From an uncultured Muribaculaceae bacterium (GTDB lineage Bacteria > Bacteroidota > Bacteroidia > Bacteroidales > Muribaculaceae): DNA of 64,000 nt. The first letter of the stretch is position 1; each line of letters begins with the position of its first letter. The notes beneath the pieces were generated by a model that made no database searches, was not told where the DNA came from, and saw only the letters and a list, made by a program, of their open reading frames with translations. Shown here piece by piece: positions 1 through 64,000 of the stretch. Position numbers and translations under genes: made by a program. The stretch lies in contig CAZHXA010000002.1 in assembly GCA_964536025.1 (NCBI GenBank), forward strand, positions 14,684 to 78,683, in the 5' to 3' direction.

Positions 1-1
1 A

Positions 2-2011
2 TTGGATAGAGATAGTAGTTTTGAAATCTTCGGGCAGGTAGGATTGCTGTATTTGATGTTTCTTGCCGGTCTTGAAATAGATATGTACCATTTACGTAAG
101 AATATCAATAAAGGATTGATATTCGGTCTATATACATTGTTTGTCCCGTTAATATTGGGAATGTTATTGTCGGTGTGTCTTCTTGAAGTGAATTGGACTA
201 CGGCAGTGTTGCTTGCATGCATGTATGCGTCGCACACATTGATAGCCTATCCTGTTGTGTCTCGTTTTGGAGTAACAAAGAGTCCGGTTGTACTTATTTC
301 CATCGTAGGAACCATTATAGCTATCTTAGGAGCATTGTTAGTGCTTGCCGTTACTGTTGATGCACAACGTGCCGGAGAGTTGTCAATGAAAGGCGTTGCT
401 GTGTTGGTATTCTATCTGTTGTTATATTGTACTTTTGTCTTGATTGTCTATCCGCGTGTTACGCGATGGTTCTTTAAGACATTCAGTGACCATGTAACGC
501 AATATGTGTTTATTCTTGCCATGGTGTTTTTCTCTTCATGGCTGGCTCAGGTTATAGGTCTTGAACCTGTTTTGGGTGCGTTTCTTGCCGGATTGGTGCT
601 AAATCGTTATGTACCGGCATCGTCACCGTTGATGAGTCGCATCGAATTTGTGGGTAATGCAATTTTTATCCCATATTTCCTGATAGGGGTAGGCATGATG
701 ATAAATGTGCGAGCAATATCCAATTGGGAAACCCTTTGGGTATCGTTAAACATGATAGTGGTAGCCATATTAGTGAAATGGCTTGCTGCTTGGGCTGCTC
801 AAAAAACGTATAAAATGAATTCTGTAGAGCGAAATATGATGTTCGGACTTTCCACAGCCCACACGGCAGTAGCTCTTGCAGTGGTGATGATAGGTTACGA
901 ATTGATTTTGCCCGATGGAACACGTTTGTTGAATGAAGCCATAATGAATGGTGTGGTGCTTATGATACTTGTAACATGTGCATTGTCACCCATAATTACA
1001 TCGCGTGCATCATCGAAATTGAAATTGCAAATGTTATCGCATGGAGAAATTGATGAAACCGATAATAAACGCAGTTTGCGTACGCTTGTACCTGTAAGTA
1101 ATCCTATAACGGCATCGCAATTGGTAAATGTGGCATTAATGATAAAGCGTCGTCCCACCAATGATTCGTTGATAGCTTTACATGTGCGTAACGATAATTC
1201 ATCGGGTTCAAAATCTATAGGACTCACTGCGTTGAAACTTGCAACCGAGCCTACAAAGGCTGTAAATCTTGATATACAAACCATTGAGCGTTATGACTTG
1301 AATACCGTTACAGGTATTGTGAACACAGTAAAAGAGCGTGATATAACCGATGTGGTGCTAGGTATTCATGCACGTGGAACGGTTATGGATTCGTTCTTTG
1401 GTTCCAAAATAGATGCCTTGTTGTCGAAGTTGAATAAAATGGTGATAATAACCCGGTGTTACATTCCGGTAAATATGGTTACTCGTATGATAGTCGCAGT
1501 ACCCGATAAAGCCGAATATGAATCGGGGTTTGAATTGTGGGTGATACGTCTTTCCAACATGGCTAAGCGAGTGGGGTGCAGATTGATGTTTTACGCATCA
1601 TCGGCTACTATTCCATATATAAAAGGTGTGATACACAAAAATCAGTTTGAGATAAGAACGGAATATAACATAATGAATGATTGGAGTGAGTTTGTTATGC
1701 TTACCAAGACTGTTAATGAAGACGACTTGCTCGTTGTGATAAGTGCAAGACGCACTTCTATGTCGTTTAGCTCCGATTTGGAAGATACACCTAATTTATT
1801 ATCGAAATATTTCAATCATAACAATTTGCTCGTCATTTTCCCCGAGCAATTTGGAACAGCTCCTAATTTAGCATCATTCAGTGACCCTGTTGCCAATGAG
1901 TTGGATGCACCGTCGTCTGAAATTGTTTTGGGCATCAAAGCGTGGTTCAGAGTGATGAATTCCAAGAGGCGAAAATTAATAGGAAGAATTAAAGAAATTA
2001 ACAAAAATTAA
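2..2011 (+). CDS. cation:proton antiporter (Na+/H+ exchanger family membrane domain plus ~270-aa C-terminal soluble regulatory domain); 5' end lies outside the window
   Basis: ORF is open from the window edge. It has multiple hydrophobic TM segments (e.g. GLEPVLGAFLAGLVLN) followed by a soluble tail. The first M in the track is an in-frame TTG, not a real start. Confidence 0.8.
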   Translation: MDRDSSFEIFGQVGLLYLMFLAGLEIDMYHLRKNINKGLIFGLYTLFVPLILGMLLSVCLLEVNWTTAVLLACMYASHTLIAYPVVSRFGVTKSPVVLISIVGTIIAILGALLVLAVTVDAQRAGELSMKGVAVLVFYLLLYCTFVLIVYPRVTRWFFKTFSDHVTQYVFILAMVFFSSWLAQVIGLEPVLGAFLAGLVLNRYVPASSPLMSRIEFVGNAIFIPYFLIGVGMMINVRAISNWETLWVSLNMIVVAILVKWLAAWAAQKTYKMNSVERNMMFGLSTAHTAVALAVVMIGYELILPDGTRLLNEAIMNGVVLMILVTCALSPIITSRASSKLKLQMLSHGEIDETDNKRSLRTLVPVSNPITASQLVNVALMIKRRPTNDSLIALHVRNDNSSGSKSIGLTALKLATEPTKAVNLDIQTIERYDLNTVTGIVNTVKERDITDVVLGIHARGTVMDSFFGSKIDALLSKLNKMVIITRCYIPVNMVTRMIVAVPDKAEYESGFELWVIRLSNMAKRVGCRLMFYASSATIPYIKGVIHKNQFEIRTEYNIMNDWSEFVMLTKTVNEDDLLVVISARRTSMSFSSDLEDTPNLLSKYFNHNNLLVIFPEQFGTAPNLASFSDPVANELDAPSSEIVLGIKAWFRVMNSKRRKLIGRIKEINKN

Positions 2012-2013
2012 CT

Positions 2014-2035
2014 CGGGGGGGGGTAAAACCCCCCG
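2014..2035 (+). terminator. GC hairpin (G9 / TAAAA / C6) 3 nt after the antiporter stop codon
   Basis: CGGGGGGGGG-TAAAA-CCCCCCG read directly; followed only by a weak CTTTA tract. Confidence 0.4.
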
Positions 2036-2156
2036 CTTTATGCGTATCTTTGCAAAAATCATTAACAATGATTTTTGTGCGGCAACTATAGCGGTCGCAT
2101 TTAAGGTGCCGAGGAAATATAGTTGTATTATATTATGTGGTATATAAATTTAGAAA

Positions 2157-2185
2157 AAGAAACGATGTGTAATCGTTTCTTTTTT
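2157..2185 (+). terminator. rho-independent terminator-like hairpin
   Basis: AAGAAACGAT-GTGTA-ATCGTTTCTT followed by a T run. Confidence 0.55.
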
Positions 2186-2292
2186 GTTAAAAGCATTGTC
2201 TATGGCGTAAATAGTAAACCGTAACATGGTGGAAAATGTTTTTTTTGTAGAATTTTTAGCATTTGAATGATATTAGTTGGGTGAAAATACTG

Positions 2293-2300
2293 TATCTTTG
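2293..2300 (+). promoter_or_regulatory. Bacteroidetes -7 box TATCTTTG upstream of gpmI
   Basis: Exact TAnnTTTG match (TATCTTTGCA) 88 nt before the ATG at 2388. Confidence 0.5.
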
Positions 2301-2387
2301 CATAACATCTTTACCTTGGGCATGAAAAGAGTAAAGATTAACCATAACGAATAATATTAAAAACGAAATAAAACATATAGAAAGATT

Positions 2388-3905
2388 ATGGCTAAGAAAG
2401 CATTATTGATGATTCTCGATGGTTGGGGAATAGGAAACAAAACAAAATCGGATGTCATTTCGGTTACTCCCACACCTTATTGGGATAGTTTGTTGGCTGA
2501 ATATCCTCATTCTCAATTGCAAGCAAGTGGAGAAAACGTGGGCTTGCCTGATGGACAAATGGGAAACTCCGAAGTGGGTCACTTGAATATAGGTGCCGGT
2601 CGTGTGCTTTATCAAGATCTTGTAAAAATCAATAAATCCATAAAAGACAAGTCAATACTTGAAAATCCTGAAATAAAGAACGCTTTCGGTTATGCAAAAG
2701 AGCATGGTAAGGCTATTCACTTTATGGGATTGACTTCTACCGGTGGTGTTCACAGTTCACTTGAACACGTTTATGCACTTTGCGACATTGCAAAGGAATA
2801 TGGACTAAAAGAAGTATATATTCACTGCTTTATGGACGGACGCGATACCGACCCTAAGAGTGGAAAAGGTTTTATAGCCGATTTGCAAGCTCATTGTGAT
2901 AAAAGTGCCGGCGTTATTGCATCAATCGTAGGACGTTATTATGCAATGGACCGTGATAAGCGTTGGGACCGTGTGAAAGTGGCTTACGACATGCTTGTAG
3001 AGGGTAAGGGAGAACCTGCTACCGATATGGTTGCAGCTGTGCAAAAATCTTATGATAATGATGTTACCGATGAATTCATGTTGCCTATCGTAAACAGTAG
3101 CGTGAATGGCGGTACTATCAAAGAAGGCGATGTGGTATTGTTCTACAACTATCGTAACGACCGTGCAAAAGAACTTACAATTGTACTTACACAAGAAGAT
3201 ATGCCGGCAGAAGGAATGAAGACCATTCCGGGCTTGCAATACTATTGTATGACTCCTTACGATGCTTCATTTAAGGGCTTGCATATCCTTTTTGATAAAG
3301 AAAACGTAAATAACACAATAGGTGAATATGTGGCATCTTTGGGTAAAAAACAATTGCACATTGCCGAAACTGAAAAGTATGCTCACGTTACTTTCTTCTT
3401 TAACGGTGGTCGTGAAACTCCTTATGAAGGAGAAGAACGCATCTTGGTTCCTTCTCCAAAGGTGGCAACTTATGATTTGCAACCTGAGATGAGTGCACCC
3501 GAAGTAGCCGATAAACTTGCAGCTGCCATTGAAACACAAAAATATGACTTTGTGGTTGTTAACTTTGCCAATGGTGACATGGTGGGACACACAGGTATCT
3601 ATGAAGCTATAGAAAAAGCTGTTGTAACTGTTGATAAGTGTGTTGAACAAGTTGTTGAAGCTGCTAAGGCTAATGGATATGAAGTTATTATCATTGCCGA
3701 TCACGGTAATGCCGACAATGCTATAAATGAAGATGGCACACCTAATACTGCACACTCTTTGAATCCGGTTCCTTGTGTGTATGTAACCGATAACAAGAAT
3801 GCAAAAATAGAAGATGGTATTCTTGCTGATGTGGCACCTACATTGCTTCACATTATGGGACTTCCACAGCCTGCCGAAATGACAGGAAAAGACCTTATCA
3901 AGTAA
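2388..3905 (+). CDS. gpmI: 2,3-bisphosphoglycerate-independent phosphoglycerate mutase
   Basis: 505 aa. N-terminal [21 protein letters not shown] and C-terminal ADHGNA motifs are typical of iPGM. Confidence 0.95.
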
Positions 3906-3952
3906 TTGAGGGGCAATGCTTAAATTGTAGTGGAGCTATTTTTATATATTTT

Positions 3953-3992
3953 GTCGGGTTGCAATATTCGCTATTGCAATCCGACTTTTTTT
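3953..3992 (+). terminator. rho-independent terminator of gpmI
   Basis: GTCGGGTTGCAATA-TTCGC-TATTGCAATCCGAC followed by T7. Confidence 0.8.
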
Positions 3993-4085
3993 GTACTGTT
4001 TTTTTATTGCTCTTCTCTTGATTTGGAGAGAGTAATTTCATATTTTTGTAAAATAATTGAAAATGAAATAAATACTATACCGAAT

Positions 4086-5609
4086 ATGAAACCTAACAGA
4101 ATGTTTTTTACTTTATGCTTTGCTTTTGTTGCGGGATTGTTTTCCCTGCAAGCTGAGCATCTTGTAATATTGACGTTGAACGACACGCACAGCCGTATTG
4201 ACCCCGATTTTGACGGAAAAGGTGGTGTCTTGCGTCAAAAAGTCATTTTTGATAGCGTGTTGTGTGCCGAAAAAAACGTGATGCGTGTACATGCAGGTGA
4301 TGCAGTGCAAGGCACCCTATATTTCTCCGAATTTCATGGCGATGTGGAGTATGAAATGCTGAATAAAATGAATTTTGACATTACTATATTAGGAAATCAT
4401 GAATTAGATAATGGTATCGACTGTCTTACACCTTATTATAAGAAAATGAAGTCGGTTTGTCTGTCCTCCAATTACGATTTTTCCCAAACCGGGTTGGTTG
4501 ACGTCTTCAAGCCCTATTTGATAAAGGAATTTGACGGTAAAAAAATAGGATTTATAGGTATTAACCTTAATCCGCAAGGCATGATAGCCGAGCCTAATTA
4601 CAAAGGCTTGAAGTTTAGTAATATAATTGAAACAGCCAATGCTACGGCTTCTATGTTGAAACGCGAAAAAGGAGTGGATTTTGTGGTTATGGTGTCTCAT
4701 ATAGGTTATGATATGACCGGTAGCGGACTTGATGGTGATATAGATGTGATTAAAAGCAGTACAGACATCGACCTTGTGATAGGCGGACACACTCACACTG
4801 TAATTGACCCGACTAAAGCATCGTCGCCGGCATGGCTCATTGCTAACAAAGAGGGTAGAATGATACCTGTTACGCAAACCGGCAATTTGGGTAAATATGT
4901 GGGACTTATCGACATTGATTTGGAGACCATGAAAACCGATTATCGATTGTTGCCAGTTGACAAGCGATATGACAATCGCGTGAATTACCCTGAAATAGAA
5001 GCGTTCCTTGCTCCTTATAAGGCGGTGGTTGATTCTTTGATGAATAAAGAGGTTGCAGTGTCGGCTAAGGAAATGCCTAAGGGGCTTGGTGCATTGAGTA
5101 ATTGGGTAAGTGATGCAGCTCGAGACATTACTATTGCGTTAAGTGGATTGAAAGCCGATTGTGCCATTATGAATAAAGGTGGAATACGTTGTCCTATGCC
5201 TGAAGGAAGCGTGTCTGAAGGCTTGATTAATTCCATGTTCCCTTTCGATAATCGTTTGCAAGTCATTGAACTCACCGGGGAGCAGTTGCTACGTTCGCTT
5301 GAAATTATGGCTAAGCGTGGAGGAGATGCTACAAGTAGCGATTTGATAGTGCAATTTACCAAAGACAATAAAATAAAATCGGCTATGATAAACGGTAAAT
5401 CTATCAAAGCCAAGAAAAAATATAAGGTCGTAACTCTCGATTATCTTGCCAATGGTGGCGATTACATGACACCGTTTAAAGAAGGTAAGTTACTTTTTGC
5501 CGATGATGTGAAAGTATCAGTGCGATATATGTCTTATATCGTGAATCTTACAAAAGAAGGAAAGAAAATAGATGCAAGCGACGACTTGAGAATGTATTGT
5601 GTCGATTAA
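4086..5609 (+). CDS. secreted bifunctional metallophosphatase / 5'-nucleotidase (UshA-like)
   Basis: Start re-called to the ATG at 4086 (MKPNRMFFTLCFAFVAGLFSLQA signal peptide); the upstream part of the track ORF overlaps the gpmI terminator. Has LNDTHSR and GNHELDNG metallophosphoesterase motifs plus a 5'-nucleotidase C-terminal domain. Confidence 0.8.
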   Translation: MKPNRMFFTLCFAFVAGLFSLQAEHLVILTLNDTHSRIDPDFDGKGGVLRQKVIFDSVLCAEKNVMRVHAGDAVQGTLYFSEFHGDVEYEMLNKMNFDITILGNHELDNGIDCLTPYYKKMKSVCLSSNYDFSQTGLVDVFKPYLIKEFDGKKIGFIGINLNPQGMIAEPNYKGLKFSNIIETANATASMLKREKGVDFVVMVSHIGYDMTGSGLDGDIDVIKSSTDIDLVIGGHTHTVIDPTKASSPAWLIANKEGRMIPVTQTGNLGKYVGLIDIDLETMKTDYRLLPVDKRYDNRVNYPEIEAFLAPYKAVVDSLMNKEVAVSAKEMPKGLGALSNWVSDAARDITIALSGLKADCAIMNKGGIRCPMPEGSVSEGLINSMFPFDNRLQVIELTGEQLLRSLEIMAKRGGDATSSDLIVQFTKDNKIKSAMINGKSIKAKKKYKVVTLDYLANGGDYMTPFKEGKLLFADDVKVSVRYMSYIVNLTKEGKKIDASDDLRMYCVD

Positions 5610-5649
5610 ATAAAAAACGATAAATTTAAACCTAAAATAATAAACTGAA

Positions 5650-8553
5650 ATGAAGAATTTAAAGCGAATTAGTGCATTGCTTTTTTCTATCATGCTTGGA
5701 ATGTCGGCCGTCAATGCCGTAGTGCCTCGATTGATGAGAAGTGTTGATGAAAAGGCTATGAACGAGTGGGTTGAAGCCCAATTCGGAAGAATGACTAAAG
5801 AGGAGCGTATAGCACAGCTTATGGTTATAGGTGTTTCTCCGAGAGTGAGCGGTGAAAAGATGGATTCTCTTCGTTACTTGGTGGAGACCTATAACATAGG
5901 GGGTCTTATTTTTCATGAAATGAGCATGAACGATTATGTGTCGTTATATAACGATTTCAGCAGACGTTCTCGTGTGCCGTTACTCATGACCATCGATGGT
6001 GAATGGGGGTTGGGTATGCGTATAGATGGTGTACGCGATTTCCCTCACAGTATGGCTTTGGGTGCTGTTACCGATAAAGACCTTATCTATGAATATGGAA
6101 AAGAAACTGCACGCCAAATGAAAACTGCTGGAATTCATGTGAATTTTGCTCCTGTTCTTGATGTAAACGACAATCCGTTGAATCCCGTTATAGGAAATCG
6201 TGCTTTTGGCGAAACTCCTGAATATGTGTCTTCTTATGCTCTTGAATATGCTGCCGGACTTGAAAGCGGTGGCGTGCTTTCCACTGGAAAACACTTTCCG
6301 GGACATGGCTCTACAAGCGAAGATTCTCACAAAAAGTTGCCTTCGGTGGAAAAATCTCTTGCCGACCTTGAATTGTGTGAATTGAAGCCGTTTGCCGATT
6401 ATATTGAGAAAGGTTTCGGTGGTATGCTTACTGCACACCTTAATGTTCCTGCCATCGATGCAAGCGGAAAGCCTGCTTCATTGAGTCCTGCTGTGGTAAA
6501 TCAGCTGTTGGTTAAGAAAATGGGCTTTGAAGGGCTGATTTTCACCGATGCACTTTCTATGAAAGGAGCAGTAACCGAGGGCTCTCGTTGCGTAGCTGCC
6601 CTCAAAGCAGGTAATGATGTGCTTCTTATGCCCGAAAATCCGCCTGTAGAAATTGCAGCTGTGATGGCTGCCGTGAAAAAAGGCGAACTTTCACAAAAAG
6701 TCATCAACAGATGTTGTAAAAAGATGCTTCGATATAAATATGTTCTCGGAGTGCTTAATTCCAAGCCTATCGATGTGAGTGTTTTGGAAAAAACTGCTTT
6801 TTCTCCCGAAACAGAGCTGTTAAATCATCGATTGACCGCAGCTTCTATCACCGTGTTGAAGAATCAAGCCGAATTGTTGCCATTCAAGGCTCTCGATAAG
6901 AAAAATATTGCTGTGATTTCACTTGGTGACACTAAGGGTGTTACAAGCATGTTCCAAGACCGTTGCGAAATGTATAGCAAAACAGGTAAATTTGCTTACA
7001 TGAAAGGAGCAATGCTTGACGTAATGCTTAAAAAGTTGAAACCTTATGATACCGTTATCGTTGGCGTTTATAATGCCGATGATGACTATGTTAAAGCTCT
7101 TGAAGCTATCGCTTCACAATGTGAAAATGTGGTACCGGCGTTCTTTACGAGTGCTTACGATGTTGCGAAGTTCAAAACCGGTATCGACAAATGTAAATCG
7201 CTTGTAATAGGGTGGAGTGCCGACGAATTGGCACAAGACTATGCCGCTCAAACCATTTACGGAGGTAATGCTGCAAAAGGTGTTTCGCCTATAACCATTG
7301 CCGGTGTGGCAAAACCCGGCGACGGAATAAGCTACGATGCTGTTCGCTTGGGTTATACCATCCCCGAAGAAGTGGGCGTGAGTAGCGAGATGTTGAACAA
7401 AATCGACCGTCTTGCCAATCGTTGTTTGCGTGCCGGAGCATTTCCGGGTTGTCAAGTGGTGATAGCTCGTCGCGGTAAAGTTATATGCAACAAGTCTTAC
7501 GGTATGATTGATTATGAAACAGGCATACCGGTTACCACCAACACTATTTACGACCTTGCTTCGGTGTCGAAGGCTACCGGTACTCTTCCGGGTATCATGA
7601 AGGCTTGTGATGACGGTTTGTTGAACGTTGATGCCAAAATGAGCAAATATTTGCCTGGTATGCGTCGCCCCGATAGAGAAAAACTTACTTTACGCGAATT
7701 CCTTTATCATGAAACCGGTTATGTGCCATCTTTACCTATATATGATATAATGACCGATAAAAACAAGAATTTGCGTTCCGACTTGGTATCAAAGGTAAAA
7801 AGTGAGAACTTCAGTATTCAAATAGGTGACAGTTTATTTGTGAGCAAAGCGGCATTTGACACTGTTATGCACAATGCTTACACCATTAATCTACGTCCCG
7901 ACAAGAGAATGCGTTACAGTTGTGTAAACTTCTGCTTGCTTATGGATGCCGAGCAACATGCCACCGGTGTTCCACATGATGAATATGTAACAAAGAATTT
8001 CTACGCACCGCTTGGAGCATGGCACACCACTTATCGCCCTATGGATAAATTTTCTCGTTGTCAGATAGCACCCACTGAGTATGACTCGTTTATGCGTAAA
8101 CAACTCGTTTGGGGATATGTACACGATGAAACCAATGCTTTTTCGGGTGGTGTGGCAGGTAATGCCGGTTTATTCTCTAATGCCAACGACTTGGCAAAAC
8201 TTTGTCAAATGTGGTTGAATGGCGGTGTTTATGGAGGTGAACGTTACTTGAGCGAAGCTGTTACACATCAATTCACTGTACAGAGAAGTGCAAATTCTCG
8301 TCGCGGATTAGGTTTTGACCGTGCTCCTGCCAAAAAAGGACAAGCTTCGCCCACTTGCAAGGAAGCTCCTGCCGAAACTTACGGACACTTGGGCTTTACT
8401 GGCACTGTGTTCTGGGTTGACCCTACACACGATGTGGTGTTTGTGTTCCTTAACAATCGTGTCAATCCTACAAGAAACAATGAGGCATTTGATTCTATCG
8501 ACATTCGTCCGTCGATGTTCCGTTTCTTCTATGAATCGCTTTTGGATAAGTGA
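5650..8553 (+). CDS. fusion protein: glycoside hydrolase family 3 (NagZ-like beta-N-acetylhexosaminidase) N-terminal half plus serine hydrolase / beta-lactamase-family C-terminal half
   Basis: 967 aa with a signal peptide. The N-terminal half has GH3 motifs (KHFPGHG; FTDALSMKG). The C-terminal half has an SxxK motif (ASVSKAT) and class C beta-lactamase / PBP-like sequence. Confidence 0.8.
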   Translation: MKNLKRISALLFSIMLGMSAVNAVVPRLMRSVDEKAMNEWVEAQFGRMTKEERIAQLMVIGVSPRVSGEKMDSLRYLVETYNIGGLIFHEMSMNDYVSLYNDFSRRSRVPLLMTIDGEWGLGMRIDGVRDFPHSMALGAVTDKDLIYEYGKETARQMKTAGIHVNFAPVLDVNDNPLNPVIGNRAFGETPEYVSSYALEYAAGLESGGVLSTGKHFPGHGSTSEDSHKKLPSVEKSLADLELCELKPFADYIEKGFGGMLTAHLNVPAIDASGKPASLSPAVVNQLLVKKMGFEGLIFTDALSMKGAVTEGSRCVAALKAGNDVLLMPENPPVEIAAVMAAVKKGELSQKVINRCCKKMLRYKYVLGVLNSKPIDVSVLEKTAFSPETELLNHRLTAASITVLKNQAELLPFKALDKKNIAVISLGDTKGVTSMFQDRCEMYSKTGKFAYMKGAMLDVMLKKLKPYDTVIVGVYNADDDYVKALEAIASQCENVVPAFFTSAYDVAKFKTGIDKCKSLVIGWSADELAQDYAAQTIYGGNAAKGVSPITIAGVAKPGDGISYDAVRLGYTIPEEVGVSSEMLNKIDRLANRCLRAGAFPGCQVVIARRGKVICNKSYGMIDYETGIPVTTNTIYDLASVSKATGTLPGIMKACDDGLLNVDAKMSKYLPGMRRPDREKLTLREFLYHETGYVPSLPIYDIMTDKNKNLRSDLVSKVKSENFSIQIGDSLFVSKAAFDTVMHNAYTINLRPDKRMRYSCVNFCLLMDAEQHATGVPHDEYVTKNFYAPLGAWHTTYRPMDKFSRCQIAPTEYDSFMRKQLVWGYVHDETNAFSGGVAGNAGLFSNANDLAKLCQMWLNGGVYGGERYLSEAVTHQFTVQRSANSRRGLGFDRAPAKKGQASPTCKEAPAETYGHLGFTGTVFWVDPTHDVVFVFLNNRVNPTRNNEAFDSIDIRPSMFRFFYESLLDK

Positions 8554-8666
8554 TTTTATTGATAGAAAATCTTCAAAATGTTATTTAAAGTCGCAAGGAA
8601 ATAAAATTTTGATACCTATTTGTAAGAAAATGTGTAAAACTGTTAGTTTTACACATTTTTTATTGC

Positions 8667-8674
8667 TATATTTG
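8667..8674 (+). promoter_or_regulatory. -7 box TATATTTG upstream of gdhA
   Basis: Exact TAnnTTTG match 43 nt before the ATG at 8717. Confidence 0.5.
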
Positions 8675-8716
8675 TGGTGTAATATTGATTTTTATATATA
8701 ATAAAATTTATCTACA

Positions 8717-10054
8717 ATGAATGCAACCGAAGTTTTAAATGGTTTGAGAAGACGATTCCCTAATGAGCCTGAATATTTGCAAGCGGTGGAAGAAGTTATA
8801 ACAACAATCGAAGAAGAGTATAACAAGCACCCTGAGTTTGAACGCTACAATCTTATAGAGCGTTTGTGCTTGCCCGACCGCATTTTTTCGTTCCGCATAT
8901 CGTGGGTCGACGATAAAGGTAGAGTGCAAAACAACATGGGCTACCGCATACAGCACAACAATGCCATAGGTCCTTATAAAGGAGGAATACGTTTTCACTC
9001 ATCGGTGAACCAATCCATTTTAAAATTCCTTGCATTTGAGCAAACTTTCAAGAACTCGCTCACTACATTGCCTATGGGTGGCGGTAAGGGCGGTTCCGAC
9101 TTCAGTCCTAAGGGAAAAAGTGATATGGAAGTGATGCGTTTCTGTCAAGCTTATATAGCTGAGTTATGGCGTCACATAGGTCCCGATACCGACGTGCCTG
9201 CAGGAGATATAGGTGTGGGTGGTCGTGAAGTGGGCTACATGTATGGTATGTATAAGAAAATGGCACGTGAAAACACAGGTACTTTCACCGGTAAGGGATT
9301 GGAATTTGGTGGCTCTTTAGTGCGTCCCGAAGCTACAGGATATGGCAATGTCTACTTCCTGCTTAATATGCTGGCTACTCGTGGTATCGACATTAAAGGT
9401 AAGAAAGTGGCTATCTCGGGTTCGGGAAATGTGGCTACTTATACTGCCGATAAATTGCTTAAAATAGGAGCAAAGGTTGTAACAATGAGCGATTCCGATG
9501 GTACTATTTATGTGCCCGACGGACTTACTCGCGAACAACTTGATTACATCTTTAAGTTGAAAACCATTTATCGCGGACGCATAAGAGAATTTGCCGAAGA
9601 ATATGATAATTGCCAATACTTTGAAGGTGAACGTCCGTGGAAGGTGAAGTGCGATATTGCTATGCCGAGTGCTACTCAAAACGAATTGGATGGCGATGAT
9701 GCACGCATGTTGCTTGCAAATGGTGTAATTGCTGTGTCGGAAGGGGCAAATATGCCTTCTACTCCTGAGGCTGTGCATGAGTTCCTTAATGCAGGTATTC
9801 TATATGCTCCGGGTAAGGCCGCCAATGCCGGAGGAGTATCGGTTTCGGGGCTTGAAATGGCTCAAAATTCGCAAAAACTTTCTTGGAGTGCCGAAGAAGT
9901 TGACGCTAAGTTGCAAAGCATAATGAAGAATATACACGAACAGTGTGTTAAATATGGACGTCAAGACGATGGTTATGTAAATTATGTGAAAGGTGCTAAT
10001 GTGGCAGGCTTCATGAAAGTGGCTAAGGCTATGATGGCACAAGGTATAATTTAA
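8717..10054 (+). CDS. gdhA: NAD(P)-specific glutamate dehydrogenase
   Basis: 445 aa. Contains the LPMGGGKGGSDF catalytic-Lys motif and the GSGNVA dinucleotide fold. Confidence 0.95.
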   Translation: MNATEVLNGLRRRFPNEPEYLQAVEEVITTIEEEYNKHPEFERYNLIERLCLPDRIFSFRISWVDDKGRVQNNMGYRIQHNNAIGPYKGGIRFHSSVNQSILKFLAFEQTFKNSLTTLPMGGGKGGSDFSPKGKSDMEVMRFCQAYIAELWRHIGPDTDVPAGDIGVGGREVGYMYGMYKKMARENTGTFTGKGLEFGGSLVRPEATGYGNVYFLLNMLATRGIDIKGKKVAISGSGNVATYTADKLLKIGAKVVTMSDSDGTIYVPDGLTREQLDYIFKLKTIYRGRIREFAEEYDNCQYFEGERPWKVKCDIAMPSATQNELDGDDARMLLANGVIAVSEGANMPSTPEAVHEFLNAGILYAPGKAANAGGVSVSGLEMAQNSQKLSWSAEEVDAKLQSIMKNIHEQCVKYGRQDDGYVNYVKGANVAGFMKVAKAMMAQGII

Positions 10055-10079
10055 ACTGAAATCTGAACGGTCAGAATTT

Positions 10080-10137
10080 AAAGGTGAAAACTGAGAGGTG
10101 AAAGCTATTACATTTCATCTTTCAGTTTTCACCTTTT
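10080..10137 (+). terminator. long hairpin downstream of gdhA (15-bp perfect outer stem), probable terminator
   Basis: AAAGGTGAAAACTGA (10080..10094) pairs perfectly with TCAGTTTTCACCTTT (10122..10136), with further near-pairing inside the loop. Only a short T4 tract follows. Confidence 0.5.
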
Positions 10138-10439
10138 ATGCCGGAGGCATTATACGATGTATTAACCGACGCGTGAGAAAGACCGATAGGGCTTTCTCCA
10201 TGTGCGGTATACACACAGACCCCACCCCGACAGCAGTTTCCGGAGGAAACCATATAAAAAAAACAAGCAGAGGTCGGATTGTTCCGACCTCTGCTATATT
10301 TATTATCTATAAGTTTCGCTATTAAAGCACTACTTTGCTTGTGCGAGAACCTTGTTTCTTAATGAAAATACCATTTGATGGATTTTCTACCTTAACACCT
10401 TGCAAGTTGTAGTATTCCACAGGTGCGTTAGCATCTACA
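10132..10439. repeat. outer inverted repeat, left arm (308 bp)
   Basis: Reverse complement of 13194..13439. Identical over the last 118 nt of CDS, and nearly identical over the 3' UTR and terminator. Carries a 61-bp extra segment (10171..10231). Confidence 0.9.
10253..10294 (-). terminator. rho-independent terminator of the 10322..11467 gene
   Basis: GCAGAGGTCGGA-TTGT-TCCGACCTCTGC, followed by a T8 run on the minus strand. Confidence 0.8.
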
Positions 10440-11467
10440 TCAACAGTTTCGATAGCTGTAGTCAAGTTTTCTGGGACTGTAAATGTATATCTTGTAACAA
10501 ATTTATTTGGATGGAAATGGTAAATATATGCTTGGTTTTCTGAAAATTTTTGTACGGTCAAAGCTGTAATCTGTCCGGATGTAGTAGCACTTAAAGTTTC
10601 AGGAATAGTTGCTATAACTTTATCTGAGAAGCGGTCAACAATTTGGAAACCATCATAATAATTAGTTCCGGCAGGTTCTATAGTAAATAGTATGTTGTTA
10701 AATGTTACAACGTCATGACCTGCACTGGCATTTACATTTCCAACTCTATTATATGCAACCCATTTAGATGCAGTGTTTTGATAATATATGTCCTTATTTG
10801 AACGATTTCTAACTGTAATTTCATCACTTTCAGGCTCATTGGTTAATGGTTGTACTATCATTTGTGTATTGTTTGTAGCTGTTAGTGCAATAACTTTTGA
10901 CTTTTCTGCAACATATTCACCATTGGCAAAATAACACTTGATAATTTCTTTTGTGTTGTTTAAAGCAAAGAAGAAAGCACCACCGTCTTCGCTGAAAATA
11001 TCACCAACACCGCGTCCCATATAGTCCATACGTCCTATAGTAGCACCCAAATTTGTAAAAGATTCTGTCAAATCTATTTCGTTAGAAACTTTGTTTGTTG
11101 TTGCGTTCCATAGAACCACTTTGAAGTTAGTAGCAGCACCGTGTCCTGTCGATCTTACTACGGCATTACCTTTGCTATCAAAGTTGAAAGATGTACCTGC
11201 AGCTGTAATTCCTTCAACGGTTGAACGTTCTACTTTTTTAGTAGATTTATTGTAGGTAAAGCGATCTAATTTAGCATTCGTACCATATGTCTTCACATAA
11301 ATATCACCGTTGTAACCTGAACCGAAAATTGCACTTGATGTAGGAACATCTGTAGAAGTCCAATCCTTTGTAAGTGTGAAGCCTTTAGCTACACCCTCTA
11401 CTGCTGTTTGAGCGTTTAGTGAAGCCGAAAGGGCTAAAACGCAAATTGAAAGTAAAACTTTTTTCAT
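10322..11467 (-). CDS. secreted T9SS cargo protein, function unknown (beta-rich, propeller-like)
   Basis: 381 aa. Signal peptide MKKVLLSICVLALSASLNAQ. C-terminal Por-secretion-tail-like domain (VEYYNLQGVKVENPSNGIFIKKQGSRTSKVVL). Confidence 0.75.
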   Translation of the reverse strand: MKKVLLSICVLALSASLNAQTAVEGVAKGFTLTKDWTSTDVPTSSAIFGSGYNGDIYVKTYGTNAKLDRFTYNKSTKKVERSTVEGITAAGTSFNFDSKGNAVVRSTGHGAATNFKVVLWNATTNKVSNEIDLTESFTNLGATIGRMDYMGRGVGDIFSEDGGAFFFALNNTKEIIKCYFANGEYVAEKSKVIALTATNNTQMIVQPLTNEPESDEITVRNRSNKDIYYQNTASKWVAYNRVGNVNASAGHDVVTFNNILFTIEPAGTNYYDGFQIVDRFSDKVIATIPETLSATTSGQITALTVQKFSENQAYIYHFHPNKFVTRYTFTVPENLTTAIETVDVDANAPVEYYNLQGVKVENPSNGIFIKKQGSRTSKVVL

Positions 11468-11486
11468 TTCCTTAAGTTTTTAGATT
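11451..11486. repeat. inner inverted repeat, left copy (36 bp, perfect)
   Basis: Exact reverse complement of 11718..11753. Covers the first 17 nt of CDS plus 19 nt of leader of gene 10322..11467. Confidence 0.95.
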
Positions 11487-11612
11487 AGTAATAATTAATT
11501 GTTTATATAAAAAATAAATATTTTACTTAATTTCCTCTTTAAGTACGCTAAAATCATTATTTTCGGCGGTATCCCCAAATTCCCGCCAATCATTAATAGG
11601 TTTTATGTGTTG

Positions 11613-11644
11613 CAAAGCTATAAATTTTAAAACTAATGAGCAAA
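11613..11644 (-). promoter_or_regulatory. full Bacteroidetes-type promoter (TTTG-N20-TAGCTTTG) pointing toward gene 10322..11467
   Basis: On the minus strand, TTTG is at 11644..11641 and TAGCTTTG(CA) at 11620..11613, with a 20-nt spacer, 146 nt from the ATG at 11467. A second -7 box, TAGATTTG, lies at 11693..11686. Confidence 0.55.
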
Positions 11645-11687
11645 TATTTGAACAAAAAAAGTTTAAATAGTTTTCAAAATGTTCTCA

Positions 11688-11701
11688 AATCTAAAAACTT
11701 A
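11688..11701. repeat. partial third copy (14 nt, AATCTAAAAACTTA) of the inner repeat, direct relative to the right copy
   Basis: Read directly; identical to 11718..11731. Confidence 0.8.
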
Positions 11702-11717
11702 GAGATAATATTTCCTG

Positions 11718-11753
11718 AATCTAAAAACTTAAGGAAATGAAAAAAGTTTTACT
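11718..11753. repeat. inner inverted repeat, right copy (36 bp, perfect)
   Basis: AATCTAAAAACTTAAGGAAATGAAAAAAGTTTTACT. Covers the leader plus ATG plus the first codons (MKKVLL) of gene 11737..13311. Confidence 0.95.
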
Positions 11754-13311
11754 AAGTTCTATTTTGGCATTGGGTAGCCTATGTACCTTAAATGCTCAAA
11801 TGACTAAAGGCGTACAAGCTCGTATCTATGCTTATGGTTTGCAACAAACTAAAGGTCAGGCTGTGGTAGAAAATGGTAGTATAGCTTCTTACACTTTGAC
11901 ATTCAAAACCAACACTGCTGCAACTTCTGCAAAAGTTAATTTGATGAAAGGTGAAACCGTTGTAGCAAGTTTTGAGGCTGAAGCAACCGATGCAACTAAA
12001 AAATCATGGAAAGCTGTAGTAAATGCAAGCAAGGTAGGAGAAGCCGGCACTTATACATGGGAAGCCGAAGTTTCAGCTCCTGCAGTAAAAAGCTGGGCTA
12101 CAATCTCAGATCATACAAATAACAAAGATAATTTTGTTTTTTACCGTTCTTACGGATTGGCTATTGATAATAATCCGGAAAATGATGCATTTGGAACAAT
12201 TTATGCTGTAAACCAAGCAACAGCCGCCAACTATACTAAGGGTATAGGTATGTGGACTTACAGTCCTGAATTGACATTACTAAACAACTCTCCTTATTCA
12301 ATTGAAGGCGTGATTGGAGATAAAAATACTGGAGAGTCTCCTTCTGATATGGCAATCGACTCTAAGGGTCTTTTGTATTTGTCAAATAACTCAACTAATG
12401 GATCAGGTGTTTATGTTGTTGATCCTACTCAAAATTACAGTGCAAAACAAATATTTGAAGGAACTCGCGAAAATGGTGTAATTAAAGATACTGACGGTAA
12501 CGAGATTTCGTCTATGGTTGCTGCTGTAGGAGTATATGGCAAAGATTCCGATAGAGAGATCTTTACTATTGATAATGCAACAGGTGGAGTTACTGATTTT
12601 TATATTAAGAGATATGAAATAGGTTCTCAGGAAACTTGGAACACTGAAGCAAGCTTTAAACAAAATAAATTTGCTATTTCTGAAACAGGAACCATGTCTA
12701 TTGTTAATAAAAATTGTGCTATAGAACCAATCGCAGAAGGTTATTGGATTTCTCAATATAGAACAGCAACATCAAAGAATGAACCTCTTTTAGCATTTAT
12801 CAACAATAATAATGAAGTAAAATATAACTATAATTTAGCTAATGACAGCTTTACCGGAAGTTCTCAAAACGGAGCTATTGCTGTTGATGAAAAGACTAAG
12901 ACTGTAGCGGTTGCTAGTGCTAATAATGTTATTATAATGAATTACAATATAGCTACAGATGGGAAAGTTACAACTTCAAATGAAAAAACTTACTCACTTA
13001 CAGACAATCATCGTCGTCCTAATGATATGGCTTTCGACTATGCCGGAAACTTGTATAGTGTAACTTCAAACAAAGAAACACTAAGTGTGTGGTCAGTTCC
13101 TACAGAAAATAATATATGCAAAACTCCTGCAAAGAGCACCATGACTATCGAAATTACTTCAAGCGATATTCAAACAGGTGTTGAAGAAGTGGGTGTAGAT
13201 GCTAACGCACCTGTGGAATACTACAACTTGCAAGGTGTTAAGGTAGAAAATCCATCAAATGGTATTTTCATTAAGAAACAAGGTTCTCGCACAAGCAAAG
13301 TAGTGCTTTAA
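11737..13311 (+). CDS. secreted T9SS cargo protein, function unknown (NHL/beta-propeller-like repeats)
   Basis: 524 aa. Signal peptide MKKVLLSSILALGSLCTLNAQ. Repeat-like segments SPSDMAIDSKGLLYLSN and RPNDMAFDYAGNLYSVT. The C-terminal 39 aa are identical to those of the 10322..11467 product. Confidence 0.75.
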   Translation: MKKVLLSSILALGSLCTLNAQMTKGVQARIYAYGLQQTKGQAVVENGSIASYTLTFKTNTAATSAKVNLMKGETVVASFEAEATDATKKSWKAVVNASKVGEAGTYTWEAEVSAPAVKSWATISDHTNNKDNFVFYRSYGLAIDNNPENDAFGTIYAVNQATAANYTKGIGMWTYSPELTLLNNSPYSIEGVIGDKNTGESPSDMAIDSKGLLYLSNNSTNGSGVYVVDPTQNYSAKQIFEGTRENGVIKDTDGNEISSMVAAVGVYGKDSDREIFTIDNATGGVTDFYIKRYEIGSQETWNTEASFKQNKFAISETGTMSIVNKNCAIEPIAEGYWISQYRTATSKNEPLLAFINNNNEVKYNYNLANDSFTGSSQNGAIAVDEKTKTVAVASANNVIIMNYNIATDGKVTTSNEKTYSLTDNHRRPNDMAFDYAGNLYSVTSNKETLSVWSVPTENNICKTPAKSTMTIEITSSDIQTGVEEVGVDANAPVEYYNLQGVKVENPSNGIFIKKQGSRTSKVVL

Positions 13312-13439
13312 TAGCGAAACTTATAGATAATAAATATAGCAGAGGTCGGATTGCTCCGACCTCTGCTTGTTTTTTTATATGATTTCCTCCGGAAACTGCT
13401 GTCGGTTAAGACACCGTGTAATGCCTCCGGCATAAAAGG
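13194..13439. repeat. outer inverted repeat, right arm (246 bp)
   Basis: Reverse complement of 10132..10439 (see left arm). Confidence 0.9.
13339..13376 (+). terminator. rho-independent terminator of gene 11737..13311
   Basis: GCAGAGGTCGGA-TTGC-TCCGACCTCTGC followed by TTGTTTTTTT. Confidence 0.85.
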
Positions 13440-13445
13440 AGGTGT

Positions 13446-15023
13446 TTAAAAAGGTACGGGGTCTTCGCCTTTAGACATTAGAAAGTCTTCGTTTCGTGGC
13501 GGTAGATTTTCGGGCATAGGCACATTCATCATAGGAGCATTATCATTGGCAGGAGGATTGTCATCGTTCATCTTAGAACCCATAGGTTCGGTGTATTCGC
13601 TTCTGATAGAAGTGTAATTATCGTCCCAATTGTCAAATCGTGCAAATTGTCCTACGAAACGCAACTTGATGTCATCAACCGAACCACTACGGTGCTTGGC
13701 AACGATGAATTCGGCAAGTCCGCGAATGTCGTTCCCCTCGCTGTCTTCCGATGCTTTGGTGTAATATTCCGGGCGGTGAATGAAACACACAATATCGGCA
13801 TCTTGCTCAATGGCACCCGATTCACGCAAGTCGGATAGCTGAGGGCGTTTCCCATCGGTACGGTTTTCCACGCTACGGTTCAACTGCGACAATGCTATGA
13901 TAGGTATAGATAATTCTTTAGCCAATTGCTTTAACGAACGCGAAATCATACTTACTTCTTGTTCACGGCTTCCGAATTTCATGCCACTTGCATTCATCAA
14001 CTGCAAATAGTCTATTATGATGATTTTCACGCCATGTTCACGCACGAGTCGTCGAGCTTTGGTTCTCAATTCAAAAACCGACAAGCTCGGTGTGTCATCG
14101 ATGTATAGCGGTGCAGAATAAAGCATTTTAATCTTTGTCATCAACTTATCCCATTCAAATTGTGATAACTGACCGCTTTTAATCTTTTCGCTTTCAAGTT
14201 CGCACACGTTACTTATAAGACGATTGACAAGCTGGAGATTTGACATTTCCAGAGAGAAAATAGCGACCGGAGAGTTGAAGTTTACCGCCATATTTTTTGC
14301 CATAGATAGCACAAAAGCCGTTTTACCCATTGCCGGACGTGCCGCAATTATAATCAAGTCGCTTTCTTGCCAACCCGAAGTAAGTTTGTCCAACTTGTGG
14401 TATCCTGTTTGCAAACCGCTCAATCCACTTTCTCTATTTGCGGCATCTTCAATCTTTTTTATAGCTTCGCTTATGACAGGGTCAATCTGCGTAACGTCCT
14501 TTTTTACATTATGTTGAGTGATCTCAAAAAGTCGCCCTTCGGCTTCTTGTAAAAGGTCATCGACATCGTTAGATTCGTCGAAAGCTTTGGTCTCAATAGA
14601 AGAACAAAATGTGATAAGTTCACGAGCAAGATACTTTTGAGCTACAATGCGAGCGTGATACTCCACATTGGCAGCACTCGACACACGTCCTGTGAGTTCG
14701 GAAATACGTAAAGCTCCCCCCACAGCATCCAAATTACCGTCGAGACGCAACTGCTCGGTTACGGTAAGCATGTCGATGGGTCGCTGCATGGCACCAAGAG
14801 CCTGAATAGAAGCGTAAATTTTTTGGTTGCGTGCATCGTAGAAGCTCTCGGGCTTTAAAATGTCACACACTACCACATAAGCATCTTTTTCAAGCATTAA
14901 TGCACCCAATACGGCTTCTTCCAAATCGGTGTCTTGAGGTTGCAATTTACCTATTTCGAGCATTGCTTTGTCTTGCTTTCTCGACTGTTTGTAATTGTTG
15001 TACGGTCTATCTTCGTTTGCCAT
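13446..15023 (-). CDS. dnaB: replicative DNA helicase DnaB
   Basis: Walker A (ARPAMGKTAF) and typical DnaB N- and C-domains. Start re-called to the ATG at 15023 (MANEDR...) because the track TTG at 15050 lies inside the -7 box. Has a low-complexity P/N-rich C-terminal tail. Confidence 0.95.
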   Translation of the reverse strand: MANEDRPYNNYKQSRKQDKAMLEIGKLQPQDTDLEEAVLGALMLEKDAYVVVCDILKPESFYDARNQKIYASIQALGAMQRPIDMLTVTEQLRLDGNLDAVGGALRISELTGRVSSAANVEYHARIVAQKYLARELITFCSSIETKAFDESNDVDDLLQEAEGRLFEITQHNVKKDVTQIDPVISEAIKKIEDAANRESGLSGLQTGYHKLDKLTSGWQESDLIIIAARPAMGKTAFVLSMAKNMAVNFNSPVAIFSLEMSNLQLVNRLISNVCELESEKIKSGQLSQFEWDKLMTKIKMLYSAPLYIDDTPSLSVFELRTKARRLVREHGVKIIIIDYLQLMNASGMKFGSREQEVSMISRSLKQLAKELSIPIIALSQLNRSVENRTDGKRPQLSDLRESGAIEQDADIVCFIHRPEYYTKASEDSEGNDIRGLAEFIVAKHRSGSVDDIKLRFVGQFARFDNWDDNYTSIRSEYTEPMGSKMNDDNPPANDNAPMMNVPMPENLPPRNEDFLMSKGEDPVPF

Positions 15024-15047
15024 TTCTACATTTTTGTTTTCTCTGTG

Positions 15048-15055
15048 CAAAGTTA
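15048..15055 (-). promoter_or_regulatory. -7 box TAACTTTG for dnaB
   Basis: CAAAGTTA on the plus strand, 25 nt upstream of the ATG at 15023. Confidence 0.5.
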
Positions 15056-15151
15056 ATGAAACGCTGTTTATAACAAAAACTATTCACCTTAATATTCCTC
15101 ACATTTTTTTCACAGTATTGTTCACAATGTGATAATATGAAAAGTATTTTG

Positions 15152-15159
15152 TAATTTTG
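15152..15159 (+). promoter_or_regulatory. -7 box TAATTTTG for ispE
   Basis: TAATTTTGCA 24 nt upstream of the ATG at 15183; divergent from the dnaB promoter. Confidence 0.5.
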
Positions 15160-15182
15160 CATCTGCTAAAATCATAAAATAC

Positions 15183-16004
15183 ATGATAAAATTTCCTAAC
15201 GCCAAGATAAATTTGGGTCTCGACATAGTGAATCGACGTCCCGATGGATACCACGACATAGAAACAGTGTTTTATCCCATAGCATTGCAAGATATAGTGG
15301 AGATAGTGCCGGCTCGTGGCAGTGAAACTACACTCACAACCTATGGCAGAGTGATAGATTGCCCTATGGAAAAAAATCTTGTGGTTAAGGCTTATCGCTT
15401 GATGGAAAAAGAGTTTGATTTGCCACCGGTGGATATTTATTTGCATAAAAATATCCCCGATGGAGCCGGATTGGGTGGAGGATCTTCAGATGCGGCAAAT
15501 GTGTTGCTCGCACTCAATGAGATGTTTGAACTTAACCTCACAAAAGAAGAACTTGCCAAGCGAGCCGCACGTTTGGGTGCCGATTGTGCTTTTTTTATTT
15601 ATAACAGCCCGATGATGGCAACCGGAATAGGTGATGTGTTGTCTCCAATAGACGTGCCTTTGCATGGTAAAACGTTGCTGTTGGTAAAACCCGACGTGAG
15701 TGTGCCTACTGCCGAAGCCTATTCAAGAGTTACGCCTCGCAAGAGTGACACTCCGCTTGCCGAAGTTATAAAAATGCCTATCGACAAGTGGAAAAACGCT
15801 TTGAAAAACGATTTTGAGCCGAGTGTATTTTCGACACACCCTGAATTGAGTGAAATAAAGGATAAAATCAAGCAGTCGGGAGCCGTTTATGCTTCAATGA
15901 GTGGCTCAGGTTCATCGATTTTCGGCATTTTTGAAAGTGCCAATATGGCAGAAAAAGCCAAAAAAATATTTGAAGGGATGAATTCTTATGTTATAAATCT
16001 CTAA
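15183..16004 (+). CDS. ispE: 4-diphosphocytidyl-2-C-methyl-D-erythritol kinase
   Basis: 273 aa. N-terminus has AKINLGL, and the GHMP kinase motif PDGAGLGGGSSDAA is present. Confidence 0.9.
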   Translation: MIKFPNAKINLGLDIVNRRPDGYHDIETVFYPIALQDIVEIVPARGSETTLTTYGRVIDCPMEKNLVVKAYRLMEKEFDLPPVDIYLHKNIPDGAGLGGGSSDAANVLLALNEMFELNLTKEELAKRAARLGADCAFFIYNSPMMATGIGDVLSPIDVPLHGKTLLLVKPDVSVPTAEAYSRVTPRKSDTPLAEVIKMPIDKWKNALKNDFEPSVFSTHPELSEIKDKIKQSGAVYASMSGSGSSIFGIFESANMAEKAKKIFEGMNSYVINL

Positions 16005-16146
16005 AAGGGAAGTAGTCAAGCAAGACATTTGCTATTAATGTGTCATTTTGGCAATGTTTTTGCTAATAACAATTTTACATGCGACAAATCGCGTCCGGAT
16101 TTGTCGTAAATTGGTATAATTGCAAAAAATAAAGAACACTATATAT

Positions 16147-16716
16147 ATGAGTAACAAGGAAGATTTAAAAAACGAAGAAACAGTAAACGAAGTGGAAGAA
16201 ACAGCCGAAAAAGAGGCGGTTGCTGAGGAAAACGCACAGGAACAACCTGTAGAAGCTACTCCGGAAGAACGTATAGCCGACTTGGAAGCTAAACTTGAAA
16301 AAGAAAAGAAAGAATATATGTTCTTGATGGCGGAATTTGACAATTTCCGCAAACGTTCGATAAAAGACAAAGCCGAAATCATTAAAAACGGTGCAGAAAA
16401 CGCAATGCGTAACATTTTGCCAATAATCGACGATTTCGACCGAGCAATCGAAGCCAATGCCAAAAGCGATGACGTGGAAGCCCTTCGTGAAGGTGTGGAA
16501 CTTATATATAATAAGTTCGTTAAATATCTTGAAAGCAACGGTGTAAAAGAAATGAAAACCACGGGGGAAACATTTGATGCCGACGTGCATGAGGCTGTAA
16601 CAACATTCCCTGCTCCAAGCGAAGACTTGAAAGGCAAGATTATCGACACGGTGCAAAAAGGCTATTCCATCAACGATAAAGTGTTGCGACACGCTAAAGT
16701 TGTGGTTGGTCAATAA
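16147..16716 (+). CDS. grpE: nucleotide exchange factor GrpE
   Basis: Acidic N-terminus, a GrpE core (AEFDNFRKR ... V.KGY....KVLR.A.V.V), and position directly before dnaJ. Start re-called to the ATG at 16147. Confidence 0.9.
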   Translation: MSNKEDLKNEETVNEVEETAEKEAVAEENAQEQPVEATPEERIADLEAKLEKEKKEYMFLMAEFDNFRKRSIKDKAEIIKNGAENAMRNILPIIDDFDRAIEANAKSDDVEALREGVELIYNKFVKYLESNGVKEMKTTGETFDADVHEAVTTFPAPSEDLKGKIIDTVQKGYSINDKVLRHAKVVVGQ

Positions 16717-16743
16717 TTTTTTATTCAACAAAACAATCACACA

Positions 16744-17925
16744 ATGGAAAAAAGAGACTACTACGAAGTGCTTGGTGTTGCAAAAACAGCAACAGCCGAT
16801 GAATTGAAAAAAGCATATCGTAAAAAGGCTATTGAATATCATCCCGACCGTCAGCAAGGTAAAAGCGAAGAGGAAAAGAAGGCTGCCGAAGAAAAATTCA
16901 AGGAAGCAGCTGAGGCTTATGACGTGTTGAGTAATCCCGATAAACGTGCAAGATATGACCAATACGGTCACGCCGGAATGAATGGCGGTGGTTTTGGCGG
17001 AGCAGGTGGCTTTGGCGGAGCGGGAATGTCAATGGAAGACATTTTTAGCCACTTTGGCGACATCTTTGGTGGTGGCTTCGGCGGTTTTAGTGGCTTTGGC
17101 GGTGGTGGTCGTCGTGGTGGCGGTCGTCGTCGTCAAAATGTAGGTGACGATTTGCGTATCACCGTGCATGTATCACTTAAAGATGTAGCACACGGCTTGA
17201 CAAAGAAAATCAAGATTCCACGCTATGTTTCTTGTAAGACTTGTAACGGAACAGGTGCTGAAAACGGAACCGATTTCACTACATGCTCGGCTTGTAACGG
17301 TAGCGGTACACAAATACGCACACAACAAACCATGTTCGGCATGATGCAATCAGAAACCGTATGCCCCAACTGTCATGGTGAGGGTCGCATAATCAACCAT
17401 AAATGTAAGGATTGTGGTGGAGAGGGTGTTGTTAAGAGCGAAGATGTGGTAACTATAAACATTCCTGCAGGTGTTGCCGATGGAAATATGTTACGCATGC
17501 AAGGCAAGGGTAATGCACCACGTCATGGTGGAATTTCTGGCGATTTGCTTATTGTGATAGCCGAAGATAAAGACCCTGAATTGATTCGCGACGAAAACAA
17601 TATCATTTATAACTTGATGATAGATTTCCCGACAGCCGTTTTCGGTGGAAAAGTGGAAGTGCCTACTATCGACGGTGTGGCTCGTGTAACCATCGAACCG
17701 GGAACACAGCCGGGCAAAGTGTTGCGATTGAAAGGTAAAGGTTTACCTTCTCCTAATTATTATGGTACGGGCGACGAATATATCAATATATCTGTTTATG
17801 TGCCTGAAACACTTAATAAGGAAGAACGTGAAGCTATAGAGAAACTTCGCGACAGTGAAAATATAAGGCCTACTGAGGAGAAAAAGAAATCTATTTTTCA
17901 ACGCATGAGCGATTTCTTTCAATAA
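16744..17925 (+). CDS. dnaJ: molecular chaperone DnaJ
   Basis: J domain with HPD (YHPDR), a G/F-rich region, and four CxxCxGxG zinc-finger repeats. Confidence 0.95.
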
Positions 17926-17994
17926 ACAGTAAAATGACATCTTGATTTATTAAGAAGGCGTTTAGGTACTGCCTTTTGTGGGTGATGAGATAGA

Positions 17995-18027
17995 GAAACG
18001 ATGTGAATCAAAGATTCACATCGTTTC
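17995..18027 (+). terminator. hairpin downstream of dnaJ
   Basis: GAAACGATGTGAATC-AAA-GATTCACATCGTTTC, a perfect 15-bp stem; the T tract is weak. Confidence 0.5.
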
Positions 18028-18254
18028 ATCGTTTATATTGTAGATAGCTTAGTAGAAACTGAAATGTTAAAACTCATAACTGAAAACAGAGTGGTTAATG
18101 TCTTCGGCATTTCTTTGTTATTCAAAAAACACTATCTCCACTAAATTTCTACTGACCCCAAATTCTTTATGTTTAGGTTGGCAACACTATACTCTTGACA
18201 CCGTCTCCGCCCACCGAAAAAAAAACGCTGACTCCTTTTTGGGGGTAGGGGGAT

Positions 18255-18286
18255 GAAAAAAGAGGTTCATCGTGTGATGAACCTCT
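18255..18286 (-). terminator. terminator of tRNA-Leu
   Basis: AGAGGTTCATC-GTGT-GATGAACCTCT, followed by T6 on the minus strand. Confidence 0.7.
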
Positions 18287-18292
18287 TTGACT

Positions 18293-18377
18293 TGGTGCGC
18301 ATGAAGGGACTCGAACCCCCACGTCTCTCGACACTAGATCCTAAGTCTAGCGCGGCTACCAATTACGCCACATGCGC
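18293..18377 (-). tRNA. tRNA-Leu (anticodon UAG), type II with long variable arm, CCA encoded
   Basis: Manual fold: acceptor GCGCATG/CATGCGC, anticodon stem CTAGA/TCTAG with loop CTTAGGA, variable arm GTGTCGAGAGACGT, T loop TTCGAGT. Confidence 0.85.
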
Positions 18378-18388
18378 AAATCCGAATG

Positions 18389-18418
18389 CAAAGGTACGCA
18401 TTATTTTTAAACTACAAA
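18389..18418 (-). promoter_or_regulatory. promoter of tRNA-Leu (TTTG-N18-TACCTTTG)
   Basis: CAAAGGTA at 18389..18396 and CAAA at 18415..18418 on the plus strand. Confidence 0.5.
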
Positions 18419-18475
18419 ATAAATATCGTGTTTTTTCTGCATTTTTTTGAGAAAAAGTAAAGAAAAAAGGCTTTT

Positions 18476-19240
18476 TTATTCGGCAATGGTGAGTTGTATG
18501 CCCATTTCTTCAATTCTTTTCACTATGTGTGGCGATACTTTGCTGTCGGTGATGATATGGTCTATTTCTTCCATATTGGCAATTTTGCTAAAACCACGAC
18601 GTCCGAATTTAGAACTGTCGGCAAGAACTATGGTTTTTTGAGCGGCTTTCATCATTGCACGGTTAAGCGAGGCTTCTTGCATGTCGGTTGTGGTTATGCC
18701 GAAGTTCAAATCTATGCCGTCAACGCCCAAAAACAGCTTGCTACAAGCAAAATTGGTTAAAAAATCTTCGGCGTTATTGCCTACAACAGAAAGACTACTG
18801 TGTCGCAAGGTGCCACCTAATTGTATTATGGTGATATTTTCGTCGATTGAAAGAATTTCGGAAACTTTCATCGAAGAAGTGATTACAGTGAGTGGCGAAG
18901 AAAGCGAAATGTTTCGAGCAAGAGCATGAACGGTAGTGCCAGAAGCAATTATAATGGAGTCTTTAGGTTCTATGATAGATGCACCGCAAGCCCCGATGAT
19001 TTGTTTTTCGTCGGTGTGATACTTTTCTTTTTCGCTTATAGAGCGATTTGGGGCGTAAGGACTCATGAGTATGGCTTTTCCGTGATTTCGGTAAAGTCGT
19101 TGTGCTTTTTCAAGTTCGGTTAAATCTTTTCGTATTGTAACCGAAGACACGTTCAATTTCTCTGCAAGTTCGGTCACAAGAATGGAATCGTGCTGTAAAA
19201 GTAGATTCATTATTGCGTTATATCGTTCTTCTTTTGTCAT
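18476..19240 (-). CDS. glpR: DeoR/GlpR-family transcriptional repressor, divergent from the glp operon
   Basis: 254 aa. N-terminal wHTH (LVTELAEKLNVSSVTIRKDL) and a DeoR C-terminal sugar-phosphate sensor domain. The gene symbol is inferred from context. Confidence 0.8.
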   Translation of the reverse strand: MTKEERYNAIMNLLLQHDSILVTELAEKLNVSSVTIRKDLTELEKAQRLYRNHGKAILMSPYAPNRSISEKEKYHTDEKQIIGACGASIIEPKDSIIIASGTTVHALARNISLSSPLTVITSSMKVSEILSIDENITIIQLGGTLRHSSLSVVGNNAEDFLTNFACSKLFLGVDGIDLNFGITTTDMQEASLNRAMMKAAQKTIVLADSSKFGRRGFSKIANMEEIDHIITDSKVSPHIVKRIEEMGIQLTIAE

Positions 19241-19386
19241 TATTGTAGTAGCTTTCTATTAATATTCTGCAAGTTAAATAATTTTATCGGATAAAACAAA
19301 TGTTTTTTAATATAAGTGTGTTATACACCTTTATTATATAGCGTGTCAAAAAAAATGAAATGAAGTGATTTTTTTTACAAAAAATG

Positions 19387-19418
19387 TTTGTTTGTGAAAA
19401 ATAAATACCATATCTTTG
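19387..19418 (+). promoter_or_regulatory. glp operon promoter (TTTG-N20-TATCTTTG)
   Basis: TTTG at 19387..19390 and TATCTTTG at 19411..19418. Confidence 0.55.
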
Positions 19419-19534
19419 TTTCGAAGTAAAGCTAAAAAGGTTTTGAAACGAAACGTGCTAAACTTTGAAAAGGTTTTTTAAAACATGAAAACTTTCAATC
19501 TTGAAAAAAGGTTGCTATAATAAAAGAAGACATT

Positions 19535-21157
19535 ATGAGCGTGACACACGGAAAACAATATGACGTGATAGTTATAGGCGGTGGTGCGACAGGTGCCGGA
19601 ACTGCTAGAGATTGTGCCAAGCGAGGATTGAAAACTTTGCTTTTGGAACGATTTGACTTGACTAACGGTGCAACAGGTCGCAATCACGGGCTTCTTCATA
19701 GTGGAGCAAGATATGCTGTAACCGATGGCGAATCGGCTCGCGAGTGTATAGAAGAAAATATGTTGTTACGCAAAATTGCAAGCCATTGCGTGGAAGAAAC
19801 CGACGGCTTGTTTATAACTCTTCCCGAAGACGACCTTGCTTATCAAGCGAAATTTGTGGAATCTTGTACAGCTGCAGGAATAAGAGCTGAGATAATAGAC
19901 CCCAAAGAGGCTAAAATACTCGAACCTGCGGTGAATCCCTCATTAATAGGAGCGGTGAGAGTGCCCGATGGTGCTGTTGACCCGTTCCGCTTGACTATGG
20001 CTAATGCTCTTGATGCAAAATTGCATGGAGCAGAACTTCTTACTTATCACGAAGTAACTTCTCTGATAATAGAAAATACTACGGTGGTAGGAGTGGAAGC
20101 CATAAACCACAAGACGAAAGAAAAATGTAAATTCTATGCCAATATAACCATAAATGCAGCCGGCATTTGGGGACATAATGTTGCCGAAAAAGCAGGAATC
20201 ACTGTGAGAATGTTCCCGGCAAAGGGTGCGTTGCTTGTTTTCGGTCATCGTGTGAATAATATGGTGATTAATCGTTGCCGTAAGCCTGCCGATGCCGATA
20301 TATTGGTTCCCGGTGATACCGTGTGTGTGATAGGAACAACTTCCACACGAGTTCCTTTTGAAGAAGTTGACGATATGCGAGTTACTCGAGAAGAAGTAGA
20401 TGTGCTTATGCGTGAAGGCGAAATGCTTGCACCGTCATTGGCAACCACACGCATCTTGAGAGCTTACGCAGGTGTGCGTCCATTGGTGGCATCTGATAAT
20501 GACCCTTCCGGACGAAGTATAAGTCGAGGTATTGTGTGCCTTGACCATGAAAAGCGTGATGGCTTGGCAGGTTTTATAACCATTACCGGAGGCAAGTTGA
20601 TGACTTATCGCTTAATGGCTGAATGGGCTACCAATCTTGCTTGCGAAAAACTTGGAAACACTGAGAAATGTCGCACAGCTGTAGATTGCTTGCCTGGTTC
20701 TACCGGAAGCACCGAAACCGAATATGAAGGAAAGATCGCTCACAAGGCTGCACAATATCGCCATGGAAACTTTGCCGATAAAATACCTTCAAACGATAAA
20801 TATGACGATTCGCTCGTTTGTGAGTGCGAAGGAGTGACCGCAGGTGAAATAAATTATGCAATTGATAATCTACATATAGAAAAAATAGTAAATTTGCGTA
20901 GAAGAACCCGCGTAGGTATGGGTACTTGTCAAGGAGGTCTTTGTGCATGTCGTGCAGCAGGGCTAATGGTTAAAGCTCACGGATGTGCGGATAGAGCAAA
21001 AGCCGATATGGCAGACTTTATACAAGAACGCTGGAAAGGAATGTCTTCGATTGCATGGGGCGATACCATGAATGAAGCACAATTTATGTCGTGGATTTAT
21101 GAAGGCTTATGTGGATTGAGCAAAGAGTTAAACAATAAAACAGAAGAATCGCAATGA
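19535..21157 (+). CDS. glpA: anaerobic glycerol-3-phosphate dehydrogenase subunit A
   Basis: 540 aa. FAD fold (VIVIGGGATGAG) and a C-terminal BFD-like [2Fe-2S] Cys cluster. The stop overlaps the glpB start (ATGA). Confidence 0.9.
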   Translation: MSVTHGKQYDVIVIGGGATGAGTARDCAKRGLKTLLLERFDLTNGATGRNHGLLHSGARYAVTDGESARECIEENMLLRKIASHCVEETDGLFITLPEDDLAYQAKFVESCTAAGIRAEIIDPKEAKILEPAVNPSLIGAVRVPDGAVDPFRLTMANALDAKLHGAELLTYHEVTSLIIENTTVVGVEAINHKTKEKCKFYANITINAAGIWGHNVAEKAGITVRMFPAKGALLVFGHRVNNMVINRCRKPADADILVPGDTVCVIGTTSTRVPFEEVDDMRVTREEVDVLMREGEMLAPSLATTRILRAYAGVRPLVASDNDPSGRSISRGIVCLDHEKRDGLAGFITITGGKLMTYRLMAEWATNLACEKLGNTEKCRTAVDCLPGSTGSTETEYEGKIAHKAAQYRHGNFADKIPSNDKYDDSLVCECEGVTAGEINYAIDNLHIEKIVNLRRRTRVGMGTCQGGLCACRAAGLMVKAHGCADRAKADMADFIQERWKGMSSIAWGDTMNEAQFMSWIYEGLCGLSKELNNKTEESQ

Positions 21158-22395
21158 AATTTGATACTATCATAATAGGAGGCGGATTAAGCGGGTTGGC
21201 TTGCGGTATCAGCCTTGCCGAACAAGGCAAACGTTGTGCTATTGTTTCGAGTGGTCAAAGTGCGTTGCATTTTTTCGGCGGTTCGTTTGATTTATTGGGC
21301 TATACCGGTAATCAAGACGTCAAGTCGCCCATCGATGCTTTGTCTTCATTGAATCCGGAGCATCCTTATTCTCTCGTAGGAACTGAAAATGTTAAACGTT
21401 TGTCTGGCGAAGTGCCTTCATTCTTGAAGAAAGCGGGAGTGAATGTAACAGGAAATAATGCGGTAAATCATAGCAGATTAACTCCGCTTGGTACATTGCG
21501 ACCCACATGGCTTACGCTTGAAGAGTATATTTCGGTAGAAGATGTAGAATCGTTGAAAGGCAAAAAGATATTGTTACTAAATGTAGCAGGTTATCTTGAT
21601 TTGCCTATTAAATTCATCGTTGCAGGTCTTGAAAAAATGGGTGTAGTGTGCAACGTTGCCCATTTTACTTTACCCGAACTTGAAAATCGACGTGAAAACG
21701 CAAGCGAAATGCGTTCTATCAATATAGCTAAGACCGTAGAAACCGCCGGTATAGAAAAAGTGGCTGAAGCAATCAATAGCAAATGCGAAAACCAAGATTT
21801 AGTGCTTCTTCCTGCAGTTTTCGGCTGGAAAAGCAATGAACAAGTCGAGAAATTGAAGCAATTGACTAATTGTGAAATAAAATTGGTTGCAACATTACCT
21901 CCATCAGTACCGGGAGTGCGTTTGCAAGGTCTTTTGAACAATTATTTCCGTTCGTTAGGCGGTGTAATCTTATCGGGCGACACCGTTGAGGGCGGAGTTC
22001 TGGAAAATGATAAAATCCAATGGGTTACTACTCATAACCTTGCCGATGAAAAACTTATTGCCGATGATTATGTCCTTGCAACAGGTAACTTTTTCGGTCA
22101 TGGTGTGGCAGGAGCACCCAATGAGATATATGAACCTGTTTTCGGGCTTGATGTGAATGCCGTAAGCGATAGGGGAGAATGGTATAAAGAACAATTCTTT
22201 GAAGAACAGCCCTATATGCGTTTCGGAGTGGCAACCGATGCCGGTTTTAAGGCTCGAAAAGGTGGAAAAACTGTAGAAAATTTGTATGTAGCAGGGTCTG
22301 TGTTAAGCGGAGCCAATCAAATAAAAGAAGCTTCAATGGGAGGCTTGTCGATAATAACTGGTCTTCGTGTGGCTGAATTGATTAAAAAAGGATGA
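21154..22395 (+). CDS. glpB: anaerobic glycerol-3-phosphate dehydrogenase subunit B
   Basis: 413 aa. N-terminal IIIGGGLSG and translational coupling on both sides. Confidence 0.85.
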   Translation: MKFDTIIIGGGLSGLACGISLAEQGKRCAIVSSGQSALHFFGGSFDLLGYTGNQDVKSPIDALSSLNPEHPYSLVGTENVKRLSGEVPSFLKKAGVNVTGNNAVNHSRLTPLGTLRPTWLTLEEYISVEDVESLKGKKILLLNVAGYLDLPIKFIVAGLEKMGVVCNVAHFTLPELENRRENASEMRSINIAKTVETAGIEKVAEAINSKCENQDLVLLPAVFGWKSNEQVEKLKQLTNCEIKLVATLPPSVPGVRLQGLLNNYFRSLGGVILSGDTVEGGVLENDKIQWVTTHNLADEKLIADDYVLATGNFFGHGVAGAPNEIYEPVFGLDVNAVSDRGEWYKEQFFEEQPYMRFGVATDAGFKARKGGKTVENLYVAGSVLSGANQIKEASMGGLSIITGLRVAELIKKG

Positions 22396-23633
22396 CGATG
22401 GAAAAGGAACGTTACAGCATAAGCAAGGATAATTTTGAACAGTGCTTAAAATGTACTGTGTGTACGGTTTACTGCCCCGTTTCATCGGTAAATCCGTTAT
22501 ATCCCGGACCGAAACAAGCAGGTCCCGACGGTGAACGTATGCGATTGAAAGATAAGGCTTTTTTTGATGAAATGCTTAAAATGTGTTTGAATTGCAAACG
22601 TTGTGAGGTGGCTTGTCCTTCGGGTGTTAAAATAGGTGATATTATTCAACGTGCCCGCATGGAATATGGACCTAAAAAGGTGAAATTCCGTGATGTAATG
22701 CTTGCCAATACCGATTTCGTAGGAACAATGGCAACTCTTGTGGCTCCTATTACAAATTTTGCTTTGGGAATGAAACCGGTGAAGCTTGTAATGGATAAAG
22801 TGTTGGCAATCGACCATCATCGCACGTTCCCTAAATATTCAGGAATGAAATTTGAAACCTGGTTTAAGCGTAAAGTCGTAGCAAGTCAGGTGCAATATAA
22901 AAATCAAGTAAGTTATTTCCATGGTTGCTATGTGAATTATAATTATCCTAAACTTGGTCAAGACTTGGTAAAAGTCATGAATGCATTAGGATATGGCGTT
23001 AATTTGCTTGAAAAGGAAAAATGCTGTGGGGTGGCTCTTATGTCCAACGGCTTGATTTCACAAGCTACAAAACAAGCCAAGCAAAACATGTCTTCTATAA
23101 GAAAAGCCGGCAATGTGGTATTGACTACATCTTCAACTTGCACATTTACGATGAGGGATGAATATCCTCATTTGCTTAATGTGGACAATGATGATATAAG
23201 AGACAACATCACTCTTGCCACTCGTTTTATTTACCGACTTTTGGAAGATGGCAAAGTAAAAATAGCTTTTAAGAAAGATTATAAAGCACGCATTGCTTAT
23301 CAAACTGCTTGCCACATGGAAAAAATGGGTTGGAAAATTTATTCAATCTCATTATTGAAAATGATTCCTGGAGTAGACTTGGTTGAATTAGATTCCCAAT
23401 GTTGCGGTATAGGTGGCACTTACGGTTTCAAAAAAGAAAATTATGAAACATCGCAGAAGATAGGAGCCTCATTGTTTAAGCAAATCGAGGAATCGGGTGT
23501 GGACTTTGTGGTAACCGATTGTGAAACGTGTAAATGGCAGGTGGAAATGAGTACTACCAAGAAAGTATTTAACCCAATATCGGTGCTTGCCGATGCTATA
23601 GATGTTGAAGAAACCATTAAACTTAATCGCTAA
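22392..23633 (+). CDS. glpC: anaerobic glycerol-3-phosphate dehydrogenase subunit C (Fe-S)
   Basis: Two CxxCxxCxxxCP ferredoxin motifs plus two CCG (cysteine-rich) domains. Confidence 0.85.
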   Translation: MTMEKERYSISKDNFEQCLKCTVCTVYCPVSSVNPLYPGPKQAGPDGERMRLKDKAFFDEMLKMCLNCKRCEVACPSGVKIGDIIQRARMEYGPKKVKFRDVMLANTDFVGTMATLVAPITNFALGMKPVKLVMDKVLAIDHHRTFPKYSGMKFETWFKRKVVASQVQYKNQVSYFHGCYVNYNYPKLGQDLVKVMNALGYGVNLLEKEKCCGVALMSNGLISQATKQAKQNMSSIRKAGNVVLTTSSTCTFTMRDEYPHLLNVDNDDIRDNITLATRFIYRLLEDGKVKIAFKKDYKARIAYQTACHMEKMGWKIYSISLLKMIPGVDLVELDSQCCGIGGTYGFKKENYETSQKIGASLFKQIEESGVDFVVTDCETCKWQVEMSTTKKVFNPISVLADAIDVEETIKLNR

Positions 23634-23666
23634 ACTATTTAACTTGAATAATAAAATAACTTTATC

Positions 23667-25148
23667 ATGGAAAAAGAATCGATATACGGCTCAATGAGTC
23701 CTGAAACAGTAAAAAAATTCAAATCATGGCAGATGCGTACCATCGTGGTGTCAATGATTGGTTATGCGATTTTCTATTTTGTGAGAAAAAACTTCTCTAT
23801 TGCCATGCCGGGTCTTACTGCTGAATTTGGTATTTCAAATACCAGTTTCGGTATAGTAATTGCCATAGGTTCGGTAGTATATGGTTTATCTCGATTTATT
23901 AACGGATTTATAGTAGATAAGTATAGTTCCAAAGCTATTATGGCTCTTGGATTATTGCTTTGTGCGGCGTCCAACCTTGCTTTTGGCTTCGGGTATGATT
24001 TAAGTTACGCCATTACAGGAGTAGCTCAAGGTCCGCAAGTAGTGAATATGCTTATCATGATAATGGGGGTTACAATAGTATTAAATCAATATTTTCAAGG
24101 TTTCGGTTATCCACCGTGTGCTCGTTTGCTACCTCAATGGATTCATCCATCAGAACTTGCCACCAAAATGTCTATTTGGAACACCTCTCACTCTATAGGT
24201 GCATCTCTTGCAGTAGTGGTTTGTGGTTACATAATGGGACATTTGGGAACCGATATGAGTAATAATCCTGAGGTTATCGCAACCATTGCTGCCAATTTGA
24301 ATGTAGACCCGTCAACTACCGAAGGTCTTAACAAAGTGCTTCAATATGCTAAACATATAGGAGCTTGGAAATGGTGTTTCTGGATGCCTGCCGGTCTTGC
24401 GGTGTTGGGAGCTGTTTGGTTGTATGTGGGATTGAAAGATGACCCTAAATCGGTAGGTTTGCCTGATTTGCCCGATACAAAGACAAGCAAGGATTCCGAC
24501 AGTAAAGATAAAGTCTCTCAATCGGCTTTTTTGAAACACATGGTATGGAAAAACCGTTGGGTCTGGACTCTTTCAATAGCCAATGTTTTCGTTTATGTGT
24601 TGCGTATGGGCGTACTTGATTGGGGTCCTAAGTTCTTGACCGAAGATCGTGGAATGAACATTAAAAGTGCTGCTTGGGTAGTTGCAATATTTGAAATCAC
24701 TGCAATCGTAGGTACTATTTTTGCAGGATGGGCTACTGATAAAATATTTAAAGGAAAAGCTCACCGCATGTGCTTGATATGTATGGTGGGAGCTGTAGTG
24801 TTCCTTGGAGCGTTTGCATTGCTTCCTAATGTGCATATTGCCGTTTCAACCACATTCTTGGCTATGGGAGGATTCTTTATCTACGGTCCTCAAGCCTTGA
24901 TAGGAATTGCTTCAGCCAATCAAGCTACAAAAGAAGCTTCAGCTACAGCCAACGGTCTTGCCGGTGTGCTTGGTTACATTGGTTCGGCTCTATCGGCTAT
25001 CGGTATAGGTCTTATTGCCGATAATTTCGGTTGGGATTGGGTATTTGTAACATTCATCGTAGTAGGTCTTATAGGAGCTTTGGTATTCTTGACAATGTGG
25101 CAAGCTCCTCGTGACGGTTACAAACGTTCACTTGAAATAAAAAAATAA
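23667..25148 (+). CDS. glpT: glycerol-3-phosphate:phosphate antiporter (MFS, organophosphate:Pi antiporter family)
   Basis: 493 aa with 12 predicted TM segments, GlpT/UhpT-like N-terminus (YFVRKNFS) and glp operon context. Confidence 0.85.
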   Translation: MEKESIYGSMSPETVKKFKSWQMRTIVVSMIGYAIFYFVRKNFSIAMPGLTAEFGISNTSFGIVIAIGSVVYGLSRFINGFIVDKYSSKAIMALGLLLCAASNLAFGFGYDLSYAITGVAQGPQVVNMLIMIMGVTIVLNQYFQGFGYPPCARLLPQWIHPSELATKMSIWNTSHSIGASLAVVVCGYIMGHLGTDMSNNPEVIATIAANLNVDPSTTEGLNKVLQYAKHIGAWKWCFWMPAGLAVLGAVWLYVGLKDDPKSVGLPDLPDTKTSKDSDSKDKVSQSAFLKHMVWKNRWVWTLSIANVFVYVLRMGVLDWGPKFLTEDRGMNIKSAAWVVAIFEITAIVGTIFAGWATDKIFKGKAHRMCLICMVGAVVFLGAFALLPNVHIAVSTTFLAMGGFFIYGPQALIGIASANQATKEASATANGLAGVLGYIGSALSAIGIGLIADNFGWDWVFVTFIVVGLIGALVFLTMWQAPRDGYKRSLEIKK

Positions 25149-25191
25149 AAAATATCAAATCTTTTCATAATAAGAAAATAAGATATTGAAT

Positions 25192-26064
25192 ATGGCAGAA
25201 TTTGATAAATACATGTCGCCTATGAGCGAAGAGCAAATGATGAAGGCTTGTGCCAAAATCAAGCATGTTGCACTCGACATGGATGGTACTATATACATGG
25301 GTTCAACTTTGTTCCCATTCACCAAGAATTTTTTGAAAAGATTGTCGGATAATGGTATCAGTTATTCGTTCTTGACTAATAACCCTACCAAAAGCATACC
25401 CGATTATTTGAAGAAATTGAAAGGCTTGGGTATAGATGCCACACCTGAAGAAATGTACACAACTGCAGTTGCTACTATTGATTATATCAAGCAAAATCAC
25501 CCTGATGCAAAACGCTTCTTTGTACTTGGTACTCCAAGTATGATCAAGGAGTTTGAAGATGCCGGTTTTGAAATGACTGCCGATGATCCTGCCGATCGTC
25601 CCGATATACTTGTTGTAGCATTTGATATGACATTGTGCTATTCTCGTCTTTGCAGAGCTGCATGGTGGGCTTCACAAGGTATAAAATACATTGCTACCAA
25701 TCCCGACCGCGTGTGTCCTACCGACCAAGAGGTGGTGCTTGTGGATTGCGGTTCAATGTGCAAGTGTATAGAACATGCAACAGGACGCGTACCCGACATA
25801 GTGATAGGAAAGCCTAATCCTGATATGTTGAAATGTATTCAAACAAAATACGGCATGGCACCCGATGAAGTGGCTATGTGCGGTGACCGCATTTATACCG
25901 ATGTGGCAACAGCTCAAAATGCAGGTTCGCTCGGTGTTTTGGTGCTATCGGGAGAAACTACTCTTGACACAGCACTCAATTCCAATCCGCAGCCCGATAT
26001 AACAGCATTGAATATCGAGGAATTCGGTAAACTATTGCTTAAATCGCGAGGTGTTGAATATTGA
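25192..26064 (+). CDS. HAD-IIA family phosphatase (NagD-like)
   Basis: DMDGTIY motif I, LTNN motif II, GKP ... GDRIYTD motifs III/IV. Start re-called to the ATG at 25192. Confidence 0.8.
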   Translation: MAEFDKYMSPMSEEQMMKACAKIKHVALDMDGTIYMGSTLFPFTKNFLKRLSDNGISYSFLTNNPTKSIPDYLKKLKGLGIDATPEEMYTTAVATIDYIKQNHPDAKRFFVLGTPSMIKEFEDAGFEMTADDPADRPDILVVAFDMTLCYSRLCRAAWWASQGIKYIATNPDRVCPTDQEVVLVDCGSMCKCIEHATGRVPDIVIGKPNPDMLKCIQTKYGMAPDEVAMCGDRIYTDVATAQNAGSLGVLVLSGETTLDTALNSNPQPDITALNIEEFGKLLLKSRGVEY

Positions 26065-26148
26065 AACAAATAAAACTATTAATCGAGATAAATATTTATT
26101 TACTAACCGTTTAAAAACTATTTTTTAAACATTAAAAATTTAAATGAC

Positions 26149-27252
26149 ATGAAAAAAACTTTAGCATTTGTATTAGGTCTTGCGATAGCAACTCCTATGT
26201 TTGCAACTGAAGTTGCTGAACCGGAAGCAGCTCCTGCTCCTCAAAATTCAGTAGAACAAATTTTGGCTAAACTGCCGGTAAAAGTTTCCGGTTATTTACA
26301 AACAGGTTGGAACTGGACCGATAATGGAAACACTTCATCATCATCTTTCCAAGCTAAGCGTCTTCGTCTTATGGTTGACGGTAAAGTAGCAAGTAATGTA
26401 GCTTTCCGTTTGCAAATCGAAGCGTTCAATGGTATTGCAGGTTCAACTAACGATAACGGACAAAAGAATCTTCAAGTAATGGATGCATTTGCAACATGGA
26501 AAATCAAACCTCAATTCCAAGTTCGTGCAGGTCAATTCTACACTCCTATGGGATTTGAAAACTATGATATTTCTCCAGCTACATTGGAAACTGTAGACTT
26601 CTCTAACATTTGTTATCGTATGGCATGCCGTAACGCAATCGGTTATAATTTCGTAGATTATGGTCGTGACCTTGGTGTTATGTTGATGGGTGATGTTCTT
26701 CCTTCAGAAGAAGGTTTCAATCGTTTGTCTTATAACTTTGCTGTTACTAATGGTTCTCTTCCATGTAAAGATGATAATAATAAGTCAAAAGACATTATTG
26801 GAGCATTGACTTACCGTCCTATTAAGAATTTGATGATTAAGGGTGCTTATAATTGGGGTGAATATTCTAATAATGAAAAAAAATATCTACCAATGAATCG
26901 TTTCATTGTAGGTGCATGGTATAACAATCCTACAGGTCTTGACCTTCGTGCTGAATTTGGTATGATTAAGAGTGATAAAGGTAATGTAGACGAAAAGGGT
27001 GCTTATGTCTTGGCTGCTTATCACCTTGGAAAATGGCTTCCTGTAGCACGTTGGGATATGTACAAAGACGACAAAAATACAACCACTTTGAATAATTATA
27101 ATCGTGCTCTTTTAGGCGTATCTTATGAAGTATGCAAAAACTTCAAGCTACAAGCTAACTATAACCACTCATTCTATAGTAGCAAGGTTGAAAAGGCTAA
27201 TGGTACCGACGGAGCAGACCAAATCCAAATCATGGGTCTATTCAAATTCTAA
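26149..27252 (+). CDS. outer-membrane porin, phosphate-selective (OprO/P-like) family
   Basis: Signal peptide, alternating beta-strand pattern, and a C-terminal aromatic residue (MGLFKF). Confidence 0.65.
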   Translation: MKKTLAFVLGLAIATPMFATEVAEPEAAPAPQNSVEQILAKLPVKVSGYLQTGWNWTDNGNTSSSSFQAKRLRLMVDGKVASNVAFRLQIEAFNGIAGSTNDNGQKNLQVMDAFATWKIKPQFQVRAGQFYTPMGFENYDISPATLETVDFSNICYRMACRNAIGYNFVDYGRDLGVMLMGDVLPSEEGFNRLSYNFAVTNGSLPCKDDNNKSKDIIGALTYRPIKNLMIKGAYNWGEYSNNEKKYLPMNRFIVGAWYNNPTGLDLRAEFGMIKSDKGNVDEKGAYVLAAYHLGKWLPVARWDMYKDDKNTTTLNNYNRALLGVSYEVCKNFKLQANYNHSFYSSKVEKANGTDGADQIQIMGLFKF

Positions 27253-27298
27253 AAAACGAAACTAATATCATTATTAATTAACTTAAAACTATCGCATT

Positions 27299-28282
27299 AT
27301 GAAGAAGTTATTATTTGCTCTTTCAGCTTTATTGCTTGCTGTAGGCGTAAACGCTCAGCACCTTGGAACAGAGTATCGATTGAAAAAAGTTGTTGAAGTT
27401 CCCGGACGTCAAGGAATTGCAGCCGATAAGGATTATTTCTATGTATCAGACACTCGTGGTCTATACAAATATGACAAGAATTGGAATCTTGTGAAGAAGA
27501 GAGTACAAACTAAGGAAGATCCATTGTTCCCTAATCCAAAATTGGCTAACCACTTTGGTGATATCGATGTTCATGATGGTAAAATTTATACCGGAAATGA
27601 AAAATTTGAATTCGGTCGTGGTTACAATATTGCAATCTCTGTATATGACGCTAATACATTGGAATGGATTGAAGATATTCCATGGTGTGCTGAATCAGGT
27701 CAAGTAGAAGTATCAGGTCTTGCAGTTGACCGTGATAAAAACATGATTTGGATGAGTGACTGGGTTGATAGCCGTTACGTATATTGCTACAGCTTGGAAA
27801 CAAAGCAATATTATACTAAGATGCAATGTCGTCCAATGCCTTACTGGTGTCAAGGTATTTATATTACCGACGGTAAAATGTTGTTTGCTGCCGACGATGG
27901 TGAATCAACTTACCACATTGCAGATAATATTTACATTGCCGACATTACACAAGTTCCTTTCACAGGCTTGATTAACGGTCAAGAACCTGAAAAGGAAAAT
28001 CCTTGGAGCGTGAAACTTGATAAGAATGGTAAACCTGTTATCCGCAAGGGTAAAATCGCAGGTGGTGCTATGGCGGGACGTCTTGAATTGTTCCGTGAAA
28101 TGCTTGACTTCCGTCGTGCAGGTGAAATCGAAGGTCTATGCATTGACCCATCTACTGACGATCTTCTTGTATTGAACAACCGTGGTACTCAAATCATTCT
28201 TGGTATGTCTCAAGGTCCGTTCACTAACGAAGGTTACACTAAAGAAATACACGAAGTATACATATATGAAAAAGTTAAATAA
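27299..28282 (+). CDS. secreted hypothetical protein, beta-propeller-like
   Basis: 327 aa. Signal peptide MKKLLFALSALLLAVGVNAQ and repeated Y/W-rich beta segments. Last gene of the glp transcription unit. I recognise no family with confidence. Confidence 0.6.
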   Translation: MKKLLFALSALLLAVGVNAQHLGTEYRLKKVVEVPGRQGIAADKDYFYVSDTRGLYKYDKNWNLVKKRVQTKEDPLFPNPKLANHFGDIDVHDGKIYTGNEKFEFGRGYNIAISVYDANTLEWIEDIPWCAESGQVEVSGLAVDRDKNMIWMSDWVDSRYVYCYSLETKQYYTKMQCRPMPYWCQGIYITDGKMLFAADDGESTYHIADNIYIADITQVPFTGLINGQEPEKENPWSVKLDKNGKPVIRKGKIAGGAMAGRLELFREMLDFRRAGEIEGLCIDPSTDDLLVLNNRGTQIILGMSQGPFTNEGYTKEIHEVYIYEKVK

Positions 28283-28467
28283 GAAGTGATTTCTTATTGA
28301 CTATTTCAAATTGTGATCTTTAGAAATAAAAATGGAATTTTAATTTGGGTAGTGAGGCTTGCACGTGAGTGTAGGCCTTACGTTTTTTATGTGCTGATAC
28401 AATTTTTGGATAAAATGTTTTATTGTTGTAATTTTATGGTATTAAAACTAATAAATAGCATTGTTTT

Positions 28468-29130
28468 ATGGGAAACATGAAAGATACTTACGAGTTTCTA
28501 AAAGGTCTGGCTGTAAACAATAAACGTGAATGGTTTAATGAAAGAAAGACAGAGTACCTTGAGCTGCGTAAATCGTGGGAAAGTGATATAGCACGTCTCA
28601 TTGGGCTAATGAGCGAATATGATGATTCGTTGAAGGGACTGCGTGTTAATGATTGTGCCTATCGCATATACAGAGATATAAGATTCAGTGCCGATAAAAG
28701 TCCTTATAAAACTTATTTTTCGGCTGTATTTGGTCGAAAAGGCAGGAAATGTGTGCAAGCTGCTTGTTATTTGCACATGGAACCGGGAAATTCGGCTTTG
28801 CATGCCGGTATTTGGTGGCCCGAGAGTAGTATTTTATCTCGTCTTCGCAGCGAAATAGATGCAAATATAGAAGAATTTAGGTCTATTCTTGAAAATCCCG
28901 ATTTTTCATCACGCTTTACGTTTTATGGCGATAAATTGAAGGTTGTGCCACGAGGCTACAGTAAGGATAACCCTAATGCCGAATATATAAAAATGAAAGA
29001 ATATTTGTGTAAAAAAGAGGTTCCCGACAGCTATTTCTTTTGTGAGAATTGGGTTGAAAAAGTGGCTGAAGATTTTACTTACGTTAAGGATTTTAACACA
29101 TTTCTTAATTATATCTTTAATGAGGACTAA
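28468..29130 (+). CDS. DUF2461 (TIGR02453) family protein
   Basis: Characteristic FL..L..NN.REWF, YRIYRDIRFS.DK.PYK and GIWWP segments. Confidence 0.75.
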   Translation: MGNMKDTYEFLKGLAVNNKREWFNERKTEYLELRKSWESDIARLIGLMSEYDDSLKGLRVNDCAYRIYRDIRFSADKSPYKTYFSAVFGRKGRKCVQAACYLHMEPGNSALHAGIWWPESSILSRLRSEIDANIEEFRSILENPDFSSRFTFYGDKLKVVPRGYSKDNPNAEYIKMKEYLCKKEVPDSYFFCENWVEKVAEDFTYVKDFNTFLNYIFNED

Positions 29131-29275
29131 ATGCCTTTATTAAGCACGTAATTGCAATATTTGTGAAAAACGTACCATGAGAATGACAAAAATGCCCAAA
29201 AATCGCACTTTTGTGCCAAAGGTTAAAGTGCGATTAAAAAAATGTTAAATACCATATATAAGAAAAACTTTACAA

Positions 29276-29283
29276 TAACTTTG
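29276..29283 (+). promoter_or_regulatory. -7 box TAACTTTG for the kor operon
   Basis: Exact match 25 nt upstream of the ATG at 29309. Confidence 0.5.
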
Positions 29284-29308
29284 TGTAGTATAATATTAGA
29301 AAAAAGTT

Positions 29309-29539
29309 ATGGCGAAAATAAGAGGTGCAGTGGTAGTGGATGTGGAACGTTGCAAGGGTTGTGACCTGTGTCGCGTTGCTTGTCCGCTTGATGTTCTTGA
29401 ATTGCAACCGAGAGAAGTGAATAATCGCGGTTATCATTTCGCTTACATGAAAAATCCTGAAAAATGTATTGGATGCCAAAGCTGTGCTTTGGTTTGCCCC
29501 GATGGTTGTATTACTGTGTATAGGGCACAGGAAACTTAA
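29309..29539 (+). CDS. korD: 2-oxoacid:ferredoxin oxidoreductase delta subunit (2x[4Fe-4S] ferredoxin)
   Basis: 76 aa with two CxxCxxCxxxCP motifs. Confidence 0.8.
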   Translation: MAKIRGAVVVDVERCKGCDLCRVACPLDVLELQPREVNNRGYHFAYMKNPEKCIGCQSCALVCPDGCITVYRAQET

Positions 29540-29552
29540 AATCATAATCATT

Positions 29553-30632
29553 ATGGAATCGGAAATAAGATTGATGAAAGGCAATGAGGCTTTGGCTCAT
29601 GCTATGATAAGATATGGAGCCGATGGATATTTCGGCTATCCTATTACGCCGCAATCGGAAGTTCTTGAAACTCTTGAATCTGAAATGCCATGGGAAACTA
29701 CCGGTATGGTGGTTTTGCAAGCTGAAAGTGAAGTTGCGGCTATAAATATGGTATATGCCGGTGCCGGTTGTGGCAAGGTGGTGTGTACATCTTCGTCAAG
29801 TCCGGGAGTGAGCCTTATGCAAGAAGGTATTTCCTATATAGCGGCGTCAGAACTTCCTGCATTGATTATTAATTGTATGCGTGGAGGTCCGGGACTTGGC
29901 ACCATTCAGCCATCGCAAGCCGATTATTTTCAAACTACCAAAGGCGGCGGTCATGGCGATTATCGATTGATAACTCTTGCTCCATCGGGTGTGCAAGAAA
30001 TGTGTGATTTTGTGGCTTTGGCTTGGGACCTTGCTTTTAAATATCGCACTCCGGCAATGATTCTTGCCGATGGCATAGTGGGGCAGATGATGGAAAAAGT
30101 GGTTCTCCCCGAACAACGTGCAAGACGCACCGAAGAACAAGTGCGTGAGCAATGTCCGTGGGCTGTAACAGGTAAGAAAGGCAGAAAACGCAATGTTATT
30201 ACATCGCTCGAACTTGAAGCTCCTGCAATGGAAGCTATCAATCAGCGAATACAAGCCAAATATCAAAAAATAGAAGCTAATGAAGTGAGATGTGAGTCTC
30301 AAGATACCGAAGATTGCGATTATTTGATAGTTGCATTCGGCAGTGTGGCTCGTATATGCGAAAAAGTGAAAGAACTTGCTCGTGAAGAAGGCTTGAAGGT
30401 GGGTTTGTTACGTCCTATTACTTTGTGGCCATTCCCTTCTAAAGCAATAGATGTAGCTGCTAAAAATGCAAAAGGTATTCTTGTTGTAGAACTTAGTGCA
30501 GGTCAAATGGTTGAAGATGTAAAACTTGCCGTAAATTGCAGGGTGGATGTGCGACATTATGGACGTTATGGCGGTGTAATACCTAATCCAGACGAAGTGT
30601 TGGGCGTTTTGAAAGAAAGTTTTGTGAAATAA
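29553..30632 (+). CDS. korA: 2-oxoglutarate/2-oxoacid:ferredoxin oxidoreductase alpha subunit
   Basis: Start re-called to the ATG at 29553 (MESEIRLMKGNEA); the upstream part of the track ORF overlaps korD. Has a POR N-terminal domain. Confidence 0.9.
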   Translation: MESEIRLMKGNEALAHAMIRYGADGYFGYPITPQSEVLETLESEMPWETTGMVVLQAESEVAAINMVYAGAGCGKVVCTSSSSPGVSLMQEGISYIAASELPALIINCMRGGPGLGTIQPSQADYFQTTKGGGHGDYRLITLAPSGVQEMCDFVALAWDLAFKYRTPAMILADGIVGQMMEKVVLPEQRARRTEEQVREQCPWAVTGKKGRKRNVITSLELEAPAMEAINQRIQAKYQKIEANEVRCESQDTEDCDYLIVAFGSVARICEKVKELAREEGLKVGLLRPITLWPFPSKAIDVAAKNAKGILVVELSAGQMVEDVKLAVNCRVDVRHYGRYGGVIPNPDEVLGVLKESFVK

Positions 30633-30648
30633 AAGAGAGAAAGACGTT

Positions 30649-31410
30649 ATGAAACCTGAAGATATTATAAAACCGGAGAATTGCGTTTATAAGAAACCCG
30701 CTCTCTTGAACGATAATCACATGCATTATTGTCCTGGCTGTAGCCATGGAGTAGTACATAAGCTCATAGCTGAGGTTATAGAGGAAATGGGCATGGAAGA
30801 AAGCACTATCGGTGTTTGTCCTGTGGGGTGTGCCGTGTTTGCTTACAATTATATAGATGTTGATTGGGTGGAAGCTGCTCATGGTAGAGCTCCTGCGGTG
30901 GCTACTGCAGTTAAACGTCTTACTCCGCACAATTTGGTGTTTACTTATCAAGGTGACGGGGACCTTGCTGCGATAGGAACAGCCGAAACCATTCATGCAG
31001 CAAATAGAGGGGAAAATATTGCCATTATTTTCATAAATAATGGAATTTATGGTATGACAGGCGGGCAAATGGCTCCTACAACACTGCTCGGCATGAAAAC
31101 GGCAACAACGCCTTATGGTCGCAGGGTGGACTTAAATGGGCATCCTTTGGCTATTGCTCCGTTGCTTGCGCAACTCGATGGAACATGCTATGTAACGCGT
31201 AGAAGTGTTCATACACCGGCTGAAGTGCGTAAAACAAAGGCTGCAATACGTAAGGCTTTTGAAAACAGTATGGCAGGAAAAGGTACTTCGCTTGTAGAAA
31301 TAGTAAGTACTTGCAATTCGGGTTGGAAACTTACGCCTGTTCAAGCAAATGAATGGATGAAAGAACACATGTTCAAAAAATATCCGCTCGGAGACTTGAA
31401 AAACGAATAA
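30649..31410 (+). CDS. korB: 2-oxoacid:ferredoxin oxidoreductase beta subunit (TPP-binding)
   Basis: CPGCSHG plus the GDGD...NN TPP-binding motif. Confidence 0.9.
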   Translation: MKPEDIIKPENCVYKKPALLNDNHMHYCPGCSHGVVHKLIAEVIEEMGMEESTIGVCPVGCAVFAYNYIDVDWVEAAHGRAPAVATAVKRLTPHNLVFTYQGDGDLAAIGTAETIHAANRGENIAIIFINNGIYGMTGGQMAPTTLLGMKTATTPYGRRVDLNGHPLAIAPLLAQLDGTCYVTRRSVHTPAEVRKTKAAIRKAFENSMAGKGTSLVEIVSTCNSGWKLTPVQANEWMKEHMFKKYPLGDLKNE

Positions 31411-31423
31411 AATCGTAGAATTT

Positions 31424-31963
31424 ATGAAAGAAGAAATAATTATAGCCGGTTTTGGCGGTCAAGGAGTTTTGTCAATGGGTAAAATACTTGCTTATTCCGG
31501 ACTTATGGAAGATAAGGAAGTAACTTGGTTGCCTTCTTATGGTCCTGAACAGCGTGGTGGAACAGCAAATGTAACCGTTATTTTAAGCGATGAGCGAATA
31601 AGCTCGCCTATTCTTGATTGCTATGATGTGGCTGTGGTACTTAATCAGCAGAGTCTTGATAAATTTGAGTCAAAGGTTAAGCCCGGAGGCATTCTTATTT
31701 ACGATAGCTATGGAATAAATCGCGTGCCGGAAAGAACCGATATAAATGTGTATCGTGTAGATGCAATGGATGCTACCTTTGAAATGCAAAATGCTAAAGC
31801 GTTTAATATGCTTGTGCTTGGAGCGTTGCTTAAGGTTAAGCCTATGGTTGCTATAGAAAGTGTGTTGAAAGGCTTGAAAAAAACATTGCCTGAGCGTCAT
31901 CACAGTTTGATACCTTTAAATGAAGAGGCTTTGAGAAAAGGTATGGAACTCGTGAAAAAATGA
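31424..31963 (+). CDS. korC: 2-oxoacid:ferredoxin oxidoreductase gamma subunit
   Basis: N-terminal GFGGQGV..., SYGPEQRGG motif, 179 aa. Confidence 0.9.
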   Translation: MKEEIIIAGFGGQGVLSMGKILAYSGLMEDKEVTWLPSYGPEQRGGTANVTVILSDERISSPILDCYDVAVVLNQQSLDKFESKVKPGGILIYDSYGINRVPERTDINVYRVDAMDATFEMQNAKAFNMLVLGALLKVKPMVAIESVLKGLKKTLPERHHSLIPLNEEALRKGMELVKK

Positions 31964-31994
31964 AATTTTAGGATTATTCGTATTTGAAATAAAC

Positions 31995-32026
31995 AAAAAG
32001 AGCTTTCTATAAGAAAGCTCTTTTTT
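31995..32026. terminator. bidirectional terminator between korC and the GGGtGRT gene
   Basis: AAAGAGCTTTCT-ATA-AGAAAGCTCTTT, flanked by an A run and a T run. Confidence 0.8.
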
Positions 32027-32051
32027 AATTTATTGGGTTATGTGGGTGATA

Positions 32052-33062
32052 TTATTTGCTAAGAGCAGTAGCAACGTCAACTGCACAAGCAACAGTACAA
32101 CCTACCATAGGGTTGTTACCAATACCTAAGAATCCCATCATTTCAACGTGTGCCGGAACTGAAGAAGAACCTGCGAATTGAGCATCAGAGTGCATACGAC
32201 CCAATGTGTCGGTCATGCCATAAGAAGCAGGACCAGCAGCCATGTTGTCTGGGTGCAATGTACGACCTGTACCACCACCAGAAGCTACTGAGAAGTATGG
32301 CTTACCTGCAAGTACGCGTTCTTTCTTGTAAGTACCTGCTACCGGGTGTTGGAAACGAGTTGGGTTGGTAGAGTTACCTGTGATAGAAACGTCAACACCT
32401 TCATGCCACATGATTTTCACACCTTCGCGAACATCGTCGGCACCGTAGCACTTAACTTTAGCACGAGGACCGTTAGAGTATGGAGTTTCTTTAACTATTT
32501 TCAATTCACCTGTAGCGTAGTCAAATTCAGTTTGTACATAAGTAAAACCGTTGATACGAGAGATAATCATAGCAGCGTCTTTACCAAGACCGTTAAGGAT
32601 TACGCGTAGAGGTTCTTTACGTACTTTGTCAGCTTTAGCTGCAATTTTGATAGCACCTTCAGCAGCTGCGAAAGATTCGTGACCAGCCAAGAAAGCGAAA
32701 CATTTAGTTTCTTCACGAAGAAGACGTGCAGCAAGGTTACCGTGTCCAAGACCTACAAGACGATCGTCGGCAACAGAACCAGGGATACAGAATGCTTGAA
32801 GACCGATACCGATAGCTTCAGCAGCTTCAGCAGCGTTTTTACAACCTTTTTTCAATGCAATAGCACAACCTACAACGTAAGCCCATTTTGCGTTTTCAAA
32901 ACAGATAGGTTGAGTTTCTTCACAAGCCTTATAAGGATCAATACCGTAAGATTCGCAGATAGCGTTAGCTTCTTCAATATCTTTAATGCCGTTTTCGTTC
33001 AAAGCAGCAAGAATTTGCTTTATACGACGGTCTTGACTTTCAAATTTTACTTCTCTAATCAT
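32052..33062 (-). CDS. GGGtGRT family protein (uncharacterised)
   Basis: 336 aa. Contains the eponymous motif SGGGTGRTLHPDN. Confidence 0.85.
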   Translation of the reverse strand: MIREVKFESQDRRIKQILAALNENGIKDIEEANAICESYGIDPYKACEETQPICFENAKWAYVVGCAIALKKGCKNAAEAAEAIGIGLQAFCIPGSVADDRLVGLGHGNLAARLLREETKCFAFLAGHESFAAAEGAIKIAAKADKVRKEPLRVILNGLGKDAAMIISRINGFTYVQTEFDYATGELKIVKETPYSNGPRAKVKCYGADDVREGVKIMWHEGVDVSITGNSTNPTRFQHPVAGTYKKERVLAGKPYFSVASGGGTGRTLHPDNMAAGPASYGMTDTLGRMHSDAQFAGSSSVPAHVEMMGFLGIGNNPMVGCTVACAVDVATALSK

Positions 33063-33080
33063 AGTTGTATATCCTCCTTA

Positions 33081-33773
33081 TTATTCTTTACGTGGGTCAA
33101 TATATTTAGCAGCTTCTTCAAAACGTCCGTAGTGACCTTTAGCTTGTTGTAGAGCTTCTTCAGCAGGAACGCCTTTCTTCAAGAAGTCGGTGAATTTACC
33201 TAAGTGAAGGAATTCGTAACCGATAACTTGATTATCTTCGTCAAGAGCCATGCGAGTGCAATATCCTTCAGCCATTTCAAGGTAACGAGGACCTTTAGCA
33301 AGAGTTCCGAACATTGTACCAACTTGGCTACGCAAACCTTTACCAAGGTCTTCAAGAGATGCTCCTACTACAAGACCGCCTTCAGAGAAAGCAGATTGAG
33401 TACGACCATAAACGATTTGCAAGAACAATTCACGCATTGCAGTGTTGATAGCATCACACACAAGGTCGGTGTTCAATGCTTCAAGCAAAGTTTTGCCAGG
33501 AAGAATTTCACTTGCCATAGCAGCAGAGTGAGTCATACCTGAACATCCGATTGTTTCAACCAATGCTTCTTGAATAATACCTTCTTTTACGTTAAGAGTC
33601 AATTTACATGCACCTTGTTGTGGGGCACACCAACCGATACCGTGAGTAAGACCTGAAATGTCTTTGATTTCTTTTGATCTAACCCATTTTCCTTCTTCAG
33701 GAATTGGAGCAGAAGGGTGGTTTGCACCTTTCTTTACGCAGCACATTTCTTGTACTTCATGTGAATAAACCAT
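33081..33773 (-). CDS. NifU/IscU-like Fe-S cluster scaffold-domain protein with C-terminal extension
   Basis: IGCSGMTHSAAMASEILPGKTLLEA aligns with the IscU GCGSAIASSS...GK.L.EA segment, and additional Cys residues sit at IscU-like positions. The gene lies 18 nt upstream of the GGGtGRT gene. Confidence 0.75.
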   Translation of the reverse strand: MVYSHEVQEMCCVKKGANHPSAPIPEEGKWVRSKEIKDISGLTHGIGWCAPQQGACKLTLNVKEGIIQEALVETIGCSGMTHSAAMASEILPGKTLLEALNTDLVCDAINTAMRELFLQIVYGRTQSAFSEGGLVVGASLEDLGKGLRSQVGTMFGTLAKGPRYLEMAEGYCTRMALDEDNQVIGYEFLHLGKFTDFLKKGVPAEEALQQAKGHYGRFEEAAKYIDPRKE

Positions 33774-33880
33774 AATTGTTTTAATTTTGAAATGTTATAG
33801 TTTGTTTTCTGTTTTTCTTGATTTATGGTGATTGAAATGCTTTTTGAACATTTTACACCATATTCTGTGTAAAATTACAT

Positions 33881-33919
33881 AAAAAAAGCTCATTTCACAA
33901 TAAGAAACGGGCTTTTTTT
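33881..33919. terminator. bidirectional-type hairpin downstream of the lipoprotein gene
   Basis: AGCTCATTTC-ACAATAA-GAAACGGGCT, flanked by A7 and T7. Confidence 0.55.
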
Positions 33920-33989
33920 AGTTTTTTTGTTATTCAACCTGATATTTTATTTGTTTTCATACTATTTTAGGGCTGTTTTTGTTGACGTA

Positions 33990-34457
33990 TCAATGCTTTT
34001 GGCGTACGTATTTTTTAGTGCCTTGATGCTTATTGTTCAATTGAAGCGAATCACTTGTGAGTGATACGATACCCCATGTTACGGTATCTTGTATTTCGGG
34101 GTCTATTGCACTTTGTGAAATCATGGTCAACGTGTCGCCTTCTTGGTCCCAAAGTTGATATATCATGGTGGTTACGGTAATCGAATCGGTTGAATTATTG
34201 TTTTCAACTCTTTTCTTTTCTTTTTTCACCACCGGAGTTCCTTCCATTGTGTAATCACGATTGAATTTTACCTTTTTAGCCGGTTGTGTGGCTTCACTGC
34301 TTCCCGTTTGTGGAACTTCAACCCATTCGCCAATAATTTCTATGAGTGTGTCATTTGCCAAAGAATCTTCGTTGGCAAATAGACCTTTAGAACTTTTGGA
34401 ATTTCCACATGAAACTAAAAATCCTAAAGCAATTGCGAAAAACATTAACTTTTTCAT
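33990..34457 (-). CDS. lipoprotein, function unknown
   Basis: Start re-called to the ATG at 34457. Lipobox MKKLMFFAIALGFLVSC. Confidence 0.6.
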   Translation of the reverse strand: MKKLMFFAIALGFLVSCGNSKSSKGLFANEDSLANDTLIEIIGEWVEVPQTGSSEATQPAKKVKFNRDYTMEGTPVVKKEKKRVENNNSTDSITVTTMIYQLWDQEGDTLTMISQSAIDPEIQDTVTWGIVSLTSDSLQLNNKHQGTKKYVRQKH

Positions 34458-34552
34458 ACGTTTCAACTTTTGTTTAGATTATTAACTGCTTTAATAACAA
34501 AGATTGGCGAAGAAAGTTTATCATCTATGTGTGGAAAAAGTGAAGGAATTAG

Positions 34553-34840
34553 CTAAAAAGACAATCGGTATTGCAATCCATCTCTTTGTGGCTCTGCCTC
34601 AATGTGACTTTTTGCTTTGTTGTTAATATTTAGTAGCATGCTTATACTCCATCCTTGAGATTGATTGCGTACGTTTAATTGTGCAAGTCCGTGAAAATCT
34701 CCGCAATTGAGGCACATGAGTTGTACTATTTCGTTTAATTCCGAAAAATTTCGGCTTACGATGGATTTTAATGTCTTTCCTCTTGATACAAGAGTTGCAA
34801 AAACATTATCTTCCTTTGTCATTGTTCTTACATCAGCCAT
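34553..34840 (-). CDS. hypothetical protein (95 aa)
   Basis: ATG-initiated ORF in an otherwise empty gap. No family recognised. Confidence 0.4.
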   Translation of the reverse strand: MADVRTMTKEDNVFATLVSRGKTLKSIVSRNFSELNEIVQLMCLNCGDFHGLAQLNVRNQSQGWSISMLLNINNKAKSHIEAEPQRDGLQYRLSF

Positions 34841-34985
34841 AATGTTATATTTAAAATTTGACGTTACAAAGTTTCTATTTAGTTGTGCTATTTTATTTCC
34901 TATCTGATGTAATAAGTGTTAAATGAACAAAAATGCGTGTGGATGTGTCTAAATATTTAGGTGAAATTAATTTTTGGGAATAAAA

Positions 34986-35702
34986 ATGAAATTTTTCAGT
35001 GTATTAGCGTTGTATGTTTTCGCGTGTGTGGGTGTGGTGCAGGGGCAAGATAATTTTATTCTAAGTGATGTGTTTGGTAATGACAGTTGTTTTTATTGTC
35101 GTGCCGAATTATCGGTTTCTTTATTGAATAAAGAACAGTTGTTTACTGCTGAAGTCTTTTCAGCAGTGGAGAAAGATAATGATTTATGGTATTATGTTGA
35201 GGTAATTGGAGAAAACGGTGATAAGCGGGTATCTTCTTATTATAATGGAATTTTTATTTCGCTTGTAAATAATAGAAAAAGAGTGTATGATGTGACCGAA
35301 GATTCGTTATTGTTCAAAGAAAAAACTGTAAGAGGAAAAATTATGAAAGGAATACACAAATCGGGTGTTCCGGCTTTGCTTGTTCCTTTACTTGTTAAAG
35401 AAACGGTAAATGACTTGTTGATGTCTAAAGGTGCGTGCGTTGTAGTATCTGGCGATTCGGTATTAAATGATAATCGACCTATAAGAGTGGTAAATTTGAA
35501 AGAAATTCTTAATAATAATATTGCAAGTGAGGTGGTGCTCTTGGTGGAGGAAACAACCAAAAGACCTGTATATTATAAGTTTATTACTAATCCGGGAATA
35601 CTGGGAGAGATTGTTTCTGAAATCAAATTTAGAACTGTTTGTAATGATTGTGATGTAAAAAAGGAACTTGTAAAATGCTTTAAATCTTTACTGAACGAAT
35701 GA
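34986..35702 (+). CDS. secreted hypothetical protein
   Basis: Start re-called to the ATG at 34986. Signal peptide MKFFSVLALYVFACVGVVQG. No family recognised. Confidence 0.55.
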   Translation: MKFFSVLALYVFACVGVVQGQDNFILSDVFGNDSCFYCRAELSVSLLNKEQLFTAEVFSAVEKDNDLWYYVEVIGENGDKRVSSYYNGIFISLVNNRKRVYDVTEDSLLFKEKTVRGKIMKGIHKSGVPALLVPLLVKETVNDLLMSKGACVVVSGDSVLNDNRPIRVVNLKEILNNNIASEVVLLVEETTKRPVYYKFITNPGILGEIVSEIKFRTVCNDCDVKKELVKCFKSLLNE

Positions 35703-36306
35703 AAAACAGTAATTGGGAAATATAATAAGGAATCATTATCAAATAAGTGGAATAGGGGAGATGAGATACGTAGTGATTCCATCCTAAAATCATGTCGGAC
35801 AATACAAACAAGCATGCACCTATTGCATAGGTTACGTCTTTTTGAAGTATAGCACACCATAACATAGTGGATATTATGATGGCGTAAATTGTTGCTCCGT
35901 TTCGCATCATTCCGGCTTGCACTTCGGGTATTATAAAATACAACGCAAATACACAAATACATATAACGATGACTGTTGTAAGCAGAATGTTTTTCACCGA
36001 AGTCATTCCATTAATATGGAAAAAACGCCTTATGAAGAACCATGTGAGAAATATATGTGTCAGAGCAAATGCACACATTTGCCATATGAAATTGCCTTGC
36101 GTTCCGGCTATATCTCCTACTGCTGAACATGCAATAGCCAGGGCAATTTGCCAAGGGGAAACCCATAGTGCCGATATTAGTAATGATGCTATGGGGATGG
36201 CTATGCTGTAAGGAATTTTTATACTGCTGAAATATAATATGCATAGAGCTACATAAATCAAAGAAACGGCTGTGAGTTTTATGTATGATGACGTTTGCTT
36301 AACCAT
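35680..36306 (-). CDS. YhhN-family (lysoplasmalogenase-like) membrane protein
   Basis: 208 aa, about 7 TM segments, SAVGDIAG and FVLSDMILGW segments like the YhhN/TMEM86 family. Confidence 0.6.
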   Translation of the reverse strand: MVKQTSSYIKLTAVSLIYVALCILYFSSIKIPYSIAIPIASLLISALWVSPWQIALAIACSAVGDIAGTQGNFIWQMCAFALTHIFLTWFFIRRFFHINGMTSVKNILLTTVIVICICVFALYFIIPEVQAGMMRNGATIYAIIISTMLWCAILQKDVTYAIGACLFVLSDMILGWNHYVSHLPYSTYLIMIPYYISQLLFFIRSVKI

Positions 36307-36393
36307 ATATGTTTTAAATTGTTCTGTTTGTTATTATATACAATGCTCTTGACAAATAGTTCTTTTAATTCAGTATTATTGCAATAAAATGAG

Positions 36394-36666
36394 CTACGGA
36401 TTATATAAATCGTGATTGAAAAAATCCATGATTTCAATTATGTGTTGATAAGCAATGCCTGCAGGGCTGTCGGGGTTAATTTCAATGGCTTTGCAATAGG
36501 CATTAATGGCTTCACGCCAATTGTTGTTTTTGCTATGTGCGTTGCCCAGTAGAAAATAAGCTTCGTCACTTGACTTGTTATTTTCTATTATAGAGTTTAA
36601 CTCGTTTATAGCCTGTTCAAAATTATTATTGCTTATTAATTCCCTTATGTTGTCAAGATTGTTCAT
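36394..36666 (-). CDS. small tetratricopeptide-repeat protein
   Basis: Start re-called to the ATG at 36666. TPR consensus (AYFLLGNAHSKNNNWREAINAYCKAIEINP). Confidence 0.65.
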   Translation of the reverse strand: MNNLDNIRELISNNNFEQAINELNSIIENNKSSDEAYFLLGNAHSKNNNWREAINAYCKAIEINPDSPAGIAYQHIIEIMDFFNHDLYNP

Positions 36667-36718
36667 AATTGTCAAATCAAGAGAATGTGTTATGTTTATT
36701 GCAATATCTCCTGTGATG

Positions 36719-37651
36719 TTAAAATGGTTTGCGATATTTGTCGGATGCTTCGTCTTCGAGGATATTCAAGTAACTTTGGTAGCGTGATTCGCTTATGTAG
36801 TGCTGTTGCACGGCATCGAGAACGGCACATCCTGGTTCATGTGTGTGTGTACAATTGTTGTATCGGCAATTTTCCGAGAACTTGAATATTTCTTTAAAAT
36901 AATGAGCAACTTCAGCTTTGTCAAAGTCAATAGTTCCAAATCCTTTAACTCCCGGCGTGTCGATTACGCATCCACCTTCAGGAAGCTCAAACATTTCGGA
37001 AAATGTAGTTGTGTGCATGCCGGTGTGATGTGTTTCCGATACGTTTCCTGTCTTTAAGTTTAAGTGTGGGAGTACGAGATTTATGATAGATGATTTTCCT
37101 ACGCCTGAATTTCCTGACAGGAGTGTGGTTTTACCTTGCAACGTTTCATATAGTTCCTCAAGCCCATCTCCATTAAGAGCATTCATCTTTATTACTTTGT
37201 ATCCTATCGTTTCATAAAGATTTTTTACACCTTCCAGATACTCTTGTTCGTCTTCATCGCACAATAAATCCACTTTGTTGATAACAATTGTTGCGTGAAC
37301 GTTGTAGGCTTCGGCAGTAGCAAGAAAACGGTCGATGAATGTGGTGTTTGTGACAGGCTCTTTTAGTGTAACAATAAGAAGGGCTTGATCGATATTGGCT
37401 GCAAGTATTTGTGATTCCTTTGACAAATTGGACGCACGTCTTATTATGTAATTGCGACGCTGCTCTATATCGGTAATATATGACGCACCATCTTTAATGG
37501 CAACTTCTACAAAGTCACCCACAGCCACAGGGTTGGTTGTGCGTATTCCTTTTAATCTGAAATTGCCTTTTATCTTACAATTCACAGATGTGCCGTCTTC
37601 CATTTTAACGACATACCAACTTCCGGTATTTTTTACTACGAGACCTTTCAT
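36719..37651 (-). CDS. rsgA: ribosome small-subunit-dependent GTPase A
   Basis: Start re-called to the ATG at 37651. N-terminal OB fold, circularly permuted GTPase (NKVDL ... GNSGVGKSS), and a C-terminal CxHxxExxC zinc knuckle. Confidence 0.9.
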
Positions 37652-37687
37652 TGACCACAAAGATAGCAAGAACTTGCGTAAAAACGT

Positions 37688-37695
37688 CAAAATTA
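37688..37695 (-). promoter_or_regulatory. -7 box TAATTTTG for rsgA
   Basis: CAAAATTA on the plus strand, 37 nt upstream of the ATG at 37651. Confidence 0.45.
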
Positions 37696-37737
37696 AGTCG
37701 AAAACTAAATGATTGTATGTAAAATTAAGTTCAAACA

Positions 37738-37770
37738 TTTGTTTTATTTTGTAAAAAACATGTACTTTTG
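37738..37770 (+). promoter_or_regulatory. promoter (TTTG-N21-TACTTTTG) for the wHTH gene
   Basis: TTTG at 37738..37741 and TACTTTTGCA at 37763..37772. Confidence 0.5.
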
Positions 37771-37812
37771 CACTTGTATTAGAAAAAACACTTTTTATAA
37801 TATTTAATTAAG

Positions 37813-38013
37813 ATGAATGTAGAAATTATTGGTGAATGGGCTGGTAAAGCATGGACAGCTCTAAATGAACAAGGATCCTTGAGTGTGAAGGGCTTGAAAA
37901 AAGTAACCAAACTTAAAGAAAAAGAGCTTTATGCAGCAATAGGTTGGTTGGCTCGCGAAGGTAAATTAAACATTAGCGAAGTTGAAGACGAAATTATAAT
38001 ATCATTGATTTGA
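37813..38013 (+). CDS. small winged-helix protein (DUF2582-like)
   Basis: 66 aa. The pattern AG.W..L...G.LS...L ... A.GWLAREGK is typical of this family. Confidence 0.6.
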   Translation: MNVEIIGEWAGKAWTALNEQGSLSVKGLKKVTKLKEKELYAAIGWLAREGKLNISEVEDEIIISLI

Positions 38014-38049
38014 TGTAATTTCATTTGATTATTGTTGAGCATTATAGAA

Positions 38050-38085
38050 AGAATGGGAAGTGTGTTATTGCTTTCCATTCTTTTT
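38050..38085 (+). terminator. rho-independent terminator
   Basis: AGAATGGGAAG-N10-CTTTCCATTCT followed by T5. Confidence 0.75.
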
Positions 38086-38181
38086 AGTTATATGTTATCT
38101 TTAATAGAGCAAAAAGATAGGTGAAGTTTTTTAAATCCATGTAAAAATGGACGTAAATACAAAAATATTCCAATTAAATTG

Positions 38182-38189
38182 TAACTTTG
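38182..38189 (+). promoter_or_regulatory. -7 box TAACTTTG for purT
   Basis: Exact match 40 nt upstream of the ATG at 38229. Confidence 0.5.
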
Positions 38190-38228
38190 TATTTTAAATA
38201 CCAAACTTTTAAACTAAAAAGAAAACTT

Positions 38229-39425
38229 ATGGCTAAAATAGGCTCTGTAATGACCGGCGTGGGTCGCAAAGCCCTACTGCTTGGCAGTGGAGAACTCGGT
38301 AAGGAAGTTGCAATCGAACTTATGCGTCTTGGTGTTGAAGTGGTGGCGTGTGATAAATATCCTAACGCTCCAGCTATGCAAGTGGCACATCATTTCCATG
38401 TTTTTAATATGCTTGATGGGGAAAAACTTAGGGAAATAATTGAATTGGAACGTCCCGATCACATAATACCCGAAGTGGAAGCTATTGCTACTCCGGAACT
38501 TGTAGAACTTGAAAAAGAGGGGTATAATGTTACTCCTACAGCCAATGCTGCTTGGCTTACTATGAACCGAGAGGGAATTCGTCGTCTTGCTGCCGAAGAT
38601 CTTGGCATAAAAACTTCTCGCTATAAATTTGCTTCTACTGAAGAGGAATTTCTTCGTGCAGTGGAAGAAATAGGTATTCCTTGTGTGGTTAAACCGATAA
38701 TGAGTTCTTCCGGTCATGGACAAAGTACAATAAAGAAACAAGAAGATGTAAGCTCTGCGTGGCAAATAGCTCAAGAAGGCGGTCGTGCTGGTGCCGGTAG
38801 AGTGATTGTGGAAGGATTTGTAGATTTTGATTATGAAATAACTCTTCTCACAGTGAGAAGTATAGCCGGAACACAATATTGTGAGCCGATAGGACACATT
38901 CAAGTTGATGGTGATTATCGATATTCATGGCAACCACAACCTATGACGCCTGCGGCATTACTAAAAGCACAGGAAATAGCGAAAAAAGTTACCGATGCTC
39001 TTGGCGGTTATGGAATCTTTGGCGTGGAAATGTTCATAAAAGAAGATGATGTGATTTTCAGTGAAGTGTCTCCACGTCCTCATGACACAGGTATGGTTAC
39101 CATGATTTCACAAGATCAAAGTGAATTTGCTCTTCATGCACGAGCTTTGCTTGGGCTTCCGGTTCCTTCTATTAAATTTTATGGCCCGTCGGCTTCTCGT
39201 GCTGTGGTTGTTGAGGGTGAAACAAATCGTGTTGAATTTGATAACTTAGAACAAGTGTTGTCGGAATCCGGTGTGCAGATGAGAATTTTTGGAAAACCTG
39301 AAGTAAATGGTCATCGTCGCATGGGTGTAATTCTTGCAACCGATGAGGATGTTGAGTCAGCTCGCAAAAAGGTAGAAAGAGCCTATAATGCTCTTGTAGT
39401 TAATGTGCTTTCTCGTGGTGAATGA
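38229..39425 (+). CDS. purT: formate-dependent phosphoribosylglycinamide formyltransferase
   Basis: Start re-called to the ATG at 38229. ATP-grasp fold with a PurT-type N-terminus ([15 protein letters not shown]). Confidence 0.9.
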
Positions 39426-39452
39426 TTGATTAATTTATTTAATATATAGCAT

Positions 39453-39484
39453 AAAAAAGACTTCCTATTGGGAAGTCTTTTTTA
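39453..39484. terminator. bidirectional terminator between purT and the TlpA-like gene
   Basis: AAAAGACTTCC-TATTG-GGAAGTCTTTT with flanking A and T runs. Confidence 0.8.
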
Positions 39485-39509
39485 TATGTTTTATTTTGAA
39501 ACGAGTTTA

Positions 39510-40514
39510 TTATTTGTTCATTTCAGCATCAACTGTGGCTTTCAAGTCCTCTCCTTGTTTACCACGAGAAATGATAGTTCCGTCGGGAGAGAATAATATG
39601 ATGTGGGGAATGCCTGAAATTCCATATAGGTCGGTAGGAATGGCTTGTGCATCAAGAATTACTGGCCATTCAATATTTAATTCTTCCATAGCCTTCTTAG
39701 TGTCTTCAACTTTATCCCACACTGCAACACCAAGCACGGTCAAGCCGTTATTTTTGTGCTTGTCAAGAATTTGCTTTATAACAGGAATTTCTCTACGGCA
39801 AGGACCACACCAACTTGCCCAAAAATCAACTAAAACGTAGTTGCCTTTTCCTACAAAATCGGAAAGTTTTTGTTCGGTACCATCGGCAGCCTTAATTGTG
39901 AAATCTGTAAATGGTTTGCCTTCACCTGTAAGTTCCAATTGGTTGAATGCTTTTACTTGTTTTGCAATTCGGTCGTAATTTATATAGTTTGCTGGTGCAT
40001 TAGCTAATGCAGAATCAAGTTGTGCTTTGTTTTCATATTTGTAGAACATTGATTGAACGAAAGCATAATAACCTACAGGATTTTCCTTATTTGCTTCGTA
40101 GTTTTTGTCAAGAGTGTTAATGAAGTTTACAAACTTAACAGAGTCGTTAACTGTAATATCTTTCATTACGGCTCCCAATTCGTTGTTGAATTCTTCAAAT
40201 TTTGCATTCAATGGAGTTCCTGAAGCCTTTCCTAAAGTATCAATTGTTATATCACCCGGTTCAACGATGAATTGCATGCGACCTTTGCCTGTAGCAAGTC
40301 TTGCAACAAAAGGGGTGTCTACAACGCCTTCAAAGCGAACGCATTGATTGTTTATTTTGGCACTGTCAAGCGTTTCTCCGTTGTCGTAATTCATAAGGTA
40401 AACTGTATTGCCGTCATTATCGGCGTTTTTAAATACTGCAGTTACTGAGTACTTGTTGTTTTCGCATGACATCATGGTTAATGTTGCCAATGCCATAAAA
40501 AATAATTTTTTCAT
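39510..40514 (-). CDS. TlpA-family thiol:disulfide oxidoreductase lipoprotein (N-terminal DUF4369-like domain plus thioredoxin fold)
   Basis: Lipobox LTMMSC and the WASWCGPC active site. Confidence 0.85.
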   Translation of the reverse strand: MKKLFFMALATLTMMSCENNKYSVTAVFKNADNDGNTVYLMNYDNGETLDSAKINNQCVRFEGVVDTPFVARLATGKGRMQFIVEPGDITIDTLGKASGTPLNAKFEEFNNELGAVMKDITVNDSVKFVNFINTLDKNYEANKENPVGYYAFVQSMFYKYENKAQLDSALANAPANYINYDRIAKQVKAFNQLELTGEGKPFTDFTIKAADGTEQKLSDFVGKGNYVLVDFWASWCGPCRREIPVIKQILDKHKNNGLTVLGVAVWDKVEDTKKAMEELNIEWPVILDAQAIPTDLYGISGIPHIILFSPDGTIISRGKQGEDLKATVDAEMNK

Positions 40515-40553
40515 TTGATTTTGTTTATTTATTGTGATTTATTTTCTTGTTGG

Positions 40554-40561
40554 CAAAGATA
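40554..40561 (-). promoter_or_regulatory. -7 box TATCTTTG for the TlpA-like gene
   Basis: CAAAGATA on the plus strand, 40 nt upstream of the ATG at 40514. Confidence 0.5.
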
Positions 40562-40865
40562 CATAAGCATTTTGATTTATAATGCTCAAATTTATTATTT
40601 TTTGGCAACGGTTTCCTAATTTTTTTTGAAAGGTAGGTATATAAAAAATCAAATCCTCGACTCACGCCGAAGATCCTCATTCAGTATTAATCTTTTAATA
40701 CTATTTACATAAACCATAAAACTAAATCTTTAAAACTAATGTCATCTCGACATTTGGTTTTAGAATAACCTTAAAACTATTACCATGAAAACTTGATGCA
40801 AAAGTAATACTTTTATGTTATATAACATAATTTATGCTGAATAAAATACTCTTATATAACATCTT

Positions 40866-40907
40866 TTAACTAAAATGAGCCGAAATTATACAGAATTTGG
40901 CTCATTT
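40866..40907 (-). terminator. terminator of the murI-DUF4465 unit
   Basis: AAATGAGCCGAAATT-ATACAG-AATTTGGCTCATTT with a T run on the minus strand. Confidence 0.6.
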
Positions 40908-40923
40908 CATATCGTTTTTGTGA

Positions 40924-41709
40924 TTAAATGGCTTTTATTGTCAATCGATCAATTGCAAAAAAAGTTGGAGTGTTTATGCCCCATTGTCCCTTGTCGCTTG
41001 AGTCCATTTGGAAATAGATACCAACAACTTCGCCAAGTTCTTCAAGATTTACATATTCCCACGTGTTTACCGGTTTTGAGTTTTCATTGGTGTAATTTGC
41101 CAAATCGAATGTTACAGGACCGGTTTTCGTTCCGTTAGCTGTAATTCCATAGATAAGCAGACGAAAGTAATCTCCTGTAGTAAATACTTTGGAATAAGCC
41201 GAACCGTTTATCATTGTATAATAAGCATAAGTGGTGTTTGTAACATAAACCGATTGCGGAATGAATGTGTTTACATTCGTGATTGCTTTGTAAGAGATTG
41301 TACACGATGCAGAATTTAACTCTATATTATTGGATTCGCTTGAATTCCAGTAAGAAACGAAATAAGGTGTTCCTGTTCCCGATAATCCACCTCCGGTGAT
41401 GGCTGTGTTTTGATGTTCCAGCCAAGAGAATGGTTCTGAATAATCGTTGGTGTCATTGTTTCGAGAAGCAATAAATCCACTCCAAAAATTATAATCAGGC
41501 ATTGCTTCGTGAGAAAACACCAAGTCTTGAGATATTATTTTTGAACCTTCGGTCACTGCTTCGTTCCACACACCATTATCATCGTAGGATAATTGCGTTT
41601 GATTTAAGAAAACAGTAATAGTGTTGTTGTCATCATCATTTTTGTCACATGAAGTTAAAACTAATGCAACAAAAAGAAAATAAAGTGAAAATTTAATTAA
41701 TTTGTTCAT
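40924..41709 (-). CDS. lipoprotein, DUF4465-like
   Basis: Lipobox ALVLTSC. The segments FSHE...NFWSGFIASRNNDTND and TGGG...PYFVSYW resemble DUF4465; this assignment is from memory. Confidence 0.5.
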   Translation of the reverse strand: MNKLIKFSLYFLFVALVLTSCDKNDDDNNTITVFLNQTQLSYDDNGVWNEAVTEGSKIISQDLVFSHEAMPDYNFWSGFIASRNNDTNDYSEPFSWLEHQNTAITGGGLSGTGTPYFVSYWNSSESNNIELNSASCTISYKAITNVNTFIPQSVYVTNTTYAYYTMINGSAYSKVFTTGDYFRLLIYGITANGTKTGPVTFDLANYTNENSKPVNTWEYVNLEELGEVVGIYFQMDSSDKGQWGINTPTFFAIDRLTIKAI

Positions 41710-41714
41710 GGGTT

Positions 41715-42551
41715 TTATAAATTTATATGTTTTGATTTGATTTGTTCTTTAAGAAATACCGAAGCCATTCCATTGAATTTATCTTCGTCTTCGGTGGTTA
41801 GATAAGTGCAAGTTCCGTTTTTTGAACATTTGTTTTCGATTTCGATATGACGTTGCAAATAACTACTCAAACTGTCAGCCACAATACCTCCTTGCTCAAT
41901 AATTTGTATATCTTTGGGCATGTATTGTCGTATTTTATTTATTAATAAAGGATAATGTGTACAGCCTAAAATAACGCTGTCGATGTTATTGTTGAGAGAT
42001 AGTAATTCGTTGATATATTTTTTTACGAAATAATCGGCACCATCTTCATTAGCTTCAAGATTTTCCACAAGAGGAACCCATAAAGGGCAGCTTTGGGAAT
42101 AAACATTGAAAGAAGGATATAATTTGCTTATTTCCATGTCGTAAGATTTGCTTTGAATGGTTCCGCTTGTTCCTAAAATGCCTATATTTCCAGATTGTGA
42201 AATTTCTCCTATTTTTTCGACGGTAGGGCGTATTACGCCTAAAACACGTTTGTGTGTGTCAATTTTTGGAAGGTCGTTTTGTTGAATTGTTCTAAGTGCT
42301 TTAGCTGAAGCTGTATTACAAGCAAGAATTACAAGATTGCATCCATGTTCAAACAGATATTTAACAGCTTCGAGAGTGAATCGATAAACAATATTGAACG
42401 ATCTAGGACCATAAGGAGCACGGGCATTATCTCCTAAATATAAATAGTCGTATTGTGGTAATTTTTCTCTTATTGCGTTTAGAATCGTGAGACCTCCATA
42501 TCCTGAATCAAAAACCCCTATCGGACCTATATTGACGTTGTTTTGTTCCAT
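41715..42551 (-). CDS. murI: glutamate racemase
   Basis: Start re-called to the ATG at 42551. Motifs GVFDSGYGGLT, ACNTASA and GCTHYP. Confidence 0.9.
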   Translation of the reverse strand: MEQNNVNIGPIGVFDSGYGGLTILNAIREKLPQYDYLYLGDNARAPYGPRSFNIVYRFTLEAVKYLFEHGCNLVILACNTASAKALRTIQQNDLPKIDTHKRVLGVIRPTVEKIGEISQSGNIGILGTSGTIQSKSYDMEISKLYPSFNVYSQSCPLWVPLVENLEANEDGADYFVKKYINELLSLNNNIDSVILGCTHYPLLINKIRQYMPKDIQIIEQGGIVADSLSSYLQRHIEIENKCSKNGTCTYLTTEDEDKFNGMASVFLKEQIKSKHINL

Positions 42552-42569
42552 AGTGATGTATTTTTTTTG

Positions 42570-42577
42570 CAAAGATA
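42570..42577 (-). promoter_or_regulatory. -7 box TATCTTTG for murI
   Basis: CAAAGATA on the plus strand, 19 nt upstream of the ATG at 42551. It lies inside the spurious N-terminal extension of the track ORF. Confidence 0.5.
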
Positions 42578-42753
42578 GTTGATTTAAATTTAAAATAGAA
42601 AAATCATAAATTTCATGTAATATGATATTTGTGGTTAACACAATTTTTTTACATTTCTACTAAAGATAATGTATTGACAAAGGTGATAATAACGTTATAC
42701 TTTGTATAAGTCTGTTACTCTGAATGAAAAAGTAATTATGGATAGGAAAAAGT

Positions 42754-42785
42754 TTTGCTAAATTGGGAAAAAAACAGTAACTTTG
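42754..42785 (+). promoter_or_regulatory. rplS promoter (TTTG-N20-TAACTTTG)
   Basis: TTTG at 42754..42757 and TAACTTTGCA at 42778..42787. Confidence 0.6.
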
Positions 42786-42870
42786 CACCGCTTTTACAAT
42801 CGCTGGCAGGAAAATGAGTGGCCTGTTATGTTGTAAGGGTTTATGTAAAACATTTTTAATTTAACAAGAA

Positions 42871-43239
42871 ATGGTAGACTTAATTAAGGTCGCAGAAGAC
42901 GCTTTCGCTACAGGAAAGCAACATCCTGAATTTAACGCAGGTGATACAATCACAGTAGCTTATCGTATTAAAGAAGGTAACAAAGAACGTATACAGCAAT
43001 ATCGTGGTGTTGTTATCAAAGTTACTGGAGAAGGAGCAAAGAAGCGTTTCACAGTGCGTAAAATCAGTGACAACGGTGTAGGTGTAGAAAGAATTTTCCC
43101 AATGGAATCTCCTTTCATTGACAGCATCACTGTAAACCGTTATGGTAAAGTGCGTCGTGCAAAACTTTATTACTTGCGTGCTCTTACAGGTAAGAAAGCT
43201 CGTATTAAAGAACGTCGCGTAATCAACAAGGAAGCGTAA
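42871..43239 (+). CDS. rplS: 50S ribosomal protein L19
   Basis: 122 aa. Conserved segments F..GDT..V...I.EG.KERIQ.Y.GVVI and RRAKLYYLR. Confidence 0.95.
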
Positions 43240-43273
43240 GAAAAAATCAAGCTAACTTTATAAAAAAGCTATT

Positions 43274-43307
43274 CTATCATATAGGATAGCTTTTTTTGTG
43301 TTTATAT
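43274..43307 (+). terminator. rho-independent terminator of rplS
   Basis: AAAAGCTATTCTAT-CAT-ATAGGATAGCTTTT followed by a T run. Confidence 0.8.
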
Positions 43308-43368
43308 CTCAAATTTTGGCTTGGTAGATATTTAGAGGGAATAGAGTTTTGGTATTTATTTGTATATT

Positions 43369-43406
43369 AAAAAAGAAAGTGCGGTTATTTTAATGACAAC
43401 CGCACT
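43369..43406 (-). terminator. terminator of the DUF2795 gene
   Basis: AGTGCGGTT-N11-AACCGCACT, followed by TTCTTTTTT on the minus strand. Confidence 0.7.
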
Positions 43407-43434
43407 CACTTTGCTTTATAAGCAGTATTCCTTC

Positions 43435-43656
43435 TTAATATTCTTCTTCGTCGAAGAAGAAGTCGTCTTTGCTTGGATAATCAGGCCAAATGTCTTCTAT
43501 ACATTCATAAGTATCGCCTTCATCTTCCATTTCTTGTAGATTTTCAATTACTTCAAGAGGTGCACCCGAACGCATTGCATAATCAATAAGCTCTTCTTTT
43601 GTTGCGGGCCATGGTGCATCTTCAAGTTTTGTAGCAAGTTCCAATGTCCAATACAT
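43435..43656 (-). CDS. DUF2795 domain protein
   Basis: 73 aa. L.DA.WPATKEELIDYA ... V.ENL is typical of DUF2795. Acidic tail. Confidence 0.7.
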   Translation of the reverse strand: MYWTLELATKLEDAPWPATKEELIDYAMRSGAPLEVIENLQEMEDEGDTYECIEDIWPDYPSKDDFFFDEEEY

Positions 43657-43726
43657 AACTATTCTTTTAAATTTGATTTTATTTCGGTGTTTTTTTGCCC
43701 TTTTTAAGGACTTTATAAATTTCGCG

Positions 43727-43734
43727 CAAAAATA
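43727..43734 (-). promoter_or_regulatory. -7 box TATTTTTG for the DUF2795 gene
   Basis: CAAAAATA on the plus strand. Confidence 0.4.
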
Positions 43735-43750
43735 CGGAATATTTGGATAG

Positions 43751-44308
43751 TTAGCACTTCTTATTCCATAAATTTTCAGGAATTTCTCGCTTTATATTGT
43801 TAAATCTTGCAAAAACGAAGAAAAAATCGCTCAAACGATTCAAATATTTCACTATGAGGGGAGAAATATAGCTTTCGTCCGACAATTCAACCACACGTCG
43901 TTCGGCTCGGCGTGTGGTTGTGCGACATAAATCAGATAAAGATGCTTCCATACAGCCTCCGGGAAGAACAAAGTTGTTTACCACAGGCAATTTGTCTTGT
44001 ATCTTGTCAATAGCATCTTCTATTTTTTTTATGTCTTCTTCGTTTAATCCAAATGGTGCGGTTTCATTGTTCTCCGGGTTGTCTGTTGCGAGGTAGCAAC
44101 CTATGTTAAATAATTTGTTTTGCATTATAGCCAAGAAGTCGTTCCATTCTTGTGATGTTGACTTTATGATAGCCGATAACATTCCTACGCACGAATTAAC
44201 TTCATCTATTGTTCCGTAGGCTTCGATGCGTAAGCCATATTTTTTGATTCTTTTTCCTCCTACGAGTGATGTGGTTCCTGTGTCGCCACCTTTGGTGTAA
44301 ACTTTCAT
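43751..44308 (-). CDS. ATP:cob(I)alamin adenosyltransferase, PduO type
   Basis: N-terminus is YTKGGDTGTTSL, 185 aa. Confidence 0.85.
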   Translation of the reverse strand: MKVYTKGGDTGTTSLVGGKRIKKYGLRIEAYGTIDEVNSCVGMLSAIIKSTSQEWNDFLAIMQNKLFNIGCYLATDNPENNETAPFGLNEEDIKKIEDAIDKIQDKLPVVNNFVLPGGCMEASLSDLCRTTTRRAERRVVELSDESYISPLIVKYLNRLSDFFFVFARFNNIKREIPENLWNKKC

Positions 44309-44324
44309 TTTTTTGTGTTGTGTT

Positions 44325-44870
44325 TTATTTGGTTAATTTTTCAAGTTCGTTCAGCATTTCGGTAACTGTTTTTACTTCTGCTATAGACTTCATGATGTCG
44401 CCATGAGCAAACGGAGAAGTGGCAGTTGTGGCTATTTGCTTGATTTGCCAATCAAAAACACCGTTCATGTTTACTATGATGATTTTTTTGTCGTTGGCTG
44501 CAGATATGTTGTGTGATAACGTTGCAAGGAACTCGTCAAGAGTACCTATGCCTCCGGGTAATACCACAAATACGTCGCCTGTTTCAATCATGTGTGCTTT
44601 GCGGTCGTTTAGGTCGGTGGTGGTGATTAGTTCATCGTTTAGCTCCGAACGACGATATAAAAACATTTTCGGGATTATGCCTACCACACGTCCGCCGTTG
44701 TCGTGAGTGGCTTGTGCCGTGATACGCATCAAGCCGGCGTGTACGCCTCCGTAAATGAGTGAAAAACCGTTTATTCCTATCCATTTGCCGAGTTCTTCGG
44801 CACAGTATTTATATTCTTGAGGTATGTTTTCTCTTGAAGAACAATATACTGTTATATTTTTGTTTTCCAT
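44325..44870 (-). CDS. LOG-family (TIGR00730) nucleotide 5'-monophosphate nucleosidase
   Basis: PGGIGTLDE motif, GGVHAGLM motif, 181 aa. Confidence 0.85.
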   Translation of the reverse strand: MENKNITVYCSSRENIPQEYKYCAEELGKWIGINGFSLIYGGVHAGLMRITAQATHDNGGRVVGIIPKMFLYRRSELNDELITTTDLNDRKAHMIETGDVFVVLPGGIGTLDEFLATLSHNISAANDKKIIIVNMNGVFDWQIKQIATTATSPFAHGDIMKSIAEVKTVTEMLNELEKLTK

Positions 44871-44887
44871 TTATTTTCCCTTTCCGA

Positions 44888-45913
44888 TTATAAATAACTG
44901 ATAAGTTCATCAACTTGTTCATCGGTTGTTGCCCAACTTGTGGCAAATCTTATAACAGAGTGATTGGCTCCCACTTTTTCTATGAAGTTAAATCCTACGT
45001 TTTTGGCTAACTCGGCAACTTTGGAGTCTTCAAATACCACGAATTGTTGGTTGGTTGTAGAATCAAGATATATGGGGTATCCTTTTTCTTCGATAGCTTT
45101 GCGTAGTCGCATGGCTTGTTTTACACCGTTTTCTGATATTTTTAAATATAAATCGTCGGTGAATAATGTATCAAATTGAATTCCGAGCAACCAACCTTTT
45201 GCAAGTAGTCCGCAGCGGTTTTTTATGGAGCCTCTTGTCATGTGTATGTCTTTGTTCAATATTACCACAGCTTCGCCAAATAAGGCACCTACTTTGGTCC
45301 CTCCTATATAGAAAGCATCGCAAAGTCGAGCCATGTCGGGCAAAGTTACATCGTTGTCGGGAGCAGTTAAAGCATATCCGAGACGGGCACCATCTATATA
45401 AAGCATTTGATTATATTTGTTGCACACTTTTCTTATATCGTATAGTTCGGCAAGTGAATATATGGTACCATATTCGGTGGGGTTGGATATATACACCATT
45501 TTAGGCACAACGACGTGTTCTTCTCCGTAAGCATCCGAAGTAGCTTCTTTCAAGTATTGTGCTAAAGCCATAGCCGAGATTTTACCTTCTTTGCAGTCCA
45601 TAGGCAACACGCGATGACCGCAAGCCTCAATGGCTCCGGCTTCGTGTAGAAATATGTGTCCGCTTTGAGGTGAAATTACCCCTTCGTTATGTCTTAAGAT
45701 AGAATCTATCACGATGGCATTGGTTTGAGTCCCTCCCACGAGAAAGTGAATTCTCGCATCGGGTGCATTGCATGCTCTTGCAATTTTTTCGCGAGCCGAA
45801 GCACAATAATCATCGTGTCCGTATCCCGGATTTTTGTCAAAATTGATTTCAGAAAGACGTTTAAGAATGGCAGGATGTGCACCTTCCATATAATCGCTGT
45901 TGAACTTTACCAT
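44888..45913 (-). CDS. ltaE: low-specificity L-threonine aldolase / beta-eliminating lyase family (PLP-dependent)
   Basis: Start re-called to the ATG at 45913 (MVKFNSDYMEGAHP). GGTQTN and the GGTKVG PLP-lysine region. Confidence 0.75.
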   Translation of the reverse strand: MVKFNSDYMEGAHPAILKRLSEINFDKNPGYGHDDYCASAREKIARACNAPDARIHFLVGGTQTNAIVIDSILRHNEGVISPQSGHIFLHEAGAIEACGHRVLPMDCKEGKISAMALAQYLKEATSDAYGEEHVVVPKMVYISNPTEYGTIYSLAELYDIRKVCNKYNQMLYIDGARLGYALTAPDNDVTLPDMARLCDAFYIGGTKVGALFGEAVVILNKDIHMTRGSIKNRCGLLAKGWLLGIQFDTLFTDDLYLKISENGVKQAMRLRKAIEEKGYPIYLDSTTNQQFVVFEDSKVAELAKNVGFNFIEKVGANHSVIRFATSWATTDEQVDELISYL

Positions 45914-46030
45914 AAGTATCTTATTTTCTTGATAAAAAGACCGAAAGAATATTCTTGTGTTATATTTTCTTCGGTTTGATATATATTGTGCGAAATTACA
46001 AAAAATCATGAAAAATAGGGCTTGACTTGA

Positions 46031-46066
46031 TATAAAAAAAGACCGATTCATCACGAACCGGTCTTT
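46031..46066 (-). terminator. terminator-like hairpin in the ldcA-ltaE gap
   Basis: AAAGACCG-N13-CGGTCTTT with a T7 run on the minus strand. Lies 227 nt after the ldcA stop and 118 nt before the ltaE start. Confidence 0.5.
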
Positions 46067-46292
46067 AAAACCTAATAATTAACCTTAAAATATAAATCTA
46101 ATGCTTATGAAATACAATGCAAAAGTAATATTGTTTTGAAAAAAATGCAATAGTTTATGTTAAAAACAATCGTAATTTAACTTTTAAAGTGTTAATCCGT
46201 CTTTAGTCTGTATTATGATGATAAATAATAAAAAAAGAGTACCACAAGATTTTTCTTGCAGTATACTTCATGTCTAAAACACGATCTCTTAT

Positions 46293-47300
46293 TTACTTTT
46301 GGAAAGTGAGAGATGCTCCTTTTTTCTTAACTTCGAGGGTTACTGTTGCTCCTTCTATCATAGGGTAGTTTTCGTCAACGTGACCTACCGGGAAATTGAA
46401 TGCGATAGGAATGTTGTAACCTTTTAGTTCTTCATTTAACATATCTTCCATCTTTTTGAAGTCTCCGTTAGGGCTGTAATCGGTGAATTGTCCCACAATA
46501 ATGCCTTTTACCTTGTCAAGGATTCCGAGCAATTTCATTTGTTGTATCATGCGATTAACGCTTGAAGTGTTTTCGCTCACGTCTTCGATGAAAAGTATGA
46601 TGTTATCGTTTTGTAAAAAGTCATATTTAGAGCCTATCATTCCGCAAAAAACAGATAAATTACCTCCTACGAGCATACCTGTAGCTTTACCGTAGTGGTT
46701 ATATTTGTGTGACGGAATTTCATATTTAGGAACACCTCCGGCAAGAATGTTGCGTAGTGCAAGGCTGCAAGAGTCCGGTTTGTCGGGATTGTCGCTGAAT
46801 AATTTCTCTACTTCTTTTTCATATAAATATCCACACATGTGTGCGTGAATGCTCATCACACCGCTATTCACCATAGCAGAATGCACCGATGTTATATCGC
46901 TGTAGCCGATAATCCATTTTGGATATTTTGCAAGTGTGTCAAGAGGAATTTCTTGAAGTTGTTGTATTGAGCCATACCCACCGCGAGTGCTCATAATGGC
47001 TTTAATCTCAGGGTTGCGTAATGCCCAAAGCATGTCGTTTTTACGTTGTTCTGGTGTTCCAGCAAAAGAACCATGTTTCGCTCCCACATTAGGAGCAAGG
47101 ACTGGAGTATATCCCCATTCTTTCAATACTTTCATTCCTGCTTTTGCATACTTTGAGTTAGGAACGCTTGCCATGCTTAATATAGCGATTTTATCGCCTG
47201 GTTTTAAAGCCTTTGGGCGTACCATTTTTTTGTTTTGTGCAACGCTTGCAATCGAAAATCCTACGAGTGCGACAAGCATGATTAAAAACTTCTTTTTCAT
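46293..47300 (-). CDS. ldcA: LD-carboxypeptidase (peptidase S66), secreted/periplasmic
   Basis: Signal peptide, GYSDIT nucleophile motif, and the family C-terminal His/Glu region. Confidence 0.8.
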   Translation of the reverse strand: MKKKFLIMLVALVGFSIASVAQNKKMVRPKALKPGDKIAILSMASVPNSKYAKAGMKVLKEWGYTPVLAPNVGAKHGSFAGTPEQRKNDMLWALRNPEIKAIMSTRGGYGSIQQLQEIPLDTLAKYPKWIIGYSDITSVHSAMVNSGVMSIHAHMCGYLYEKEVEKLFSDNPDKPDSCSLALRNILAGGVPKYEIPSHKYNHYGKATGMLVGGNLSVFCGMIGSKYDFLQNDNIILFIEDVSENTSSVNRMIQQMKLLGILDKVKGIIVGQFTDYSPNGDFKKMEDMLNEELKGYNIPIAFNFPVGHVDENYPMIEGATVTLEVKKKGASLTFQK

Positions 47301-47341
47301 AGTAATCGTATTGTTTTTATTATTAAGTAATATATTTATTA

Positions 47342-48079
47342 TTAGACGATAAAGCTTACTTCTTTAAACGCGTATTGTTTTTTAATACCGTCAGCGTCTT
47401 CAAGTATAAGCATGCCCGATGGCTCTACTTCTATGATTTTTGCTGAAAAGTGTATGCCGTTGGGTAGGGCAAATGAGTGTTCTTTGCCATCATTTCTATA
47501 TAGATGCGATAAATATTCTCGGTGCAGTTTTTCAAAATAAGATGTATCTGCGTTTTCAAACGCACAGTTACGTTCTATTGCTTCGCACGTTTTGTGCAAA
47601 ATATCTTCCACAGGCACATCGTTTCCTATAATTTGCGAAAGAGATACAGGATTGGGGGCATCACTTAAGAATTGTTTTTGATTCACATTTATGCCAAGTC
47701 CCAAAATGGAATAGTTGATTGATTGCCCCATGATAGAGTGTTCAATGAGTATTCCACACACCTTTTTATCTTTGTAATAAATGTCGTTAGGCCATTTAAT
47801 AGTAAATCCATCGGCATATTGTGATAATGTATCGATAACCGCAAGCGACACAGCTTCACTTATGTAAAATTGTTGAGGTATTGCAATTTTAGGATTTTTT
47901 AGAAGCATTGAAAAAATTGCATTTTTTCCGTGTTCCGATTCCCATGAGTTTCCTCGTTGACCGCGTCCGGCTGTTTGATTGGGCGTGTGTATAACAGTAC
48001 CCGATGGCAAAATCGAAGCCATCTTGTTCAAATAAGAATTGGTTGAAGCTGTGCTATGTACAAGAATGTATCTTGGCAT
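47342..48079 (-). CDS. birA: biotin--[acetyl-CoA-carboxylase] ligase (no N-terminal HTH)
   Basis: QTAGRGQRGNSW motif, 245 aa. Confidence 0.85.
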   Translation of the reverse strand: MPRYILVHSTASTNSYLNKMASILPSGTVIHTPNQTAGRGQRGNSWESEHGKNAIFSMLLKNPKIAIPQQFYISEAVSLAVIDTLSQYADGFTIKWPNDIYYKDKKVCGILIEHSIMGQSINYSILGLGINVNQKQFLSDAPNPVSLSQIIGNDVPVEDILHKTCEAIERNCAFENADTSYFEKLHREYLSHLYRNDGKEHSFALPNGIHFSAKIIEVEPSGMLILEDADGIKKQYAFKEVSFIV

Positions 48080-48516
48080 TAATTTTCGGGGTATTTAATA
48101 GTGATTTTACGGGTTCCGTCTTCTTGTTCAACAATGTCTACTTCAACAGTATCGTCGGGTAACAAATCGGTAATGCGTTCAGACCATTCGATAAAACATA
48201 AGGCTCCGCTGTAGAAATAGTCTTCCACTCCTATTTCTTCGGCTTCGGCTTCGTTTTCAAGTCGATAGCAATCAAAATGATAAATAAGCTCGGCAGTTGT
48301 TTCGCTTCTATATTCATTAATAATGGCAAATGATGGTGAGTTTGTTACATCATCCACGCCCAATTCTTCACAAAGAGCTTTGATAAAAGTGGTTTTGCCG
48401 GCACCCATTTCACCGTTAAAAGCAAAAACTGTGTAATCTTCCATAGCAGCCATAAACTCGTGTGCCGCCTCGTTTATTTTGTCGAGAGAAGTTATTTCAA
48501 TAATTTTATTGTCCAT
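48079..48516 (-). CDS. tsaE: tRNA t6A37 biosynthesis ATPase TsaE
   Basis: Start re-called to the ATG at 48516. [10 protein letters not shown] Walker A and SPSFAI..Y motifs. The stop overlaps the birA start by 1 nt. Confidence 0.85.
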
Positions 48517-48635
48517 AAATAAGTTACATTTGAATTTACTGCGAATATACAAAAAAATCATGAAGCCACCCACTATGATAGGTGTTGTGATAATAAAAAT
48601 GTTGGATAGCTGGTTGATATTATGCTTATATATCG

Positions 48636-48643
48636 TATATTTG
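48636..48643 (+). promoter_or_regulatory. -7 box TATATTTG for the 48760 gene
   Basis: Exact match; lies inside the spurious upstream part of the track ORF. Confidence 0.45.
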
Positions 48644-48759
48644 TGAAATCGTAATGTTTTGTGTAGTGGGTGTGCTTTTTAAAAGTGTGTAATTAAACTA
48701 TGAACATAAATTTCGGTCTTAATGTAGAAAACCTTATTTGTTACTTAAATAATAACATT

Positions 48760-49641
48760 ATGAGAAATTTAAAGTTGTCCGGCATTATTACATGTACAGC
48801 AATAGCGTTGTCTGCGTTGGTGTGTTTACCTGTAGATGCTCAATCAAGCCGAAGAGGTTCGCATCGAACTGAACAAAATGGCAACAGTAATAGAAACATG
48901 GGGCAAGGTCGTCGCCCAGGTAATAGCAGTAATCGTAATAATAATCGTGTAAATAACAATCGTAATGATAATAAAAAGCCTAATAATGGGGTAGGGAGTC
49001 CTAACCCAAAGCCGGGGAATGATAGATATAATGGAAATCCCGGTCATGGTCATCAAAATCCTATCGGCGGAAATCATTACGGACAACATGCTCCTAAGCC
49101 CAAGCCTCAACCTGGTAATCATTATGGAGAGCAACGTCCGGGATATCCGGCACCACATCCAAGCCGACCTAAATACAAACCTATGCCTCGTGTGGCTCCA
49201 CCGCCACATTGGCGTCCACATAACAATGCTCCTATCATAAACGGAATATTGGGACTTACTTTTGGGTCGATATTTAATGTTTCTTTGGAATATCTATATT
49301 ATAATAATTATTATATTGAGAGTTGTTCCGATGATGTTATTTATTTGCGTAATGTTCGTCAATTTAGATATAATTGGGACGATGTTATATTAAATTATGC
49401 GTCGGGACGTTTTGCCAATGCTCAATTTGTTTATTCGAGTTTATTTCATAACACCGACCGATATAATAGTGTGTATATGACGTTGAATAATACTTATGGT
49501 AATCCTATAAGCATGCGTATATTACCCGGAGGCGGATATGAATGTGTGTGGTATGGAGGACGACGTTGCGGAACAGTAACACTTGAATATTACCCCAATA
49601 GAGGTCGTTATTATACCATACTTTGCTATGGTACTACATAA
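48760..49641 (+). CDS. secreted protein with ~130-aa N/P/G/R-rich disordered region and Tyr/Asn-rich C-terminal domain, function unknown
   Basis: Start re-called to the ATG at 48760 (MRNLKLSGIITCTAIALSALVCLPVDAQ signal peptide). Composition read directly. Confidence 0.6.
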   Translation: MRNLKLSGIITCTAIALSALVCLPVDAQSSRRGSHRTEQNGNSNRNMGQGRRPGNSSNRNNNRVNNNRNDNKKPNNGVGSPNPKPGNDRYNGNPGHGHQNPIGGNHYGQHAPKPKPQPGNHYGEQRPGYPAPHPSRPKYKPMPRVAPPPHWRPHNNAPIINGILGLTFGSIFNVSLEYLYYNNYYIESCSDDVIYLRNVRQFRYNWDDVILNYASGRFANAQFVYSSLFHNTDRYNSVYMTLNNTYGNPISMRILPGGGYECVWYGGRRCGTVTLEYYPNRGRYYTILCYGTT

Positions 49642-49674
49642 ACAGAGCGGAATGTATTAAAACTGATGTGTTGT

Positions 49675-50049
49675 TTAGCTTCTGAAAAGATGTATTGCAA
49701 AATATAAGGCTAATATTCCTAATACAACACTCAACCCTGTGTATAGAGCAAGGTGAACTATGTTGCCTTGTTCTATCATAGTGTAATTTTCATGCATAAA
49801 ACTTGAAAATGTAGTAAATCCGCCACAAAATCCCGTTGCAAGCAATAATTGCATGCCGGTGTCGGTAGGTGTGTTCTTGCTGAAAAGGCAATAGATAAGT
49901 CCTATCAAGAAACATCCTAAAATGTTTACAGTCATTGTTCCGAGAGGGAACGATGTGGCTATGGCAGAGTGTATCCATTTTCCTGTCAGATATCGAAGTA
50001 TGCCTCCCCCTGCACTGCCGAGTCCTACGAGAATAATTGCTTTTATCAT
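49675..50049 (-). CDS. crcB: fluoride ion channel CrcB/Fluc
   Basis: 124 aa, 4 TM segments, GFCGGFTTFSSF motif. Confidence 0.9.
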   Translation of the reverse strand: MIKAIILVGLGSAGGGILRYLTGKWIHSAIATSFPLGTMTVNILGCFLIGLIYCLFSKNTPTDTGMQLLLATGFCGGFTTFSSFMHENYTMIEQGNIVHLALYTGLSVVLGILALYFAIHLFRS

Positions 50050-50124
50050 TTTCTTTTTGTGAGAAATATCGTGTTCTAAAGCCTATAACAATATAATGAT
50101 AGGATTGTTTGGAAAGTGTATTAA

Positions 50125-50156
50125 ATAAAAAAGCCTTGAAATTTACTTCAAGGCTT
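50125..50156 (-). terminator. terminator of tRNA-Asp
   Basis: AAGCCTTGAA-ATTTAC-TTCAAGGCTT with a T run on the minus strand. Confidence 0.75.
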
Positions 50157-50157
50157 G

Positions 50158-50231
50158 CGGTGCGTACGGGACTCGAACCCGTGACCCCCTGCGTGACAGG
50201 CAGATATTCTAACCAACTGAACTAACGCACC
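50158..50231 (-). tRNA. tRNA-Asp (anticodon GUC); CCA not encoded
   Basis: Manual fold: GGTGCGT/ACGCACC acceptor, D arm GTTC-AGTTGGTTA-GAAT, anticodon stem TCTGC/GCAGG with loop CTGTCAC, T arm ACGGG-TTCGAGT-CCCGT. Confidence 0.9.
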
Positions 50232-50280
50232 ATTCTTTAATTATGTTGCTCTCAACGATACTCTTTCGTGATTGCGAGTG

Positions 50281-50311
50281 CAAAGGTACGACATTTTTTT
50301 TAATATGCAAA
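50281..50311 (-). promoter_or_regulatory. promoter of tRNA-Asp (TTTG-N19-TACCTTTG)
   Basis: CAAAGGTA at 50281..50288 and CAAA at 50308..50311 on the plus strand. Same TGCAAAGGTACG core as the tRNA-Leu promoter. Confidence 0.55.
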
Positions 50312-50426
50312 TGTTTTGCCCAAATTTTTGAAATATTTTTTATTGGAACGTTTTAATTTTGAAGGTTATTCCTTATTCTGAACTTGTGTAATAATAAAAA
50401 ACTTTGTTCAAGTTTAGTTCGGTGAT

Positions 50427-50468
50427 GATAAAAGCCAGCACTACAATATAACTTGTAATGCTGGCTTT
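50427..50468 (-). terminator. terminator of the LRR/T9SS gene
   Basis: AAAGCCAGCA-N18-TGCTGGCTTT with TTTTAT on the minus strand. Confidence 0.7.
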
Positions 50469-50506
50469 ATTAAGTCGCTAATTTATTGTGTGTGAGTTAG
50501 CTTTTG

Positions 50507-53359
50507 CTATTTGATAGCGATTTTGGTTGCTTGAGTGTATCCTGTATTGTCGGTTGCGACTATCATGTAAATGCCACAAGATAAATTATTGGTGGTTATT
50601 GTTTCGCCTGCTGATGCAGTGAATGAAGCTTCAGTGATACCATTGATGTTAAATACTTTAATGGTTATATCATTGAGGGCTGTAATGTTGCAACCATTGA
50701 CTGTTATCAACGAATATTTATCGGTGGTAATATTAGGTATATAGTCGGTATCATGTTTCACGATAGTCAAGCCATAAGCTTCAACGTCTTCAATGATGGT
50801 CTTGACTTCCGGGGAGCCGGTTGCGTTCACCATCTTGATACCACTCTTATATCCGGAACCATCTTCGGCAATGTAACTCCAAAATATGTTCTCTCCGTCT
50901 CCGGTGATTTGACGCACATATACAGTTTCATATTGAGTATCATTTTCAGGAGATGCCGGATCGCTTGAAATGCATGTTACATTTGGTATATCTGTCAAGT
51001 ATCTTATATCTTTTGTAAGATTCTTGATTTCGCTAAGAGCAATGCGGTAAAGACCATAGTTCTTTCCACTTGAAAAGACATATAGATAGTCGTTTGTTTC
51101 ATCGATATAGAATGATTTGATTTCTTCTCCATGAAATAGAGTGATGTAAGGTCGATTTTGGGTGTCATTCACTCCTTCAGGATGAATATCGCTATCTTTG
51201 AAGCGATATAATCCATGTCCATTGTAGATGTAGCTAATCCAATTAACTCCGTTTTTATCACGTTGAAAACATGAAGCGATAGCTCCAAAATTTATTCCAT
51301 AGTTGTAATATGCTGTCCAATAAGGAGTCATGAATATGTAGTCAGAATTTGTTGTGTGTATAGTTCCTTCTTCATACCAATTGCGTTCGTTGGCGTTTAT
51401 CTTTAATACACCAAGTATACGATTACCCATGTAAATATCTCCATTAGTTTGGTCTATGAAACAAGTATGTGGGTCACATTGACTTTCTGAGAAAGAAGCG
51501 TAGTCATTAATATAGCACATACTACCATCTGAAGGTGCTACAATGGGCGTCTTGAAAAAACGTTTGCCATCATAATCCATCTTAAAAAGCAATCCGTCGC
51601 CATATGAGTCAGTTGTGAAGGTGAATGTTTCGCCGGCATCGGCTACATATATTGCTTTTTCGTAATTTTGCATTTGGAATGGATGAGCTCCTGAGCTTAT
51701 ACCTGTATCGTGTTGTTTTTTGCCGTCAAAGTAGCAAATGTTACCATTCTTGACAGCGTAGTATAAACCGTTTGGCAAGTTTTGTGCAGGGCCGTAGGTA
51801 TATGCTGTCCATTCATTATTTTCAATAATTTCTTTACATTGTGACCACAATTCATTTTTGCGATAGCGACTTGCAAAACCTACAGGCACTTCAAGTGTTA
51901 CCTTTGTCAAGTCGGGTTGTGTCGAATATTTGAAGTAATTTATTACGGTAGGTACAATGCAACTTTTGCAACCGATGTATTCAAGTGAAGAAGGCCAGTC
52001 GTACATGTTGAAACGAGTGATTGTCGATGGTAATGTTATGCTTGTTAATTTATTACATCCGTAGAATGTGTATTGAGGTAGTTCTTCAATACCTTCATCT
52101 ATTGTTACTTCAGTGAGTTCTGAACACCGAGCAAAAACAGAACTATCGTACTGAATATTTTTAGAAATATGGGCTTTTTGTAGTTTGCTTGCTATAAAAG
52201 CACCACTGCCGATACGTTTAACATTGGGAAAGTTAGCTTCGGTTACGCCTGATGAATAGAATGCATTATAACCAATGTAAGTGACGCGTTCATCGGTCTC
52301 GTTCCATACAAACGGCTCGTGTGCTTGACTGCCGAAGATGCATTTAAACATTATCTCGCCATTGTCAATATATTCATAAAGAGCGTGGTCTTTTGTGAAA
52401 AATTTCTTATTGCCGTCGGCAACGGTTATATTGTCGAGAAAACCCTGGTAATCAAGTTCTTCAAATGTTGATGGTAAGTTGAGGTTGCGTAGATTTTTAA
52501 ATGGCATATATCCGAGTGATTTAGCACCTTCGTAAAGGGTTAGGGTGTTAAGCGAATAAGTGTCGCAGTAGAATGCGTTGTCACCAATTGATATGATATT
52601 ATTATGTAGGGTTACTTCGGTGAGTGGATTGTCATAAAAAGTATAATCAGGAATTACTGTCATTGATTCCGGAATCACCAATTTGGTGATGTTGCAATGA
52701 GAGAATGTTTGAGAAGTTTCGAGTGTTGCATTCTTTTCATTGTAAAAGAACACTTTTGAAAAGTTTAAATATTTTGTAACATCTAATGATTCACAATGAA
52801 AGAACGATTGATAGCTAACGCCTATGCCGGCAGCGTTATTCGGAAGATTCTCAAGGGCAGTAAGCTTGCGACAATACATGAATGCATTGGCCGGAAAATA
52901 AATTGAATCGGTATAATTCTTGAATTCGGATGGGTAAGTTACTTTCTCGAGTGAGGTACAGTACCTAAAATTAAACCTTGATGTTAAAAGTGAGTAACGG
53001 TCGTCATTTCTGTTTCTAAAAGTAACCGAAACCAAGGCAGTGTCGCCGGCAAAGCTACAAGAGCTATTGGGGGTTATGTTGGCTCCGAATGTTACTGAAG
53101 TTAGTTTGGGGCAGTCTTTAAAAATATCAGTATACATAGATCTTACTTCATATATAGTGCTGTCTACAACAATTTCATCAGGTATATTAATATCGCCTGA
53201 GTATTTTGAACCGTCTGATTTGGCAATTATAGTTGCACTGTTCCTTCTAATACTATAGGTGATACCATCAACATCGACTGATACCGCATTTAGACTTAGG
53301 AAACAAAATAAGAAGGTAAGTAGTGATAACACCTTTTTGTGGGTAATACTTGTATTCAT
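50507..53359 (-). CDS. large surface protein: BspA-type leucine-rich repeats plus beta-propeller-like central region plus T9SS C-terminal sorting domain
   Basis: Start re-called to the ATG at 53359 (signal peptide MNTSITHKKVLSLLTFLFCFLSLNA). Repeated LRR_5-like units (IP..V..I...AF..C..L..V). C-terminal ...CGIYMIVATDNTGYTQATKIAIK. Confidence 0.8.
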   Translation of the reverse strand: MNTSITHKKVLSLLTFLFCFLSLNAVSVDVDGITYSIRRNSATIIAKSDGSKYSGDINIPDEIVVDSTIYEVRSMYTDIFKDCPKLTSVTFGANITPNSSCSFAGDTALVSVTFRNRNDDRYSLLTSRFNFRYCTSLEKVTYPSEFKNYTDSIYFPANAFMYCRKLTALENLPNNAAGIGVSYQSFFHCESLDVTKYLNFSKVFFYNEKNATLETSQTFSHCNITKLVIPESMTVIPDYTFYDNPLTEVTLHNNIISIGDNAFYCDTYSLNTLTLYEGAKSLGYMPFKNLRNLNLPSTFEELDYQGFLDNITVADGNKKFFTKDHALYEYIDNGEIMFKCIFGSQAHEPFVWNETDERVTYIGYNAFYSSGVTEANFPNVKRIGSGAFIASKLQKAHISKNIQYDSSVFARCSELTEVTIDEGIEELPQYTFYGCNKLTSITLPSTITRFNMYDWPSSLEYIGCKSCIVPTVINYFKYSTQPDLTKVTLEVPVGFASRYRKNELWSQCKEIIENNEWTAYTYGPAQNLPNGLYYAVKNGNICYFDGKKQHDTGISSGAHPFQMQNYEKAIYVADAGETFTFTTDSYGDGLLFKMDYDGKRFFKTPIVAPSDGSMCYINDYASFSESQCDPHTCFIDQTNGDIYMGNRILGVLKINANERNWYEEGTIHTTNSDYIFMTPYWTAYYNYGINFGAIASCFQRDKNGVNWISYIYNGHGLYRFKDSDIHPEGVNDTQNRPYITLFHGEEIKSFYIDETNDYLYVFSSGKNYGLYRIALSEIKNLTKDIRYLTDIPNVTCISSDPASPENDTQYETVYVRQITGDGENIFWSYIAEDGSGYKSGIKMVNATGSPEVKTIIEDVEAYGLTIVKHDTDYIPNITTDKYSLITVNGCNITALNDITIKVFNINGITEASFTASAGETITTNNLSCGIYMIVATDNTGYTQATKIAIK

Positions 53360-53388
53360 AATTATTATTGTTTGATTATTTGTATGTA

Positions 53389-53396
53389 CAAAGATA
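53389..53396 (-). promoter_or_regulatory. -7 box TATCTTTG for the LRR gene
   Basis: CAAAGATA on the plus strand, 30 nt upstream of the ATG at 53359. Confidence 0.5.
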
Positions 53397-53440
53397 GACA
53401 AACTAATATTAATTACCCCCCAATTACTAAAATATGTTAA

Positions 53441-53484
53441 ATATAATATAAAGCAAGTGCTTACCGTTTACGGTAAACACTTGC
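53441..53484 (-). terminator. terminator of asnA
   Basis: GCAAGTGCTTACCG-TTTA-CGGTAAACACTTGC (one mismatch/wobble). Confidence 0.6.
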
Positions 53485-53504
53485 AACTCATGACATGTAA
53501 TGTC

Positions 53505-54539
53505 TTACATTAGGAAAATTCCGTTTTGTCGGCATATTTCAATTTGTTCTTCGGGCCAAATGCTTGCTTGCACCTCACCTATGTGAGCCTTTTGTAACAA
53601 GAACATGCATAGTCGGCTTTGACCTATACCGCCACCTATCGATTGAGGTAATTCGCCGTTAAGCAGAGCTTTATGGAACGCCAATTCTTTTCGTTCGGTG
53701 CAATTTCTTGCGTTAAGTTGTTGCATGAGCGATTCAGGACTTACTCTTATACCCATCGAAGACAGTTCGATAGACGTTTCAAGAATATTGTCCCAAAGTA
53801 GGATGTCGCCATTAAGCCCCTGAAATCCATTGTCATTCATTGTAATCCAATCATCGTAATCGGGAGCACGTCCGTCGTGTGGCTCACCATTGCTTAAAGG
53901 AGCTCCTATGCCAATCAAAAATATAGCACCATATTTTTTGGTAGCTTCTATTTCGCGGTCTTTTGGCGATAAATCGGGATACATATCCAATAATTCCTGT
54001 GAATGTAGGAATGTAATTTCTTTGGGTAAACGTGGCGTAATGTGTGGAAACTCTTTATATATGAAAAGTTCGGTTTCACGCAGTGCATTGTAAATGTTTT
54101 TTACGGTGTCTTTTAAATAATCTAAAGTGCGATTTTCCTTTTTTATTGAACACTCCCAGTCCCATTGGTCTACATATAGCGAATGTAGGTTGTCAAGGTC
54201 TTCGCTTGTGCGAATTGCATTCATATCGGTGTAAATACCATATCCTGCTGAAATGTCGTAGGCACCGAGTTTCATTCTTTTCCATTTTGCAAGTGAGTGA
54301 ACAACTTCGGCACGACGGTTACCCATGCAAGTGATGTCAAAGGTTACAGCGTGTTCCACACCGTTGAGGTCGTCGTTTATACCGGTGCCTGTCAAGACGA
54401 AAAGAGGTGCTGTTACACGTCGCAAGTTTAGGCTGTTAGCCAATTTTTCTTGAAATGTATCTTTGATTTTTTTTATGGCTATTTCGGTGGTTTCCGGAAG
54501 TAGCTTTTGTTTGTATTTTTTTGGTATAATAAGTGCCAT
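53505..54539 (-). CDS. asnA: aspartate--ammonia ligase
   Basis: Start re-called to the ATG at 54539. AsnA-type class II synthetase-like motifs (RVTAP, GGGIGQSRL). Confidence 0.9.
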   Translation of the reverse strand: MALIIPKKYKQKLLPETTEIAIKKIKDTFQEKLANSLNLRRVTAPLFVLTGTGINDDLNGVEHAVTFDITCMGNRRAEVVHSLAKWKRMKLGAYDISAGYGIYTDMNAIRTSEDLDNLHSLYVDQWDWECSIKKENRTLDYLKDTVKNIYNALRETELFIYKEFPHITPRLPKEITFLHSQELLDMYPDLSPKDREIEATKKYGAIFLIGIGAPLSNGEPHDGRAPDYDDWITMNDNGFQGLNGDILLWDNILETSIELSSMGIRVSPESLMQQLNARNCTERKELAFHKALLNGELPQSIGGGIGQSRLCMFLLQKAHIGEVQASIWPEEQIEICRQNGIFLM

Positions 54540-54568
54540 ATTGATGTTTTTATTTAATAATGCATAAG

Positions 54569-54600
54569 CAAATATAGCAAATGTTTTGAAGATTGGCAAA
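54569..54600 (-). promoter_or_regulatory. asnA promoter (TTTG-N20-TATATTTG)
   Basis: CAAATATA at 54569..54576 and CAAA at 54597..54600 on the plus strand. Confidence 0.55.
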
Positions 54601-54791
54601 TTTTATAACAAAATGTGCTTTTATGATGCGATTTTGTGAAAATATTGCAAGAATTTTGTGCTGAGGGTCTTAAAATATGAATGTATAAGCATTTTGGAGT
54701 GTTAATGTGTTTTTTAAGTAATAAAAGCCATTAAAAAAGTCTTAATTAAGAAGAAGATTCATAATGAAGCGTGTTTTTCATGGAAAAATTG

Positions 54792-54799
54792 TATTTTTG
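54792..54799 (+). promoter_or_regulatory. -7 box TATTTTTG for the ABC ATPase gene
   Basis: Exact match 49 nt upstream of the ATG at 54848. Confidence 0.45.
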
Positions 54800-54847
54800 T
54801 AGTAAGAATGAAACTTTCGTGTACATTTGCGGGTTGAATTGATTAAA

Positions 54848-55522
54848 ATGATTGAAGTAAAGAACATAAATAAGAAATATGGAGCGTTGCAAGTTCTTGA
54901 CAACGTGAATGTGACTATCAATAAAGGTGAATTGGTTACTATCGTGGGACCGAGCGGTGCAGGAAAGTCAACTTTGCTCCAAATTGTAGGCACACTTGAT
55001 TCTCCCGATGATGGAAGTATTATTTATGATGGTAAGGATGTTCTTCGTTTTAGTGAGCGAGAACTTGCTCGCTTTCGCAATCAAAATATAGGTTTTGTGT
55101 TTCAATTTCATCAGTTATTGCCTGAGTTTACCACACTTGAAAATGTGACAATACCTGCACTTATTGGAGGAATGAAACAAAAAGATGCCGATGAAAGGGC
55201 TAAAGAACTGCTTGATTACATGGGTTTGTCGGGACGCCTGAACCATAAGCCATCGGAGTTGTCGGGTGGCGAGCGTCAGCGTGTAGCTGTTGCAAGAGCG
55301 TTGGTTAATCGTCCGGCAGTGATTCTTGCCGATGAGCCTTCGGGTAGTCTTGATTCTCAAAATAAAAAAGAATTGCATGGATTGTTCTTTCGTTTACGCG
55401 AAGAACTGCAACAAACTTTTGTTATAGTGACACATGACGAAAGTCTTGCCGATGATGCCGACAGAGTGTTATATATGCAAGATGGAAAAATAGTAAATGA
55501 TGTTACAAAAAATAGCCGATGA
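54848..55522 (+). CDS. ABC transporter ATP-binding protein (LolD/MacB-type)
   Basis: Start re-called to the ATG at 54848. Walker [10 protein letters not shown], signature LSGGERQR, Walker B ILADEP. Confidence 0.85.
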
Positions 55523-56190
55523 GAATTTTTAAATACATATTAATGTGTGTTATGGCAACGGTTCTTGTTGCTTCCTGTGATGACGATAGTGAAGGCTTTA
55601 AATATGGAGACTTCAACTACGATATGGTGACTTATTCAGGTGAATATGATTCTCAGTCGGTATTTACGTTTCAATCTTATGATGATTCACCTCTTATAAC
55701 CTTAACTGCGAGCAATTTGAGCAATCCTGAAATGAAGGTTGGTCAACGTTTGTTATTGAATTATATAGTAGATAAGAATTTTGGTGATAATCACAAAGCT
55801 ATAACTGTGAATGGCTATTCTAAAATTACTACCGATACAATTTTAATACTACCGCAAGAGGTTATAGATACTCTGAAACGGGATAAAGTGAAATTGAGAA
55901 GTGTATGGCGTACAGGAAATTATCTTAATGTGCGTTGTGATGTACAATATACCGAGAAAGCTCGTCGATTGTTTCTTGCTTCAACAGGCGAACCCGATGA
56001 GTCGGGACTTGTGCAAGCCTATCAAATTCAAGACTTGATGGATGCCCCCACATATTACTGGTTTGGAACCTATTTTAGCTATTACATAGCTCCTGTGTGG
56101 GAAAATGTGGAATGTAAGGCGTTTAGATTTAATATAGAAGACCTTACTTATCCCGATGTGAAATATTATGATTTTTTGAAAGAAAAATAA
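55519..56190 (+). CDS. lipoprotein, function unknown (possibly NigD-like)
   Basis: Lipobox VLVASC and translationally coupled to the ABC ATPase (ATGA overlap). The family call is tentative. Confidence 0.55.
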
Positions 56191-56207
56191 ATAAAATAGA
56201 AACTGAT

Positions 56208-56534
56208 ATGAATAATGACTCTAATCAACAAAAAAAAGAGATAAGCATAGAAATGTCGCCCGAAGTGGCACAAGGAAAATATGCTAATCTGGCTGTTATA
56301 TCTCATGGTGCTTCTGAATTTTTCCTTGATATGATTTGTATGGCTCCTAATATACCGCAAGCCAAAGTGCAAAGTCGCATTGTGATGACTCCCGAGAATG
56401 TGAAACAACTTATGTTTGCTTTGCAAGAAAATGTGCGTAAGTATGAAGAAACTTTCGGAGAAATAAAGCCAAAAATGCCACAAGGTAATGGTACATCATT
56501 TAATCCGTTTGGCGTAAATAACGGACTTTCTTGA
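56208..56534 (+). CDS. DUF3467 domain protein
   Basis: 108 aa. YAN...ISH...EFFLD and V.SRIVM.P...K.L...L are typical of the family. Confidence 0.7.
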   Translation: MNNDSNQQKKEISIEMSPEVAQGKYANLAVISHGASEFFLDMICMAPNIPQAKVQSRIVMTPENVKQLMFALQENVRKYEETFGEIKPKMPQGNGTSFNPFGVNNGLS

Positions 56535-56583
56535 TATACGCATTAGTTAAAGGCTGGTTGTTATTATCTATTATTTATAAAAT

Positions 56584-58068
56584 ATGATTATGGAAAATCC
56601 TTTATTTATATATAATACACTTTCTCGAAAAAAAGAGCAATTCATTCCGTTGAATGCTCCTTATGTGGGAATGTATGTATGTGGTCCCACAGTTTACGGT
56701 GATGGTCACTTGGGACATGCTCGTCCGGCTATAACGTTTGATGTTTTTTATCGTTATTTGCTTCATTTGGGTTATAAAGTGAGATATGTACGCAATATCA
56801 CCGATGTGGGACACCTTGAACATGATGCCGATGATGGTGAAGATAAAATAGCTAAAAAGGCACGTCTTGAAAAACTTGAGCCTATGGAAGTGGTTCAATA
56901 TTATCTTAACCGTTATCATAAAGCTATGGATGCACTTAATGTGCTACCTCCAAGCATTGAACCACATGCGTCGGGGCATATAATAGAGCAGATAGAATAC
57001 ATTAAAAAAATTCTTGAAGCAGGATATGCTTACGAAAGTAACGGTTCAGTGTATTTTGATGTACCTAAATACAATAAAGATTTCAACTACGGTAAATTGT
57101 CGGGTAGAAATATTGACGAACTGTTAAATACAACTCGAGAACTTGACGGACAGAGCGAAAAGCATAATCCTGCCGATTTTGCTTTGTGGAAAAAGGCTTC
57201 ACCCGAGCATATTATGCGTTGGCCTTCTCCGTGGAGCGACGGTTTTCCCGGTTGGCACTTGGAATGTTCTACAATGGGTACAAAATATCTTGGAGAAACA
57301 TTTGACGTGCATGGCGGTGGTATGGACTTAATGTTCCCTCACCATGAATGTGAAATTGCTCAATCGGTGGCTCATTCCGGTCACGATGCGGTACGTTATT
57401 GGATGCATAATAATATGATTACTATAAATGGTCAAAAAATGGGAAAATCGTTGGGTAACTTCATTACACTCGATGAATTCTTTACTGGTAATCACAAATT
57501 GCTTGAGCAAGCTTATTCTCCTATGACCATACGTTTCTTTATTCTTATGGCTCACTATCGTGGAACGGTTGACTTCTCTAATGATGCTTTGAAAGCAGCC
57601 GAGAAAGCTTACGACCGAATGATGGACGGCTGGAAACGATTGAACGAATTGAAAGCAGGCGATAAAACTACAGTTGAATTGAAAGTAAATGAATTGGCTG
57701 AAAAATGTGCCGATGCCATGAACGATGATTTGAATACGCCTACAGTCATCGCACATCTGTTTGATGCATGCCGTTCAATCAATCTTGTAAATGATGGAAA
57801 AGCTGAAATATCTCAAGAAGACCTTGATGCATTAAAGCATGTGTTCAAAGTTTATTTGTTTGATATTCTTGGTGTATGTGATGAGTCGGCTTCAGGAGAT
57901 GTAAATTTGAAACCTTATGAAGAAGCTGTGGATTTATTGTTGCAAATTCGTAAGAATGCAAAAGACAATAAAGATTGGACCACAAGTGATTTAATTCGCA
58001 ACCGTCTTGCCGAAATAGGATTTGATGTAAAAGATACCAAAGACGGCTTTGAATGGAAAGTAAAATAA
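56584..58068 (+). CDS. cysS: cysteine--tRNA ligase
   Basis: HLGH (HIGH-type) and KMGKS (KMSKS-type) motifs, 494 aa. Confidence 0.95.
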
Positions 58069-58098
58069 ATAACAGGTCGTTAAACTTGAAAATATGTA

Positions 58099-58134
58099 CA
58101 AAGGAGCTTTAGCACAAGCTCCTTTGCTGTTTTA
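58099..58134 (+). terminator. terminator of cysS
   Basis: CAAAGGAGCTT-TAGCAC-AAGCTCCTTTG followed by CTGTTTTA. Confidence 0.7.
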
Positions 58135-58523
58135 TACTCATTATAGTAATGTATCCGGTATAAAAACTGAAAGGTAAAAAACAAAGAAAGAGTCACGATT
58201 TGCGACTCTTTCCACCCTGATACTCAAAATTCAATACTATTACTATTTTATTATCTCTTTTTGAGTCTTTCTGTTTACTCTCACTAAGTACATTCCTCCG
58301 TCTTTATTTGCGAGAATTTGTCAAAGTGAAGATGAAATTTCAATAACACCTTTCGTTAATATGTAAAGATTCAAAAAGTCAACTCTATAGCCTTTGTTTG
58401 AATCCGTTAGAAATATACAGAAAAATGTTATCATGGGAACTATTTCAGTAAAATAAATTTAATATATGAGATAAATAGAAAATAAGAACAGATAATATGA
58501 ACTGCGGAATGATGAAAGTTTTT

Positions 58524-58531
58524 TATCTTTG
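58524..58531 (+). promoter_or_regulatory. -7 box TATCTTTG for the EamA gene
   Basis: TATCTTTGCG 30 nt upstream of the ATG at 58561. Confidence 0.5.
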
Positions 58532-58560
58532 CGACATGATTTTTTGAAAATATAACAGAA

Positions 58561-59469
58561 ATGAATAATAGAAGTCGCTTTCAAGGACACTTGGCATTAT
58601 TGTTTGCCAATTCAGCGTGGGGTCTTATGGCTCCTATTTCTAAAGGGTTACTGAATTCCGGAGTAATATCTCCGTTTGCACTTTCGGGAGTGCGTATAAT
58701 GGGCGGAGCCGTTTTGTTTTGGCTTGTGAGTGCTTTATTCCCTGATAGTGTCATAAAGAAAGAAAAAATAGAAAAAAGTGATTTTATTAAGATTTTTTGT
58801 GCAAGTTTGCTCGTAATTGCCGCCAATCAGATATTGGTTGTGCAAGGAATGAGTTTTACAAGTCCGGTAGATGCTGCAGTGGTGTGCAGCACAACCCCTA
58901 TTTTTACTCTTATACTTGCTACATTAATACTGAAAGACCGATTGACGACATTTCGCATGGGAGGTGTCGCTTTAGGATTTGTTGCAGTGCTTATTTTTTC
59001 TTTATGGGGAGAACCCGACGTGGCAATGAATGTTACCAATCCGGTGCTTGGTAATGCTTTGTGCATAATAGCTCAAATGTGCGGTGCGGCATACTTGGTG
59101 ATTTTCGGTTCTTTGATAAGCAAATATTCTCCATTTACCATGATGAAATGGATGATGCTCATGTCGGCTGTTGTGGTTATGCCGTTTACGCTGAATGATA
59201 TAATGCAGATAGAATGGTCTTCTATTTCGGTTGAAGGCTTGTTGGAATTAGCCTATATCGTTGTGCTTGGCTCATGCTTATGTTACCTTATGATACCATT
59301 TGCACAGCGTCGCTTGAAGCCTACGGTTATAGCCATGTATAATTATTTGCAACCTGTTGTGGCAACACTCGTTTCGGTGGTAATAGGTATGGCAGTGCTT
59401 GATGCCGTAAAAGTAGGCTCGGCTTTGCTTATCTTTTTAGCCGTGTGGATGGTAAGCAAAGAGCGATAA
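58561..59469 (+). CDS. EamA/DMT-family transporter
   Basis: 302 aa, 10 TM segments in two EamA-like halves. Confidence 0.8.
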   Translation: MNNRSRFQGHLALLFANSAWGLMAPISKGLLNSGVISPFALSGVRIMGGAVLFWLVSALFPDSVIKKEKIEKSDFIKIFCASLLVIAANQILVVQGMSFTSPVDAAVVCSTTPIFTLILATLILKDRLTTFRMGGVALGFVAVLIFSLWGEPDVAMNVTNPVLGNALCIIAQMCGAAYLVIFGSLISKYSPFTMMKWMMLMSAVVVMPFTLNDIMQIEWSSISVEGLLELAYIVVLGSCLCYLMIPFAQRRLKPTVIAMYNYLQPVVATLVSVVIGMAVLDAVKVGSALLIFLAVWMVSKER

Positions 59470-60784
59470 CCAAAGTTATAAGCAGAGTTATGGCTTCACC
59501 TGCGGGAACAGCAAGCCATATACCGTTTACTCCATACCATTCTGGTAGAAGCCAAAAGGCGAGACCCAAGAATAGAAAACCTCGCATAATGGTTATCAAC
59601 ATTGCGATTCGGCTACGTTCGATACTTTGGAAATATACCACTGCGATGATGTTTATGCCACAAGGAATGAATCCAAGTGCGTATAGCGGTAAACCATGTG
59701 TGGAGATGGCGTGAGTGGCATCGGTCGTAGATACGAATAATGACGATATTTGTCCGCTGAAGTAATATGTTACCAAGAATATGACAAGGCTACAAGTGAA
59801 AGTGGCAAACAAAGCAAGTCGGGTAGCGGAAAATATGCGTATTGTATTCTTGATACCGTGATTGTAGCTTATTATGGGTTGAACCGATTGAGCTATTGCA
59901 CTGTCGAGCATGAAGATTATGGGTGAAAAATAGCATGTTATGCTGAATGCCGCCACGCCATTGCCTCCTAAATGATTCATGAATACGATGTTTCCTAAAA
60001 GCATCATGAAACTTAGTGCTAAGTCGCCCAAAAAAGAGGGGAATCCGAGTGTGCATATCCTTTTGATTGCTTGAAATAATGTTACTGTTTTGCTGAAAGT
60101 CGAAATGACTTGAATGTGTAATTTATGTTTTTTATTTAGTAAGTAAAAAAGAACCATAAATGCACCTATGAGTGAGCCTATACTTGTAGCTACTGCTGCT
60201 CCCATGACTCCGAATTGGAAAGGGAAAATGAATAAGTAATCCAATGTGAAATTGATGATGGCGGCTGTGATAGAACAAGTCATGGCATATTTTGGAGCTC
60301 CGTCGAGTCGTACAAAGAAACTTCCGGAGACAAGAAAAGCGTTGCTTGCTATAAATGGAACAAAACCTATCATATATTGTTTTGCCAAAGACATAAGATT
60401 CTCAGAACAACCTAATAATTTCAATGAGGTGTGAGGAAAGGAGAGTATGATAGCCGAACATGTTAATAGAAACAAAGTGGATATAATTAGCGAAACCGAC
60501 ATGAAGTAACGAGCTTTCTCAGTTTTGCCTTGTGATATGCTGATTGAAGAAATAATAGAGCCTCCCATCCCGAACATAAGTCCTATTCCTGTGGCAAATG
60601 TCCATACGGGTGCTATAATATTTACAGCAGCAAGAGCATCGCTTCCAAGCCCGTGTCCCACAAATATACCGTCGGTAATAATAAGTAAAACAGAAAACAG
60701 CATGCCTGCCACTGTGGGGAAGAATAATTTGCTGAAAAGTTTCCCTATAGGTTCGGTTCCGTAATCTATATTCTCTTTCTTCAT
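59429..60784 (-). CDS. MATE-family efflux transporter
   Basis: 451 aa, 12 TM segments, MATE-like N-terminus. The 3' end overlaps the EamA gene by 41 nt (convergent). Confidence 0.85.
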   Translation of the reverse strand: MKKENIDYGTEPIGKLFSKLFFPTVAGMLFSVLLIITDGIFVGHGLGSDALAAVNIIAPVWTFATGIGLMFGMGGSIISSISISQGKTEKARYFMSVSLIISTLFLLTCSAIILSFPHTSLKLLGCSENLMSLAKQYMIGFVPFIASNAFLVSGSFFVRLDGAPKYAMTCSITAAIINFTLDYLFIFPFQFGVMGAAVATSIGSLIGAFMVLFYLLNKKHKLHIQVISTFSKTVTLFQAIKRICTLGFPSFLGDLALSFMMLLGNIVFMNHLGGNGVAAFSITCYFSPIIFMLDSAIAQSVQPIISYNHGIKNTIRIFSATRLALFATFTCSLVIFLVTYYFSGQISSLFVSTTDATHAISTHGLPLYALGFIPCGINIIAVVYFQSIERSRIAMLITIMRGFLFLGLAFWLLPEWYGVNGIWLAVPAGEAITLLITLVIALCLPSTRLKR

Positions 60785-60922
60785 AAAATTAAATAAAAAG
60801 TTATTGGTGTGCCAAAAATGTAATGTTACGTTCCGGTGTGTGCATGCATACCGGAGTATAAATTACAAGTGAATTTTATGTGGTACACTTGTTTGTTAAA
60901 ACGTTGATTTTTTGAATTTTGT

Positions 60923-62917
60923 TTATCTGTTTAATCGCTTGTTGCTTTTTAGATTGTTATTAAAGCTGTTGCGAGTGTCATCATATTTGTTGCCTGTGTA
61001 AAAACTGTTACCAAAGTTTGTGTCAAACTCATCTTCCTCGTCATCTTCATCTTTTTTAGAAGGAGCGTAGCTCTTAGGCTTGTTTTTCTTTATTTCCATA
61101 GGCTTTTGCGAATCAAGTGGCAACTCATAGATGTTCCATGATTGTTCTATATCCCAATTCTTTTTTAATGAGAGTTTCTTGGGGTAGTAATACACTTCTT
61201 CAGGTTGCCTATGTTCGCTGTATTTACCAGTATCCCATTTGCCGTTTCCGTTGGCATCGATAACAACGCGTGCATAATAATCGCCCGGATTGATATTGAA
61301 CAATTCAACGATACCATTCTTTACGGGTGCTGTGTATTTTACATTATCACCCGCATCAAGTAACTCCACAAAGGCACTATCTGTAAGATTTATCTTGAAA
61401 AACAAGTTTGAGTATTCTTCGAGAGCTTTAACGTTGAAGGGGGCTTTTATACTTCCGTTATATAATCCGTAAACGCTTGTTACCGCCATTGAATCAATAG
61501 TTATTTCATAGGTACCTCCGGGTTCCCAATTATAATCAGCTTTATAAGCCAATAATCCTGAAAGCGAGTCACGCACCGGCGTTATATAGCCTAAATCATT
61601 CCATATAGTGTCTACTTTTTGTTTTAAATGAAAACTTCCGGGAACAATAGTGTCTATCGGGGCTTCGGACGAGAAACGCAAAGGAGCATATACGTCGATT
61701 GTTGCCGGACTTGAAACATTAAACTTCAATAAAGTGATTTGAGGAATGGAGTCGGTCAATGTATCTTTTTCTTCGCTTTTCTTCTTCTTTTCTTTGTCTT
61801 TTTTCTTCATCTTTTTGAGATTGAAGTAAATAGAATCATTGGTAAAAGTGCGGTTGTCGGTAGTATCGGTGTGCAGATAACGCATATTCACTCTTATGGA
61901 ATCCGATTTTATTAGTAAAGAATCGGTAATCCAATAGTTAAGGGTGTCATTATGTTGAGAATTATCCAATATGTACCATTTTTTTGTGTTATCGTAGTCA
62001 GATGGCTGAACGATTTCCAGTGTAGGCAATGAATCGCTCGGAGCCGAAAAAATCACAGAAAAACGATTGTCGGCAGTGCGTTCATTCTTCAAAAGATACA
62101 ACGATTTATAATCCTCGTTAAACGAAGACAATAGCACGTCATTAGGCAGATATAATGCGTGTTTTGCTGTGAAAATGGTGTCGGTTACCATTTGAGAAGT
62201 AAAAATAGTGTCAGAAGTCTCAATTTCTGTAACAGTTGGCACTATTATTTCATTAAGAAATGCCAAATCTTCGCTTCTTGCAAATTTATAGTCTCGGTCG
62301 ACATCGTTTAAGGCAAAAATATGGTATTTCCCCGGTTTGATGTTGCGTATGGTGAATTGTCCCAACTCGTTAGTGCGTGCAATGCGTTCAAAAGGCAATG
62401 TGCTGAAAGCTGAGTCGTCAAGGCAAGAATGAATGCCCACGAAAAAATCTTTTTGAGGTTCAAGATCGCGTGCATTTAGTACGATGCCTGAAATTTGCAA
62501 CGTGTCAATTGTGTCACCTGTGGAAAATGCAAACGAAAAGCCGTCAAGCGGATTTTGCTCGTTGTTGTCTTGTATAGCATTGCTGAAATCTATCACATAA
62601 GTAGTGTTTGGTAACAAAGAGTCTTTAAATTCAATGTTTATCTTTTTCCCGTTTGCCCTTATTGTCGGATTTTCCTTTTGAGCAGGAGAAATCACTACTT
62701 TGGTGGATTGGTCTTTCAACTGAATGTATTCGTTGAAAAGTATTTCGATTTTATTTTTGTCGAAATTAGTTGAATTAGGAGCCGGATTACTGCTTATATA
62801 TATAGGTGGATCTAGGTCTTTGGGTCCGCCTTGAGGACGTCCTATGCTTGCACATGAGTAGAGTAATCCCGAAAGGATTACAGCAATGAAAATATATGTA
62901 CTTTTAATAGACTTCAC
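60923..62917 (-). CDS. lipoprotein with N-terminal Ig-like (SbsA/Big_5-type) domain, Lys-rich linker and acidic tail
   Basis: GTG start (no in-frame ATG near the N-terminus) and lipobox LLYSC. The family call is tentative. Confidence 0.6.
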   Translation of the reverse strand: MKSIKSTYIFIAVILSGLLYSCASIGRPQGGPKDLDPPIYISSNPAPNSTNFDKNKIEILFNEYIQLKDQSTKVVISPAQKENPTIRANGKKINIEFKDSLLPNTTYVIDFSNAIQDNNEQNPLDGFSFAFSTGDTIDTLQISGIVLNARDLEPQKDFFVGIHSCLDDSAFSTLPFERIARTNELGQFTIRNIKPGKYHIFALNDVDRDYKFARSEDLAFLNEIIVPTVTEIETSDTIFTSQMVTDTIFTAKHALYLPNDVLLSSFNEDYKSLYLLKNERTADNRFSVIFSAPSDSLPTLEIVQPSDYDNTKKWYILDNSQHNDTLNYWITDSLLIKSDSIRVNMRYLHTDTTDNRTFTNDSIYFNLKKMKKKDKEKKKKSEEKDTLTDSIPQITLLKFNVSSPATIDVYAPLRFSSEAPIDTIVPGSFHLKQKVDTIWNDLGYITPVRDSLSGLLAYKADYNWEPGGTYEITIDSMAVTSVYGLYNGSIKAPFNVKALEEYSNLFFKINLTDSAFVELLDAGDNVKYTAPVKNGIVELFNINPGDYYARVVIDANGNGKWDTGKYSEHRQPEEVYYYPKKLSLKKNWDIEQSWNIYELPLDSQKPMEIKKNKPKSYAPSKKDEDDEEDEFDTNFGNSFYTGNKYDDTRNSFNNNLKSNKRLNR

Positions 62918-62969
62918 GATGTTTTTTGTTTAAATGTGAATTAAATGCCACAATTTTTAATATGTTTGG

Positions 62970-62977
62970 CAAAGTTA
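62970..62977 (-). promoter_or_regulatory. -7 box TAACTTTG for the Ig-like lipoprotein gene
   Basis: CAAAGTTA on the plus strand, 53 nt upstream of the GTG at 62917. Confidence 0.45.
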
Positions 62978-63147
62978 CATAAAAATTGATAGAAATAAGC
63001 AATGCCGAAAAATAAACAATGTATATTAGCTTGTTTCAAGGCAAAAACAAGCCTTGTTTTGCTTGAAAATACTGCTTGTTGCTAAAAAATATATAATTAA
63101 AACAAGGAAAAGGATGGCTAATTTTTTTTCACTTGAATAATTTAATG

Positions 63148-63155
63148 TATATTTG
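63148..63155 (+). promoter_or_regulatory. -7 box TATATTTG for secDF
   Basis: TATATTTGCA 58 nt upstream of the ATG at 63214. Confidence 0.5.
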
Positions 63156-63213
63156 CATGCTGTAAACTATTTTAGAATAAATTTATAATAAAAATAACTA
63201 ATAAAAACTACAC

Positions 63214-64000
63214 ATGCAAAGTAAAGGATTTATCAGAGTGTTGACTGTTGCTCTTATGCTTGTGTGTGCGTTTTATCTTTCATTTTCATTTGTGACTCGC
63301 CACTATGAGGGTCTAGCATCTGAATATGCAAAGGCTAAAGCGCAAACCGAAGATGTGTCAAATGACACATACAAGACATATTACAAGCAATATGTTGACT
63401 CGCTTGCTAAAGAAAAGGTGTATTTAGGATATTACACATTCCAGCAAGCCAGAGAGATGGAAGTAGGTCTTGGCTTAGACCTTAAGGGTGGTATGAACGT
63501 AACTCTTCAAATTTCGGTTCCCGACATTTTGAAAGCTCTTTCAAATGAGAACCCTGATCCAAAGTTTAATGAAGCATTACAAATTGCAGAAAAGCAACAA
63601 AAAAACAGTGCTGACAAGGATTTTGTTTCAGCTTTCTGCCGTGAGTACAATAAATTGGCTCCCGAAGGAAATCTTTATCAAATCTTCCGTAGCGTAGAGA
63701 AACTTAAAGCCGGTGCTTCCAATTCAGAAGTGGAAAAAGTTCTTAAGGAAGAAGTTAACTCTATGGTTGACAATTCTTATAACGTGCTTCGCACACGTAT
63801 TGACCGTTTCGGTGTGGTTTCTCCTAATATCCAAAAACTTGAAAGTACAGGTCGAATTCTTCTTGAACTTCCTGGTGTTAAAGAACCGGAACGTGTAATC
63901 AAGTTGCTTAAAGGTACTGCAAACTTGGAATTTTATGAAACTTACACAATAAATGATTTGCAAGGTGCTCTAAATTCATTGAGCAATGCAGTAGCAAGCA
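63214..64000 (+). CDS. secDF: protein translocase subunit SecDF (fused), 3' end lies outside the window
   Basis: Not in the ORF track because it has no stop in the window. I translated it manually: MQSKGFIRVLTVALMLVCAFYLSF..., then GLDLKGGMNVTLQ and NSYNVLRTRIDRFGV...LELPGVKEPERV, which are typical SecD segments. Confidence 0.85.
   Translation, partial: MQSKGFIRVLTVALMLVCAFYLSFSFVTRHYEGLASEYAKAKAQTEDVSNDTYKTYYKQYVDSLAKEKVYLGYYTFQQAREMEVGLGLDLKGGMNVTLQISVPDILKALSNENPDPKFNEALQIAEKQQKNSADKDFVSAFCREYNKLAPEGNLYQIFRSVEKLKAGASNSEVEKVLKEEVNSMVDNSYNVLRTRIDRFGVVSPNIQKLESTGRILLELPGVKEPERVIKLLKGTANLEFYETYTINDLQGALNSLSNAVAS

Follow-up and report, generated by a model that had tools for sequence, protein, structure and literature searches.

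A 3.3-kb cassette of two head-to-head genes, A and B, in an uncultured Muribaculaceae bacterium is probably a two-way phase-variation switch whose outer arms are kept nearly identical by gene conversion; we put the probability of this reading at roughly 0.7. The two genes would encode alternative Sec-exported beta-propellers, which have in common a leader, a start codon, the first codons and a tail of about 33 to 45 residues. Neither A nor B appears to have a promoter of its own; the single predicted promoter is located on a 231-bp segment between 36-bp repeats, and inversion of this segment aims it at A, as in the genome studied here, or at B, as in a sister strain. Since a single invertible promoter is predicted to serve both genes, expression would be mutually exclusive, and a cell would make one protein or the other. 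The cassette would thus belong to a broadly known kind of switch, here a two-way one between surface proteins.

The cassette lies in a window of 64,000 nt, by which the whole stretch of DNA that was analysed is meant, from a draft genome of 75 contigs. As given in a preliminary description of this DNA, it sits between the terminator hairpin of gdhA and dnaB; it adjoins the hairpin and ends 6 nt from the dnaB stop codon (13446-13448). The locus was compared in two strains, the second being sister strain L001 of the same species, whose independent assembly stems from another sample. The genes and their neighbours are as follows:

10080-10136, plus strand: gdhA terminator hairpin with 24-nt arms, adjoining the left arm of the cassette (inverted-repeat search; a long hairpin on folding)
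10322-11467, minus strand: gene A, 381 aa, predicted secreted 6-bladed beta-propeller with a short C-terminal tail (ORF, AlphaFold, Foldseek)
11737-13311, plus strand: gene B, 524 aa, predicted to be secreted; it combines an Ig-like domain and a 6-bladed beta-propeller of NHL type with the short tail also present in A (ORF, AlphaFold, Foldseek)
13401-18040: dnaB-ispE-grpE-dnaJ block (BLASTN of the window against L001, gene order, junctions)

The AlphaFold models of both proteins have a pLDDT of 87, and the Foldseek matches are beta-propellers for A and filamin-NHL and BT 3HRP for B. Both signal peptides end in LNA-Q, with A19 and Q20 being nearly invariant among homologues. The bodies had been described as dissimilar by eye; indeed, profile-profile comparison aligns the tail alone, without detectable paralogy of the bodies, and homology between A and B is confined to the last ~45 residues. 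The 39 C-terminal residues are identical, as are 41 of the last 48. Both genes evolve fast: dN/dS against the sister strain is 0.71 for A and 0.36 for B, compared with 0-0.10 for the neighbouring genes.

The centre of the cassette contains the elements of the switch:

11451-11486: left switch repeat, with 19 nt of leader, the ATG and 5 codons of gene A; complementary to 11718-11753
11487-11717: 231-bp invertible segment with a predicted Bacteroidota-type promoter on the minus strand (motif scan)
11688-11701: AATCTAAAAACTTA, a third copy of the inner 14 nt of the repeat, internal to the segment (motif scan); a similar internal copy is found in L001, L005 and L007
11718-11753: right switch repeat, with leader, ATG and 5 codons of gene B; complementary to 11451-11486

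The repeat search recovered the 36-bp inverted repeat as perfect (100% complementary). Its interpretation as a homogenised leader did not hold; instead, the two copies flank an invertible promoter as its inverted repeats, and this promoter has the opposite orientation in L001. The predicted promoter, TTTG-N20-TAGCTTTG, has its -33 TTTG at 11641-11644 and its -7 box TAGCTTTG at 11613-11620 on the minus strand, and the motif scan revealed no perfect -7 box on the opposite strand of the invertible segment. It points toward A in the window genome and lies on the plus strand, toward B, in L001: positions 7716-8017 of L001 match window positions 11753-11451 on the minus strand with 96% identity, whereas the matches of the two flanking genes are on the plus strand. 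Both promoter orientations therefore occur in nature with the flanks unchanged.

The inversion would be catalysed by an enzyme acting in trans, most likely a tyrosine recombinase. No recombinase gene was found near the cassette and no serine recombinase in the genome, which encodes six tyrosine recombinases, none of them near the locus. The repeat motif is conserved across loci, which suggests a sequence-specific enzyme. A metagenome scan for the switch repeat gave no match, and no flipped promoter was found at a related locus in nine strains, where one repeat has degenerated and the partner gene has been lost.

A comparable arrangement is the sap S-layer switch of Campylobacter fetus, in which one promoter is located on an invertible element between opposed sapA homologues with conserved 5' ends; inversion is RecA-dependent and involves coding-sequence repeats of ~600 bp. 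In both systems, one promoter is redirected between divergent surface-protein genes, and a constant end of the genes forms the inverted repeat. Unlike in C. fetus, the repeats described here have only 36 bp and contain a motif conserved from locus to locus, which points to a site-specific enzyme, and a second constant end, the tail and terminator, is also repeated. The cassette further resembles the invertons of gut Bacteroidales, such as the promoter switches for capsular polysaccharides and surface proteins of B. fragilis and B. thetaiotaomicron (Kuwahara 2004, PMC522005; Yan 2022, PMC8748976; references in PMC9881135), in its short promoter segment between inverted repeats, its TTTG/TAnnTTTG promoter, the surface or secreted nature of the products, the natural occurrence of both orientations and the recombinase proposed to act in trans. 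It differs from them in that switching would be two-way between divergent genes rather than on/off of one operon, the repeats take in the ribosome-binding region of both genes along with the ATG and the first 5 codons, no Mpi-type serine invertase is encoded in the genome, and the two genes also have a homogenised 3' end.

This 3' end is part of the outer arms of the cassette, which contain the following features:

10137-10152: left arm, outer tip; REP-like palindrome TATGCCGGAGGCATTA, with low-copy dispersed relatives in the genome (junction sequences, coordinates)
10171-10231: 61-nt segment, lost from the right arm between CCGAC repeats (alignments)
10236-10250: second small palindrome of the left arm, GTTTCCGGAGGAAAC, with its partner at 13382-13396 and 3-4 more genomic copies
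10267-10294, minus strand: predicted intrinsic terminator of gene A, with a 12-bp GC-rich stem, the loop at 10279-10282 and a U-run on the transcript (repeat search, folding)
13339-13366, plus strand: predicted intrinsic terminator of gene B, with the same stem, the loop at 13351-13354 and a T-run at 13367-13376 (repeat search, folding)
13370-13439: distal portion of the right arm, which contains the palindrome ATTTCCTCCGGAAAC at 13382-13396 and the REP-like palindrome TAATGCCTCCGGCATA at 13419-13434 (repeat search, alignment, junctions)

That 10132-10439 is the reverse complement of 13194-13439, as stated in the preliminary description, was borne out by repeat search and alignment, which divide the arms into three paired segments: 10257-10459 and 13174-13376 (203 nt, 94%), 10227-10262 and 13370-13405 (97%), and 10132-10170 and 13401-13439 (92%). 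By BLAST, the arms match over 213 nt at 97%. The longest exact run comprises 157 nt (10283-10439, reverse complement of 13194-13350), and identity covers the last 118 nt of both genes (10322-10439 in A, 13194-13311 in B) together with the greater part of the 3' UTR, again as described. Folding predicts the hairpin GCAGAGGTCGGA-N4-TCCGACCTCTGC, followed by a U-run, as intrinsic terminator behind both genes. The left arm has 308 nt and the right arm 246 nt because of the 61-nt segment and a one-base difference in the T-run; as L001 has the 61 nt in both of its arms and the window genome has them in the left one, the deletion occurred in the right arm. Within the genome, the arms are unique to the A/B pair. 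A C-terminal-domain-plus-terminator module with further genomic copies, as envisaged earlier, was not recovered: the 3' UTR is common only to A and B, and in other pairs among the 16 tail-bearing genes, similarity ends at most ~29 nt past the stop codon.

The long arms, composed of the tail-coding ends, the terminators and a REP-like distal element, would owe their near-identity to repeated conversion between two close inverted copies. The tail, which is conserved by selection, probably seeds this process, and the REP-like palindromes probably limit it distally; we infer that the homogenisation is not itself selected and arises as a by-product. In a four-way alignment of both arms from the two strains, 5 sites, on which the pattern of concerted evolution is based, group the copies within a genome and 0 group the orthologues, whereas the 96 columns immediately upstream contain 33 orthology sites. 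This agrees with the earlier view of the 3' ends as a mosaic homogenised by gene conversion. Within a genome, the coding tails are identical at 117/117 positions in the window (100%) and at 116/117 in L001 (99.1%), compared with 97.4-98.3% between the genomes, and identity begins abruptly at GTAGATGCTAAC in both. With a dS of 0.14-0.18 between the strains across all genes, the arm copies had time to diverge. The tail of A, moreover, matches that of an unlinked paralogue on contig C55 with 94% identity over 116 nt; the body of this paralogue is 35% identical, which makes a mosaic signature. Inverted paralogues that evolve in concert through gene conversion are known from Salmonella, in the case of tufA and tufB. 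As in that case, two inverted chromosomal copies stay nearly identical through recombination, and such repeats can invert the intervening DNA; here, only 118 nt of the CDS end and ~125 nt of 3' UTR are homogenised instead of whole genes, and the copies are 2.7 kb apart in non-homologous genes.

The head-to-head layout recurs, in addition to L001, at five other loci (L004, L005, L006, L007 and L047). In these divergent pairs, including L001, the 5' repeats comprise 36-123 nt including the ATG, and the 3' arms 120-307 nt; the motif AATCWWAAAMTTAARGA upstream of the ATG is common to the recurring pairs. In two of the seven pairs (L004 and L047), the 3' similarity ends at the stop codon; sharing of the UTR is thus not universal.

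The common tail had been labelled a T9SS sorting domain, a label which the curated models did not confirm: neither A nor B matches PF18962 or TIGR04183, and a search of both proteins against Pfam and NCBIfam gave no match at E<=1. In the whole genome, TIGR04183 scores 17 other genes over its cut-off and none of the short-tail genes. The tail consists of ~33 conserved residues with three short predicted strands (A 350-380, B 493-523), preceded by a low-confidence disordered linker, and falls short of the ~70-100-residue Ig-like beta-sandwich of the CTD fold, although it occupies the same extreme C-terminal position. Compared with the type A CTD (TIGR04183, PF18962) and DUF6383 (PF19910), the tail is about half as long, matches none of the three models and is restricted to one family: it occurs in 33/37 Muribaculaceae genomes and in 0/24 from other families of the order. 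It resembles the CTD in standing at the C-terminus of Sec-exported proteins in a genome that encodes the T9SS translocon (SprA, 2751 bits), in its pattern Y-x-L-x-G-x-x-V ... G-I-Y/F-I ... K-V-V-L, which is in register with the last strands of canonical CTDs, and in that a homologous cargo body elsewhere bears a canonical CTD. An hhalign comparison of 16 short tails with 15 canonical CTDs of the same genome gave an end-anchored, in-register alignment (probability 49.6%, E 1.7e-4). As SprA is found in 60/61 relatives, its co-occurrence with the tail has no discriminating power. T9SS-dependent sorting of A and B is plausible. The proposal that the tail is a distinct, Muribaculaceae-specific outer-membrane sorting signal, either a minimal T9SS signal or one that uses another route, and that the head-to-head pairs with their identical leaders and tail/terminators are a dedicated "plug-in" device is unlikely on the whole. 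If true, a family-specific recombinase would flip the promoter, recombination at the constant ends would swap or reset cargo bodies, and the arms would be selected parts of the device, not by-products.

Another reading, in which the constant leader and tail ends anchor swaps of the bodies and the cassette is a docking site with arms selected for this role, appears improbable. Pairs at other loci do mix bodies (A/A', B/B', A/B), B-like propellers also terminate proteins of ~1200 aa, a Candidatus Limisoma A-like body has a canonical DUF6383-type CTD in place of the short tail, and the mosaic of the A tail with its C55 paralogue would fit as well. However, both strains contain the same A and B bodies, which means no exchange since they split; the UTR part of the arms occurs nowhere else in the genome and thus cannot guide exchange with other loci, and donor or silent cassettes were not found. 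It is very improbable that the arms arose by a single recent copying of one 3' end onto the other, through inverted duplication or one conversion without continuing homogenisation. The 97% identity of the arms, with the loop, the 61-nt deletion and 5-6 substitutions postdating one event, could be explained in this way, but not the near-identical tails within each strain with genome-specific changes in both copies, or the recurrence of UTR-including arms in independent pairs at 92-96% identity, with bodies down to ~33%. That a collapsed or duplicated repeat junction produced the arms can practically be dismissed. The draft state of the assembly and a 157-nt exact inverted repeat, which is hard for short-read assemblers, would permit such an artefact; it is largely refuted by L001, the independent assembly of which has the same architecture with the same two genes, arms (89% mutual identity over 307 nt) and 37-bp promoter repeats. 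Moreover, both ORFs are intact and finish in the conserved tail of the family.

Finally, the outer arms could themselves be a site of programmed or frequent inversion, RecA-dependent or REP/RAYT-mediated, with flips of the whole cassette as a second layer of variation. The comparison of the gdhA-dnaB interval that had been called for shows that the cassette is present in L001 too and that dnaB is next to the B arm in the window genome and to the A arm in L001, so that the orientation of the cassette relative to dnaB is opposite. By BLASTN and gene order, the dnaB-ispE-grpE-dnaJ block of L001 is inverted and on the opposite side of the cassette. Every breakpoint falls at REP-like palindromes of the arm tips, including 10137-10152; in L001, a Y1_Tnp transposase gene lies beside the cassette, with several palindrome copies around the gene and at the arm tips, and 157 nt of exact repeat are more than long enough for homologous recombination. 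The strain comparison is consistent with whole-cassette inversion through the arms, with the qualification that a short-read assembler may have set the orientation of the 2.75-kb interior arbitrarily across this repeat. Such inversion as a switch is nevertheless improbable. A flip of the whole cassette keeps the relation of genes and promoter, and no phenotype is therefore expected; relating the strains takes two or more nested inversions, a pattern that resembles occasional rearrangement and not a switch; which arm is orthologous to which cannot be read from the identity of the UTR and distal parts; and the Y1 transposase is missing from the locus in the window genome. Under the preferred reading of a promoter switch with converted arms, the recombination-prone arms and palindromes would, as a side effect, mark the breakpoints of the larger inversions separating the strains. 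Compared with systems of REP elements and REP-associated tyrosine transposases (RAYT, Pfam Y1_Tnp), the copies here are few (~6-8 in the window genome), no orthologous Y1_Tnp gene is present at the locus, and any activity is putative; the likeness lies in the short intergenic palindromes TAATGCCTCCGGCATTA and GTTTCCTCCGGAAAC at gene ends. The sole Y1_Tnp relative in the window genome is encoded on contig C58 and is 27% identical. A degenerate REP-like palindrome is located at 18095-18111, shortly past the far end of the dnaB-dnaJ block.

The window's genome comprises 2.0 Mb in 75 contigs with 36% G+C. Its 3.3-kb cassette between gdhA and dnaB starts inside the gdhA terminator hairpin, ends 6 nt short of the dnaB stop codon and carries two head-to-head genes, A and B, whose 3' ends lie within long inverted repeats (arms). 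Repeat search and pairwise alignment place the left arm at 10132-10459 and the right arm at 13174-13439, in nearly base-for-base agreement with the repeats of the preliminary description. The arms match over 213 nt with 97% identity (BLAST), and the longest exact run comprises 157 nt (10283-10439 versus 13194-13350); the left arm is longer by 61 nt (10171-10231) and one T.

Genes and promoter of the cassette
10322-11467, minus strand: gene A, 381 aa
11613-11644, minus strand: consensus Bacteroidota promoter in the 231-bp interior of the promoter switch; TTTG (11641-11644), 20 nt, TAGCTTTG (11613-11620)
11737-13311, plus strand: gene B, 524 aa

Both proteins end in the same 39 residues, followed by the same TAATAG double stop, and 3' of both A and B, a hairpin (GCAGAGGTCGGA-N4-TCCGACCTCTGC) and the U-run after it fold into an intrinsic terminator. 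Another sample yielded a contig with the same cassette (L001, ERZ27271044). The housekeeping proteins of this contig are 96-100% identical to those of the window, with a dS of 0.14-0.22; L001 thus represents another strain, either of the same species or of a sister species. In the window, the stems of the two terminators are inverted copies, and their 4-nt loops, read on the same strand, are TTGT (10279-10282) and TTGC (13351-13354). These loops show one mismatch if flipped and four if not, thereby indicating that one loop was turned round within its palindromic stem; in L001, both loops are proper inverted copies.

The 36 bp of identity at the 5' ends of A and B had been interpreted as a homogenised leader. 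Comparison with L001 revealed that these inverted repeats (11451-11486 and 11718-11753) instead bound an invertible promoter, which is inverted between the two strains: positions 7716-8017 of L001 match 11753-11451 of the window with 96% identity on the opposite strand, with the flanking genes A and B on the same strand (BLASTN), and side-by-side reading shows a clean inversion between identical repeats. The promoter is directed toward A in the window and toward B in L001. The predicted transcription start is ~7 nt past TAGCTTTG, and given the near-central position of the promoter in the segment, a leader of around 139 nt is predicted in either orientation. As the repeats run from the leader through the ATG to the fifth codon, no separate promoter fits in front of either gene, and from the sequence, expression of A or B, not of both, is expected. 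A similar switch logic is found in the sap system of Campylobacter fetus. The inner 14 nt of the promoter repeat occur a third time within the segment (11688-11701), 16 nt inside the right repeat. This copy bears a second -7-like box (TAGATTTG, minus strand) and may serve as an accessory site for the recombinase or as an alternative point of crossover; similar internal partial copies are present in L001 and at two loci of other genomes (L005, L007). The 27-nt repeat core had no match in a metagenome scan, and an 18-nt motif scan of the genome collection gave 20 matches. Of these, 19 are single matches, by chance, to unrelated taxa; the other lies at a contig end of a Muribaculaceae MAG, and the scan did no more than confirm the family. 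No literature on two-way invertons in Muribaculaceae was found.

AlphaFold models of both proteins are confident (mean pLDDT of 87 each). The product of A is modelled as a 6-bladed beta-propeller and that of B as an N-terminal Ig-like domain followed by an NHL-type 6-bladed propeller, the best structural matches of B being the filamin-NHL region of Lin41 and the Bacteroides thetaiotaomicron protein 3HRP. The lack of visible similarity between the bodies was upheld by BLASTP and by profile-profile comparison using hhalign: alignment of the A and B families is limited to the last ~56 columns, that is, to the tail, and the bodies are therefore not detectable paralogues. Both are propellers, but their likeness is one of general fold class only. 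Each protein has an N-terminal Sec signal peptide with LNA-Q at its end, and the A-Q pair is nearly invariant among homologues. Named homologues are few and mostly found in Muribaculaceae. Relative to L001, dN/dS is 0.71 for A, with a fast-evolving hot region at residues ~160-280, and 0.36 for B, compared to 0.00-0.10 for neighbouring genes at equal dS, which hints at selection that is either diversifying or relaxed on the exposed surfaces of the propellers.

The proposal that the cassette is a mosaic kept by gene conversion is borne out for the 3' ends by a four-way alignment of the arms of both strains. In the coding tail, the two copies are identical at 117 of 117 positions within the window and at 116 of 117 within L001. 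The genomes differ from each other at two synonymous sites, at each of which both copies of a genome agree, and three further concerted sites are located in the distal part of the arms. Sites that group A with A and B with B are absent from the arms (0), compared to 33 in the 96 columns just upstream. The hairpin variant is likewise genome-specific in both arms (GGA/TCC in the window, GGGA/TCCC in L001). Such a pattern marks gene conversion as ongoing, with a tract boundary that is sharp and conserved. Concerted evolution of the tufA/tufB type is comparable, but in the cassette it is restricted to gene ends. The homogenised tail-plus-terminator arms provide a clean, small example of it, and repeats like these arms can scramble synteny and mislead assembly. 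An unlinked A-like paralogue of 379 aa on contig C55 (2646 bp) is 35% identical to A, and its tail is 94% identical to the A tail over 116 nt, which argues that tails recombine more widely; upstream of this paralogue is one half-site resembling the switch repeat. Two further tail genes lie at contig ends (C5 and C16), one of them starting ~100 nt from the C16 end, and their tail DNA is 94% identical. Possibly, these genes are the halves of a further switch at which the assembly broke.

A count of further copies of the C-terminal domain plus terminator in the genome had been suggested. Sixteen tail genes were compared over 200 nt of coding sequence and 250 nt of 3' flank each. In every pair other than A/B, similarity ends at most ~29 nt past the stop codon, mostly at the stop itself; between A and B, it continues for ~95 nt and, beyond the 61-nt gap, up to a REP-like tip. 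Identity between tails is usually 72-83%, compared to 100% for A/B. A genome-wide tail-plus-terminator module is thus ruled out, as the 3' UTR is common to A and B only among the 16 tail genes. An Rfam search yielded sub-threshold hairpin matches only.

The tail itself, with the motif PVEYYNLQGVKVxNPxNGIFIKKQGxKxxKVVL, closes 16 full-length genes of the window's genome and is also found in two fragments. A profile built from this motif detected the tail in 33 of 37 genomes of the family (3-56 copies in 31 of them, a single match in two) and in none of 24 from the order's other families. The tail had been labelled a T9SS sorting domain, which is plausible as a function; membership among the T9SS C-terminal domains (CTDs), however, is not established, as the models PF18962, TIGR04183 and DUF6383 do not recognise the tail. 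The same models find 17 other, canonical CTD genes in this genome. What speaks for a T9SS-type signal is indirect. The SprA translocon is encoded there and in 60 of 61 relatives, and being near-universal, its co-occurrence with the tail has no discriminating power. Comparison of the tail with the last strands of the genome's own canonical CTDs using hhalign gave an end-anchored, in-register alignment (probability 50%, E 1.7e-4), and in Candidatus Limisoma, an A-body homologue ends in a canonical CTD of the DUF6383 type instead of the short tail. In the models of A and B, the tail forms three short strands after a disordered linker rather than a full beta-sandwich. Most tail homologues are annotated as hypothetical proteins because current T9SS models miss the tail, which reveals an annotation gap: a multi-copy, family-specific tail is covered by neither a Pfam nor an NCBIfam model. 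A literature search for T9SS tails in Muribaculaceae returned none.

The surroundings of the cassette are also rearranged between the strains. The order is gdhA, A, B, [dnaB-ispE-grpE-dnaJ], deoR in the window and gdhA, [dnaJ-grpE-ispE-dnaB inverted], A, B, Y1 transposase, deoR in L001. All rearrangement junctions lie at copies of a REP-like palindrome (TAATGCCTCCGGCATTA) that makes up the outer tip of each arm; a degenerate copy is located just past the far end of the block (18095-18111). The orientation of the cassette relative to dnaB is opposite in the two strains as assembled, that of the window being read from a draft assembly in which the DNA in question lies between 157-nt exact repeats. 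The strains are related by at least two nested inversions plus the promoter flip. Whole-cassette inversion via the long repeats, as envisaged in the preliminary description, is consistent with this rearrangement, with crossovers in the tails or the palindromes. In the UTR and distal part, both window arms resemble the B arm of L001 in identity. Cassette and dnaB block were both absent within 10 kb of gdhA in seven other species of the genus, so that the ancestral order cannot be polarised. The Y1 transposase (RAYT/IS200-like) gene of L001 (9780-10870) lies between the cassette and deoR with several REP-like palindromes around it; the counterpart in the window (18040-18237) is without this gene and holds a degenerate palindrome only. 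A Y1_Tnp gene is variably present beside a related locus (L055-L062).

The proposed mechanism combines these elements. A putative site-specific tyrosine recombinase would flip the promoter, which would render the expression of A and B mutually exclusive, and the tail would direct T9SS-type export. The recombinases of the window's genome comprise six tyrosine and no serine enzymes, none of which is encoded near the cassette. The two close, inverted arm copies would convert each other, with the conserved tail as a seed and the palindromes as boundaries, and the homogenised arms would be a by-product rather than a selected part. Among the Bacteroidales invertons (PMC522005, PMC8748976, PMC9881135), the switch is a two-way variant. 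Each component is of a known kind; what sets the cassette apart is the way they are combined, the family-specific tail that no model covers, and the recurrence across Muribaculaceae, gut bacteria that are dominant but little studied, also as to how their surface varies. One promoter choosing between two fast-evolving secreted beta-propellers is a recurrent switch design, which could be the basis for evading phages or antibodies, or for changed binding by the cell.

Head-to-head pairs of A-like or B-like genes were found in other genomes at the loci L004, L005, L006, L007 and L047. Their 5' repeats of 39-123 nt include the ATG, and the motif AATCWWAAAMTTAARGA upstream of the ATG is common to the recurrent pairs. 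Their 3' arms comprise 120-260 nt with 79-96% identity, and in three of the five pairs, 69-120 nt of the arm lie past the stop codon in the 3' UTR, with bodies down to ~33% identical. The recurrence across loci marks the head-to-head layout as a family trait, and pairs with this layout tend to have homogenised tails. Among the ten assemblies of a related locus (P0136; L054-L063), no flipped promoter was observed. The partner gene of the L007 pair is deleted in nine assemblies of one species, in which the left repeat is degenerate, the promoter has one orientation and a variable number of ~70-87-nt tandem repeats lies upstream; this partner-less locus is a decayed, locked switch. Outside the window, contig C4 of the same genome (76966-78321) contains a perfect pair of 286-nt inverted repeats, 784 nt apart, which covers the start of a SusC/TonB-type gene and its plug-like N-terminal region. 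A 21-nt repeat pair is nested within, and the whole looks like a separate inversion locus of the shufflon type.

Follow-up and report, generated by a model that had tools for sequence, protein, structure and literature searches.

The 64,000-nt stretch of Muribaculaceae DNA analysed here (the window) contains a locus that very probably operates as a DNA-inversion switch, in which a single promoter is shared by two divergent target genes, A and B. Recombination between two identical 36-nt arms would flip the 231-bp segment enclosed by them (11487–11717) and would keep both reading frames. The promoter on this segment is predicted to read into gene A in the orientation found in the window, and in the flipped orientation it would read into gene B at an equal distance and through the same conserved end of the 5′ UTR, the gene not faced by the promoter staying promoterless. 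Transcription would follow orientation, flipping would be frequent within a population, and a recombinase encoded elsewhere would catalyse the flip. We infer from the promoter consensus that expression of A and B would be mutually exclusive. Because both are predicted to be fast-evolving secreted proteins with a common signal peptide and C-terminal module, such a switch would alternate two surface or secreted variants.

Architecture of the locus

In the left arm of the inner repeat (11451–11486), the putative crossover region for inversion, the ATG of gene A is preceded by 19 nt of leader and followed by 14 nt of coding sequence; the right arm (11718–11753) holds the corresponding part of gene B, from its leader through the start codon into the first codons. 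The arms lie 231 nt apart, are 100% complementary, and lose all identity immediately on either side, as had been noticed in an earlier reading of the sequence alone. That sequence-only reading described each arm as 19 nt of leader, the ATG and the first five codons (MKKVLL); the leader and start codon are as described, whereas the coding part after the ATG amounts to four full codons plus 2 nt of codon six. With up to three mismatches allowed, the repeat matched the 64-kb window at two places only, which are the two arms, versus no match in 100 shuffled sequences. The 14-nt partial third copy, corresponding to the inner end of the repeat, was also found where it had been reported (11688–11701, plus strand), 30 nt upstream of the right arm and in direct orientation relative to it; it is present in the related metagenome contig L001 and absent from the other lineages. 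Each inner arm carries an internal dyad, AAAACTT-N13-AAGTTTT.

It had been pointed out that occurrence of the same repeat in front of many genes would indicate a shared leader and not a recombination site. This was not the case, since among 107 Muribaculaceae loci a 28-mer core of the repeat was limited to the window and L001. JGI metagenomes scanned with the 28-mer gave no occurrence and no related switch, and a second scan of JGI metagenomes with a degenerate ON-junction motif, which proved to be a common AT-rich Bacteroidetes leader, likewise gave no related switch. Between lineages the repeat shares only the generic Bacteroidetes leader and the MKKxLL codons, and no conserved recombinase site can be named.

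A scan of the region 11440–11765 with the pattern TTTG-N17-23-TAnnTTTG gave a single perfect match, TTTG-N20-TAGCTTTG, on the minus strand at 11644..11613. This match lies inside the 231-bp segment and points at gene A, 146 nt from its ATG, and it is the only consensus promoter in the 269-bp intergenic region between A and B; its activity is predicted from the consensus only, with an expected transcription start near 11606 on the minus strand. The motif scan also returned the additional perfect −7 box TAGATTTG (11693..11686, minus strand), which is without a −33 element, and on the plus strand, toward gene B, only boxes that match at seven of eight positions (TAAATTTT, AATATTTG and TAGTTTTC), all in agreement with the earlier reading. 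These weaker boxes could allow some expression of the putative OFF gene. Perfect promoter matches number 12 in the 64-kb window, compared with 3.6 in simulations, and the same consensus is found directly upstream of tRNA-Leu, tRNA-Asp and DnaB. A sigma-70-type promoter scan gave 12 matches versus 11.7 expected and is uninformative for this phylum.

The promoter-distal end of the segment, AGTAATAATTAATTG (11487–11501), reads ...AATTATTACT on the minus strand and would join the 5′ UTR of the ON gene. This conserved end faces the target gene of the promoter in the window and in the related contigs L001, L109, L110 and L113. A promoter with 20-nt spacing and a perfect −7 box is aimed at the conserved ATTACT end in the window, L001 and L113, and reading of the L109/L110 sequence by eye gave the same arrangement. 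The TTATTACTAAT leader also occurs in members of the family that have fixed promoters. The predicted fold of the 5′ UTR is no better than those of shuffled sequences (z = −0.7), which speaks against an attenuator or other structured leader, and an Rfam search gave no match at the locus.

A second inverted repeat, about 300 nt long, surrounds both genes (10132–10459 versus 13174–13439); this outer repeat spans the common 3′ ends of the genes, the terminators and REP-like hairpins. The sequence-only reading makes no mention of it. The left outer arm (10257–10459) extends over 203 nt that are 94% complementary to the right outer arm (13174–13376) and contains the 3′ end of gene A, encoding the C-terminal module, together with a terminator hairpin with a 13-bp stem (10266–10295, minus strand), which is predicted as a terminator on either strand; the right arm contains the 3′ end of gene B and the corresponding hairpin (13338–13367, plus strand). 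The distal part of the left arm (10132–10262) consists of REP-like palindromic units (ATGCC-GGA-GGCAT ... GTTTCC-GGA-GGAAAC), of which about 56 nt (10171–10226) are missing from the right arm. The distal part of the right arm (13370–13439) also contains REP-like hairpin units and adjoins the stop codon of DnaB (13446). Further copies of the REP-like units are found in the related contig L117 on either side of a Y1_Tnp gene.

Products of the two genes

Gene A (10322–11467, minus strand) encodes 381 aa with a predicted signal peptide, a β-propeller and, at the C-terminus, a conserved module about 40 aa long; this gene is predicted to be ON in the window. Gene B (11737–13311, plus strand) encodes 524 aa with a predicted signal peptide and the same C-terminal 40 aa as A, and is predicted to be OFF in the window and ON in L001. 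The product of gene A is modelled as a β-propeller by AlphaFold2 with a pLDDT of 84.7, and the Foldseek matches of this model are propellers; for gene B there are weak propeller-like Pfam matches only. The dN/dS ratio relative to L117 is 0.70 for gene A, and the ratio for gene B is 0.36.

The description of the two products as T9SS cargo found no support in profile searches, in which their C-terminal domains matched no T9SS sorting-domain profile. When the type A sorting domain (TIGR04183/Por_Secre_tail) was looked for, neither A nor B had any NCBIfam match at E ≤ 1. In Pfam, the C-terminal 54 aa had no match at E ≤ 10, and the full-length proteins had none at E ≤ 0.01. The C-terminal module has low confidence in the structure model. 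It is carried by predicted proteins of Muribaculaceae numbering more than 560, so that it may act as some form of sorting signal. Assignment of A and B as DUF6383 proteins was considered on account of a distant homologue, P0027 (named DUF6383 domain protein at NCBI), which matches PF19910 over residues 567–629, and was rejected since neither A nor B matches that profile. Exact-protein look-ups of A and B gave no match, and a protein cluster look-up gave no names or accessions for the proteins.

Orientation of the segment in related strains

A look-up of the neighbouring gene gdhA led to the key metagenome contig, L001/L117, whose flanks are about 95% identical to the window and in which the flanking genes, A and B are collinear with those of the window, the match of the flanks continuing as far as the arms. 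The flipped state, which the sequence-only reading had proposed to look for in related strains, was found in this contig: the segment between the 36-nt repeats matches that of the window (96%) solely as its reverse complement. The end of the spacer with the sequence ...TTATTACT adjoins A in the window and B in L001. As had been anticipated, the promoter moves to an equal distance, lying 145 nt upstream of gene B in L001 versus 146 nt upstream of A in the window, and with identical arms and the same ORFs in either orientation, inversion leaves both genes intact. The switch is 96.4% identical between the window and the L001/L117 strain, with all four arms identical and a synonymous divergence of 0.14–0.23, and in this comparison was shown to be conserved above the level of synonymous sites. 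Three nested rearrangements distinguish the window from L001, namely those of the promoter segment, of the 3.3-kb module and of an 8-kb block from DnaB to DnaJ.

Two more lineages of Muribaculaceae have the same architecture elsewhere on the chromosome, again in flipped states, with opposite orientations in L109 versus L110/L111 and in L108 versus L113. L109 contains a divergent pair with a 40-nt repeat over both ATGs; the arms of this repeat are separated by 199 nt, and the 3′ ends of the two genes carry outer repeats. The spacer of L110 is inverted and 95% identical relative to that of L109, whereas the adjacent gene is just 80% identical, and the single mismatch in the repeat moves together with the spacer; the agreement of L111 in orientation rests on 7 nt. 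L113 has a perfect 38-nt repeat, and the spacer end beside its A-type gene is the one found beside the partner gene in L108. Repeats that span the start codons are exclusive to these loci among 89 divergent gene pairs at about 110 loci. A relative without the partner gene (L115/L116) has no repeat and a fixed promoter, and at the P0016 loci of another species (10 contigs) the paralogues are in tandem, not divergent, and have no repeats. A profile search of genome contigs with the family alignment was dominated by the C-terminal module, did not return the orthologous locus and served as a background set only; it contained no other divergent pair with start-spanning repeats.

Both orientations therefore exist across three lineages, between strains or samples and not within one clone. 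The flips were seen between strains at least about 5% diverged, with the addition of one suggestive contig end: the first base of the MEGAHIT k141 contig L119 coincides with that of the perfect core of the repeat, a start that is possibly the graph branch expected from mixed orientations. The rate of switching could be low. Logan contigs (k = 31) break at the 36-nt repeat and cannot span the arms, so orientation is not readable from them. The strain is present at 99.95% identity in samples SRR19576305, SRR17221325 and SRR17221327, and an identical DnaB occurs in SRR17221322, SRR22923256, SRR19576313, SRR17221341 and SRR17221330.

Candidate recombination mechanisms

The window contains no recombinase gene, as the earlier reading had stated: no ORF of at least 170 aa matches a recombinase family, and the Pfam lists of the remaining genes gave none either. 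No such gene was found within 6–8 kb of the related loci, nor in or beside the locus in any of the four lineages. The repeat consensus of the Bacteroides fragilis invertase Mpi, ARACGTWCGT, is absent at the locus. The chances that a trans-acting site-specific recombinase flips the segment appear to be about even. Arms of 36–40 bp could also undergo rare recombination by general homologous recombination without a dedicated system, and flipping by RecA-type recombination between the short arms is conceivable, if on the doubtful side. A more elaborate proposal, which we consider unlikely, is that of a conserved Muribaculaceae promoter-toggle cassette with crossover at the translation-initiation regions, driven by an unlinked and undescribed recombinase, or by a mechanism linked to the REP-like hairpins and to the Y1 (RAYT-like) transposase that neighbours the module, instead of the known Bacteroides invertases, in which the nested outer repeats would add programmed levels of inversion.

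Alternative explanations

The locus might instead be a static inverted duplication, in which the 5′ and 3′ ends of the genes are kept alike by selection together with occasional gene conversion and rare inversions by homologous recombination have been fixed by drift, with no regulatory role. Such a history would fit with the outer repeat, which makes the whole module a quasi-palindrome, with the resemblance of the leader to the general leader of the protein family and of other Bacteroidetes genes, with the failure to find a recombinase in the window or beside the related loci, and with flips seen only between diverged strains. It is difficult to reconcile with one consensus promoter for two genes that have just 19 nt of private leader each, since without flipping one of them would never be expressed, whereas neither strain shows a disrupted ORF for A or B. 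The independent recurrence of the flip in three lineages argues against it as well, as do the perfect, sharp-edged cores of 36–40 nt retained in four lineages despite 8–20% divergence of the coding sequence next to them, the conservation of the entire spacer above that of synonymous sites, and the L115/L116 relative, in which partner gene and repeat are both missing and the promoter is fixed. We consider a static duplication quite unlikely.

A different role for the repeats, as operator or translation-control sites through which a leader-binding factor co-regulates two genes with fixed divergent promoters, is suggested by the inclusion of the translation start region in the identical leaders, by the dyad inside each arm and by the weak seven-of-eight −7 boxes on the plus strand. 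This explanation is very improbable: it leaves the physical inversion of the segment in related strains unaccounted for, a second consensus promoter was not found, and the predicted 5′ UTR is without significant structure (z = −0.7). That the orientation differences are assembly artefacts, from contigs mis-joined at short inverted repeats, is hardly tenable even though all of the comparison sequences are metagenome contigs and several end at or near the repeats, because repeats of 36–40 nt are shorter than the reads and far shorter than the final k of 141 (L001, L109 and L111), so that each junction is covered by unique k-mers, because the inversions are clean, and have their breakpoints exactly within the repeats, in each of three independent pairs obtained from different samples and with different assemblers, and because a choice made by the assembler would itself imply both types of junction in the reads.

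Significance

Muribaculaceae are abundant gut bacteria and mostly uncultured, and to our knowledge their surface variation has hardly been studied. The switch proposed here would be a concrete and easily assayed case, in which one promoter serves either of two fast-evolving, predicted secreted proteins, and the module is found in at least three lineages, at differing positions on the chromosome. Orientation could be scored in existing metagenomes from counts of junction reads, and such scores would permit tests of orientation against host, phage pressure and inflammation, as for Bacteroides invertons. Pipelines limited to purely intergenic repeats may overlook switches with arms that reach into start codons.

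Comparison with known inversion systems

Promoter inversion between inverted repeats is common in Bacteroidales (PMC10939037). The locus resembles the invertons of that order, such as the B. fragilis PSA–PSH promoters and the PhaseFinder loci (PMC10939037, PMC8748976), in that repeats flank a short intergenic segment, that an internal TTTG/TAnnTTTG promoter points, by its consensus, toward a flanking gene, and that both orientations exist; the switches control secreted or surface products, the recombinase need not adjoin, and the taxonomic order is the same. These invertons usually provide an ON/OFF control of one operon with repeats wholly upstream of the gene, whereas at this locus two divergent paralogues supply the repeats with their own leaders and start codons, so that an A/B switch is expected rather than an ON/OFF switch. 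The locus also differs in the absence of the Mpi consensus, in that no recombinase gene was found in or beside it, and in its host family, Muribaculaceae. A full-text literature search returned no paper combining Muribaculaceae, invertible and phase variation, and related searches gave no Muribaculaceae example. Shufflons and other inversion systems acting on coding sequence, mentioned for Bacteroidales (PMC10939037), also have repeats that overlap coding sequence and yield alternative protein variants; here, in contrast, no coding segment is exchanged, and both ORFs are identical in either orientation.

In the vpma locus of Mycoplasma agalactiae and the vsp locus of M. bovis (PMC2268961), as here, a unique promoter serves alternative surface-protein genes with a highly conserved 5′ UTR and signal-peptide region and very divergent mature parts. 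Recombination at vpma takes place within the conserved 5′ region, at positions −1 to −72, and leaves the coding sequence untouched (PMC2268961), whereas the block of identity described here continues through the start codon and 14 nt into the coding sequence. The vpma locus has six genes and an adjacent, dedicated tyrosine recombinase, Xer1, that is needed for switching, compared with two genes and no adjacent recombinase here. Its products are lipoproteins of a wall-less bacterium, while in this Gram-negative gut bacterium at least gene A is predicted to encode a β-propeller.

In design, the locus is closest to vpma of Mycoplasma and sap of Campylobacter fetus, both of which use a single promoter. 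In C. fetus, the invertible element with the sole sapA promoter is flanked by homologues in opposite orientation; their conserved 5′ ends, start codons included, serve as the inverted repeats, and variants of the surface protein alternate. The sap element extends over several kb, the conserved 5′ regions measure hundreds of bp, and its inversion is largely RecA-dependent. The present locus would share with it the single invertible promoter and the use of homologue 5′ ends as repeats, and differs in the size of the arms (36–40 bp) and of the segment (about 200–230 bp). The promoter-inversion toggle thus most likely belongs to a known type, of which the Muribaculaceae example is new to the literature searched.

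The probable A/B switch and its promoter

The A/B switch, made up of two inner arms and the promoter segment between them, most likely functions as a promoter-inversion phase-variation switch, of a type common in Bacteroidales. Genes A (10322..11467, minus strand, 381 aa) and B (11737..13311, plus strand, 524 aa) diverge from a 231-bp segment flanked by arms of 36 nt each (11451-11486 and 11718-11753) with 100% complementarity. Each arm belongs to one of the two genes and consists of its ATG with 19 nt of leader before it and 14 nt of coding sequence after it, and the identity stops sharply at both edges; only these 2 copies with at most 3 mismatches are found in the 64 kb (shuffles, 0/100). 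A scan of region 11440-11765 for the form TTTG-N17-23-TAnnTTTG returned a single perfect promoter, TTTG-N20-TAGCTTTG at 11644..11613 on the minus strand, together with a second perfect -7 box on that strand (11693..11686) without a -33 element, and the plus strand has no -7 box better than 7/8. The sequence-only reading of this locus, which had described perfect, sharp-edged 36-bp repeats, one full promoter on the minus strand only, an extra -7 box with 7/8 boxes opposite and a partial third repeat copy of 14 nt at 11688-11701, is borne out in these respects, and the third copy is real.

The consensus is a meaningful promoter predictor in this genome. Perfect matches number 12 in the whole window versus 3.6 in Markov simulations, and they include sites directly upstream of DnaB, tRNA-Leu (promoter 18418..18389, minus strand; tRNA 18377..18293) and tRNA-Asp (promoter 50311..50281, minus strand; tRNA 50231..50157). 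The two tRNA sites, with gaps of ~12-50 nt to the tRNA, provide an internal check. A GC-rich hairpin, GGCGG-N13-CCGCC at 11566-11590, is located in the part of the invertible segment predicted as 5' UTR; the related locus L001 shares it, and it is missing from the switches of three more distant loci (L109, L110 and L113). The predicted 5' UTR as a whole folds no better than shuffles.

Inversion of the segment in a related contig

Related contigs were obtained by exact-protein look-up of the neighbouring gdhA. One of them, ENA ERZ27271044 k141_504139 (loci L001 and L117), has housekeeping genes ~95% identical to those of the window and carries both A (80% amino acid identity) and B (90%). In BLAST and pairwise alignments its flanks are collinear with those of the window and identical as far as the 36-nt arms, which are themselves identical, and the 231-bp segment (96%) can be aligned only as its reverse complement. 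Of the two spacer ends, ...AATTAATTATTACT adjoins A in the window but B in L001, and ...GAGATAA(T/C)(A/T)TTTCCT(G/T) adjoins B in the window but A in L001. The promoter of L001 occupies plus-strand positions 14468-14499 and is separated from the downstream gene B by 145 nt. The flipped state, for which a comparison of orthologues had been proposed, is thus present in this contig.

When the switch segments were aligned promoter-forward, those of the window, L001 and L113 each had a -7 box with no mismatch, at 20-nt spacing from a -33 box matching at 3 or 4 of 4 positions; the equivalent site of L109/L110, CTTG-N20-TAAATTTG, was read by eye and is not listed by the strict scan. All of these promoters face one conserved end of the segment, ...ATTACT, with the repeat after it. 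The TTATTACTAAT leader also stands upstream of family members with fixed promoters, and the leader ATTACTAATTTAA(A/C)AACT...ATG with an MKK-type signal peptide is found in JGI metagenome contigs L136, L142 and L144, which are unrelated, Bacteroidetes-like and have no inverted repeat. The conserved ON-side junction is therefore a generic leader and not switch-specific. Since the promoter always faces this end, whose leader is shared with fixed-promoter genes, the ON gene would gain a normal 5' UTR from the segment, and the OFF gene would be left with the 19-nt leader alone and no consensus promoter.

Module layout and encoded proteins

A second inverted repeat, missed by the sequence-only reading, encloses both genes. 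Its outer arms (10257-10459 and 13174-13376; 203 nt, 94% complementary) are extended outward by the paired blocks 10132-10170 with 13401-13439 and 10227-10262 with 13370-13405, giving a full extent of 10132-10459 versus 13174-13439, with ~56 extra nt (10171-10226) in the left arm. They cover the identical last 40 aa of A and B, a terminator hairpin with a 13-bp stem 3' of each gene, and ~100 nt of palindromic REP-like units. Because A and B share their 3' ends within these arms, the locus is a 3.3-kb quasi-palindromic module, ordered outer arm, gene A, inner arm, promoter segment, inner arm, gene B, outer arm. Besides its inner and outer arms, the whole window contains no inverted repeats of at least 30 nt. 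Equivalent outer repeats are also present in L109 and L108.

The C-terminal module common to A and B, VDANAPVEYYNLQGVKVxNPxxGIFIKKQGxxxxKVVL (~40 aa; 10322-10445 in A, 13189-13311 in B, and also in loci L028-L107), recurs among Muribaculaceae species representatives in >560 predicted proteins whose N-terminal domains vary. No Pfam or NCBIfam model matches it, T9SS sorting domains and DUF6383 included, and for lack of a sorting-domain match the earlier label of T9SS cargo is unproven; the module could plausibly serve in sorting or anchoring. The AlphaFold2 model of the gene A product, built on a 19-sequence alignment, is a beta-propeller (pLDDT 84.7) with generic propeller matches only in Foldseek (TM ~0.5), and the Pfam hits of gene B are weak and propeller-like.

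Recurrence in other lineages

Homologues of gene A with ~56% identity occur in modules of the same type at unrelated chromosomal sites. The source names of homologues, together with the related loci, place the window in a Muribaculaceae MAG. L109 contains a divergent pair with a 40-nt repeat (one mismatch) across both ATGs and 199 nt between the arms; at the 3' ends of its genes are outer repeats of 154 nt and 58 nt. Relative to the A-type gene, the spacer of L110 (another sample) has the opposite orientation: its reverse complement is 95% identical to the L109 spacer, compared with just 80% for the adjacent gene. The one repeat mismatch, located close to the inner end, moves with the spacer, which places the crossover within the 37-nt perfect core; L111 agrees with L110 over its 7 retained nt. 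The repeat of L113 is a perfect 38-mer, and the spacer end that lies beside the partner gene in L108 is the one beside the A-type gene in L113, the remainder of the 647-nt L108 spacer being different and containing extra repeats. This spacer also holds three copies of a ~40-nt element (GGGTTTCCTGTTGT...GCGGTA) at 5620-5658, 5706-5747 and 5870-5911, one of them reversed with respect to the other two, suggestive of a small mobile or REP-like insertion inside the switch.

A natural switch-free version of the A gene family is provided by L115/L116 (300-720), where the A-type gene has an unrelated divergent neighbour, a perfect fixed promoter at 563-594 and no inverted repeat. Among 89 divergent gene pairs in ~110 Muribaculaceae loci, start-spanning repeats are confined to these modules, and, apart from L001, no other copy of the 28-nt core of the window's repeat was found in those loci or in JGI metagenomes. 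The 36 bp are thus not a common leader recurring in non-inverted contexts, a possibility raised by the sequence-only reading.

Recombination mechanism

No window ORF of at least 170 aa matches a recombinase family, nor do the Pfam lists of the remaining genes, in agreement with the earlier view that the window holds no recombinase gene; none was found within 6-8 kb of the related modules. The Mpi repeat consensus, taken as ARACGTWCGT, has no copy at the locus. The arms differ across lineages apart from the generic leader and MKKxLL codons, and their extent is alike in all, from about -19/-21 to +17/+20 with the ATG as reference. In Bacteroidales the recombinase usually acts in trans (PMC10939037), and inversion by such a trans-acting enzyme is the reading we prefer, with an even chance of being correct. 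RecA-type recombination between the 36-40-bp arms is a less likely but possible route.

The first base of L119 (MEGAHIT k141) coincides with that of the perfect repeat core, and L110 starts 2 nt inside the distal arm; in L119, L110 and L111, from three samples, position 1 lies at or within a few nt of the inner-repeat boundary. Where the final k of the assembler is known (k141 for L119 and L111), it far exceeds the length of the inner repeat. Such starts are the pattern expected from mixed orientations in a sample and give the sole hint of this kind.

Constraint and chromosomal context

Between the window and L117, gdhA, DnaB, DnaJ and DeoR have dS of 0.14-0.23 and dN/dS of 0-0.04, gene A has dS 0.16 and dN/dS 0.70, and gene B has dS 0.14 and dN/dS 0.36. 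Over the 303-bp switch 3.6% of positions differ, and the four arms show zero differences. The switch is thus more strongly constrained than synonymous sites, since 3.6% compares with a dS of 0.14-0.23, and the controlled proteins change quickly. A conserved switch with fast-changing proteins is usual for exposed, variable surface components.

The DnaB-ispE-GrpE-DnaJ block (window 13446-18034) is inverted and on the opposite side of the module relative to seven related contigs (L001-L007), and its junctions (window 10131-10152, 13440-13446 and 18034; L001 8437-8460 and 13039-13060) fall in the palindromic REP-like hairpin ATGCCGGAGGCAT. Converting one arrangement into the other takes a minimum of two inversions, including one that turns the entire module between its outer arms. 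In L117 (9670-10900), gene B is followed by a 194-aa Y1_Tnp gene (PF01797, RAYT/IS200-like) that is missing from the window. It is flanked by several further copies of the REP-like unit found on the outward side of the window's outer repeat. In L019 and L022-L027, too, Y1_Tnp genes closely follow the tandem paralogues. The block inversion and the Y1_Tnp gene with its REP-like units are treated as context, outside the switch proper.

Comparison with known systems

As far as a full-text literature search could find, this is the first such switch described for Muribaculaceae. Its closest designs are C. fetus sapA and Mycoplasma vpma/vsp. The sapA system works by promoter inversion and shares the single promoter. 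The vpma/vsp systems likewise have one promoter, with conserved 5' UTR and signal-peptide regions inside which recombination takes place (PMC2268961). In contrast to both, the A/B switch has no linked recombinase, serves two genes only, and extends its very short arms across the start codon.
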